From Octopus vulgaris (lineage: Eukaryota), in NCBI GenBank assembly GCA_951406725.2, contig OX597815.1, forward strand, positions 172,360,001 to 172,424,000: a stretch of 64,000 bases of DNA. The letters are read 5' to 3'. Both the position numbers and the translations under genes were made by a program. The notes beneath the pieces were generated by a model. The model ran no database searches. It was not told the DNA's origin and saw only the letters and a program-made list of their open reading frames with translations. Position 1 is the stretch's first letter. The number at the start of each line of letters is the position of its first letter. Shown piece after piece: positions 1 to 64,000 of the stretch.

Positions 1-1223
1 TCCCTTTTGAATTCCATATGCCTAGCATTTGTGGACATGCTTACAAAATCAAAAAACAACACAGCACCCATGACTTTTTGAAACATTTTTTCACACCAGA
101 ATTGCTGACGCATGAAATAAACTACCTGCATCAGTTAGCTTTTGAAACACCACATCTTTGAAAACACCTATGCTTTCTAAAATTCACCAACAGTACACTT
201 GATGCCCCTTACCCCCATTTCTTATTATCATTCTTACTCTTTTCCTTCTTTTTGAAGACTTATTTACAGTTCACTTCCTGTGCATATTCTATGTACTGTT
301 CATGCAGTTTTTGGTTAGATATTTTTGATGAGTTGTAGTGCATCTGAGCACTGTACAATAAATTCATTATTATTATTATTATTTTAATAAAGTTTTTTTT
401 CCTTTTTCTCTTTCCCCATTCCTACCAATGTGTTAATTATAAATATCTTAGTTTCTTTAAAATTTTCTCATCATATGTACTCACTTCAATCTAGTCAATA
501 ATATTAATATTATTGGCTGTCAGTTAGAATTATACATGCCTGCCAATCAATATCTGTTTTCAACTCAAACAATAATCACAAAATTCTTGACAGAAGAGAT
601 TTAAATCAAAATTTTAAAGAAAATATTTTAATCTAAAATAATTTATATCAAATATATTGATGTATGGCTTAAAACATCTCTTGCTCTTCGTAAACTTTAC
701 TAAAAATATTTCCAGAAAATAATTTCCATTTTTATTAAGAAATATTATAACTTTATTGAAATAAAGAAAGTGAATAAAAATGAAAGCTATTAAATGCTTC
801 TTGCATGAGACAGTGGATGTATAATTATAGGATGAGAATGAATGATGGCATTGGTTTGGCAGTTTTGAACTTTGCTAGTGGAACAAAGATTAGCCAAATT
901 AATTATGGAGAGACATAGCTGCAGTTAACCAAAATGTTTGATTTTGGCAGAAAAAATTAATTAATACATAGCAAATATAAAGAAAGGCAAGCAATATTAC
1001 AAAACTCTCCAACACATTTCAATTTACATTGCACATATATTCATATTATAAATTAACTGATGTTCCTAGTTTGATTAGTCTGTATAAGTCAAGCCAACTA
1101 ATTTGTATAAACTATGCTAACTAACACCACAAATCTATCTACTTTATGCCAAATCACATCACTATATTCTTTAATCTCTACAAAGAAAATAAGATCAAAA
1201 TGGCAATGAGGAATTATAAAGTA

Positions 1224-2354
1224 CTAGCAAATCTACCCATCCACGATGGAGGCATAAAATGAGGGAGGGAAGTCATAACAGCAGTATTATTGAGAAATGT
1301 GTAAATGGACTTGATAGATTACTAGGTAGGGGTCTTAAAGAAATCACATTATTGTTGGTGTTACAGCATTCTATTGCAGCTATATGACATGTGTTTGCGA
1401 CTACTTGACATGTAATGATTATTTGCTCCTGAACTGAAATAGGCTCCAAGCCTCTGTATCATGAATGTGGACCACTCCTAACAAAAGCCAGAGCTTCCTT
1501 CAACCACTAGATAAAAAGTATTAAGAAAAAGATGTTATTTAGATATACTTTTATTTTAGTTGTTTACACTATTTTACGCTTGTTTATACTGTTATACATT
1601 CAAAGTTCACAAATTTCCTTATTTAAATTATGAACCATATTCCTTTCGATAATATCAATATGATTACAAAACTTCTTTGTAAATGATATTTTCTGTTTGG
1701 GTGACACTAATTTTCAAATTACTGGAGTCCATTGCTCTACTCATAGCGACATATAACTGGCCATGTGTAAACATCGGAGTGGATACAAATACACCTACAT
1801 AATCTAAAGTTTGGCCTTGTGCCTTGTTTGTTGTGAATGTGCAAGCAGAATCTTTAGGGTTGCAAAAAATCAAACTAAGACTTGCTTCTCACTGTTCTAT
1901 GTGAATAATGTCTGGATGTTCTTGTACCATGGGTTATTTTGATTAACAAAACTGAGATATAAACAACAGCTGCTTCAATTAGCTGTTTCGAATCCTGCTT
2001 GAGACTGACACATTTCAATAACCACTAAATAATCACACACACTATATACTTTTTCCATTTTATTTTTGCTATTAATTGTCCTTGTGACCCCCTTTATATC
2101 TGCGATGGGGCCACAAACTCTATGATGAAAATCTGGTGAATTTTTTATAAAAATGTGAAGGTAGTTTATCAATTAAAAAATTAATATCCACCAAATAATC
2201 ATACTTTCTGATTTTTTAATGCTAAAAACTTTCTTGATGACCGTCTTTGTAATCCCGAAAAATATTCTAGCCATTGGTCCAACCGTCTGGCCATGAAGAG
2301 GGAACAGACAAAGAGACGGACTGCCAGATAGACATAATGCCCATTATAGTAAGA
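1224..2354 (-). mobile_element. Helitron, internally deleted, carrying a Rep/Hel helicase C-terminal remnant
   Basis: On - strand starts TC (2354) and ends CCATC-gtg-GATGG hairpin (1237-1249) + gtagatttgCTAG (1224) followed by T. Contains the PIF1-like helicase motif. Confidence 0.75.
1664..1845 (-). pseudogene. PIF1-family (Helitron) helicase C-terminal fragment
   Basis: TNKAQGQTLDYVGV..PMFTHGQLYVAMSR ... TENIIYKEVL matches helicase motifs V/VI and the typical Helitron C-terminus; no upstream domains. Confidence 0.85.
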
Positions 2355-2682
2355 TAGCAAATCTGCCCGTCTATGATGGGAAATAAAGGGATAGTATCAC
2401 AAATCTAAACCCTCTAAATTCATAAACTATACAGGGACGGAGTTAATCTTTGTCACCGGAATTTTAGCAAAAAAGAAATCAAAGATGATTTATGAATACA
2501 AAACTCAATATCCACTAAATAATCATACTTTTTCACATTTTTTTTGCACTATAAACCTTCCTGATTACCACCTTTGTAATCCAGAAAAACATCATGACCA
2601 TTGGTCCAGCCATTTGACCATAAAGTGGGGAAAAGATAGACAGACATACATACAGACGGACATAACACCCATTATAGTTAGA
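2355..2682 (-). mobile_element. Short non-autonomous Helitron, head-to-tail with the previous copy
   Basis: Same termini as 1224-2354 (tagcaaatctgcccgtctatgatggg; cccattatagttaga); subterminal 2500-2680 resembles 2180-2354. Confidence 0.7.
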
Positions 2683-3342
2683 TGATATGGCAGTCATTTC
2701 TTATTTTATGAATTCTTAAAAAGGTCTTTCTCCTTATTTAGGTAGTGAGTTACTTTTGAAATAAAATGAAACAAATGAAATAAGTGAGGTTTTTCATACA
2801 GAAAATAAATTGCATACTGGAATACAGAAAGATAATGATAGCTTATGGACCTTGTTGGAATTATAAGGTTGCAGATGCATAATATATTCTCTAATTCACT
2901 GTTAATATATGCTAAAATTTGATGCTACACTTACTAAGTATAATGACAAGTGGTATTTTGCCTTGAATCGTGTGTAAAGGTTGGATGATCACAACTTGAC
3001 TGGATATAAAATAATTAGATTTTAGTTTCACACCCAATAATTTTGTAATGTACTAGAACAGTCACAGAGCCTCAAGGGAGTTATATTTTTAAGTAGTGCA
3101 TTAAATATCAACTACTGAGTGAAATTTAGAACCTTATCCTTCTCTCGTACAACACTATCAACTTCCCATTGTCCACAAAGAGAAATTCTAGATGATGAAG
3201 AAGAACCAAAACATAAAGCCAAATATGAATATCTATATATTTTTTGTACAAAACTACCTATACATATATATTTCTATATCTTACATTTCTAAAGAAAACT
3301 GGGTTAATTTAGAATATTGTGTCTGCAAACTATATGGAAGAT

Positions 3343-3745
3343 GAGTGGCTGTGTGGTAAGTAGCTTGCTTACCAACCACATGGTTCCTGGTTCAGTCCCA
3401 CTGTGTAGCACCTTGGGCAAGTGTCTTCTACTATAGCCTCAGGCCGACCAAAGCCTTGTGAGTGGATTTGGTAGACGGAAACTGAAAGAAGCCCATCGTA
3501 TATATGTATATATATATATATATATGTAAATATGTGTATATATGTTTGTGTGTCTGTGTTTGTCCCCCCAACATCACTTGACAACTGATGCTGGTGTGTT
3601 TACGTCCCTGTAACTTAGCGGTTCGGCAAAGAGACCGATAGAATAAGTACTAGTCTTACAAAGAATAAGTCCTGGGGTCGATTTGTTCGACTAAATGCAG
3701 TGCTCCAGCATGGCCACAGTCAAATGACTGAAACAAGTAAAAGTG
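3343..3745 (+). mobile_element. tRNA-derived CORE-type SINE (octopus OR/OK-like)
   Basis: tRNA-like head with A/B boxes (tggctgtgtggtaag; ggttcagtccc), ccttgggcaagtg core, internal (TA)n, 3' tail cagcatggccacagtcaaatgactgaaac. Many copies in the window. Confidence 0.85.
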
Positions 3746-3961
3746 TAAGTTAATATCAATCCTCTCATTCCTTTATTATAAACTTGAAACTTAAATTCTT
3801 AGCATTCTCTATTGCTTATCTGAGATGGTGAAGTAGATTTTGATTGAATTTTACATACACAAGTGGAACACATAACCATAACCTACCTTTTCCTTTTGTT
3901 GGCTCTCCTCTCACTTTGCTTATCTTCTTTCCTCTCTTCTTTGTCTCCCCCAAACTATCAT

Positions 3962-4000
3962 CTTGTATCTGATGAAGGGCTATGTCTGAAACATGATACA
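3962..4000 (+). ncRNA. Minimal hammerhead-like motif in a PLE terminal-repeat remnant
   Basis: CTGATGA-A-GGGC-TAT-GTCT-GAAAC-ATGA in pyrimidine-rich flanks; cleavage triplet and stem III degenerate. Confidence 0.55.
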
Positions 4001-4129
4001 TTTTTCCTTCTCTCAATATCAACCTAACAATATTAATTGCCTGGGACTTTTATCATGTTTTTTTCATTTTTTGTACTTGATTTGCTTAACGTAGTATACA
4101 CATACACACACACTCACTCACACATACAC

Positions 4130-4163
<34 letters not shown>

Positions 4164-4899
4164 ACATACATACACACACACACACACACACACTCACACA
4201 CACAACACACATACATACACACACACACACATATACATCATTAAAATGTTGTAAGAAATTTGTACACCTGCAAAATTATCCAAACATGCAAGTGATACAA
4301 AGCAAAAGTTTAAGACTCCACAAAGTCAGTTTCAGTTCGCACTTTATTATAGTATATGTGCATGAGAAAGCTAATATTCTATGTACTAAGAAAGAAATAT
4401 ATAGCTTTTGCTAATAAGAATGACATGGTCTTGTACTGAGCAATATATCAATGTTAAGAAGTAGAATGATTTATACATTGAGTTCTGTGTTATGGTGGCT
4501 CTCTACAGCTAGAGCAGATGCTGCACCACCATCAGCAGCTGACACAGTTTCTTCAGGTGCAGATCCATGGTCTCTCTCAAGACCAACAGATGTCTATAAG
4601 TATGTATTATGGTGCCCCGTGCACATTCGCTTATTGATATTTTTTTTACTGGTTTCCACCACTGATCTGTTGTCATGGTAGGCACTGCTTTTAAGAGTTT
4701 TTTAAGTCTCAATACTTATTTCAGGCTAGTACACATTTCATCAATCTTTATTTGATGAATTGCTACAGTTACATGACAAGAAGGAATATGACATAAATAA
4801 CAACACTAGTTTCGTTTTTTTTCTTTTTTGATCAACATAAACAATAAATATAGAAACAGTCACACACACTTTTGTGTGTGTGTGTGTGTGTATACATAC

Positions 4900-4953
<54 letters not shown>

Positions 4954-4992
4954 ATAATATCCATGCCTGTATATCTATAGATATGTGAATAT

Positions 4993-5026
<34 letters not shown>

Positions 5027-5129
5027 GTGTTCGACGTCCTTTTGGTGTCCTGTACACATATATGCGTGTATATGTACATGTAGAGGTAGGTACGTACATA
5101 TATGTTTATATATATGCATATATTTTATT

Positions 5130-5167
<38 letters not shown>

Positions 5168-5282
5168 CATATATATATATATATATAATTTTAATCCAAA
5201 CGGGAAACAAAAAAACAACAACAATGGAACAATTACAGTATTATTATTAATAGGCGCTCAGGAAATGGAAGCAGGGAGGTAT

Positions 5283-5309
5283 GACGTTTCGAGCGGAGCT
5301 CTTCGTCGG
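5283..5309 (-). ncRNA. Minimal (dimeric-type) hammerhead-like motif, U4C variant
   Basis: - strand CCGACGA-A-GAGC-TCC-GCTC-GAAAC-GTC; palindromic ACGT stem III; ~100 nt from the PLE 3' end. Confidence 0.65.
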
Positions 5310-8134
5310 AAACATAAAGAAGGAAGAGAGAGGAAAGAAAGATCCCGGAGCGGGCAACGGAGATAGAGAAAAAAACGACTGGTGTTAGGAGTAGCACATG
5401 GTGAAAGGCGGATGTTTACGATAACAAGAGCAAAGTGGGTTTTTAAAGGCAAAAGAGTGGAGACAAGGTTGGTAACGCAACAGATGTGTGTGTATGTGTG
5501 AGTGTGTGCGTGTGCGTGTGTGTATGTGTGTGTGTGAGGCGAGGTAAAAAAACAAAAAATATATGTATGTGTTAGTGTGTGCGTCTGTGTGTAGGCGTGT
5601 GAGGTAGGGCGAGACGGTGGTCAGCATAGCAGCAGCATAGCAGACAAAGGTCAGTAGTGAGAAAAGGGAGGAAGGGAGGGAGGGGAAGGGGTGGGGGCGT
5701 ATGTAGCGTGCCAGCGTGTGTTGAGTAGTAGTGTGTGTGTGTGTCCAGTGTCGTGGTAGTATTAGTGGCGAGTAGATTGAATGTGTGTAAGAGTAATGTA
5801 TATGTTTAAGCAATGTGTGTATATGTGTGCGCGTGTGTGTAACGAAAAAAAAAAAAAAAAAAGGGGGGGGTAGGAAAAAGACTCCAGCGGAGGGGAAGAT
5901 GGAAGAGTGGTCCCGCGGAGACGGGCGTGGGAAAACCCAACGACAAGCGACATCCCAGGAACGGGCGGGAGGTCTCGTCGGGTCCAAGGGCGAGGTGCAT
6001 GCGGCGCGCATGCGTGCGCGAACCGGCGCAAGTGCGTGTGTGCGCGCGCCTGCGAGTGTGCGCGTACGTATGTGTGTGTGTGGATGTGTGAGTGTGTCTG
6101 TGTGTATGTCTGGGTGGCAGTGTGTCCGATGAATGTATGTGAGTATGTGTGTATATATGTGTGTGCATAGATGTGTGTGTGTGTGTGTGTGTGTGTGTAT
6201 GAGTGTGTATGTATGTACGTGTGGGTGTGGGGAAGTGTGTGTATGTGCATGTGTGTGCGCGAACATACAGGTGTGTGAGTGAGTGCGTGTGTGTGTATGT
6301 ATGTGTGAGTGTGTATGTATGTGTGTGTAGGATGCATGTATGTGTATGGGTGTATGTATGCGTGTGTGTATGTATGTATGTGTACGTGCGTGTGTGTGTG
6401 TGTATGCGTGTAGGTGTGCGCGTGTGCATGCGTGCATGTATGTGCGTATGTGTGTGTGTGCATGTGTGTGGGTATATATGTGTGTGCGTATATGTGTGTG
6501 TATGTGCGTACATGTGTGTGTGTAGGTGTGTAGGCGTGTGTGTATAGGTGTATGTATGTAAGTGTGTATGGGTGTGTCCGTGTATGTGTGTATGTATGTG
6601 TGTGTATGTAGCTGTGTGGGCGTGTGTATATGTGTGTGTATGTAGGTGTGTGGGCGTGTGTATATAGGTGTATGTATGTATGTCTGGGTGTGTCCGTGCA
6701 TGTTTGTGTGTGTGTGTGTATGCATGTGTATGTAGGTGTGTGTGTACGTGTGTAATGTATGTGTGTATGCGTGCGTGTGTGTATGTAGGTGCGTGTGTAT
6801 GTGTGTGGGAGTGTAGGTGTGTGTGTGCGTGTGCGTGTTTATGTTGGTGTGTGCGTATGTGAGTGTGAGTGTATGGGTGTTTGTCATGCATGTGTGTGCG
6901 CGTGCAGGTGAGTGTGTGTGTAAGTATGTGTGTGTGTATGTTTGTGTGAGTGTGTATGTGTGTATGTCTGTGTGTATGTATGTGCGTATAGGAGTATGTA
7001 GGTATGTGTGTGTGTATGTATATGGGTGTATGTATATATGTGTGTGTGTGTGCATGTGTATAAGTATATGCGTGTGTGCGTATGTGTGTGTATGTGTATG
7101 TGTGTGTGTTTTTGTATGTGTGTATGTATGTGTGTAGGCGTGAGTGTGTAGATGTATGTATGTATGGGTGTGTGTCAGTGTGTGTGTGTGTGTGTGTGTG
7201 TAGGTAGATGTGTGTGTCTGAGTGAGGGTATCGCTGTGTAGGTGTGTGTGTGTATGAATGTAAGTGTGTGTGTATACAAGTGTAATGTATGTATGTAGGT
7301 GTGTGTGTGTGTGTATGTGTACGTGTGCGTGTGTATGTGTGTGTGTGTATGCGTGTGAGTGTGGGTGTATGGGTGTATGTCTGTGTGTGTGTATGTCTGA
7401 AGTGGGTATGTGTGTGTATGTATGTATGTGTGTGCGGGTATGTGTGTGTGTGTATGTGTGTGTGTGAGTAGGTGTGCGTGTATGTATGTGGGTAGGGATG
7501 CATGCGAGTGTGTGGGTATGTATGCAACCATACGCATGCGCACATCCGAAGCAAGCCCACACACACGAAGCGCGCTCACGCACACAGCGCACAAGCAGTG
7601 CAACGCAAGCCCAAAGGGGCCGACCGAGCCCCCAGCGCGCGCCAAGGCGCGCGAGCGCAAAGGCCCTCGAACGCCCGCTACGCGGGAACCGAGGATCCAT
7701 CAGCCAAAACCGGAAAGCAGAAAAGAGGGGGGGCTGCCTGGATGCAAAAAGGTGTATGTGTGTGTGCATTCAGTGTACGGGTGTGCATGTGTGGGTATGT
7801 ATGTATGTATGTGCCTACATGTATGTGTGCATGTGTGTGTGTGTGAAGTATGTACGTGCGGTGTGTGTGTGTGAGTGTGTGTGTATGTATGTGCGTATGT
7901 ATGTGTGTGTGTATGTGTGTATGTATGTATGTCTGTGTGTGTGTGTGTGTGTAAGTATGTATGCGTGTGTGTATGTATGTATGTGTGTGTGTAAGTGTGT
8001 GTGATTAAATGTGTGAATGTATGTACGCAGATGGGTCTACGTATGTGTGTGTGTGAACAGGCGTGTGGGAGGTAGGTGGGTGTGTGTGTGTGGGTGGTGT
8101 GTCCGGAAAAAAAAAAAAAAAAAAAAAAACGGTC

Positions 8135-9588
8135 TCAAGAGGAGGGGGCTGTGTTAAGTCCGTGTGGGGTGGTAGTTTGTAGGGTGAAGATGTAGCGTTG
8201 CTCCAAGTGGAGCCTGGAAAGTGGGCGACCATTGTGGGGGGCGAGACCAAACACTGAGATGTCATCTCGGGAATGGCCGGCCGAGCGGAAGTGGCGTGCG
8301 ACGGGAGAAAAAGAGTGTAGGCGAACGTCCCTCAAGTGTTCAGTGAAACGGTCGGACAACCGGCGTCCCGTCTGACCTACATACAGCATCCCGCATAGGT
8401 TGCATTTAATGCAGTAAATAAGGCCAGACGAGGTGCACGTAAAAGAGTGCCTAATGCGTACAGTATGCAGGTTGGAGCCGGTGACAGCGGTGGTGTTGGT
8501 GATGAAGGGGCAAGTGTTGCAGCGGGATCTAGAGCAAGGGAATGATCCGTGTGGGGCTGAGGGGGAAGGAGAGAGGGTGCTGTGGACCAGGAGGTCACGC
8601 AGATTGCGGGCTCGTTTGAAAGAGGACAGGGGTGGGTTAGGGAAAATGGGGCGGGTGGTGGGATCAAGCTGGAGGCGACGGAAGGCACGTAGTATCTTGC
8701 GACGAAGGGGTAGGGTAGAGGGGGGGAAAAGGAGGGGGAAGGGGGTGCGGTTGGGGGGTGGGCGGGGGGAAGGAGACAAGGCGGTAGTGCGGTCGATGCG
8801 ACGGGCGCGGGTGAGGGCATCAGAGAGGAGTGTGGGTGGGTACCCTCGGAGTCTGAACATGCGGGCCAGGTATTGAGATTGGGTCTCGAAATCCTGGTCG
8901 CGGCTGCACAAACGTCGGAGGCGGAGGAACTGGGAGTAGGGGATGGCTCGTTTGGTGTGGAAGGGGTGGGAGGAAGAGAAGTTGAGATAGAGGTGGGAAT
9001 CCGTAGGTTTAAAGAAGGCGGTGGTGGTGAGAGAGCTGGAGGGGTGATCGATGCGGAGAGAGATGTCAAGGAAGTTGACAGAGGTGTTGGAGATGGTGGA
9101 GGTGAATTGAAGAGAGGGGTGAAAGTTGGAAAGGAAAGAGATGAATTGGCCGAGAAGTTCACGGGAAAGGAGGTGGCACCTACGCAGTCGTCGATATAGC
9201 GACCGTATAGTTCGGGGGTCGGCCCAGAGAACTGGGAGAACACTTGGGCCTCAATGTAGCCAAGAAAGAGATTGGCGAAATTGGGGCCCATCCTAGTTCC
9301 CATCGCGACCCCGGACACCTGTTGGTATGTTTCCCCGGCGAACGTGAAGCAATTGAGGGTGAGGACGAGCTCAGCCAAACGGAGAAGGGTGGGGGTGCTG
9401 GGGGTGGGGTCGGGACGACGGTCGAGGAAGTGTTGGAGGGCTAGGAGGCCGTCATTGTGGGGAATCACTGTGTACAGGGATTTTACATCTAAGGTGAAGA
9501 GGAGGTGTGAGGGGCTGGAAGGGAAGGAAAAGGAATTGAAGAGACGGAGGGCGTGGTTGGTGTCGTGTATGTGGGATGGGAGGGCTGC

Positions 9589-9591
<3 letters not shown>
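8135..9591 (-). pseudogene. PLE reverse transcriptase + GIY-YIG endonuclease (5'-truncated, one frameshift near 9165)
   Basis: LDVKSLYTVIP, YQQVSGVAMGTRMGPNFANLF and RYIDD RT motifs; CSRSRCNTC Zn-finger linker; GLIYCIKC..CGMLYVGQTGRRLSDRFTEH..EQRYIFTLQT.PHGLN endonuclease. Confidence 0.92.
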
Positions 9592-9632
<41 letters not shown>

Positions 9633-9690
9633 CATTTCCTACAATAACTGGAAGCTGGTCAGGGGAAATTTGTAATGAACACCCCTTTGT

Positions 9691-9756
9691 ATAGAGTCTG
9701 ATGAGCTGTCCACAATACTGCAGCTTTCATGGATGTCAAACCTTTGGTCACTCTAT
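9691..9756 (+). ncRNA. Degenerate type I hammerhead fold
   Basis: Perfect 7-bp stem I ATAGAGT/ACTCTAT, CTGATGA, stem II TGTCCA/TGGATG, C-AAAC (G12 missing), stem III ACC-TTT-GGT, GTC triplet. Confidence 0.55.
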
Positions 9757-10027
9757 GACCAGACTTTAACTTTAGTGATTTAATGTATATATATATGTGT
9801 TAACATCGAAGTTGAAGGTTTTGTAACTAGCTGGGGCAGCAATTGAATATAACCTGAAGAAATACAACTCGATCCCATTATACAGGTAAACTGTTGCATA
9901 ATCAAATTCCTGTATATATGAAGAACTATGTTGTATGCAAACATGTAATGATTAAAAAATAACTGTCCAACCGTACTCCGTACTCCTTCTCATTGACTCT
10001 ATCTTATTCAATTATATATATATATAT

Positions 10028-10802
10028 CATCATCATCATCATCATCGTTTAACGTCCGTTTTCCGCGCTAGCACGGGTTGGACGGTTTCGACCGGGGTCT
10101 GGGGAGCTAGGGACTGCCCCAGGCTCCAGTCTAGTCTGGCAGTGTTTCTACAGCTGGATGCCCTTCCTAATGCCAACCACTCCGCGAGTGTAGTGGGTGT
10201 TTTTTACGTGCCACCTGCACAGGTGCCAGAGGGGTCTGGCATCGGCCACGTTCGGATGGTGCTTTTTATGTGGGGGGGTGCAGAAATATAGGGGAGCACC
10301 AGTGGGGAGGGGTGGTTCAGAGAAATGATGACAGGTTCTAGGCAAGTAGAACGTAGGATATCAAGAGAGGGGTAATGCATGGTGAAATAGCATATTGAAG
10401 AGGGGTTCAAGAGTAGACACCTATAATGGTGGTGGGAGAAGCGACATCCGGTATAGATGGAGCAAAAATATAGAGATATCCGGTATTGGTGGTGGGGGTG
10501 GGCAGGGCGGGTGCACCGCGAATACACGATGTTTGATTATAGTTGAGAGGAGAAATGGATAAATTAGTTAAAATAATTAGATAGATAGAGAAATTAGATA
10601 AAAATAGTTAGATAGATAAGAAAGCATGTATGATCGATCGAGAAGTGAAAATAAATAAGCATTCAAACTTATCTGCGCTCGGGTGCTAGATGAATGAATG
10701 AGAGAGCAAATGTTGGGGGCTGCCTTTTTTAAGTAAAAATTGTCCGGAAGAGGAATTTTTAGACAAGGCGGAAGTGTATTAAAGGAACAGGCTTCAAGAT
10801 GG

Positions 10803-10804
<2 letters not shown>
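10028..10804 (-). mobile_element. Non-autonomous retroposon with RTE-type 3' tail and (GAT)n end
   Basis: ggaagggcatccagctgtagaa...cggacgttaaacgatgatgat tail shared with other copies; bounded by (TA)n on both sides; no ORF. Confidence 0.6.
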
Positions 10805-10836
<32 letters not shown>

Positions 10837-10971
10837 GAATAAGATAGAGTCAATGAGAAGGAATATACGTACGTACGTACATACATACATACATACATAC
10901 ATACATACATACATACATACATACATACATACATGCATGCATGCATGCATACATACATACATACATACATA

Positions 10972-12208
10972 CAGGGTGCAGTAAATAAATTGTGGTCTAA
11001 ATTAAGCAAAAATGAAAATAACACTGACATCTCATTTTAACAGATATATTTACCAAGATTACATAATAAAATTGCCATTGGCTTCAACCACAGGCTCCAG
11101 ACGACTTCAGAATCTTCTGTAACTCTTCTGGACAGACTCTTTGTTTAAGTTGGTGAATACTGCCACAATACTTGCCTTCAGTTCATCTTTGGTGTTACAA
11201 GGAGTTTTGTTGGTCTCTCTCTCTCTCTCTCAACTGTGCCCTACGCATAAAGATCAAGGGGATTGCAGTTTGGGGAGTGAAGCAGCCAGATGTTAGGGGT
11301 GATGTGGTCTCAGAAATTGTCAAACAGCCATGAATGGGTTCTGCTGCTTGTGTGGCATGGTGCAGAGTCCTGTTGCCAGACACAGGGTCTTCCAGTAGCC
11401 ACCCTCTTGACCCAGGGCAACACTATCTCCTCCATGCACTTGATGTAGGCCTCCATGTTGAGCCTGAGGCTATGTGGGAAGATATATGGAGGCATAATGA
11501 TCACTCCAAATACCATGATGTTGACTAGATGTTTGATTTCTATCTCTCTCAGTACATGTTTTGCGGACATGGCAAGCAAACAGTTCTTCTGTGTGTTCAC
11601 CATCTGATCCTGGCCGAAATATTTCTCGTCTGAGAAAAACCAAAGCATATCGGTTGGACAGGATGCTAGAGTTTGTTCATTTCTCTTGTCGTCGGTGGCT
11701 TGGGATAAAAATTGGCCCTTTCTCATCTTGTATGAGGAATACTGAATGTCTTCATGCACTATCTGCCTGATGAGAAACTCAGACATCCCCATGTCCTTGG
11801 TGATGGACTAGATTGGCTTGGAGGGATCGTTGTCAATCATGGCCTGGATCTCACCAACAAATTCAGGAGTTCTTTTCTTATCAGGATGATCAGAGTAAGT
11901 TTCCCAAGCTACTGTACCTTCATAATCACCATTAGACTCATCCAACTCTTTCCGAATCTTCTACACTGACCTCAGATTGGCATGCAAGCCCTCTGAAATA
12001 TTCGTATTGGAGCTTCTGGCATGAATGCCAAACAGTACAGCATGTTGTTTCCAAATTTCTAGCAAAGTGAATTGTGTTATGGTGCTGTTTTTCTCACAGA
12101 TGGTGCCCAACTGACCCTAATATACTGTGTTGTCATCAAAATCAAAAACAAACAATGCACGTGCCCGAAATTAAAAATATAAAAGTGTGACAATTTACCC
12201 ATCACACC

Positions 12209-12211
<3 letters not shown>
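10972..12211 (-). mobile_element. Tc1/mariner-superfamily transposon (maT/DD37D-like), decayed
   Basis: TIRs CAGGGTG...AAATTGT at both ends with TA flanks; transposase remnants FFSDEK and VWQQDSAPCHTS. Confidence 0.85.
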
Positions 12212-12262
<51 letters not shown>

Positions 12263-12305
12263 ATGTATACACTTGTATGTAAATGTGTATGTATATATAC
12301 ATGTA

Positions 12306-12338
<33 letters not shown>

Positions 12339-12404
12339 CCTTAAATCCTTAAATCCTTAAAAATGTTTTAGCCCGAAGGCCGCAGCCATGCTGGGGCACC
12401 ACTG

Positions 12405-12452
<48 letters not shown>

Positions 12453-12499
12453 CATATATATATATTTGTGTGTGTGTGCATACAGGTGAATTAAATGCA

Positions 12500-13270
12500 A
12501 GAACAGAAATACAAACAAAAACAAAGCAACAAAAGAGATTAAAATACAAAGTCAATATATTATGTGTTGAAGAAAGGAAAGAGAGATCGATATTTTGGGC
12601 AATCTATCCTTTGTTAAGATATTGTGGAAAAGAAGAGGGACAAAAGAATGAAAAAAATAGGGAAAATAAAACGAATGCATTTATATGGAAAAAGTAATTT
12701 AACAATTAATGGCAGGGAGTGCAGTGCTAATGTTGGCCATAAGATGAAGGATTTGAGTAAATGACAAGTAGCTGAGCATATGTATATATGTATGTGTGTG
12801 TGTGTGTGTGTGCTCATAATAGTCTGAAAGTCAGTGAAGTTTGAATGTGAATGCATGCAATAGTAAAAAACTGAGTTGGTGAAAGGGTGTCAGTGAATAT
12901 GTGTATGTGTTTAACAGTGATGAATGTATGTGAGGCAGAGTGATGGATGTTGAGGTTGAGGTAGCAATTGGATATTGGAACATAGATAATATTGATGTAG
13001 TAGGGTATAAAAACACTTTTGAAGTGCAAACAAGACATCATAATGTATGGATGCTGGTTAAATGTGCAGAAAGGAGATGGAATGGAATGCATGTGTGGTG
13101 GTTTATCAGTTGGGAGTAGGGAATCAGAAAGCTTGTTGGCTATAAAAACCAAAGGGAGAGGCTGTGTCTAGACAGAAAATATGTTCTTGTTCATGACAGA
13201 ACTGATCCATGGGAGACCCCTGGTGTTGCATGCTTCCACAAAGGGCAAGATGAATGTGGGATTTTCCTAG
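12500..13270 (-). mobile_element. Old PLE 3' remnant
   Basis: EQEHIFCLDTASPFG resembles the GIY-YIG C-terminus EQRYIFTLQTTTPHGLN of the element at 8135; decayed hammerhead-like trace at ~12586-12620. Confidence 0.55.
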
Positions 13271-13982
13271 AAAATTACCTTTGTAATATGTGGGGAAAAT
13301 ACTCATCTTACCCTTGAACTATATGATGTACATAGATTTTTGAAAAACCAAAATAGATAATAAGACACTGGTGAAAATGTTAAATAATATACAGTGATAA
13401 ATAAAAAATAAATAGGTTGAATAACATGGGCTTCAACTATATAGAACATGCAAGTGATAGCCTGCTAATAAGAACCATTCTCAAAGCTTATAAGCATCTA
13501 TACATTATTTTCCAAGAGTACATTGGCCTGCTGTCATCCACTCAAATACCTGAATAGACAACAAACAACTTCAGGAATGAACATTTTGAATTATGTTTTT
13601 AGAATAAATGAAATGAAGTGGGTGGGGCAGGAACATAAGTAGACCTTGGTCAAACCCAGTTGCCAGTTTTTATTTTTTTATCTTTATTCTTTGTGATTCA
13701 TTTATATTGTTTTATTAATATCTATATACTTATATATTCATTAATTCACTTGTATAATTTTATGAAATTTAATATGTATATTCATTTACTTGTGTGAAAT
13801 TTAAAAAATTTAATATACTCCAATGTATTATATAACATCCTTCTACCATGTTTTTGTATAACTACTAAAGTACATTTCCATATGTCTTTATAACCCTTTT
13901 GTGACTCACCATCAAAATGTATGGATTAGATATGGAAGTAAAATAATGAGATGGTGGATCATCATCGTCGTCGTCGTCGTCG

Positions 13983-14040
<58 letters not shown>

Positions 14041-14243
14041 TATTATTAAATGGCAGAATGCCAAGCAAAATGCTTAGTGGTATTTCATCCATCTTTACAT
14101 TTTGAGTTCAAATTCTGCCAAGGTCAGCTATACCTTTCATCCTTCCAGGGTCAATAAATTAAGTAGCTGTCAAGCACTGAGGTCAATGTAATAAACCAAC
14201 CACCTCCACCAAAATTTCAGGCCTTGTGTTTATAACAGGAAGG

Positions 14244-14309
<66 letters not shown>

Positions 14310-14520
14310 TTACTTCTCTGAACTCTCAGTTTCACTTGCTCTGGTTGATTCTGTGAGAGTGGACAGCAACCTGTTGTCATAGGTCTCACAGGGTCTCTTT
14401 TCACAAATTCACAAATTATAAGCTGTGGTACCTGGATGTTAACTTTTCATGGAAGGCACTCAACACCAAAGCACCAATCTCACAATTCTAGCAGTCGCCA
14501 ATAAAGCAGTTTTTTTATAT
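14310..14520 (-). mobile_element. R4/Dong-clade LINE 3' fragment next to (TAA)n
   Basis: KKTALLATARIVRLVL resembles the R4 C-terminus; followed on - strand by (TAA)n at 14244-14308. Confidence 0.55.
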
Positions 14521-14718
14521 GAAGCCCGTCATACATACATACATACATGTATGTATGTATGTATGTATATATGTATGTATGTATGTATGTCTGTCTGTCT
14601 GTCTGTATGTATGTATGTATGTATGTATGTATGTATGTATGTATGTATGTATGTATGTATGTATGTATGTATGTGTGTGTGTGTGTGTTTACATGTCTCT
14701 GTTTGTCCCCCCACAACC

Positions 14719-14944
14719 TATTTCTTTATTACCCACAAGGGGCTAAACACAGAGGAGACAAACAAGGACAGACATAGGTATTAAGTCGATTACATCGACC
14801 CCAGTGCGTAACTGGTACTTAATTTATCGACCCCGAAAGGATGAAAGGCAAAGTCGACCTCGGCGGAATTTGAACTCACAACGTAACGCAGACGAAATAC
14901 CGCTAAGCATTTCGCCCGACGTGCTAACGTTTCTGCCAGCTCTC
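14719..14944 (-). mobile_element. Nin/Deu-domain SINE nested in a CORE-type SINE
   Basis: ctggcagaaacgttagc head, gaggtcgactttgcctttcatcctttcgggg domain; direct repeat cccccacaacc on both sides. Confidence 0.8.
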
Positions 14945-15669
14945 CCCCACAACCATCACTTGACAACCAATGTTCGCATGTTTATGCTCCCGTAACTTAG
15001 CAGTTCAGTAAAAGAGACTGATAGAATAAGTACTAGGCTTACAAAGAATAAGTCCTGGGGTTGATTTGTTCGACTAAAGGCAGAGCCGCAGTCAAATGAC
15101 TAAAACAAATAAAAGAATAAAAGAATATGTGTGTGTGTATATATATATATATATATTATTTACATATATATTGTATATATATCAAAAGGATGTGTTATAA
15201 CACTATTCCACATATACAAAAACAGCCTTACCAACAATCCAACATACCTCCATCATCAGCTGCCCCACAGATATCATTATGGTTTTGACACCTGGGCAGT
15301 ACCATTCAGTCTAGTGGTGTCAATAGTGCTAAAAGAAGTGTTGTTTAGGAATAATAAGGAGAATGGAGATTTTTCACATTCATAATTCTATTAAACAGTT
15401 ATTTACAGTAGCCTTTTCTGGACCTATGAGTATTTTAACTGCATTGACTGTACACTGTTAGATATGCATACTGAGATCATGGTCAGCACAGTTTCATCTG
15501 GGACCTTATTACTGCTGATTCAAAGTGAAACTGAAGGAATCAGCAAGCTGAATGAATAAAGTGTCTTTTAGGAGGTATGGGTACTACTTTAAATAGATGT
15601 AGGAATCTTGACCTAGGGATCACCTCCATATATTTATATAGATAGATTAGATAGATTGATAGATAGATT

Positions 15670-15702
<33 letters not shown>

Positions 15703-17809
15703 GGAGGGACAGAGGGAAGGAGGTATGTATGTATGTATGTATGTATGTATGTATGTATGTATGAAATAATCCCCGTTAATAATGGGGATTATTTCTGTTT
15801 TCAGTCCACATATTCTGTGTATCTTACTGGCATTACCTGGGTGATATACTTTAATTTTCCTGTCTGGGTAATCTGTAAATCTTACCTTATGACTTTCTGA
15901 GACCTTTTGAGGTATTTGTACTATTTTTGTTCTGTGTATATTCCATAATAATTGCATTGTTTCTAATGAATGAAACTTCCATCAATGTCATGTGTGCTCA
16001 TATATAGTTTTCACTAAAAATAGGTAAGCACACACAATATGAATAATTGTTTCTCCACATTTTCTATATATTTAAAGTTGGCGTGTGTGTGAGCACATGT
16101 GCATGCGTATGTGTTTGTGTGAGTGTGTATGTGTATATCTATCTATATATATATTTCAGTTGAACTGTGATACAAAAACAATTATTCTGTGAAAACATAT
16201 CATTACGTTTCTATTTTTCTTGCATATAAACATATACAATAAAATTATTTTCCACTTGTTTTAATTACACAATATATATAAATATACGAGAAAATTTTGA
16301 TGCATTTCCAACTTTTTCTCAATACTTTTCTTATATACATATATATGTATATATGTATGTATATGTATGTGTATGTATATATATATATGCACATATGAAT
16401 GTATGTATGTATACTTGTGTGTGTATAGCTTACACAAAAAATTAATGGAAGACCCAGATTGTGTTACTAAAAGATTTATTTAGTTAAATACATGAGAGTG
16501 ACAGCCAACTCCTGCTTTGTAGAAAGTCCACTTAACCAAAAGTCCACTTCGTTGCAGACCAGCTCCCTAGCTAGCCCACAGTGAAGTTCCTGTCAACAGT
16601 TCGTCTGTCACAAATTCTTGGGCAGTGCCCTACATGTGTCTGTATATATATATGTATGTATATGTATGTATGTATATATAGATAGATCAAGAGAGAGAGA
16701 TAGATATAGATATAAGTATAGATATGCAAGCAATGCATCCTGGTATTATGACCTACAGCCACATTGTATTATTTGTTCCTTTCTTATGGGCAGAATTGGC
16801 ACACAAGGAGTATGAAGCAAACGACTCTTCTTAATAAACATGTTTTTCAGTCATTTTCTGATGAACAACGCTGCAGTTTCTATCTACCAAATTCCAGCCA
16901 CTTGTCTGTGGCTGGCTTAAGGCTATAGGAGAAAATACTTGTGTCAAAGTTAGCAGTTCATCAAGGAGAGATCTATAAAATAAAATGCCAGATTGAAATA
17001 TGTACTAAGATCAGTATGATCAATTAAATTTTTGAAGGTGATACCCCATCATGGTGACAGTCGAAAGATTAAACCCAGTAAAATAATGTTTAAAGACTTA
17101 ATGGCTTCCAATTTAAGGGAATGGATAACTAATCACAAGATAATGATTTCAAAACTTCATATTGAACTTTCACTCTATACAATAACACTATATGTACATC
17201 TCAGTCTACTTGACTTCCAAAAATTAACAATTGTAATTTGGCATTGAATGGTTAGCAGTAAGAAAGATGTCCAGATTTCTTTAGACATTATTGCGCAAAA
17301 TATTGAGAAAAAGTACTTTTCTCACAACAAAACACACACACACACACACACTGTGGCAACTTGAGCAACTACATATAGCAGCTAAATCTCTCTTAAAACC
17401 CACCCTTTCATCAAAAGAAAGACACAGATTTACAGTATTTCAGAAAGAAAACAAAACTATGCAATGGGTCAACTACATCAGAGCTAAACAAAACACAGGC
17501 AAACATACTTCACATTAAAAGATTATCTACTATATAATTCTAATAAAGTTGATGGTATACCTTTGAAGCTTCATTCCCTGGTAAAACTCCATGTATTTTA
17601 AGGTTGTTCAAACGTGAGTTGTTGCCCTTAGCTAAAGACCTTAAAATTGTATAACCTAACCTTGTTTACGAGGTTATTTGTGTAGTAAAAAAGAGTTGTG
17701 CAAAAAATACATACTTTAATTGGTAACCAAAAGATTACTGAATCTTTTGATAATCAAATTCGGAAACTCAGCTTTGGATCTATAAAGAACATGTGCACAC
17801 ACAGACACA

Positions 17810-17841
<32 letters not shown>

Positions 17842-18257
17842 GCATGTATGTATGTATGTATGTATGTATGTATGTGATATATACATATATATATTGGTTC
17901 TTCTTATGTTGCTTTTTGATATAATTTCTAGTGAAATGCTTTACTTTTGTGTCATAAACAAAAATACTTCATTCCTGTTCTTGAGTCTTCAGCTTCTTAG
18001 CTAGTGTTGAAATATTTTCTTTAGCCATTTCTCACTTAACCCAAACTTGTTGAGTTTAGTTATGCAGGAACTTTTATTGCTAATGTTTAAGTATGCCATT
18101 TTCTGAAAATTCAAATTTTAATTTACTCTTTAGCTTCTTATGTTTTCTTTAATTGTTTTACCTTCTTTCTCACAGATATCTGCTGCTCTGATTTTTCATT
18201 TATGTTTATTGATTTCTCTAATCACTCAAAAAAATATCTGTTTTTATTCATATTCTT

Positions 18258-18468
18258 TCACTCTTTTACATGTTTCAGCCATTTGACCACAGCCATGCTG
18301 GAGTACCACCTTTTGTCAAACAAATCGATTCCAGGACTTATTCTTTGTAAGCCTAGGACTTATTCTATTGGTCTCATTTGCTGAACCACTAAGTTATGGG
18401 AACGTAAACATACCAACATTGGTTGTCAAGTGATGGTGGGAGGACAAATGCAGACATACAAATATATG

Positions 18469-18516
<48 letters not shown>

Positions 18517-18686
18517 TAGACATAGATATATGACGGGCCTCTTTAGTTTCTATCTCCCAAATCCACTCATAAGTCTTTGGTCAGCCCAAGGCTATAGTAG
18601 AAGACCCGAGGTACCACACAGTGAGACTGAACCCAGAACCATGTGGTTAGGAAGCAAGCTTCTTACCACAGAGCTATGCCTGCACC
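18258..18686 (-). mobile_element. tRNA-derived CORE-type SINE
   Basis: Reverse complement of the 3343-3745 family, full length. Confidence 0.8.
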
Positions 18687-20164
18687 TAGCCACATAGATA
18701 TTTTTTCTTCATGTAGATATTTCATAATAGTTTTCTAATTGCAGAAGGCTGCTACTCCCTATGGTCATGGTAAAAGTCATCTTTCCTGAGTTACTTTTTA
18801 GGTGATGTGTATTTTAAGGGCAGTCACTGTTATTTCACTTAGCTTCTAGTTGAGAATATTAATGCAGTTGATTCTGCCTAATTGCATAACCTCAATGAAT
18901 GACATAATTATTTGATTAACTACTGTAGGAAATTAACCAAATTTGCATATTAGGCAATAAATTATGAGATTTCTGTAAATTATTAACAAGCAGTAAGATA
19001 TTCATCACCATTACCATTTAATGTCCATGTTCTAAGCTGTCATGAGTTTCATGGTTTGACAGGATATGAGGAGTCCAAGGACAGCATCATGCTCCAGTCT
19101 CTGCTTTGGCATGGTTTCTACAGCTTGGTGCCCTCACAGCAGTGACTTTACAACATATTGCAGTTAGTTGTGTGGTAAGAAGCTTGCTTCCCAACTACAT
19201 GGTTCTGAGTTCAGTCCCACTGCATGGCACCTTGGGCAAATGTCTTCTAGTGAGTGGATTTGGTAGACAGAAACTGAAAGAAACCTGTCATGTGTCCTCT
19301 ACTACTGCATGACAACTGTTATTGGTGTGTTTATACATCCCTGTAACTTAGAGGTTCAGCAAAGGAGCCTGATAGAATAAGTACCCGGCTTAAAATAAAA
19401 CAAGTGCTGGGGGTCAATCCATTGGACTATAAATACTTCAAGGGGGTTGCCCCAGCATGGATGTGGTCTAATAACCAAAGCAAGTAAAAGAATAAAAAAA
19501 ATAAAAGAATATAACATATATACTGATAATATAATAAAATAAGAATAAACATTTTTTTTTCTACTGACAGTATGTTTTACATAAAGATAATTTACTTAAC
19601 ATCCTGTAAAAGCTTCTTTTTTTATTGAAACGCATTAGCATAAAAACCGTTTCACTTATCTCCTTTCATATATTTCAATACCCTTTGGTATTCTTCAATT
19701 ACCCAGTGGCTTTCACATTATTTAACTCATTATCCTGAAGATAACAATTATGTAGACATTATTGACTATGTTCTACTCAGTCCAAACCTTTTAAAAATTC
19801 CATTTATATATTTATTTATTCTCTCTGGAATATATTTTCTTTATATGTATTAGAATAATGTGTGTTTGAAAACAACATTTCTATTTGACTCAACCATATC
19901 CTTTTACAAATTGTATCTATAACGAAGATTTCTTTATTCAAGAAATTTATTGCACAATCAAATATAAGATAAAATTACACCAGAATCTGTATTTTGATAG
20001 TGTTCAATTCATTGAAATAGTAAAAAGAAACTGATATATTTCATTCTTTTGCTATCAATCGTTTATAAACATTTAGTGCAGACTACAGTCATTTTAATAC
20101 ATTGTGAAAATAGAGGTTTCCAGAATCCCTTTTTTACATTTCAAATCAAATGTTCAATTTGAGG

Positions 20165-20536
20165 AGACCTATTGAGTCAAGTACGTCAACATCAAAATAA
20201 AAATCAAATGGAAATTATAGTTAAGATACTTGTGCCGGTGACACACAGAATGTGGCAGATGCCAGCACCGCCTGACTGGCATCCATGTCGGTGACACGTA
20301 AAAGCATCAACTGATCATGGCCGTTTGCCAGCCTGCTCTGGCCCCTGTGCTGGTGGCACGTAAAAAACACCTACTACACTCATGGAGTGGTTGGTGTTAG
20401 GAAGGGCATCCAGCTGTAGAAACACTGCCAAATCAGACTAGAGCCTCCTGCAGCCTCCATGGCTTACCAGACCCTGGTCGAACTGTCCAACCCATGCTAG
20501 CATGGAAAGCGGACGTTAAATGATGATGATGATGAT
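20165..20536 (+). mobile_element. RTE-type 3' tail repeat
   Basis: ggaagggcatccagctgtagaa ... ggacgttaaatgatgatgat. Confidence 0.7.
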
Positions 20537-21498
20537 TTAGCAAATATTTTGCTGACTAATACTTTTCTAAGTAGTTCCAAGCAATACAGATTTTTTGCAG
20601 GATGTTTTTATTTGTATTAATTCAACAAGAACTAAAGCTTTTAAAAGCTAACCTAATACCTTAACTGTTTTTGATACTATACTTGTCCAACTTCCTCATA
20701 TTGTCTCAGAAAGTTCTGACCTATTTCTTGAAACTTTGTAAACCATAAAATGTCCTTTCACTAACCTTGACAGACACAATATCAGGTCTCTTGTGTCTAC
20801 ATCCAGAAGGTCTGGCTGTTAATGTATAATGATAGGATTTTAATCTATCATTTTAACATACTGTATCTGTGCCACTTAGAAAGCCATTTTACAGTCACTT
20901 ATCCTAGTAGAAACAGCAACCAAATCTTCTTCAAATCACACCCAACAGAAGGGGATCCCAAACTTTTTCTGACCGAAAACCCTTTTAATTCAAATATATT
21001 TTCCCATGGATCACATGGTTTTAAAAGTCAATCTACTCGACAAATTTTCAGCTCTACACATGGACCCACAGGACTTTCTTTGTGGATCCCTAGGAGTTTA
21101 TAGACTCCAGTTTTGGAGCCACTGCACAACAATCTTAAAGGAAAGATACATTACATAATGTGGTCCTAGATATATACCTGTCTGAAAAAAAAAGGTGGGA
21201 CAGTTATGGCCAGTATGTCTTTAGATCATAAATCAACTAAGTCAGGGTGACCTGACAATAACAATAACCAGATTTAGGCACTTCAAGGTTACCCTGGCTC
21301 AGTTTAGAAAAAATTATCATTTTGTAAAATATATATCACTAGTATTGATTTTAGAATCAGAGACAATCAAGAGTAGTGATTTACACCAATCAAATCAGTG
21401 CACTATAGGAAACCTTTTGTTATCTCAGCCAATGAAAAAGAAGTTTATGAATCCATATATTAAAATTTTCCCTTCACTTTGTCAAATAGAAGAGTTGT

Positions 21499-21529
<31 letters not shown>

Positions 21530-21685
21530 TCTGTCTAAATGGATTCTTGTGATATAAATGATATTGAAAGGTCTTGTAGCTGAAATAGCCTCAGCTTTCT
21601 ATCAAGTATTAATCTTCAAGAATTCTATGCATTCATTTGAATAATTTCCATCTCTGTTTTCACATAAGGTCTCTTGTTTAACGGA

Positions 21686-21735
<50 letters not shown>

Positions 21736-22374
21736 CATGTGGGTGATTTTTTTCCTTCACAACTCCTTGCGTAAACTTTGCTAAAATTTCATATTCTTCC
21801 CTTTTTTTATCATTTCTAAAATTATCATAATGTATATTGATCCCCACTCATTCATTTACTTTTGCCATTATGAATAGGGCTTTTGGATATATTTACCCTA
21901 TCTGACCCACAAGATCTAATTTATGCTTCAACCCAGCTCGCAAAGCCAAATGTGTTTGACACTTCTACTTTACAGTCACTTAGTCTGCTAGAAATAGTTA
22001 CTAAATCATACCCTACATCATGCTGTAGTATGCAGTAGTATGTTAATAGGATCTAAATCATACCCTCAAACTATACTGTACAGTCTTAAAAGAAAGACAC
22101 GTTAGATGATGACTTGGCAGCAACATTTTTTTATCATAGATCTGCTTAATTAGAGCTGACCTGGGAATGATAACAATAATCATTGTGTATCATTTTAACT
22201 TCACAGAAACTTGAAATACCATTCTTTCAGCAAAAGTCCATTAGATATTGAAGCACATTTTATCTTGGCAACATTGTTCATCTGTTTTGGCTGGATGTTT
22301 AACATTTTATATTTTACATTTTTACAAGTAACATTTCAATCAGGAGGGCAGACAGTGTCCCTTTTTTTTTAAGA

Positions 22375-22714
22375 GTAAAGACTCCCTTCAGTCATGAATG
22401 ACCATGGGATTGCACCTAGAAAGTTCCCCTCCAAGGCACAAATCTGGGCAAGATTGCTTATGGAAGACCAGCAGTCGCCCATGCATACCAGCCTCTCCCC
22501 ACCACCATGCCTCTGATGTTATCTAAGGGAAAGGCAAAGGCCAATACAGCTTGGTACCAATGACGTTGCAACTCATTTCTGCAGCTGAGTGAACTGGAAT
22601 AACATGAAATAAAGTTTCTTGCTCAAGAACGCAACACACACCTCAGCCCACTCAATCAAACTCACTACCTCATGATTGTAAGCTCAATATTCTAACCAGT
22701 GAGCGATGCACCTC
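22375..22714 (-). mobile_element. Second tRNA/CORE-type SINE family
   Basis: - strand tggttagaat..gagtttgatt head, cttgagcaagaaactttatttc core; related head at 26366-26470 (+). Confidence 0.65.
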
Positions 22715-25700
22715 AAAGAGGGATATTGGAAGGTATGCTCAAATTGGGAAGCTAATCTGAATGCCTGCAACAATATGGAATAAATGTACCCAAAGTGCAA
22801 GATGGCAGCCTAAAATCGGGTAATGAATTAAGCCTACCACTCAAACAAGCTGTAATTGGATTTGAACTCAGAAAATACAAAGAACTAGAACAGGCCTGGC
22901 CAATTAGAATTACATTGTGAGCCACTTTAATCACAGAAAGTTTTTTTGAGGGCCACTTGTATACTTTATGCACTAATAGTCAAATAATTAAATTACAGAA
23001 TCAAGAATTTTCCATACTTTTCATTTGTTTAAAATTATAAAATTATAGTCTATTGCTTTATTGCCACTTATAAATTTATTTTGAAGCAAATGTTTTACAC
23101 AAACAATTTTATTTTGAAATTAAACACAATACTTCAAGAAAATATCAAGCAAGCTGTAAGATAAAAGTCTGTGGGCCACATGCGGCCTGTGGGTTTCAGC
23201 CCTGAACAAGAACAAACATTGCTTGACATCCCATCAGATGCTCTTACAGCTCCATTAGTTCACTATTCTAGATTGTAACTTGTTTTTTATTGATCTTAAA
23301 AATATTAGGGGAAAAGTTGGCTTCAGCAAGATTTGAACTCTGAACAAAAAGGATCAGGACAATACCATGGGCCTGAACAACAACAACCATAAGTTTTTAA
23401 ATAAATCATTTTTATTGATGGAACTTAAAGTTGATAAAGTTATAACTACCATATTTTCCAGCAGACAAGTTGAATTTTCAGACCAAAATTTACAACCAAA
23501 ATAGGTAGGTAGACTTATAATCCAAGATGACTCTGGAGAACCAAAAATTTTACATGAAATGCAGTAAGATTTGGAAAGATAGTGGCAGTGTTTGAATGTT
23601 TGTTCTACATGTTTATACTATATACTATGTCAATTTGTATGTTGGAAAATAAAGCCCAAAGCTACATGTAATTTAGGAAAGAAATGATTTGAGATCAATT
23701 ACAAGTGCCTTCAGTATTTAACAAGTATTTAAAGCCAACAAGATAGCCTCCATGCAGTCACTCATCCAGCTAGAAATGATGGCAAAATCTCTCTCAAATT
23801 GTATCTTATTATTTTAAACTTAAAAACGCACATTGGGTAAAGTGGGGCATGATATACATATGAAATATGTAATGGCCAACAATCGATATGGAAGAATAAA
23901 AAGCAATGGGGATCCCACAAGAAAAATTGACAAGGTTTAAGAAAAGACATTAAATGTGAATGATTGTACAGTATCAGTGGTAGTGATGGACAAACAGTCA
24001 GGAACAAGTTTAACCCTACCACCATTTGGCAATTAGTGTTGGTTTGTTTGCATTCCCATAACTAAGTGATTTGGCAAAAGATACTGATAGAATATGTACC
24101 AGACTTAAAATAAGTAGTGAGCCGATTTGTTCAACTAAACTCTTCAAGGCATTGCCCCAGCTTGGCGGTAGTCAAATGACTGAAATAAGTAAAAAATAAA
24201 AGATACTATAATACCTTAGTCCACAACCTTTTTTGCAGTCAAAATAATTTTTCTACAAACTGGTGGATTTCACATATGACAAAACACGATAAAGTGCAAC
24301 AAATATGATTTGATTATAACAAATATATATTACATATATAATACAAAAACACCCTGTTGGTTGCAATAGTTATCATCATTACCATCATCATCATTTAACG
24401 TCTGTTTTCCATGCTGGCATGAGTTGGATGGTTTGACAGGAGCTGGCCAGCTAAAGAGCTATCCAAGCTCCAATTATGTTTTGGCATGGTTGCTATGGTT
24501 GGATGCCCTTCCTAATGCCAACAACTTTACAGATTGTGCTGGGTGCTTTTACATGGCACCAGCATGAGTGCATTTCACATAGAACCAGCACAAGTGCATT
24601 TTACAAGGCACCAGCATGAATGCATTTTACATGGCACCAGCACCTACAAGACAAAGACTTCTCAGCTGAGAGAGAGAGTGGGGGTGTGACCATAAAGGAC
24701 ATGTCTGTATGTATGTATGGTCACAATTTTACTTAGCTTGACTTGTCTTCTCAAGTATAGCAAATCACCGAAGTCTCAATCCCTTGTCATCTGCTCATTA
24801 AGACCCAACATCTGAAGATCCTTTCTCACCATTTCATCCTACATTTTTCTGGGTCTATCCTTTCCACAGGTTCTCTCCACAATTAGTCAATAAAATAGAA
24901 ATAGAATTAAGAAATTTTTTCTTTCTGTGTGGGCCAGTACCAAATGATCCACTGCCTAGTACTGGTCCATGACCCAGTGGCTGGGGTCCCTGCTAAGGAT
25001 AAAGATAAACCGATGGAGGGTCTCATCAGTAGGATAATAATAATTTCTAACAGAAGCACAAGGCCAGAAATTTGTAGGGAGCAGAGAGTTGGGGTAGGGA
25101 ATAGTTGGTTATATCAATCCCAGTATTGAACTGACACTTGGTTTTATAGTTTTCAGAAGAATGAAAAAGCAAAGTTGACTATGGCAGGATTTGAACTCAG
25201 AACACAGAGTTGTAACTAAATATACCATAGGACAACCTAACCAGTCTACCTTCCCCAATAGCTTTATAAACAATGACAATGGTGTAATAAGGCTGGTGGC
25301 TGTAGGGGTGGTAGTAGAGTTACTGGTGCTACTGCTGCTGTTGAGGATGATGATGATGATGACGACAATAACGATGACGGCGACAATGACTGTGACAACG
25401 ACAGTGATGACAACAGTTATGGTGGGGGTGATGGTGGCAGTACCAGCACAGCAGGAGGGGATGATGACTATGATGATGGTGGTGGTGGTGGTTGTGGTAG
25501 AGGTAGTCAAGAAGTAGAGGATGGCTTCAGAGTGGTACAACAATGACAGTAAGCACTGGACAAAGAGGACAGCATTAATTGCACAGCAATAGCAATAACA
25601 ACAACAATGACAACAACAACGATGATGAAGAAGGGAAGGAGGGGGTGGAGGAGAATCATCAAGAAGCTCTGTTAAGGAGGAGGACAATGAGGTGGGGGAA

Positions 25701-26104
25701 TACCATCAATGTTATTGAAACAATGACGATGACAGCAAGCATTGAAGAAAAGGTTGACTCATACTAATTTTATGATATAACATTTTTTTTTCTGCAAACA
25801 GATTTCTTTCAATTTTCAGAACCAATCATGATGATAGTGGTGATACAGTGTCTTGGTCATTGGGTTCATTTCCTAGATAATTATTCTTGTTTAAACCCTT
25901 TAGTGCTCAGATCACTCTGCCAAATGCAATACTTGTGCATTCACATTTTCAATTAATCATGCATTATCTCATATCTTTGAAATTTCAATGATGTGATTGG
26001 TTATTTTTCAGAATTACATTGTAAGGTAGGTTTGAAAGGCCAGATCTGGTCAGTTTGAACATAAAATAAATAAAATATTTGGACCAGATACAACCAGTTT
26101 AAAT

Positions 26105-26340
26105 GTTTATTTTTTTATTGCCCACAGGGGGGCTAAACATAGAAGGGACAAACAAGGACAGCCAAAGGGATTGAGTCGATTACATTGACCCCAGTGCGTA
26201 ACTGGTACTTATTTAATTGACCCTGGAAGGATGAAAGGTAAAGTCGACCTCGGCAGAATTTGAACTCAGAACATATCGGCAGACGAAATACTGCTAAGCA
26301 TTTCACCCGACATGCTAACGTTTCTGCCAGCTCGCCGCCC
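26105..26340 (-). mobile_element. Nin/Deu-domain SINE
   Basis: Same family as 14719-14944; further copies at ~58418-58630 and ~58920-59128. Confidence 0.8.
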
Positions 26341-26699
26341 TAGCCAACGGTTAAGCACATAGCTTAGTGGTTAGGGTTTTCAGCTCACAATTGTATGGTC
26401 ATGATTTCAATTCCCAGCAGCACATTGTGTCCTTGAGCAAGACACTTTATTTCACATTGCTCCACACCATTCAGGTACCAAAAGTCAGTAGTACACATAT
26501 TTCAAAGGGCCGGCTTTGTCACATTCTGTACCATGCTAAATCTCCCCAAAAACTATGTCCATGGAGTGCTCAACCACTTGCACATTAATTTCATGAGCTG
26601 TTCCATTGATCGGATTAACTGGAACCCTAGTCCTTGTAACCAACAGAAAATCAGTTTTTCTTTGTTTTCTTTTTATTACTTTTCTTTAATTTGTCAGAT

Positions 26700-27135
26700 C
26701 AAACTTGTTGGTTAGTAGTCTGAGACAACTCTGCTCCAGCAAAAATACCTAGTAAAGAGGTAGTAAGCATCTGCCAGACTTGAGAAACTATGGATCTATC
26801 CCAAAAGAAATCACATAAGCTGCTGATGGTGGTGCAGCTTTTGCTGTGGCTGTAGAGGCCCATGCAGCAGTGACAATCACACACAAGGGACCACATTTGA
26901 ACGAGCTCTCTGCCAGTACTACTGGTTTTCCTTCAGTCAAGTGTACTTTTCTCTTGTGGCAAGTTCCTGCTTTTCTTCCCCTTGTTTCATTCCTTTCGCA
27001 CTATTTATTTCTAGTGTGGGCAATCATTTTCAACCTCCCCTCATCTCAGGGCATCCATATCAAGAGACTTCATATCACATCCTTGAAATGAAGATGAGGT
27101 TATCCTCATGCTCATGGAGTATCTCTTCAATAAAG
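26700..27135 (-). mobile_element. Decayed RTE (BovB-like) LINE 3' end
   Basis: PHLHFKDV and CDCHCCMGLYSHSKSC resemble the RTE C-terminal Zn knuckle; a homologous piece lies at ~4490-4580 (+). Confidence 0.55.
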
Positions 27136-27453
27136 TGCATTCCTTCTATTCACTTCTCTTTTTTGTTACAGAACAAGATTATGGAAAGATTAAGGATTTC
27201 AAACATACATATAGTCCTTTATCTTTTGTCTTTTATTTATTTCAGTCATTGGGTGGCAGCCAAGCAGGGGCATCACTTTGATGGCTTAAGTCAAACAAAT
27301 TGATCCTAGTATTTGTTTTCTAAAGTCTATCAGTCTCTTTTGCTGAGCAACTAAGTTACAGGGATAAAGGAATAAACAAACAACACCGGTTGTCAGGCAA
27401 TGGGGAGAGACACACTCAAACCCAAACACACACACACATACATACACACACGC

Positions 27454-27536
<83 letters not shown>

Positions 27537-27550
27537 CACACACATGCATG

Positions 27551-27590
<40 letters not shown>

Positions 27591-28697
27591 ACAAGCTTCT
27601 CCACAATTTCAATCCACTAAATTCCCTCAGCTCGAGGCTATAGTTAAAGACATTTGCCAAAAGTACTGTGCTATGGGATTGAACTCAAAACCATGTGGTT
27701 GCAAAGCTATGCCTGTATGTATAAGAAGTTTATCAAGAGAAGTTTATTTACTAGATTGAGCGGGTTGAAAAAAAAATGACAGCATAGCCTCTCCACCTCA
27801 CCACCCTAAATCATTCTGCTTCAGTTTATGTACATGTGAAGCAATATACTCATCTCTTATAGCTTTGTTATGATTAGAACATCTAAGCTGTGTGAAAAGC
27901 ATGAAACCTTAAAAACACATGTTCCCAAGTCCCAAGTCATCTAACAGAGAAAAGCAAATATTAACCATATATAGTCTATTTTGGAATGAATGAATGAATG
28001 AATGAATGAATGAATGAATGAAGGAAGGAAGGAAGGAAGGGTGGAAGGAAAGAAGGAAGGAAGGAATAACATTTTTAGAGTATTAATATTATTTAAAAAC
28101 AGACCTTTACATCTATCAAAGAATAGTGAATGATATGATGCAAAGTTATATAAATAATTTAAGAATAATAGGAGTTGGTATTTAAATATACCAATCATGC
28201 TACACAGCTGGAGAACAGAAATCTCATGAGGCATAAAAGAAGAAGATGCTGTCTTTATTTATTTAAATAATGTAGTCATATAAGGTAAAGTATGTTCACT
28301 TGTTAAATTAGCAGTTATAATGAATACAACAGCCAAATAAACATGAAATATGTTCAAAGCCCTCTTGGTATAATAGTCCATGGTTATTTAGCAAAGAATA
28401 ACACAGAATGATAGTTATTTAATAAACAACCAACATACTTTGATGTTATAAAACATCATTTTTTTTTTTCTAATAGAAAAGTGGAAGGAATTAAAGTGTA
28501 CAGTAAAAATATAAAAAGAACTGTAGAGTACATAAGCATACAATGAAGTTTAGCATTAAATGTAATTCTTTATATTAATTTTAAACTTTCTTTTGAGCAT
28601 GTTAAAATTAGTGGAGGATTACTGATATGATTTAAGGTAAAAATAAGATTGAAATTTTGATCAATATAGACAATAGTAATGATACATAGAAACTTAC

Positions 28698-29281
28698 TTG
28701 TCCTGATCTCGCAGTCGTTGTAAATCAGTCACTTGACTTTGTAACTTTTCCACCAATGCAACGACAGGTAAAAGATCTTGAAAGTCAGAATAGTCCACCT
28801 TATCTTCAATTGGGTCTTCAGTTTCCATTTGAGTCACTTTTGCTTTCCTAATGCTATCATTTCTGCTTTTTGTAGTTAATTTTTTAGGCTGTAAACTATT
28901 AACACTTGTGAAAAAATGTCTTGTTGGTGAGGAAGTTGTACTTGATAGAAACTTTACCTGAGTTGTTCTAGGTGGCCGTCTTTGATGATTAATGGTAGCA
29001 CTGTCTGATTTAGTGGTATGCAATATACTAGCTGTGTGTGTGTTGTCATTACTGCTCAATAGATTGGTACCCATAGCTGGTGCAGTTGTGGTGGTTTTTA
29101 CATCAGGTAGATAGCTATCGGATTTGGTCCCAATAATATGACTGCGACTGTCAGGAGTTTGATCAAACTCTGTGGTCAACTTGCTTCCTGTAAAAGCTTT
29201 TGCAGTTACTTTCAGCATATCTATACAAACAGCTGTCCTAAACAATAATAATAGACACAAGTAATTTGCGTAAAGAAACAT
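28698..29281 (-). CDS. First coding exon of a putative secreted Ser/Thr-rich protein (or a complete 195-aa ORF to 28694)
   Basis: 195-codon non-repetitive ORF in AT-rich DNA; signal-peptide-like MFLYANYLCLLLLFRTAVC; T/S-rich middle; heptad-like VEKLQSQVTDLQRLR; ends at AA|GTAAGT donor (28697). Confidence 0.7.
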
Positions 29282-30919
29282 TTCTAAATATTTTATAATT
29301 TTATAATTTCAGAGAATATTTTTTTTCCTCTTTTTTTCAATGTGTTTACTTTTTGTTTCTTTTTTTTTCCTGTCAACCATGAAAATTTCAATAATGACTT
29401 TCACACATCCATATGAAATTACTACCCTATAAGTATATTTTTAGGTTTATATATTTCAATATCTAGTTAATTATATATGCACTATGTTGCATCAATGTAT
29501 ATCTGATTATAGACATAAATGATATAAAAGTTTGTGTGATAAAAGTAAGTAGGTATCCCTGTGTGACATCTGCTTATGTGTGTAGTTCAGTTAATAGATT
29601 TAGATTGATAAATATTTTTTTTTTCTTTCAAATCTTGATACAGGAAATTAACTATGAAATTCTTGCATCAAATACCCTTTTAGTTGAAAAAAAAAAAAAG
29701 ACATTAGTAACCTTACTGCATCTACCTCTCTTCTGTCTACACTTCAGTCACTTTCTCTGTCACCTCTACTACTCCTGCTGATGCTGCCACTCTTTATAGA
29801 TGGCAAATGGGAGATGAGGAAAAGCCAGGCCTGGCTTCAGCCAGAAGTTGTGTGTGTGTATGAGTATATACATATATGTGTATATATATATATATGTTTG
29901 GATGTGTGAATGGAGTGTGTGTTTATGGGTGGGTGAACAATGGTTATAGTACCAATTGTAGTAACATCAATGGCTTGTTGCTGCTGTATTGAGGGTTTTG
30001 GTTGTGGTAGTGGTGATAATGGTGGTGGTGGTGGTGGTGGTGGTGGTGGTGGTGGTGGTGTTGGTGATGCTGATTCTGCTACTGTTATTACTGCAACTGC
30101 TAGTTACTGTCAGTGGTTGTGCTGGCACCAGATAAAGGACAGCAATTAAAATGTTGACAGTACTGTCAGTGGTGCCAGGTAATGATGGTTATAATAATAA
30201 TGGTTAAAATATTTCAGATGGCAATGTTAAAGCTGGTGCTGCTGCTGCTGCTGGTGGTGGTGGTGGTGGTGAGGTGGTGATGATGATGATGAGGATGAGG
30301 TCAAGAAGCTGAACTCTCCTAAAGTTCTAAAAATAGAAATTTGATACATGTGTGTGTGTATGTATATATGTGTGTATGTGTGTGTGTGTGTGTAATTGAT
30401 TTACAGTATTTTATGTTTGTTTGTTTTTTTGTTACTTTTTTTTGTTTCCTTCTTATGTTTTTGTTCCTGCCCCCAAACTACAGTGTCTACTAAACAGTCT
30501 GGGGAGCACACAACTTCCCATGGAGAAAGTAGTTATCAACTTACTACAACTGTAGTAACAAAATGAGAGAAAGGCTCCTCTAATATATTAAACACTAGCA
30601 GCAGTGAGGCCAACTTCCTATTGACAGAGGCTGACTAAAAAGCATCTCTTCACCTCATCAACAATCTCACTCTCTTTCTCTTGCTATCTCCTTCTCTCTC
30701 TCTCTCTCTCTCTCTCTTTTTCTTCTCTCTTTCACTCCCTCTCTCTCTCTCTCTGTATTCCTTCTCTCTTTCTCTCTCCCATTCACATTCATATACATAG
30801 AGAGACTTAGACAGTGCTTTTGTCAACAACAGATTTAGACATTTAGAGATGCTGGAAGATTGACACACACAGTTGTACACATCCATCCGCTATGCACACA
30901 TACACACACATACATATAA

Positions 30920-30984
<65 letters not shown>

Positions 30985-31028
30985 CTATCTTTGTATATAT
31001 ATATATATATATATATGCTTCAATAATA

Positions 31029-31076
<48 letters not shown>

Positions 31077-31151
31077 GCGGTGCTCCAGCATGGCCACAGT
31101 CAAATGACTGAAACAAGTAAAGAGTAAAGAGTATATATATATTTATATACA

Positions 31152-31193
<42 letters not shown>

Positions 31194-31511
31194 TATACAT
31201 ATACATATATATATTTAATGATATATACATGTACAGATAAATACACATACATATTTATACTCATGCACACATGCACAGACTCACACTACACTCACACAGA
31301 CAAACACAAACACACCTACACCCACACACGCACCTATTCTTTGACTGACTTAGAATTAATATAAACAGTGTAGGAAAATACATATTCCCTCCTCCACCAC
31401 CATCATCTATCACTGTATGTATGTATATGCAGTGGGCTTCTTTCACCCTAGGTGAACCCAAAACCTCATGGCTGGAAAGCAAATCTCTTAACAACAAAGC
31501 CATGCATGCTC

Positions 31512-31675
31512 AGGCACAGGAGTGGCTGTGTGGTAAGTAGCTTGCTTCCTAACCACATGGTTCCAGGTTCAGTCCCACTGTGTGGCACCTTGGGCAAGTG
31601 TCTTCTGCTATAGCCTTGGGTTGACCAAAGCCTTGTGAGTGGATTTGGTAGACGGAAACTGAATGAAGCCCGTTG

Positions 31676-31706
<31 letters not shown>

Positions 31707-31877
31707 CTGTGTTTGCCACTCCAACACGCTTGACAACCGATGCTGATGTGTTTACGTCCCCATAACTTCGCAGTTCAGACTGATAAAATAAGTACTAGGC
31801 TTACAAAGATTTGCTCGACTAAAGGTGGTGCTCTAGCATGGCCACAGTCAAATGACTGAAACAAAAGAATAAAAGAA
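31512..31877 (+). mobile_element. tRNA-derived CORE-type SINE
   Basis: Same family as 3343-3745. Confidence 0.8.
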
Positions 31878-31908
31878 TATATATATATATATTTATATAT
31901 ACATATAC

Positions 31909-31951
<43 letters not shown>

Positions 31952-32008
31952 AAATATACGAGTGCATTTTTTCTCTGACTTATGGTCTCTTAGATGTCTC
32001 TCACACAT

Positions 32009-32049
<41 letters not shown>

Positions 32050-32201
32050 TAAGGAAAGCAGAAAATGGAGATAAAATTGATGAATAACAATTGATTTACA
32101 TCAATTATCATATATTAATTAATTACAAAAGGACAGGATCTCAACTTACAGCTGTTTCTGTTAGTGTGATTTCCAGGTTTAACCACCACAACAACAACAA
32201 C

Positions 32202-32246
<45 letters not shown>

Positions 32247-32676
32247 CCCCTGTGATCATAATATCTCAGCGAAAGAGTTTGACAAGCTCAGAAAATATAA
32301 AGACCTACTCATTGAAATTGAGAAAATGTGGCATCTCAAGGCGGTTACAATACCAGTGATCGTAGGAGCACTAGGAATGATCAAGAAGGGAACCGAAAAT
32401 TATATGAGAATGATCCCTGGCTTACTATCCCTGCAAGAAGTGCAAAAGATTGTCTTAACTGGTACATCACACGTATTGAGAAGAGCATTGTTGATGTGAG
32501 AACTGTTGCTGCTCATGTATTTTAATTTAACTTAAAAAAAAAATTTTTTTTTTAAATGAACGAACTATTGAGTTTGGTTTAATGGCCTACCAATGTATAC
32601 TATGAGTTTCTTTGCCCTAGGAGTCGGGAAGACACTCGGCAAGAAATGGAAGCAAATTTGAAAGAAGAAAAAAAAG
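32247..32676 (+). mobile_element. R4/Dong-clade non-LTR retrotransposon 3' end inserted in (TAA)n
   Basis: Open frame PCDHNISAKEFDKLRKYKDLLIEIEKMWHLKAVTIPVIVGALG...LQEVQKIVLTGTSHVLRRAL (stop 32497-32499) = restriction-like endonuclease C-terminus; (TAA)n both sides. Confidence 0.85.
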
Positions 32677-33093
32677 TAATAATAATAATAATAATAATAA
32701 TAATAGTTATTATTGTAATTAATTATATCAATTTGAATCGTGGAACTTCATCAGAGCGGAAAAGTAAATAAAATACAAATTAAGAAGGAGAAAGTGAGAA
32801 TAGTGAGAATCAATTCATGCTACATGCTGACTCATTGGGAAACTTTCGGCCAACTAGCATTTAGAAATAGAATTGGAATAGTTATAATATTTAGTGGTAC
32901 ATTCCTACATACAGGGCAAAGGAGTGGGTTAAATATGTAATAACTATATGAGCAATTTGGTTAGGTCAAAGAATAAAATAAAATGTAAGAAATATAATTA
33001 GAAATACCAATAGTTATAGAACTAAATAATAACAGTTGACTATAATGTATTATTTACTTATTTCATATGTATTTTACTTATTATTATAAGTAG

Positions 33094-33206
33094 GTAGTAT
33101 ACCTGAAACAACCCATGGTCAGAAGTAAGACTGGTCTGACCAATAGTATCCTCTTACTGTCCAGACGAGTCTTACTCCTGACTCAGGGTTGTTTCAGGTA
33201 TACTGC
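33094..33206. repeat. 113-bp imperfect inverted repeat (hairpin)
   Basis: GTAGTATACCTGAAACAACCC..GTCAGAAGTAAGACTGGTCTG pairs with CAGACGAGTCTTACTCCTGAC..GGGTTGTTTCAGGTATACTGC. Confidence 0.9.
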
Positions 33207-33461
33207 ATGTTAAGAAGCTTGCTTCCCAGCTACATGGTTCCAAGTTCAGTCCCACTGTGTGGCACCTTGAACAAGTGCCCTCTACTATAGCCTCAGGATG
33301 ACCAAGCCTTATGAGTGAATTTGGTAGACAGAAACTGAAAGAAGCCCATCGTATATATTGGTGTGTTTACATCAATGTAACTTAGTGGTTCGGCAGAAGA
33401 GACCAATAGAATAAGTACTAGGCTTACAAAGCATAAGTTCTGAACTATTCCAATTCTATTA

Positions 33462-33825
33462 CAAATACTTGAAAGAGAGGCGAGATGCTCGTGCAGAAGC
33501 AACATAGCATGTCTACTTAAAAGCAACACAGAAACTATTGTGTATAAAGCAGAGGCTATGTCAAATGGACAGATGGACATGTGGAAATGTGTGAGCTTAG
33601 CAAAAAGACCCTTCAGCACCAGATTTAACAATCACATTTTCTCCTTTCATATACAGGAGAGGCAATATGTCACAACCCTAGCATGGAAAGAAGGTTGTTG
33701 AAAGAAGGTGCCATGGATTGCAATCTCAAGTGCAGAGTACTAGTGAGGTACAAACCTTACTTCAACAGCAGTAAGAGACGCTGGCTTTATTTAGCAAAGT
33801 AAAGAATTATACTAGAGAACCTAAC
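33462..33825 (+). pseudogene. PLE GIY-YIG endonuclease remnant (Naiad/Chlamys-like)
   Basis: CSCRSNIACLL..IVYKAEA..FSTRFNNHIFSF..TTLA then, after a frame change, LKE..NLKCRVLVRYKPYFNSSKR; resembles CNC..CPL..IVYKA..F.RY.NH..SF..PY...KRC.LC. Confidence 0.6.
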
Positions 33826-34367
33826 CTTATTTGTTGTTGGTCATTTATATAAATTTGGTTCACTTTAGTTCTTTCTCAACATTGATTTTCCTTCATAAAT
33901 GGATTACTAGAGTTTTCATGTGTGAAAATGTTTTTATTGCAAAAATTTATAGTGAAAATTATGAGCATTGTGTGATATGTGTTGTACTGTAGCCATCAGA
34001 CTATATTAACTATAAGAGATATGTAAATGAAATAAAGGACAAGTAAAAGATCTGGTTTTAAAACAATATGCATTGATCAAACTATTAATTACATCTTTTG
34101 TGTTTCTGCGTGTTGATTAATTTATATTTTCTAACAGACTTAAGGGTTGATCAGGTTTCTATTGAACTTATTGATTGCTATTTGCAATAGATAGTTTTAA
34201 TATTCTGAGTTTAATTACAATTCTTTTTCCTTCCAAAAACATGGCCTAGTACCTTCTCAAATAAAAAGAAATGGAAATAATATTTTGGAGTTGGTTAAGC
34301 CAACTCTATTTTAAAACATTGTTCATTATTATTTTATTACTTAGGGAAATTAAAGAAACAGAAATGC

Positions 34368-34412
<45 letters not shown>

Positions 34413-35043
34413 TATATACTTATATAGATGTATATGCATGTGTGTGTTTGTGTACATCATTGTTTTAGTGAATGCCTTACACAAAGATATTTTATGAAAT
34501 TAACTATATGTAGGAATGATGGATGTATTTTTTAAACTGTAAAAACTTTAATAATTGTGAAAGATCTATTCTTTTATTCTTTCTTTTACTTGTTTCAGTC
34601 ATTAGAATGTGGCCAGGCTGGGGCAGAAAATGTCAAATTAATCAACTTTTGCACTTTTTTTTGTAAAGACTCCGTAAACAAACACTCTATATAAATATAG
34701 TAAGCACAAATATTTTACATCAATGAGCATTTCCTATCACACATGGAAAAGTCATTCATTTCAATTAGTTAGCCAATATCTTTGAATGGAAACCAGACTC
34801 CTTCTGCTATTTCCTTAGAGTACTTCAGAAAATAAGATATTTTCATTTTAATCTAATTACAGCCAATTAACATCTGACAAAAGTCAAGTCATTCATGTAT
34901 GACTATTTTTAACCTATTCCATACAAAATGAGGAAAAAATTAAGAAAATGAGAAAGCCTTCAAAAAGAGAAGTTTAGAAGCATTTTTTTCCACATTCTTC
35001 TAGATTTCTTTTAAACTAACATTAAGATTTAATATTTCCCTTA

Positions 35044-35146
<103 letters not shown>

Positions 35147-35564
35147 TGAGGCTAACTCAATAATTTTCTTGCCTTTCCCTTTTTCCTTGTTTTTATTCTT
35201 TCTCTTTTTATTTTATTCAGAAATGGCTATAATTCACTTCCAGGGTAAATAGTATCCTACTAGAGTTACCCAATATTTTCTCAGTACTCAAATTTCCACC
35301 CACATTTCTTGAGAGTCACTACAGTGAATATAGCATTCTTTTTATTTATTCAATATGGCTATTTATTTTGGATTTAAAATGTTTCTATCATTATTACAAA
35401 AAGTAGTAGGATACTTAATATGAAACTTAAAACTGCTTAATAGTCATAAACATCAGTAGCTATACTTACTGTACCAATGAAATTGGATTACCTTTGTACA
35501 TTTTCACTCAATACACAGATATAAATATATATAAATAAATAAACATAGGATAATTCATTCACCT

Positions 35565-35606
<42 letters not shown>

Positions 35607-35609
<3 letters not shown>

Positions 35610-38121
35610 TTGATTTTGATTTTGATTTTTCCAGTTTCAGCTCATGAGCTGTGGCCATGCTGGGGCACTGCCATTTGGTTTGCTACATGATTTTACCTCA
35701 CGAATGCTTTTTAGCAACTGCCATTTGGTGCATGAGAGAGTTCGATGCAGCTGCCCTCATCTGCACCTCCTGCCGTGAAGTTGGTTCATCCGGGACACCT
35801 GACAGGAAGATCCAGTCTTACTTTAAAGACATCCGCATCTACACCATGCAGGTCCCTCAGGTTCTTCGGGAGGATATTGAAGAGCTGTGGGCCTCTGAAG
35901 CCCAGGCTATCACAGTATCTTGTCCTACATCTTGATGGCAAATTTGGAGTCCTTGGTACCACGCAGTGGCGCCCGGTTCTGGCATTTGTGTGACTCTCGA
36001 TGCCAAAGTTTGGGACAAGTCCTTCCATGATCTTCCAGATATATATTATGGCATATCTTTCTCGCCTACGCTCCAAGGAATAGAGTTTTAATCTCTTGAG
36101 TCTTTCCCAGTAGCTTGCTTATATGCTGCACAGAGGCCATCTTCTTCGTGTAGCTTCATTGGATCGCCTCAAGTTCTGTGATCAACTTGACACTGGATGG
36201 TGACCATAGCTGAGAGCAGTAGTCAAAGTGGCTTAGGACAAGTGTCTTCCAGAGGACCATCATGGTTTCTTGTTCTCTTGTTCTAAAGGTTCTAAGAATC
36301 CATCCGGCCAGCCGTCTACATTTCATTGCCAGTTTAGCAACATGTACATGAAAGGTTGCGTCATCACTCATGTGAATACCCAGGTCACGCACTGATTGTG
36401 TCTCTGGGATTGCAATCCCTCCGGGTCCAGTGTATTCATTGGGTATTGCATTCAGTTTTGCATGCTGATAGCATAAAGCTTGAAACTTTTCAGCATTGAA
36501 CTGCATGCTATTCTTTTCAGCCCACTTGTATATTTTGTCCAGCTCACATTGCAGGTGCTTAGTGTCTTCAGGGTTCTGTATTGCCTGTGAAACTTTTGTA
36601 TCATCTGCATAACTTGTGATCGTGGCTCTCTGCATGGCTGAGGGCATGTCTGAGAGGGCCATTATGAACAGTAGTGGTCCCAAAACAGTGCCCTGCGGAA
36701 CACCGCTCACTATTTGCGTGTTAATGGCTACTACCACCTGACTTCTATCTTTCAGAAAGTCATGAAGCCATTCTCCCAGTTTTCCAACTATGCTAAGATC
36801 ACGCAGTTTGTGACATATCATTCCATGATCAACTTTATCAAAGGCCTTTGCAAAGTCGAGATATATCACTTCCACATTTGAGTGGTTGAGCAGTCGTTTC
36901 AGTACCCAGTCATAGGAGTAGGAGCTGAGTTAAGCAGCTTCTTCCTGGTCGGAAACCATGTTGGGTGTCAGGCAGCAAGTCATTTTCTTCAAGGAAGGTG
37001 ATTAGTTTCCTTCTGACTATTCGTTCCATGACCTTGCTGATGTGTGAGGTCAGAGAGATAGGTCTGTAGTTCTTGGCCTCCGCTCTGCTACCTCCTTTAT
37101 GAATAGGGCTCAGTTTTCTTGGAAGTTTGCCAGCTGCAAGGAAGCTCTGAAAGAGGAACTGCAGTGGTCTTGCTAGGACTCTCTTACATACTTTTAGGAG
37201 AATTGCCGGGAATCCATCGGGGCCAGTAGCTGAGTCTGTTTGCATTTCATCTATAGCCTTTATTACATCGTCTTCCTTTATATCGATGTAATCTATCGTC
37301 GCTGCCTCTGATTTTATATCTGCAGTGGTAAAGAAGTCAGTTGGATTGGTGATTTGGAAATGCCCAAGAGGTGGAGTGAAAACACTCTTGAATTGCTCAT
37401 TCAGTATTTCACTTACCCTCATTGGTTTTCCTGTGAGTGTGCCATCCTTTTCAAGGAGTGGCCCTATCCTACAGTGCACCGTAGCTGTTTCTTTGGCATA
37501 CCTGTAGAAAGCTCTGGGGTTAGATTTTATGTTGTTTATAGCCCAGGCTTCTTTGTCTGCTCTTTCCTTTTCATGGGAGAATTGCAGACATTTTTCAATT
37601 TCCAACAGTTTTATTTTCAGGCGGGACTTTTCAATGCTTTCAATTTGTTTGTTTAGGCGATTTGAAATTTTTGTACACCGTCTCATTAAAATTTTCCTCT
37701 CTCTTGGGATTTTGTTCTTGTGTACAGTGGCCTTTCTCTCTGGGACACATTTGTAGCATATGGCTTGCATTACAGACATGAATTGTTGAAGTTTCACGTC
37801 GATGTCTGGAGAGGAGAGACATTCAGGCCAGTTTTGTTTGAGGATCTCTTTCTCAATTTGTTTCCAGTTTGCCTTATGGAAGTTCAAGCTGGAAAGATTC
37901 TGAGGGTTTCTTGTAGGCTGCATGTCCATGCTTTCCTTTGGCCCGTACATGGTCAGCTCTACCATGTTGTGATCCGAGAGTAGTGTCGGTGTCACTTTCA
38001 CATTATGGATGAGATCCATATTATTTGTGAAGCAGAGATCCAGTGTGTTACCTGCCCTGGTTGGTTGGAGTATTACTTGCTCCATGTACAGGGTGTTGAT
38101 GAGGTTCAGGAGGGACCTCGC
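35607..38121 (-). mobile_element. CR1/L2-group LINE, 5'-truncated, ORF2 interrupted
   Basis: PTRAGNTLDLCFTN (APE end), NYRPISLTS, QHGFRPGRSC, YLDFAKAFDKVDH, GVPQGTVLGPLLF, YADD; 3' (AAAATC)n tail; (TA)n flanks. Confidence 0.92.
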
Positions 38122-38149
38122 ATATATATATATATATATATACATACAT

Positions 38150-38181
<32 letters not shown>

Positions 38182-38385
38182 GCATACCTACATATATATA
38201 CATACATATGTATATATATGTGTGATGGGCTTCTTTCAGCTTCTGTCTACCAAATCTACTCAAAATGGTTTGGTTGGCCCAAGGTTATAGTAGAAAACAC
38301 TTGCCCAAGGTGCCATGCAGTGAGACTGAACCCAGAACCATGTGGTTGGTAAGCAAGCTACTTACCATATAGCCACTCCTGTGCC

Positions 38386-38434
<49 letters not shown>

Positions 38435-38437
38435 TTG

Positions 38438-38522
<85 letters not shown>

Positions 38523-38524
38523 GG

Positions 38525-38575
38525 AGCTTCTACAGGACTAGTACTGTTTCATTCAAGAGAAATCTTCAGGAAGCT
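38525..38575 (-). ncRNA. Type I hammerhead ribozyme fold (left arm)
   Basis: Exact reverse complement of 41929-41979. Confidence 0.8.
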
Positions 38576-38893
38576 ATTTAACAAGAATTGTATTAGCATT
38601 TATACATTTAGGCAGGTTTAAAGGAGTGGTGGTGGGGGACTTTTTGGGGGTAGGCATAGCGCAAAATATCATACTTGGGGGAGTGGTCAAGGAGTCAGTG
38701 GTAAGTTAGATGAAAGAATAGATAAATAAAAAAATAAAAAAATAAAAAATATATATAAAAAATATATATATAAAAAAATATATATATAAAAAAAAGGGGG
38801 GATAGAGTTATAGGTAAATAAGGAGATTCTCACTTATACCTATACACACATGTATACGTATCTACACACACATATATATACACATATATATAT

Positions 38894-38930
<37 letters not shown>

Positions 38931-39240
38931 CATATATACACACATACATACATATCTACATACACACATACATACACCCGCCCACATATACAAATTTATA
39001 CACATGCACATGCCTATACCTGTCTACACATACACACACGTATATATGCATACACTCACTCCCATGCATGCACGCATACACACATGTATATATATATATA
39101 TACCCGCGACCACACATACATATATACACAGAAAAATATATATTCATACGCACATACACTCATGCACACACAACACACCTAGTTCCCTATATACACATAT
39201 TTACACCTATATATACATACACCCACATACACCTATGTAC

Positions 39241-39271
<31 letters not shown>

Positions 39272-39810
39272 CACGCATACATATATATACATGTGTGCAC
39301 ATACATACATACACACATATACATACACATACACATACACATGTGTACCTATACATACCTACACATACACACATACATACATACAAATATATATATATAT
39401 ATATATATATACAATCCAATACAGGCCCATTCCCTAATTTTAATTTTATTATCTTCATTTATTACTTTTGTTATCTTTGATCGCTAGAGCTAAGAATCCT
39501 GGCTATGGCTGCATGTCCATTTGTCTGTCTACTAGAAGGCAAGTGCTCATTCCCGCACGCACACTCATTAGCACGTACATTCACCCATTCGTACACTCAT
39601 ACACATACACGTACGCACGCGTTATATTCATACATACAAACATCTACATACGTTCACGTATATACACATACGTACTCGTACCTACAGATTCGTGTCTACA
39701 CTTTAGGAGGCTAGTCTATACATATACACCAATAAATATACATATATATATATATATACACACATATACATACACACACACACATATATACTCCTACATA
39801 CAGATACATA

Positions 39811-39854
<44 letters not shown>

Positions 39855-40026
39855 CATACACATACACACATACATATACACACACATACATACACATATA
39901 TATACATACACAAACATATATACACACATATATATACATACACACATACACACATACGTACGTATACATACATACATACATCCATACATCCATACTTACA
40001 TGCATTTATACGCATACACACACCCA

Positions 40027-40067
<41 letters not shown>

Positions 40068-40433
40068 TCACACATACATATACAAATCTACGCACACGCA
40101 TACATACATACACGCATACACATACACGCACATACACATATACATGCGTACCCATACATGTGCACACACGCACGCGCATCCATATATATACACACACACA
40201 CATATATATACACGTGTGCAAGCATACATACATACTCATACGCGCACACATACTTACATATACATATATGCACACACTTACACACATATGTATATATATG
40301 TGTGTGTGTGTATATATATGGATGCGCGTGCGTGTGTGCACATGTATGGGTACGCATGTATATGTGTATGTGCGTGTATGTGTATGCGTGTATGTATGTA
40401 TGTGTGTGCGTAGATTTGTATATGTATGTGTGA

Positions 40434-40480
<47 letters not shown>

Positions 40481-40654
40481 TGGGTGTGTGTATGCGTATA
40501 AATGCATGTAAGTATGGATGTATGGATGTATGTATGTATGTATACGTACGTATGTGTGTATGTGTGTATGTATATATATATGTGTGTATATATGTTTGTG
40601 TATGTATATATATGTGTATGTATGTGTGTGTATATATATGTGTGTATGTGTATG

Positions 40655-40705
<51 letters not shown>

Positions 40706-41236
40706 CTGTATGTAGGAGTATATATGTGTGTGTGTGTATGTATATGTGTGTATATATATATATATATGTATATTTATTGGTGTATATGTATAGACTAGCC
40801 TCCTAAAGTGTAGACACGAATCTGTAGGTACGAGTACGTATGTGTATATACGTGAACGTATGTAGATGTTTGTATGTATGAATATAACGCGTGCGTATGT
40901 GTATGTGTATGAGTGTACGAATGGGTGAATGTACGTGCTAATGAGTGTGCGTGCGGGAATGAGCACTTGCCTTCTAGTAGACAGACAAATGGACATGCAG
41001 CCATAGCCAGGATTCTTAGCTCTAGCGATCAAAGATAACAAAAGTAATAAATGAAGATAATAAAATTAAAATTAGGAATGGGCCTGTATTGGATTGTATA
41101 TATATATATATATATATATATTTGTATGTATGTATGTGTGTATGTGTAGGTATGTATAGGTACACATGTGTATGTGTATGTGTATGTATATGTGTGTATG
41201 TATGTATGTGCACACATGTATATATATGTATGCGTG

Positions 41237-41267
<31 letters not shown>

Positions 41268-41577
41268 GTACATAGGTGTATGTGGGTGTATGTATATATA
41301 GGTGTAAATATGTGTATATAGGGAACTAGGTGTGTTGTGTGTGCATGAGTGTATGTGCGTATGAATATATATTTTTCTGTGTATATATGTATGTGTGGTC
41401 GCGGGTATATATATATATATACATGTGTGTATGCGTGCATGCATGGGAGTGAGTGTATGCATATATACGTGTGTGTATGTGTAGACAGGTATAGGCATGT
41501 GCATGTGTATAAATTTGTATATGTGGGCGGGTGTATGTATGTGTGTATGTAGATATGTATGTATGTGTGTATATATG

Positions 41578-41608
<31 letters not shown>

Positions 41609-41928
41609 GTGTATATATATATGTGTATATATATGTGTGTGTAGATACGTATACATGTGTGTATAGGTATAAGTGAGAATCTCCTTATTTACCTATAACT
41701 CTATCCCCCCTTTGTTTTATATATATATTTTTTATATATATATTTTTTATATATATTTTTTATTTTTTATTTTTTTATTTATCTATTCTTTCATCTAACT
41801 TACCACTGACTCCTTGACCACTCCCCCAAGTATGATATTTTGCGCTATGCCTACCCCCAAAAAGTCCCCCACCACCACTCCTTTAAACCTGCCTAAATGT
41901 ATAAATGCTAATACAATTCTTGTTAAAT

Positions 41929-41979
41929 AGCTTCCTGAAGATTTCTCTTGAATGAAACAGTACTAGTCCTGTAGAAGCT
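41929..41979 (+). ncRNA. Type I hammerhead ribozyme fold (right arm)
   Basis: AGCTTC-CTGAAGA-T.TTC-TCTT-GAA.T-GAAACAG-TACTAGTC-CTGTA-GAAGCT: 6-bp stem I, intact core, ACAG/CTGT stem III, GUA site (predicted cut after 41973). Confidence 0.8.
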
Positions 41980-42062
41980 CCTTCTATATAATAAATTAAT
42001 TTTACTCTGCTATGTATTGAGTACCTTACTTACTGTGGTTAACCCCGAATCAACCCGGGACC

Positions 42063-42108
<46 letters not shown>

Positions 42109-42394
42109 TATACATGCATACACACACACACATATATATATAGGTTAGTAGACTTAGCAGTTGGAATAACTGTCTAAGGGATAAGAATATTTGTTTTTAC
42201 TACCGGTATAAGTTACTTATGTTAATCCTGGGCATACATATGCAAGCATATTATGCTCATAGGATACAGGCAATAACAAAATAAACAAGGGTTTACCAGG
42301 ATTCAAATTTAAATTAAGCAGAAAATGGAGGAAATTCTTGATCAACAAACAAATCGACTACCATCGATTATTATTTTTTTTATACAAAACTTTA

Positions 42395-42517
42395 TCACTT
42401 CTAACAGCCGTTTCTGCTTCCAATGTCCCCCCAGTGCTGCTAAAGAAAATTCTGAGAATAATATTCGTCATATTCTATAGCACATTCGATCAGGTACATG
42501 GAGCTTCATCAGAGTGA
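42395..42517 (-). ncRNA. Long-stem-II hammerhead-like motif
   Basis: TCACT-CTGATGA-A-GCTCCATGT..ACATTGGAAGC-A-GAAAC-GGCT-GTT-AGA-AGTGA; homologue at 32147-32754. Confidence 0.55.
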
Positions 42518-42629
42518 AGAAAAATGCATAAAATAAGAGAAGAGAAAAGAAAAGCACCTCAAGATGAAGAAAGAAGTTTTAATATATTTGAATCATACTA
42601 TTTTGCCCATTCCTTTCTCTTTTATTATA

Positions 42630-43182
42630 TCAGGTCACTTTCGAGTGCTACTGGTAACATGTAACCCAGTACAACCTGTTGCATGGTCGGGTCATCGGTG
42701 ACTAAACCAGCAACCCCACCAAGCTTGCTTGGTGAGGAGGATGTTTATTGGACACCCTGCGGGATGAAAAACAAAACCCGTCAAAGGGCGGAGGAACTCT
42801 TGAGAGTCAACGGCCATCCAATAAATGTCTTAAGGCTGTATCATGCGCGGGGACATAGAAATAATCAGACTGAATACCCAATCGCGTGGTTAAACCATTG
42901 GGAGTGAGGGACCCCTAGCCTTTGTTAGGGCATCCTTCTAGGAGAAGGTAACTCAGGTAACTGGGATAACTCCGACATAAAACCTGCGGCTCAGTGGTTA
43001 CCGATGATGTTGACTTGTTCTTCTTTTCGGATTATGGCTGCTGTTGCTTAGTGAGTGGCATTGACTCAGTGCACAACCTTTCCTCACTTTAAAAAAAATC
43101 TTCTTGCACAGGCATTGCACGATAACAACATTGATTAAGCTTCGCGCAATGGCCATGCTCAATAACGAGGGGGCAGCCACCA
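42630..43182 (+). mobile_element. Structured non-coding repeat resembling RTE UTR sequence
   Basis: GC-richer island with hairpins, ctaggagaaggtaactc motif reminiscent of RTE 5' UTRs, ends in (TGTA)n. Confidence 0.4.
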
Positions 43183-43299
43183 TGTATGTATGTTTGTATG
43201 TATGTATGTATTTATCTATGTATGTATGTATGTATATATATATACATTTTAGTCCATGACTTACATCAGAGAAGACTAGTGGTATACAACTATCATCAT

Positions 43300-44320
43300 G
43301 AATGGCTGGTTTTTCTGTTGGGTGTAACTGAGATATCCTCATTCAACAACATTTTATAATAGCAGCTTAATACCTCTTTTTGACATCAGTAAGGGTAAGT
43401 GTATCATTGTCATTCCTAACACATTTGTCTCGAATGGCATCTTAATTTTCTCTAGTATATTGTCTTGCAATCCAGAACACCACACACACTAACCTAAGAA
43501 TATGTGCAAAACTCTTACTTTTGGCTTCATCTCTTGTTAAGTATACCAGGCATCTAACTTTTCTTCTAACTACTTGAAATTGTTCTTTACAGCTAGTTTT
43601 CTTCCACTCTTTCCAGGCCTGTCCTTTACTTCTGGTGGTATCCATGATATTAATTCTACTATCATATCACCATCAGTTTGGCTGAAACCTTGTTTCAGCA
43701 ACAGATCTTATATGTAGCCCTCAGCAAGTTATCTTTTAGGAACTTCCAATCACATATTATGTTGTAAGTCCCTTTCTTTTTCTCCCTGCATGAGTTATTA
43801 CTTCTCTGGATCTACAAATGGTCAATAGCACTTTAAACTTTCATCTTTTCTTCCTTCAAGATTGTCTTGAGTCTCTGAGGTGATTACTAATCAGAAGTTT
43901 ATGTTGTATGATATATCTTTTATCAAGGAAACACTTAGCTTTCACAACCATATGTCCACCCGATGAATATGAAATCTAACTGGCTTGTATTTCAGACATT
44001 TGACCCCCTATCAGGTGATCAAAGGAAACCCTATCAAGTTTCCCAGAGTTTGTGTTGCAAACTACCAAACTGTTTGCTTCATGAAAATTCCATGGGCCTT
44101 GATTCCTCTTCATTTCTCAAACTACAGTTTTAGTGTCAATGTATGCCAGAAGATCTACCATGGTGATGCCCAATATGTTTGTTAAAGTCATCAACCATGG
44201 ATAACAAGGTCATTATCATTTAATTTCGAGGTAGTCTGCATGAAGGCTTCATAAGGGTGACCCTTTTATTCATCTAATACTCCTTATTGTGGTGCATATA
44301 CACAGATATTTACATTTTTT
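43300..44320 (-). mobile_element. Heavily decayed RTE LINE, endonuclease/linker region
   Basis: VYAPQ, DFNKHIG, VVCNT and AWKEWKK..RRKVR..VYL remnants with many stops. Confidence 0.55.
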
Positions 44321-44329
44321 GAATATTAT

Positions 44330-45298
44330 GATGTATGAGATGTGCAATGCCATTGTGCATGCTTTGAGAGAAATATTGTGCAAAAGAAGCATCAGCTGTA
44401 GTGTGCAGAAGAGTAGACTGCACTAGTATGGTAATGTAATGCATATGGATGAGGACAACTGCATAAAGAAGTGCTGATCTCTAAATGCACAGGGAAACTG
44501 TAGAAGAGGAGCCTGTGAAGATGTGGGACAAAGCAGTGAGAAATGATCTTCAGATGCTGGCCCTCACAGAGGAGGTGACAAAGGACTGAAACATTTGGCA
44601 ATTCGCTGGGCTTGAGAAGACTCGCCTGGCTAAGTAAAATCCAGGACATAACGGTAAGATCTTTACGTCCTTTCTCTCGTCAACCCAGCTTCCCCCCAGC
44701 CATGCTCACTACCACTGTATTTCCATCCTTCATGTACCTACCAGCACACAATATATCGCACTTGAATCCCTTGCTAACAGCATATCCTTCTAATATTTAT
44801 CCTCTCTACCTGTGCCCACTTATTACATTCCCCTATCACCAGCTCCCAGTCTCCTTTCGCTATATTGTGAACTCATCCACACACACACCCTCTCCAATCC
44901 CTTGTCCACTTCACCATACACACCTCCCTGTAACTTGGGTGTATGGCCCCTATCCCATCCTCATAGCATCAGCACCATCTTCTCTCTCCTCTCTCTGCCC
45001 ATCTGAAGTAACTATGTTTCTCTTCTAATGCAAGAAACCTTTTTCTTTCCCTCAGTATTACTCTCCTCCCTGCCCCCTCTCCCATAATCGAGGGGTTATA
45101 CCCAGCAAGTTACTTGGTGACTTCACCGGCGCTGGTGCCAGGTAGTACACTCTGTAAAGCATCTAGTACACTCTGTAAAGTGGCTGGTATTAGGAAGGGC
45201 ATCCAGCCAAAGCAGATACTGAAGTTTGGCACAGTCTACTGATTTGTCAGTTCTTGTGAAACCATCCAACCCATGCCAGCATGGAAAACGGATGTTAA

Positions 45299-45380
<82 letters not shown>
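44330..45380 (+). mobile_element. RTE LINE 3' end with 3' UTR and (GAT)n tail
   Basis: RLH*YGNVMHMDEDNCIKKC..WDKAVRNDLQMLALTEEVTKD..LEKT, then the ggaagggcatccagc tail and long (GAT)n. Confidence 0.75.
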
Positions 45381-46135
45381 CAACGACGATGACAATGGCA
45401 GCAACAATGACAACATGATATACTTGATGATATTGTGTACTTTTTATTTATTCATTCATTCATAAGATGGAGCTCAACAATACTCATCTTCATCTTCTAT
45501 TATAATTCTATTCATATCTGGAATGCATTATAAGAATATAAATAAACACAGCACTTATTGTTTATTTAACTGCTCCAGAATGGTGAAAGAGAAATTAATT
45601 TTAGCAGGATATGAACTACGCACATAAAGAGCGATAATTAAATACTGCAAGGCATTTTGCCCACTGTTCTTACCATTCTTTCAGTCCATCACCCCTCTTT
45701 TTATATTCTGGACTTGAAAATGGACTGCTAGCTCAGTGGATATTATTAATGCACTGAACCTAGAATTATAAATTCCATCATACAGCCTGATAATGCTTTC
45801 AGATGTCCCTACAATATGTGGTTATATCTCAGTTGGAAAATACTGGTCAAAACTGTTTAATCCACATGAATTTTGGATCTAGTCATGGCCAACTCAGATC
45901 TTTTCCCATGATGTTGTAAATAAAATCGCACTATTATAACTACAGTAAACTATCAAAAATTGAATACCAGAAAAGTTGCTTTTATTCATGGTTCATCAAA
46001 GGGGTGGCTCTTTTCTTACTACATCAAAGATAAACAGAGTTATCAAAAATAAACAAACACATAAATAAAATAAAGCAATTTAAATGAAAAAATAAAAACA
46101 AAGCACTTACAAACTGCAAGAAAATAATTGTTTAA

Positions 46136-46661
46136 CCCGTTTGCATTTAAATTAGCCATATCCAGCTCAAATATTCTATCTGTTTTATGTTCAAACAAGC
46201 CAGATCTGGTATCTCATACCTACCCTACAAATAAAAATACACAATCACATCATTGAAATCTCAAAGCCATAATTTAATACATGATTAATTCAAAGCAATG
46301 TGAATATATGTGAAGGCACATGGCCTAGTGGTTAGAGCAGCGGACTTGCGGTTGATGGATCACAGACTGGGTGATGTGTGTGTTTATGAGCGAAACGCCT
46401 AAGCTCCACGCGGCTCCGGCAGAAGGTAATGGCGAAACTTCTGCTGACGCTTTCGCCACAACTTTCTCTCGCTCTTTCCTCCTGCATCTTGTAGCTCACC
46501 TGCGACAGACCAGTGTCCCATCCAGGTGGGCAATCTATATGCCAAGAAGCCGGGGAAACTGGCCCTTATGAGCCAGGCATGGCTCAAGAAGGAACAAACA
46601 ACAACAAAAAATGTGAATATATATGGATTACACTTGACAGGGTAATCTGAATGCTAAAAGG
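46136..46661. mobile_element. piggyBac-like MITE containing a SINE
   Basis: TTAA flanks, TIRs CCCGTTTGCATT / AATGCTAAAAGG; second copy in opposite orientation at ~25895-26350. Confidence 0.6.
46310..46609 (+). mobile_element. tRNA-derived SINE (third family) with 13-bp TSD
   Basis: tggcctagtggttagagc A box, (AAC)n tail, direct repeat AATGTGAATATAT at 46297-46309 and 46610-46622. Confidence 0.8.
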
Positions 46662-47151
46662 TTAACTGATAGCTGAGAAAATGTACAAGTCCCTTGATAA
46701 CTCTGTTTCAATTCCTGATTGTAGATATTTCATTAATACATTACTGTTGCCTTCAGAAAATCAGTAATGTTACAGTTTCTCTTCTGACATTCTCTGAAGC
46801 CTCATGCCTATGTATTAGAAATTAATATTTGTCAACAGCCTGTTTGACTTGGTTTTCTATATTAAAACTAGCAAGAGGCATATATATGCTATTCTAAATA
46901 TCAGTGTAAAACAAATAAATTGCATAAATAATTTTGGGAGGTATTATCATTTTGTTTTCACAGTAAATATAATTTTCCTCCATCATATAACTGATGTCTA
47001 AAGCTATCAAAATACATCTAAATATTAACACGGAAAAACCCTGTTCTATGGCCAGTTTAATGAGTTTGCATGTGGTAATGGTAGTGGTGGTGGTTGGTGT
47101 TGTCACTGTTGCTGTCATCACCATCATTGTCCTCCTCATTGTGGGAGTGTA

Positions 47152-47247
<96 letters not shown>

Positions 47248-48543
47248 TGTGAGTTTTATGCATATGTTTTTAAAGTTAAAGAAACATAACTCCGCTCACT
47301 CCTTCAGATAAAACAAACATGATAATGTCTTTGATAGAAGTAGAAATCCAAATAATGACAATGTAGAAGGTGAGGTTGAAAGGTGATGCAGAAGAATTCA
47401 ATGTAAATAAGATATCATTTGATATGGCAAGCTGATAATCTCATATCACAAAATTTATGCTTCAATCTAAATATATTCTCAGTTGACTTTATCAACTCTA
47501 GCATTTGATCACAGAAATATTTATTTCCTGATTACTTTTCTTTTTTGTATTTATAATAAATTATTAGATACTGCTTTAATGATAAGTTCAGCTTTTCTCT
47601 TTTTAACTTATATCTGGTAAATGCATTACCAATGCTTGATGTAGGTCTTCCAGCTATGATTGAGATATGTGTTGATCTTCAAAATATTTACCATCCTTTG
47701 TTGGAAGAAAAAAAAAGTGTTTCCTTTTCTTTTCCTCTTTTGTCATAGCACATATGAATGAATCAATTGAAACAGATTCTATTTTCCATGGAATGAATTC
47801 TGCTTACAGAATGATTCTTATAGCAACGTATTTCAGAATGACTTAGTGTAAACAACCAGTATAAAATCATTGATAACATTTGACAATAAAGGAAGAATAT
47901 AAGAGCAGAAAAGATTTTGTTACAATAATGGCAAATGAAAATCCCAAATGGCAGTCATATTTCCATTTCAAATAATATGCTTCTTTCTAGCTTAATTTTT
48001 AAACTATTATGTTTTGCTGTTTCAAATGCACACACCTTTATTTATGCTTTTATATATTTCTTTTCCAGCTATCAATACATTTTATTGTTACATTTTATTA
48101 TTATCTTAATAATGAGTTGAAAAGTGGGCAAAGTTAGAATATATTTCAGAGATGGTGAAGAAATGCATATGATGTTAGAATGATATGCCATTTCTTAAAT
48201 ATGAAATATTCCAGCTTCTAAATTCCACCCTCAAAGATTTGGTCAATCTGATGCTATAGTAGATGATGCAGACAGTGTGGGTTGGGTGACAAGGGAAGTG
48301 GTTGCAAGAAAAGAGAGAACTGGTAGTACAAAAGAGGGATGAAGTATGTGCAGGTCAAGTCTTGTATTATTACAGCAACTGAGTAAATAGTGCCATAGCC
48401 AGAAGAGTGATGGAGGAATGGGTGTTAGGAAGATGAGTTATGGGGAAGGTTTGATAGGGACTAGATTAGGCACAGAGGCATTGACATAAACAATATGCTT
48501 TTAGGATTTCATATATGTATTTGTGGATATATATATGTATATA

Positions 48544-48616
<73 letters not shown>

Positions 48617-48888
48617 TCTTCATCATCATTTAAAATTTGCTTTCCATACTGGCATGGGTTGGATAGTGTGACAAGGAACTGGTAAGCTGCAGGGCTGTGT
48701 CAGTTTCCAATGTCATCTTTGGTATGGTTTCTACATCCGGATGCCCTTCCTAATGCCAACCACACTACAGTGTATACTGGGTGCTTTTTGTGCTCCTCCT
48801 ACACTAGTGAGGTTATCATGTAACTTGCAAGATAGAAAAGAACAGAGGAAAAGGAAAAAGTTACTGCTACTTAGAGGAAGTATTTGGA

Positions 48889-48983
<95 letters not shown>

Positions 48984-48997
48984 CACACACACACATA

Positions 48998-49882
48998 CAA
49001 GGTTTGATCAACAAGTATCTGAACTATTGCCATAGTAATGAAGCTAAAGCACACAGAGTGAAGCTGCTAGGCACAGATTGACCTTCAACTCTGCTCTGCA
49101 TGTGCACTAAGTTTTAATATTCTAGCACACTTCTGCTGTTTACAACAGTACTTGGAAGGAAGGTGTGTAGTGTGTGATCATCGCATTGACCATGACAAAG
49201 TTGTCGTGATAATACCTGCTCAGAAGCCTATGTAAAGTTACAGAAAGTGTATGGAGTAGAATGTATGAGCTGCACACAAGTGTATGAGTGGTTCACACGT
49301 TTCCAAGATGGCCAAAAAAATATCAATAGTGACAAACAGTCTGGGGGACCTGCAACCAGCAGAACTGGGATAAACATTGCAGATGTGCATGCAGGTGTGA
49401 GAGGAAATTCTTGAGTCACCATCAATGAGTTATCAGAGGATGTGCAGATTAGTCACATTTCAGTTCTGTCCATTATCACTGAAGATTTGGGTATGAGATG
49501 CGTATCTGCCAAGTTTGTGCCAAAACTGCTTTCAGCTGACCAAAAAGACACAGGTTTCAGTCGCACAAGATCTCCTTGATTGTGTTGAGAATGCTGAAAA
49601 ATTTTTGAAAACATTGTGTAAATCTCTGAGTAGGTATCACCAACCTTTTGGCAAAATTTGATGCAGATTCTCTGCTCAGCTTTCTGTATCATGGTCAATG
49701 TGATGATCACATGCTACACACCTTCCTTCCAAGCACTGCTGTAAACAGTGGAAGTGAGCTAGAATGTTAAGACTTAGTGTGCATACAGAGCAGAGTTCAA
49801 GGTCAATCTGTGCCAAGCAGCTTCACTCTGCATGCATTAGCTTCGTTACTACAGCAACAATCTAGATACTTATGATCAGACC

Positions 49883-49885
<3 letters not shown>
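48998..49885. mobile_element. Fold-back mariner derivative made of two 5' ends
   Basis: ~200-bp imperfect inverted arms, TA flanks, transposase N-terminal HTH remnants on both strands (EQRICIKFCQK on -; VYEWFTRFQDG on +). Confidence 0.8.
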
Positions 49886-49921
<36 letters not shown>

Positions 49922-50780
49922 CACATAGGAATATACAAATATACATCATTATCATCAACGTCATTTGATTATTTTATATCTGACTTTCTATGGTGGCATG
50001 AATTGGTTTGGTCATAATGGACTGTGTCAATTGTATAACAAAGTGCCAAGCACTTAAAGTTGGTGGAACCTGTAGAAAACAGACTCAAAAAGACATGCGA
50101 TGAAATGGTGAAAACTGATCACTGGAACCTGAACCTCTTCAAGGCAGTTACAAAGAACTATGATGAATGGCAAGTTGCAAATGTTTGGAAAACCTGTTCA
50201 CAGACCTAGTATGCAGAAGAGATAAGTTAGCCTCTCAAATGTTGGTACCTAAATGAAATATACTCACATACACATACAAGCACACATTATATGTATATAA
50301 TATATATATATATGTGTGGCATGGGGTGTGTATGTATGTGTGAGTGTGTATGTATTCATATGTCAGATGAAGAGCACTGGATTATATGTTGTAGAGGATA
50401 TGGTTCTTTTATTGAAATAGAAACTCAAGCCATGAGACAACCTCTTAGGTTCAGTTTCATTTTAAAAGATCTGTGTATATAAATGCATGTGTGTGTGTGT
50501 GTGTCTATGTGTGAGAGAGAGAGAGCATGCATGTATGTAGATATACACTTATACATATATGCACACATATCATCATCATCATCATCATCAGTCAATATCC
50601 ATTTTCCATGCTGGCATGGATTGGCCAGGGGTTGTACCAAGTTCTGTAGACTGTTTGGCTTGGTTTCTACAGCTGAATGGCCTTCCTAATGCCAACCACT
50701 TTACAGAGTATACTGGGTGCATTTTATATGGCACCGTGTAAATATACACATATATATGTATAGATGTATTCATATACATA

Positions 50781-50831
<51 letters not shown>

Positions 50832-51309
50832 CCTCATATTTGCATACATCATAGGAAAGCTAAATACCACAGGAAGTCTGTTTGTTGTGAATACATCAAC
50901 AAAAAGACCAAGTCTAGGACTTCAACTTTGTGTGTGTATGTGTGTGTGTGTGTACGTGTGTGTGTGAATGTGCGTGTGTGTGTGTATATGTGTGTGTGTG
51001 CGTGTGTGGATGTGTGTTTTTGTGTCTGTTTACATGTGTGTTTGTGTTCATGTATGCGTTTGTGAAGATTTGAACATAAATGGTGCTTTTTGCATTTGGA
51101 GCTGTCTACTTATGCAAGTAGATATAAGCATACACACATATGTATGCCTCTGTGTGTGTGTGTGTGGATATATATATATATGTACATATTTTATATATAT
51201 ATATACATATAAAACCTACTTGGAAAAGGATGCATGGTGTTCAATCATATGATAATATAAATAATATATAAATATATGCATATATACATATATATATGTA
51301 CATACTTAC

Positions 51310-51341
<32 letters not shown>

Positions 51342-52337
51342 GCATATATATATATATATATATATATATACATGCATATATGGCTACAGGACATCAAAAA
51401 AACGTTGAACACAATGAGAATGTATGTATGTGCGTATGTATGTATGTATGTATGTATGTATGTATGCATGTATGTATGTATATATGTATGTATGTATGTA
51501 TGCATGCATGTATGTATGTATGAGTGTATGCATGTATGTATATATGTATATATGTATGTATGTATGTATCTATCTATCTATGCGTGTATTATGTATGTAT
51601 GTATGCACATATATATATGTATGTATATGTGTATGTCATCTCAATCTCTGTGTGCCACTGATGTTATAGCTGACTGCACTGAAAATCAGGATCAGTGCCC
51701 TGCAACACTTTATCAACTCAAAACAAATTCCTGCACAGGAACTTCCTGGGTTCTTGAAACGTTTGCACTCTTCAGTTATGAGTTTACTTCCACCATGTAT
51801 ATATGTATACGTATGTATGTAGATCTGTTGTTATGCATATAACACATAAAGTCATGAATCCATTTTTGCGTTAACGTGTGTATATGTGTGCTTGTACATG
51901 TGTAAATATTTTTGTAATATGTTTACATCTCCTCAATACTGCTACCCCATTGTTCATTATTATTTCTCTGTTGAAGTGGAGATTGTTGGTAAAGATTTGA
52001 TATTCCTACTTCACTTTTTTCTTTGATCAGTATCATCAACAGGCTAACAAACGGATTGACTGACAATCTAACAGGATGCCGAAGACAGAAATACTGTGTT
52101 CTTCAATAGACCACACAGTAAATTTCCTTTGACCTCCACATAACCTTTTGTTTTAGATTAGAAAAGAAGACATTTTATAGTGCAGAACAGGAATTAAAAT
52201 TTTTTTATTTTATTTTTCTTATTTTTATTCACTGAAAGAATTTTGAATACAAAAGAAATTATTTGTATATATATATATATATATATATGTATGACAGTTT
52301 TCATAAGCTCTCAAATGTATATGTATACACACACACT

Positions 52338-52393
<56 letters not shown>

Positions 52394-52490
52394 TATAAAG
52401 AGCTTATGAAAACTGTCATAGATATATATATATACAAATATATGTATATGTTTGTGCGTGTGTGTGTGTATACATATATGTGTGTGTGTA

Positions 52491-52547
<57 letters not shown>

Positions 52548-53447
52548 ATAATCCAAAGTATGCAGTTTTATATATCCATTACCACTGATCTTAGCAATTA
52601 GTTTCATGCTAGGGATTCAACCCTAGCATGTTTGCAGATATATAATACTATACACCTTGGATCATATACCCTCTCCATTGACAGATATACAAGTGATTTT
52701 TTCCTGGCTTATAAACACTTAGGCAACTTAGACACACACTCACACATCAAGACTTATACATATGTGTGTGTATGTGTGCATATATATATAGGTATATATA
52801 CATATAACTAAGTCAGAAAAAATATGCACTCGTATATATGTGTCAGTAGAGCGGGTATATTAATTGAAGTGTTCAGAAGTATATATCCATAGAAGACCTC
52901 ACCTGGATGCATGTAATGGAGTAACTGCCACTAAATATAGCTCAGGCACCAAGGGGTGTTGTGAAACCAGTTGACAGATTAATGTTTTTAGTGAGATGTA
53001 GTCTTTTGATCTGTCTTGACAGGTAGAACTGACTCAGATTGTGACAACCTGCCCAACCCATGCTTGGAATGAGGATGTAAAAACGATGAGGAGGGGGAAG
53101 ATGACGATGTTTGTGCATCCGTTGTGTGTGTGTAATATTGTTTATTTCTAAAAGAAATACATACTTCTACAGAATTATTAGGATTGGGACATTGTCAGTT
53201 GAAAAGAAATGCTTCATTTTTGAATAAAGTCATTTGTACCAAAGTTTTTGAAGTTTAGTGTAGTGGTTCTCAACATATTATATATGGCTCTTGGGGGGTC
53301 CATATATAATATTTTGTTGTTAAAATTTATCTACAATAAACTGTTTATATTTCTACAATAAAACAAAATATTTTAATGTTTTGAGCAACACCATTCGAGC
53401 ATGATTGTTACCTGCATCACCTTACTAGCACTTGTGCTGGTGGCAAG

Positions 53448-54685
53448 CTGAAATATTGCATGTGCAATTATTGATATCTCTATAGATTAAGTGGCAAATT
53501 ACAGCTCCGAGCTAATTGTGGTTTCTGATTTACAGGTGTTTGAAATGAGTCAAGTGGGAAATGGAGCATGTTGAGTGTCGAGCAGTGATCCGGTTTTTGT
53601 ATTTGAAATGACGCACACCACAGGAGACTTTTAATGAAATGAAAGTAACTTATGGTGATGATGCCCCATCATATGACCTTGTAAAACGCTGGCATCATGA
53701 ATTCAAACATGGTCGGAACTCTGTGGAAACAGCTCCCAGATCTGGTCGCACCCCTTCTGCCATTGATGAGGCATCTGTCTGTCAAGTTGAGGCTGCCATT
53801 TTGGAAGATCGACGCATAACTATTCGCCAAATAGCCCATGAGGTCAAGATTAGTACCGGGTCTGTGGAAACTATCATTCATGACCATTTGCATATGCAAA
53901 AGGTGTCTGCTAGATGGATTTCCAGGTTGCTCACACTTTTCCAGAAGCAAGAACGCAAGAATTCCAGAAGCAAGAATTTAGGGATGTGCCAAGAAGATGA
54001 GTCAAAATTTTTCAAAAGACTGATTACACAGGATGAGACCTGGGTCCATCACTATGATCCAGAGACCAAAGCCCAGTCAATGCAGTGGAAGCACCATGAC
54101 TCACCTCCTCCAAAGAAGGCAAGGGTGCAGCCCTCCGCTGGCAAGGTCATACTCACAGTCTTCTGGGACCAGGACGGAGTAGTGATGACAGATTTCCTGG
54201 CAAAGGGTACCACAATTACAGGAGCCTATCATGTTTCACTTTTGAGGAAATTAAGAGAAGCTATTGAAACCAAGAGGCGGGGCAAGATCAGCAAAGGCAT
54301 CCTCCTCCTGCAGGACAACGCTCTGGTCCACAACTCGTGTGTCGCCAGATCAGAAGCACAGACGTGCGGCTATGAACTCTTCCCCCATCCCCCTACTCTC
54401 CTGACCTTGCACCCTCTGATTTTCACCTCTTCCCAGCCATGAAGTTGTTTTTGAAAGGAAAGCGTTTCCCAGATGATGCAGCCTTGATTTCTGAAGTCAT
54501 GTCATGGTTGGAGGACCAAGCTGGCGTCTTCTACGAAAACGGTCTCCAGAACTGCATCAAACAATGGGAGAAATGCGTACCTCTGGGTTGTTCCTATGTA
54601 TAAAAAGACTAATACCTGTGCCAAGTTTCGTTGCTCTACTGCTATGGGAAGTGGGTCAGGGGCATTACTTATTGAACGCCCCTCG
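53448..54685 (+). mobile_element. Mariner (DD34D) element lacking its left TIR
   Basis: Right TIR cattacttattgaacgcccctcg|TA; transposase pseudogene inside; sits in an RTE-tail repeat (~53390-55014). Confidence 0.88.
53561..54612 (+). pseudogene. Mariner transposase pseudogene
   Basis: MEHVECRAVIRFLYLK*, KVSARWISRLL, ITQDETWVHHYDPETK, LLQDNA, then frameshift to YSPDLAPSDFHLF. Confidence 0.9.
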
Positions 54686-55211
54686 TACCTGCATCACCTT
54701 ACTAGCACTTGTGCTGGTGGCAAGTGAAAAAGAAACATTCAAGCGAGGTAATTGCCAGTGCTGCTGGACTGGCTCCCGTGCAGGTGGCACATGAAAAGCA
54801 CCATTTGAGCGTGGCCGTTGCCATTACCACTTGACTGGCACGTAAAAGCACCCACTACACTCTTGGAGTAGTTGGCGTTAGGAAGGGCATCCAGCTGTAG
54901 AAACTCTGCCAGATCAGATCGGAGTCTGGTGCAGCCATCTGGTTCGCCAGACCTCAGTCAAATCGTCCAACCCATGCTAGCATGGAAAGTGAACGTTAAA
55001 CGATGATGATGATGAATTCCTAATAATTTTTTAAACATGGAATTGATTATGAAGTCATTCCAAGCAAAATAGGAGTCAAAAGGTTCATAAGTAAACATGC
55101 TTGAGAAACACTATCCTAAAGCTCCAAAATTAAGATACTTTTATTTTTTCCTCCTGTTAGAAATAGAGGTATTTTTTCAGATCTCTTAATTCATGTCTTC
55201 TCTTTTTGCAG

Positions 55212-55391
55212 ACCCTGTTGAGGATTTGGGATTGTTTCATCATTGAAGGACCTAAAATATTATTTCGGTTTTCTGTAGCCATTCTAAAAATACACGAGGC
55301 AGAACTTCTCAAACAAACAGATACAATCAGTTTGATGAAACATGTCAAATCTTGTGCAAAGCTAACAAATGATGTAGAAGAATTGGTTAAG
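55212..55391 (+). CDS. Exon of a TBC-domain Rab-GAP (TBC1D2/TBC1D2B-like), end of TBC domain
   Basis: tctttttgcag acceptor, 180 nt phase 0/0, TLLRIWDCFIIEGPKILFRFSVAILKIHEAELLK..., donor gtaaag. Confidence 0.9.
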
Positions 55392-56361
55392 GTAAAGTGG
55401 TTTTGTACTGAATCTAATCTCTATGGCTTATTCATTTCAAATCCATTCTTTAGAATACACAATAATTACCAGTAAGAGGCTATAAAATGACTGGGGTAGC
55501 TTCAAGGCATAGAGCTAAATCCAGTTTACTCAGTAATCAAACATAAAACTTTCTGAAACTTCTTTTATTTTTTAAATCCTATTCATATTGCATAGCATTG
55601 AGAGGCCATAACTGTGACATTCAGTACTGGATTAACCATTAAGAACAATAAGCATGTGCTTAGGGAATCAAGGAAAGGGGAGCACCATAGAAATGGTAAA
55701 TGGTTTACATCACAAAAGAAATTTCTTCAGACTTGCTAAGATAATGCTTGGGATGCCTTGTCTCTACTAAATATAGATGCAGATGTGTTACATTCGATTA
55801 ATTTTGAGGATTTTATCAAAGGCTTTGTCATTTATCTTTACTTGTTTTAATCATTGGACTGTGACCTTTTGGGACACTGCCTTAAACAAATTGACCCCAA
55901 TACTTATTTTTGAAATCTGGTGCCTATTCTATTAGTCTCTTTTCCTAAGCCACTAAGTTATGGAGACATAGACAAATCAACACTAGTTATCAAACACACA
56001 CACACACACATACACACGCATGTTCATACATATATATATATACAAACATACATACATACATTCGTACATACATACATACGTACATACATACATGCATGCA
56101 TGCATACATACATACATACATACATACATACATACATACATACATACATACATACATACATAGAAATATATATATATGCATGATGGACCTCTTTCAGTTT
56201 CCATCTACAAAATTCACTCACAATACTATAGTCAGCCCACAGCCCTAGAAGAAAATACTTGCTCAAGGTTTCACAAAGTAGGATTAGCATCTTAACTACA
56301 CAGCCTCCATTCTTTACTAATAAATCATTGAAACAAAATACGACAGTATCATTTATGTCTA

Positions 56362-58002
56362 TGAGGTGATATCAAAAAGTTCCCAGACTATTTCTGTATG
56401 TGCCAACACAGTTGTGTGCACAATGAGAGCTAGCAGTAACCTTCATGAAGCAGTGTGCCAAGTGGCATCATTATGTTTACTTTGCAAGTTGTGAAATTTG
56501 TGTTTTTGTGATCATGTGTATGCTGTTGTCTGCAATTTTGTCATGGATAGGAAGTTGGAACAGAGAACCAATGTGAAATTTTGCATTAAATTTAGGAAGT
56601 CTGCTACAGAAACGTTTAGAATGCTTCAGAAAGCTTACAACAATGAGGTAATGGGTTGTACACAATGTTTTGAGTGGCACGGGCACTTCAATAGCGGAAT
56701 AACGTCCCTAGATGATGAACGATCTGGAAGACTTGCTATGGGCGTCACCCTCAAAAGTGTGGAGAAAATGCTTCAGCTTGTGCATGAGGATCATCGAAAG
56801 ACAATCAACAACATTGCTGATGTTGTTGGTCTGTGTATGGATCTGTGCAGTCAACCCTAACATCTGATTTGAACATGCAGTGAGTCTCTGCCAAGTTTGT
56901 CCCCCACCTGCTGGGCACTGAGCAGATTGAACATCATGTCAAAGTTTATCAAGATCTCTGCCAGCATACTATTGATGGCCCATACTTTATGTTGAGAGTT
57001 TGGTCTTATGGGTATGACCCTGATACGAAGCAGCAGTCGTCACAGTGGAAGAGGCCTTCATTTCCATGACCAAAGAAGGCATGACAGAGCATGCTCATCA
57101 TTTTTTCGACATCGAGAATTCGTTCACCAGAGCCAGACCATCAATTGAGAGTTCTACTGTAATGTTTCAAAGCATTTGAGGGAAGTCATTTGGTGAAAGT
57201 GACCAGATAGGCGCAGGAGTGGCTGCGTGGTAAGTAGCTTGCTTACCAGCCACATGGTTTTGGGTTCAGTCCCACTGCGTGGCACCTTGGGCAAGTGTAT
57301 TCTACTATAGCCTCAGGCCGACCAAAGCCTTGTAAGTGGATTTGGTAGACGGAAACTGAAAGAAGCCTGTCATGTATGTATATATATATATATATATATG
57401 ACTGTTTATGTTTGTGTGTCTGTTTGTCCCCCAACATCGCTTGACAACCGATGCTGGTGTATTTACATCGCCGTAACTTAGTGGTTCGGCAAAAGAGACC
57501 AATAAAATAAGTACTAGGCTTACAAAGAATAAGTCCTGGGGTCGATTTGCTCAACTAAAGGCAGTGCTCCAGCATGGCCCCATTCAAATGACTGAAACAA
57601 GTAAAAGAGTGAAAAGAGTAAAGAGATCTGAGGAGCATGCAGAATTGGATTCTTCACAATGACAATGTACCCTGTCACCAAGCTCTCCTTACTCATGAGT
57701 TTCTCACCAAAAACATGGTATCATTTCTGCACCCACCCTATTCACAGGGACTTCCATCTCAAGATGAAAAGGCAGCTCAAAGATCATCATTTTAACACCA
57801 TTGCTGAGATCTAGAGCAAATTGCAGAAGGTCCTCAACACGCTTACAGAAAACAACTTCTAGGCAGGGATCCCAAAAGTGGCAGAAACGCTAGGACCAGT
57901 GCACAAGGTGACTATTTCAAAGGAGATGATGTTAAAACTTAGGTAAATAAGTTATTTTTTATTAAACACAACTTGTCTGGGAACTTTTTTGATACCACCT
58001 GG
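56362..58002 (+). mobile_element. Decayed mariner element interrupted by a SINE
   Basis: TIRs TGAGGTGATATCAAAAAGTTCCCAGAC / GTCTGGGAACTTTTTTGATACCACCTGG with TA flanks; LEQRTNVKFCIK, YGYDPDTKQQSSQW and LHNDNVPCH remnants. Confidence 0.85.
57209..57625 (+). mobile_element. tRNA-derived CORE-type SINE inserted in the mariner
   Basis: Full-length family copy; short AGAT duplication at the junctions. Confidence 0.85.
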
Positions 58003-58138
58003 TAAAGTAGGTTGGCTCAAATATCATTGCTAGAATAAGAATTCAAAGATATTAGAACCAGGGTAATATTGAGGAAGTATTTTTGCTAATATAACATTGC
58101 TAAAGTAATCAAATAAGATATTATTATTTATATTCCAG

Positions 58139-58288
58139 GTAGCTTTTGAAGAACTTAACCCATTTCCTAAATGGCAGACAATCCGTGCTAAACAAGTCTA
58201 TTATCAAAGTATGATTCAAGAACATTATAAATGGCAGAAAATTAATGAAAATAGCTTTTTGTTCAGTAGAGAAATTGATGAGGAGAAG
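58139..58288 (+). CDS. Next exon of the TBC1D2/TBC1D2B-like gene
   Basis: tattccag acceptor, 150 nt phase 0/0, VAFEELNPFPKWQTIRAKQVYY resembles the post-TBC F.DLNPFP..IR segment of TBC1D2B; donor gttagt. Confidence 0.82.
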
Positions 58289-61200
58289 GTTAGTTCAGTA
58301 TTATATATTCTTACCAACAGAACCTCAAATTTGATCCAAGGTAAATGTTTCCCTTTTCAATCCTTTTATAATAATAATAATAATAATAATAATTATTATT
58401 ATTATTATTATAATTATCCTTTCTACTAAAGGCACAAGGCCTGAAATTTGGTGGAGGGGGCTAGTCAATTACATCAACCCCAGTACATAACTGGTACTTA
58501 ATTTATCAACCCTGAAAAGATGAAAGGCAAAGTTGACCTTGGTGAAATTTGAACTCAGAACAAGAAGATGGACAAAATGTCACTAAGCATTTTGCCTGGC
58601 ATGCTAATGATTCTGCCAGTTCACCACCTTAATAATCCTTTCTGCTAAAGGCACAAAGCCTGAAATTTGCTGGGTGTGGACAAATCTATTACATCGACAC
58701 CAGTGTTTCATAATAATAATAATAATAATAATAACAACAATAATAATTGTTTCTAATGTAGGCCCAAGGTCAAGAATTTTTAGGTGAAAAGAGATAATTA
58801 GTACCATGAAACCCAATACTTGACTGGTGCATTATTTTATGAACCCTGGAGGGATGAAGAGCAAAACTGATCTCAGAAGGATTTTATCTTAATATAACAA
58901 CAATAGCAGTAATAATCTTTTCTACTCTAGGCACAAGGCCCAAAATTTTGGGAGAGGGGGCCAGTTAATTAGATCGACCCCAGTATGCAACTGGTACTTA
59001 ATTTATCGACCCTGAAAGTATGAAAGGTAAAGTGACCCCAGTGGAATTTGAACTCAGAACGTAAAGACAGACGGAATATCGCTAAGCATTTCGCCCGGCT
59101 TGCTAACATTTCTGCCAGCTCACCACCTTATAATAGCAGTTATAATAATAATCTCTTCTAATCTTGGTAAAAGGCCAGCAGTCTTGAGAAGAGAGTAAAT
59201 CAGACACATCACACACACACACCCCAGTACAGGACTGATGCTTAACTGATTGTCTTCAAAAGTGTGAAAGGCAAGTCAATAAATGTAAAGAGCTAGAAGA
59301 ACTGCTACTAGGCTTAGGCTTTTAAAGTTTTAGCAAGAACTTAAATATTTTTCAAAGAGACTCTTTAAAAATAGTTGAATATCCTCAGGAATCATTAAAC
59401 TGCATTAAATAACAAACTGCTTTGAAAATGCTAACAGAGTGACCATAACAAATAGTTCATCTTTAATTCCTTTAATAGCAAATCTATAGCTCAAGGCAAT
59501 ATTTTTAAAACTCTTATAATGAGCTGTATGTCTTAACGTACCATCCTTGGGTTAGAAGTTAATCTTAATTTCAATAATTTTTCCAAGTTTATTATTGGTT
59601 AGTATTGTAAATCTGACCATCTTGGAACACTCCTTGGCACTGTTATGAGTATCTATTATGAGCTGAAAAACACTGATCAAAGGTTTTGATTATAAGACAG
59701 TTTAATGAGAAGTAAAATTTGTTTCCTGATTATTGAATTAAGAGTTTTTTCAATGGAAATCACAATCAAAGAGAAAAGGATTGTAATTGTAATAAATATT
59801 TAACTCATAGCTATATTCATTTTGTAGCTGGGAGATGGCTAAGTGAATAAAGTAATTATTGGACTATCTGCTTGTGGGTCAAAAGTTTCAGTGCGCTGTT
59901 GACATTTTGTTATGTTTCAAGCCAGAACACTTTTATTCTACATTACCTCAATTCACTTTGCTGTCATATAGCTCAGCTGAGAAGGTTAAAGGCAATAAAC
60001 TAATGTCCTTTATTTTCTGTCACTTACACCAGCATATTTTCTGTCACTTGCACATATAAAGTGCCAGTGGACAACTAGATTCGATTTCATCAACTATACC
60101 CTATCCCAAAACTTATGTACCTTGTGCCATTATTAGAAGTCAGTATTATGTTGAAAATAATCATTTCAAACGTGGTACATCTAAATATCTTTATAACTAT
60201 TAGAATTATCAGCTGCTCTCTGATAAGTTTGTAGTGGAGCTTGTGGCAGCATTCTTGGCCCTCAGACCACATCCCTGCTCATTGCTATCAGGATAGAGAT
60301 GGTTAATGACTATCTGCAAGTGTGAGCCTCATGAGTCAGAGTGACTGTGCCTGTATCCTCCCTCACCATTCTTCAGGGCAATGCCCTTTTCATTTTGTCT
60401 ACTGGTACCATGAGGCAGACTGCCAAGCCTTTTTAGATATTATTTGTTAGTTTCTGTAGATATATGACATCACTGTTATTTTACACTTTTATTTTGTTTA
60501 ATTTTGTAAAGTTTATGTAATATTTACTATTAAACATGACTTTTTTATATTTACTATTAAACATGATTTTTCCAATATTTCATATATTCTACATATTTGG
60601 AAAAAGAACCATATTTATTTAGACAAGGTGTCTTATGGTTAGAAACTCTGTTGTCTTTATTTCCTTAATTATAACATGGAACAAGTTATATTCATGATGG
60701 TTTTATCATTAAGAAGTCTATCAACAAAATAAAGAATTATTTATGCACTGAGCATTCATCTTGATTAGCTATATTCATAAAACTTAATTAGTTGCATGTC
60801 ATCAATCCATACAATATTGATTTATCTTTTATGCATTTATGACTAAATATCTTGTTTGAGAAAAAGCTGGATTGTTCTCCAAAATTCAGATTATTATGTA
60901 ATATTTTCTGAAATTTTTTTATTTTCGTCTTTTATTAACAGGTATCTTTATTTTTATTCTTATATTTTTTTAATGCCAACTACTTAACTCAGAAATATTG
61001 TTATCTATTTTTCAGTTTTAATAAAACATAATCAACGGAATATTATAATTAGGCAAACTTAATGCTACCATATAAAAATGCTAGCATATAATAATTATGT
61101 TATGCTACCATATAAAGTATTCATTTTTTATTAGAACCTTCCACAATAATTTTATGTAATAATATCTCTAAACATAGAATCAAAATAACAGATTAGTAAT

Positions 61201-61760
61201 AATTAAAAAAATAGTTATTTTATTAAATATATCTAAATTCATGATTATTTTAAAATTTATTAAGCACCAATGTCATTAGAAATATGTTCAAGAAAAGTTA
61301 ATATTAAAAATGCAATAGAGAAAATAACTGTCATTTTGTTTTATTTTTTAAATAATGATATCAAGAGAAATAGCAGCCTTTATGAAAAGTTTAATTGTGA
61401 AGAAACAACAGGCAAGCAAGTAAAAGGAAATCTTTGGAAATGAAACAGATTCCAATATTTATTTGTTTAGGCAATCGTAGTTCAAGATGGTAAACTGATA
61501 GAATCGTTAGCACATCAGACAAAATATTTAACAGCTTTTCTCCTGGCTTTATGTTCTGAGTTCAAATTTCACCAAGGTCAGCTGCACCTCTCACCCTTTC
61601 AGAGTGAGTAAAATAAATGCCAGTCAAGTATTGATGCTGGTACAATCAATTAACACTCTTCCCCCTAATTTCAGGCCTTGTACCTATAGTAGAAAAAAAT
61701 TAAATCATTATTATTGTTGCTGATTTTCTTGTTCTTCTTGTACTTTTTCTTCTTATTTTT

Positions 61761-61810
<50 letters not shown>

Positions 61811-63136
61811 CATCGTCGTCGTCGTCGTCGTTGTTGTTGTTGTCATCGTTATAACCATCATTATTATCGTTATTCAGATGAATCATTTGAAACCTGTCAC
61901 AGAACAACAGTTATCAATACAGACTGCTGAAGTCTATATCGAAGGTAACTTTATAAAAAGAATACTTCTTTTATTCATGCATTCATTCATGCATGTGAGA
62001 ATGTATGAGAAGGAGATACATGGAGAACCAGAGGATTAGAAAATAATTTTCTGTATATATGAGTATACATTTGTGTGTGCATAACAGAATGGATGACTGA
62101 GAAGATAAGAGAAAAAGTGGAATCTCTCATCAACATTATTCAATGATGAATTCATAAATGAATTTTATTATTGTAACAGAATCTAAAATAGAAACACATT
62201 CTGTTGTATTCAATACACAATACTCAGTTATAGGATACAATAGGATACAAAATGACTCTCTAGACACACTTTCAGTTATGAAATATTTTCTTGTAATGAG
62301 ATGCAGGTATGGTTGTGTAGGTAAGAAGTTTAACTTACAACCACATGGTTTTTGTTCAATCTTGCTATGTTGCACGTTGGATAAGTGACTCTTGGTTTGT
62401 TAATCGATGCCTTGTGAGTGAAACTTGGTTGACAGAAACTGTACAGAAGCTTGTCTTATGTGTCTGTCTGTCTGTATGTATGTATATATGAATAGTGACA
62501 TCATCATCATTGTTTTAATGTCTACTTTTCCAAGCTTGCAAGGGTCAGTGCACACACACACACACACACACATTTATATTAGATAATAAAATGAATGATT
62601 TATACCTGGTAGCTTACTGGTAAATAACGATCACTTTCACAGTGTTTGTTATGTATTTGGTTAATGAGACGGAAGATAAAAGATGAGAATTTTTATTAAG
62701 TGCATCCAACTGTGCAGATGTGTCTCTTCAGGGGATAAATAGATATAACTCATTAAAATAGCAGTTCAGCATAAGAAACCGATAGAATAAGTACCAGGCT
62801 TACGAAGAATAAGTCCAGGAGTCGATTTCTTTGACTAAAAGGCAGTGCTCCAGCATGGCCACAGTCAAAATGACTGAAACAAATAAAAGAAAAAGAAGAA
62901 TGAATAGTGCCAATTATTGTTGGGTCCTTGGGAACAGTATCAGAAGGAATCAAGAGGAATATAAAGTAACAATTCAAGTTAGTAAGATGCCCTGGTGCAT
63001 TTGTTCCAGATCTTTGCATACTGACAGCAATGCCTACAATAACAACAGCAGCAGCAGCAACAAAAACAATACATTTATAAAATAGATAAAAAGAAAAAAT
63101 AATTATATCTCATAATAATTATAAAATAATTATATA

Positions 63137-63535
63137 GGCGCAGGAGTGGCTGTGTGGTAAGTAGCTTGTTTACCAGCCACATGGTTCAGGGTTCAGTCCC
63201 ACTGAATGGCACCTTGGGCAAGTGTCTTCTACTATAGCCTCGGGCCGACCAAAGCTTTGTGAGTGGATTTGGTAGACAGAAACTAAAAAGAAGCCCGTCG
63301 TATATATGTATATATATATATGCATGTGTGTGTTTGTCCCCCTAGCATTGCTTGACAACTGATGCTGGTGTGTAAGTCCCCATTACTTAGCAGTTTGATA
63401 AAAAAGACTGATAGAATAAGTGCTGGGCTTACAAAAGAATAAGTCCCGGGGTCGAGTTGCTCGATTAAAGGCGGTGCTCCAGCATGGCCACAGTCAAATG
63501 ACTGAAACAAGTAAAAGAGTAAAGAGTAAAAGAGT
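63137..63535 (+). mobile_element. tRNA-derived CORE-type SINE
   Basis: Full-length family copy. Confidence 0.85.
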
Positions 63536-64000
63536 CAAAAGTTCTTTAGCAGGCATCAAAAATGATGAGAAAACGAATTCATTGACCAAGATGGGCCAAG
63601 ATGGAAAAGAATGGCACAATCAAGAAAGAATTGGAAGTACATTGTGACTACTTACGTATAACAACATATATATGACAGTGATACAGTGATATTGAATTAT
63701 AGAATTTGTACCATGAAATTGGATAGGTATGACATGATTTTTTTCTGTTTTGTTTTAATTCCAGGATTTGCATGGTTTTGTTATGGGAAACAGGACTATT
63801 CAGTTGTTTTTGAAATAAACTGCTTTGAAAATGTTATGTATGAATTACCAATCAAGGTAAGGCAAATGAAATAATAATTTTAAAAATAATTGCTTATTGT
63901 GTAGCAACCACATTAATTGTTTGTATTTTCAGGGTATTTGATCACACCGCATCATCCTCATCTTCTTTCCTTTTCCAGCTGGTGTATCCATGTATCTCCT

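Follow-up and report, generated by a model that had tools for sequence, protein, structure and literature searches.

The 64-kb stretch of Octopus vulgaris DNA analyzed here (the window) contains a 3.5-kb palindrome flanked by (TA)n microsatellite. Its arms, 38514-40210 and the reverse complement of 40291-41990, are identical at 1,686 aligned positions. They differ by 6 substitutions, one of them at 39611 (G)/40898, and by 6 small indels totaling 13 nt, which all lie within homopolymer or microsatellite runs, for example in the C-run near 39431/41076. The near-identical inverted arms described in the initial annotation are thus borne out by the alignment, including the differing sites that it named. 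The features of the locus, read with reference to the repeat family described below, are as follows.

38438..38519, no strand: left-flank (TA)n target microsatellite, the last bases of which are indistinguishable from the TATATA end of the arm
38514..40298, minus strand: left arm, a 5'-truncated copy of the 3' UTR and pLTR (unit positions ~3601-5118), ending in the short end
38525..38575, minus strand: left hammerhead motif, also of type I, with cleavage predicted after 38531
38597..38604, minus strand: mirror copy of the TATA-box match, from the sequence and the arm alignment
40211..40276, minus strand: family sequence found on the left arm only (the 'spacer' of the initial annotation)
40277..40298, no strand: head-to-head junction, a 22-nt near-palindromic overlap common to both arms
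40277..42065, plus strand: right arm, a 5'-truncated copy (unit positions ~3677-5193), ending in the long end
41900..41907, plus strand: TATA-box consensus match 29 nt upstream of the common arm stop, a putative promoter element
41929..41979, plus strand: type I hammerhead motif following the Hydra pattern, with cleavage predicted after 41973
41990..41996, plus strand: AATAAA and the commonest short end of the family (41996), the putative proximal RT start site
41991..42065, plus strand: tail between the two ends, with 42065 the putative distal RT start site
42066..42096, no strand: right-flank (AT)n target microsatellite

A 76-bp spacer had been described at the center of the palindrome. It is not foreign sequence: the left arm remains family sequence as far as 40298 and the right arm begins at 40277, leaving a junction overlap of 22 nt when read against family copies (six of six copies compared) and 66 nt of family sequence on the left arm that are absent from the right arm. 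The earlier observations of a tail at 41991-42065 on the right arm alone and of (TA)n at both ends of the element (38438-38519 and 42066-42096) agree with our alignments. In full-length copies the tail continues into an ORF, with the ATG 45 nt on. The locus itself has no ORF, as had also been claimed, and the ATG frames of at least 80 aa inside the element are all microsatellite translations in which five residues make up 70-90% of the sequence. Elsewhere in the window, a LINE fragment on the minus strand (36156-38187) comprises endonuclease-end and RT frames and is broken off at a TA tract, and a short repeat at about 38220-38390 resembles an octopus SINE.

We searched the window with a type I hammerhead descriptor and found exactly two motifs, with core C3 at 41935 on the plus strand and at 38569 on the minus strand. 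Under the same descriptor, 100 of 100 composition-matched random windows gave 0 motifs. Both of the folds proposed in the initial annotation are therefore recovered, with predicted cuts after 41973 and 38531. They lie 3.4 kb apart on opposite strands, and both point outward. The motif follows the Hydra pattern tabulated in the supplement of PMC8557442. The minimum-energy fold shows the three stems, with a stability no better than that of shuffled sequences (z -0.17), and Rfam gave no match at the gathering score. No hammerhead family occurs among the 150 of 178 Rfam E-value matches listed; these matches are microsatellite-driven microRNA matches, and we rejected them.

To place the locus in its family, we searched the 2.8-Gb genome (227 contigs) for further copies. 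A query of 276 bases (41790-42065) returned 908 candidates, and 40 of the 40 scored match at 100%. Exact long ends followed by ATATA occur at least 2,417 times in the genome, exact hammerhead cores of this family at least 1,930 times, and one variant of the short end at least 1,331 times, these exact-pattern counts being lower bounds. The full unit, measured between tandem copies in locus L065, is 5,193 bp and consists of a 45-nt leader, the ORF, a 2.87-kb CA/TA-rich 3' UTR, the hammerhead and the tail, in that order. Family sequence extends upstream into the ORF in the 39 copies that were fetched.

Locus L173 carries a natural open ORF of 713 aa. A structure model of its protein has a pLDDT of 89.5, and the top five Foldseek matches to the model are telomerase RTs (E 9e-9 to 4e-8). 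For the RT part of L065, 7,995 candidates were scored, of which 1,440 are relatives at E <= 1e-10, with a best identity of 53%; a cluster look-up of the four closest proteins returned no names. Pfam and PDB sequence searches of the ORF protein gave no RT match. For the endonuclease, VY..YIG, R, E and N of GIY-YIG are conserved between the ORF protein and seven relatives, and Pfam finds GIY-YIG in 2 of the 41 aligned members and not in the ORF protein itself. The family thus displays the traits of EN+ Penelope-like elements (PLEs): a telomerase-like RT in a single ORF, a GIY-YIG domain, pLTRs, tandem and inverted insertions, and a tail. The earlier view of a mobile, PLE-derived sequence is upheld. 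We conclude with great confidence that the locus is one insertion of a young PLE with Hydra-clade motifs, in which two copies of the 3' end stand head to head. The arms are two 5'-truncated copies of the microsatellite-rich 3-kb 3' UTR, inserted in a (TA)n tract.

Other copies have the same kind of target: of 60 long ends, 53 run on into at least 10 nt of AT repeat, in a sample pre-selected for ATATA. At L070 (9355-9542), a mini-palindrome of the family lies inside a TA tract that is itself part of a 3' UTR of this family; such self-targeting may partly account for the length of the 3' UTR.

Judging from its motifs, the family appears to belong to the Hydra clade, which was defined among C-terminal EN+ PLEs by Craig et al. 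2021 (PMC8557442). Like the clade as described there, it has a single ORF of RT and C-terminal GIY-YIG, DKT in place of DKG, the CxCX5C linker and CxxC..E..N..CxH. The CCHH motif is absent, leaving one unconserved C between VY and YIG, and C179/C182, E185, N198 and C207/H209 are invariant in eight of the eight proteins aligned. GxKF/Y is not conserved, the family having GFKS. The canonical Hydra kind of hammerhead ('ctgaagat..tgaa ac'), the (TA)n targets and the inverted 5' partner are shared as well. The family departs from the published description in having RWR instead of RWK (its relatives have RWK or RWR), in its thousands of near-identical ends, and in a unit of 5,193 bp, through the 2.87-kb 3' UTR, where Hydra elements are generally under 3 kb, a size that is typical rather than defining. 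The Naiad clade, with its N-terminal EN and without a canonical hammerhead, does not fit. An octopus Hydra family listed in PMC8557442 is Hydra-1_Obim from Octopus bimaculoides (2,507 bp), and the hammerhead stems and 8-nt loop III of the window family differ from those of Hydra-1_Obim and the others listed. The suggestion of an undescribed family is therefore plausible within a clade that is itself described, and the consensus sequences in the supplement of PMC8557442 might already name it.

The RT and EN regions of the ORF are split in many assembled copies by a C-run that is one base short; this is so in 76 of the first 100 copies listed (167 in all), for example at L065 5670, and in old and young copies alike. 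The contigs of four of four independent sequencing runs carry the extra base, at depths of 144/153, 29/29, 35,558/61,363 and 2,939/3,158. Because of these contigs, and because open copies exist, we attribute the frameshift to a homopolymer error of the assembly and reject a programmed frameshift. Other apparent frameshifts in young repeats of the Octopus vulgaris assembly are also doubtful.

We examined the first 60 of the 2,417 long ends listed for a head-to-head partner within 9.5 kb. The probe found a partner in 43 of 60, from which that of L226 was dropped, since it belongs to a neighboring insertion; three further partners with a small deletion in the probe region were confirmed by alignment. 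In the resulting 45 resolved pairs, a long end is joined to a short end in 45 of 45 cases and to another long end in none; the remaining 15 of 60 long ends have no resolved partner within 9.5 kb. Likewise, when the first 100 short ends listed were read by eye, no two of them faced each other head to head at a distance of up to 12 kb. The inverted partner without the tail, proposed in the initial annotation for this locus, is therefore found both there and across insertions of the family. The long and the short end are spaced 69 nt apart. The longer arm can be either one, as at L252, where an 80-nt long arm faces a 1.9-kb short arm; arm lengths span about 30 nt to more than one unit, and the break points differ at each locus. 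In contigs from the independent runs, both types of end run into (TA)n, and one contig shows the joint of a mini-palindrome.

A second Hydra-type family (loci L273-L322) has open frames of 727 aa with 47% protein identity in the RT, a unit of about 3.36 kb and 3,796 exact hammerhead cores. Its pairs are long plus short in 18 of 18 cases, namely all 10 resolved among 20 ORF loci and all 8 among 30 core loci. Its two ends lie 71 nt apart, and the short ends of both families sit at AATAAA. The tails of the two families can be aligned, AATAAA being followed by a TACTC..GAGTA hairpin, which is a candidate protein-binding element. At L277 and L291, hammerhead motifs of further families lie beside second-family insertions, in opposed pairs.

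Kinship between arms was compared at 25 loci with at least 300 comparable bases, leaving out 9 duplicated, nested or unproven loci. Partner arms differ from one another by 0.17%, against a median of 0.65% from other copies, and a locus's own partner arm is strictly the closest copy in 15 of 25 loci. The arms in the window show 2 differences in 1,051 bases, and the closest other copy differs by 0.67%. Private substitutions number 25 on both arms and 32 on one arm; the latter may be noise, because the assembly has homopolymer errors. The shared private variants are compatible with one RNA molecule, two RNAs from one source locus, DNA-templated copying of one arm from the other, or later gene conversion.

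Of the 60 loci, 37 have a short long-arm. In these, 23 arm ends stop exactly at the first base of hammerhead stem I (41929), and in 21 loci both arms lie within unit positions 5054-5066. Perfect joints at the start of stem I (AGCT) number 304. A match to the TATA consensus starts 29 nt upstream of the start of stem I in 102 of 105 copies, loci common to both of our samples (four) being counted once, and is unique within the last 333 nt of the unit. Since the pile-up of arm stops sits 29 nt behind this TATA box, we infer from these sequence patterns that the 5' end of the mRNA would coincide with 41929. Two observations weigh against this reading: the start of stem I is a 4-nt palindrome that favors joining, one of 17 such palindromes in the region, and a 4-nt palindrome is present at the stop in both families; and arm stops pile up in much the same way in the second family, where no clean TATA box lies at the corresponding distance. 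At L169 (5827-6961), the long arm halts at the start of stem I, resumes at unit position 786 after 3 extra bases, and comes to a second halt at the start of stem I. We also considered that short arms might arise by run-off at the site of hammerhead cleavage and rejected this, given only 9 exact joints with an arm ending at the cut and none (0/37) among the short insertions.

Taken as a whole, the insertions are probably made by a reaction in which both nicked strands of the target prime reverse transcription on RNA from one source copy, at two internal sites about 70 nt apart. The GIY-YIG domain would nick both strands of (TA)n. Synthesis from one 3' end would begin distally, at 42065, and from the other proximally, at about 41990-41996, so that the tail would be found on one arm only. 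Both cDNAs would pass an uncut or re-ligated hammerhead and stop early, in the window after about 1.8 kb, within the 3' UTR, and the 3' ends of the cDNAs would be joined through the 22-nt microhomology. On a template formed by the mRNA's 5' end, the cDNAs would run off after 137 and 68 nt to yield 200-bp mini-palindromes; long or multi-unit arms would require a tandem transcript or a hammerhead-cut, circularized RNA.

There is precedent for such a reaction. In vitro, the PLE Poseidon of Anolis carolinensis (PAc; Frangieh et al. 2024, PMC11167929) nicks both strands of its target and extends them, and two internal start sites bound its tail. No difference in start site was seen between the strands, so that PAc lends no support to an obligate rule of one site per strand. 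PAc resembles the window family in its two start sites downstream of the hammerhead, which bound the tail, and in the use of both target strands; the absence of stops at the cut among the short insertions is in line with the uncut RNA used as substrate in vitro. PAc belongs to another clade, however, and has its sites inside the ORF, whereas both sites of the window family lie upstream of the ATG; and while PAc showed no strand preference in vitro, insertions of the window family pair one site with the other. The head-to-head layout itself is already published (PMC3846280, PMC8557442). Adineta Pen2a has inverted truncated copies, palindromes at the joint and a one-sided tail (PMC3846280; PMC8557442, Fig. 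2 legend), and the Hydra element Penelope-13_HM has a 5'-truncated inverted copy at its 5' end (PMC8557442). Typical EN+ PLE insertions as described there share with ours the head-to-head truncated copy, an overlap or palindrome at the joint, a tail at one end and a TATA-like box in the pLTR. Their tails measure 30-40 nt, compared with 69-75 nt here, and pairing is optional in them, whereas it is a counted rule here (45/45 and 18/18); target duplication is unreadable in (TA)n. Our literature search, a weak one in that most subscription papers and Repbase lay outside it, returned no statement of obligate long-plus-short pairing and none that places a start site at a hammerhead's first base.

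It is conceivable, though we think it unlikely, that one arm is made from RNA and the other by fold-back or self-priming or by copying of the first cDNA, with trimming at the join; fold-back or self-priming, possibly on an antisense template, has been proposed for PLE junction palindromes (PMC3846280). Such copying would account for the private variants common to both arms, and joints do often fall on short palindromes, as with the perfect joints at AGCT and the near-palindromic joint in the window. A fold-back copy cannot outreach its template, however, and simple fold-back is made unlikely by the fact that neither arm contains the other: the arm with the short end is the longer one and yet lacks the tail in the window and at L252, L046, L060, L067 and L240. 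Fold-back also leaves the fixed second end in two families without a reason. The initial annotation had instead seen a dedicated non-autonomous fold-back or retrozyme unit, the 3.5-kb palindrome moving as a whole. The lack of an ORF at the locus, the hammerhead at each end and the existence of retrozyme-like concatemers of this family elsewhere speak for it, but the junction at the center of the window occurs in 0 of 39 close copies, break points vary at every long locus, and the arms are the 3' UTR of an ORF-bearing element. Moreover, because the hammerheads face outward on opposite strands, no single strand carries the tandem pair of a retrozyme monomer, and the ORF-start segment kept in the units of both concatemers is absent from the window. 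We therefore regard this reading as very improbable. That the palindrome is a fold-back read or an assembly artifact we hold to be scarcely credible: near-identical arms, low-complexity DNA, homopolymer errors and a poor stretch behind the center of L167 would favor an artifact, but the flanks differ, the ends are the two family-specific ends, 66 nt occur on one arm alone, 45 of 60 loci are laid out in the same way, and independent contigs show both types of end and a palindromic joint.

Two-site priming on both strands, which we prefer, also bears on two loci that carry short concatemers. At L166 (G000:C2:64626000-64635000), a concatemer of a 277-nt unit occupies both arms (2317-6213), and at L167 (G000:C5:37479500-37489499), a concatemer of a 333-nt unit does so (1922-9764). 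The units consist of the hammerhead, the tail and the first 102 or 109 nt of the 5.19-kb unit. Each locus has the same rare junction on both arms, 6+8 times at L166 and 20+4 times at L167, and each array is bounded by one long and one short end. Around unit positions 70-115 of L065, at the start of the ORF, lie two stretches that resemble the halves of a hammerhead core; both concatemer junctions fall there, possibly by chance. The concatemers suggest a circular template, as proposed earlier in PMC4209133. The short concatemers favor a circle; long arms could also be templated by tandem transcripts of arrays like that at L065.

Tandem same-strand hammerhead units of 150-450 bp, as expected of a retrozyme, are found at L166 and L167 alone and not in the window element, which we do not classify as a retrozyme. 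Like the animal non-LTR retrozymes described in PMC7229834, L166 and L167 have tandem units (277 and 333 nt), each with a type I hammerhead, and an origin in PLE pLTRs; a PLE origin of animal retrozymes has been argued in bioRxiv 10.64898/2026.07.22.740005. In contrast to those retrozymes, each is a single insertion that has both PLE ends and whose second arm is inverted, and the parent to which they trace, at 99-100% identity, has an open ORF. Tentatively, and with rather more doubt than belief, we extend two-site priming to a general scheme in which two-site, two-strand priming on a single RNA is obligate in Hydra-type PLEs, the mRNA starts with the first base of the hammerhead, linear uncut mRNA gives rise to mini-palindromes, cut circular RNA gives rise to long and multi-unit arms, and the concatemers of 277 and 333 nt represent retrozymes at the moment of their birth, rolled out from the two target strands. 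If true, obligate two-site priming would unite the inverted pLTR, the one-sided tail, the tandems and the origin of retrozymes in one mechanism.

For annotation, palindromes of this kind should be masked as PLE ends and not treated as hairpin RNA genes, and the frameshift should not be read as biology. The locus in the window is an ordinary footprint; the value lies in the statistics of the family. It supplies near-identical insertions by the thousand, ends fixed sharply at two positions and an open natural ORF; the rule holds again in a second family, and the concatemers agree with the circular template proposed in PMC4209133. The family is thus a good system in which to study the origin of inverted and tandem PLE ends with a one-sided tail, a question posed in PMC8557442.
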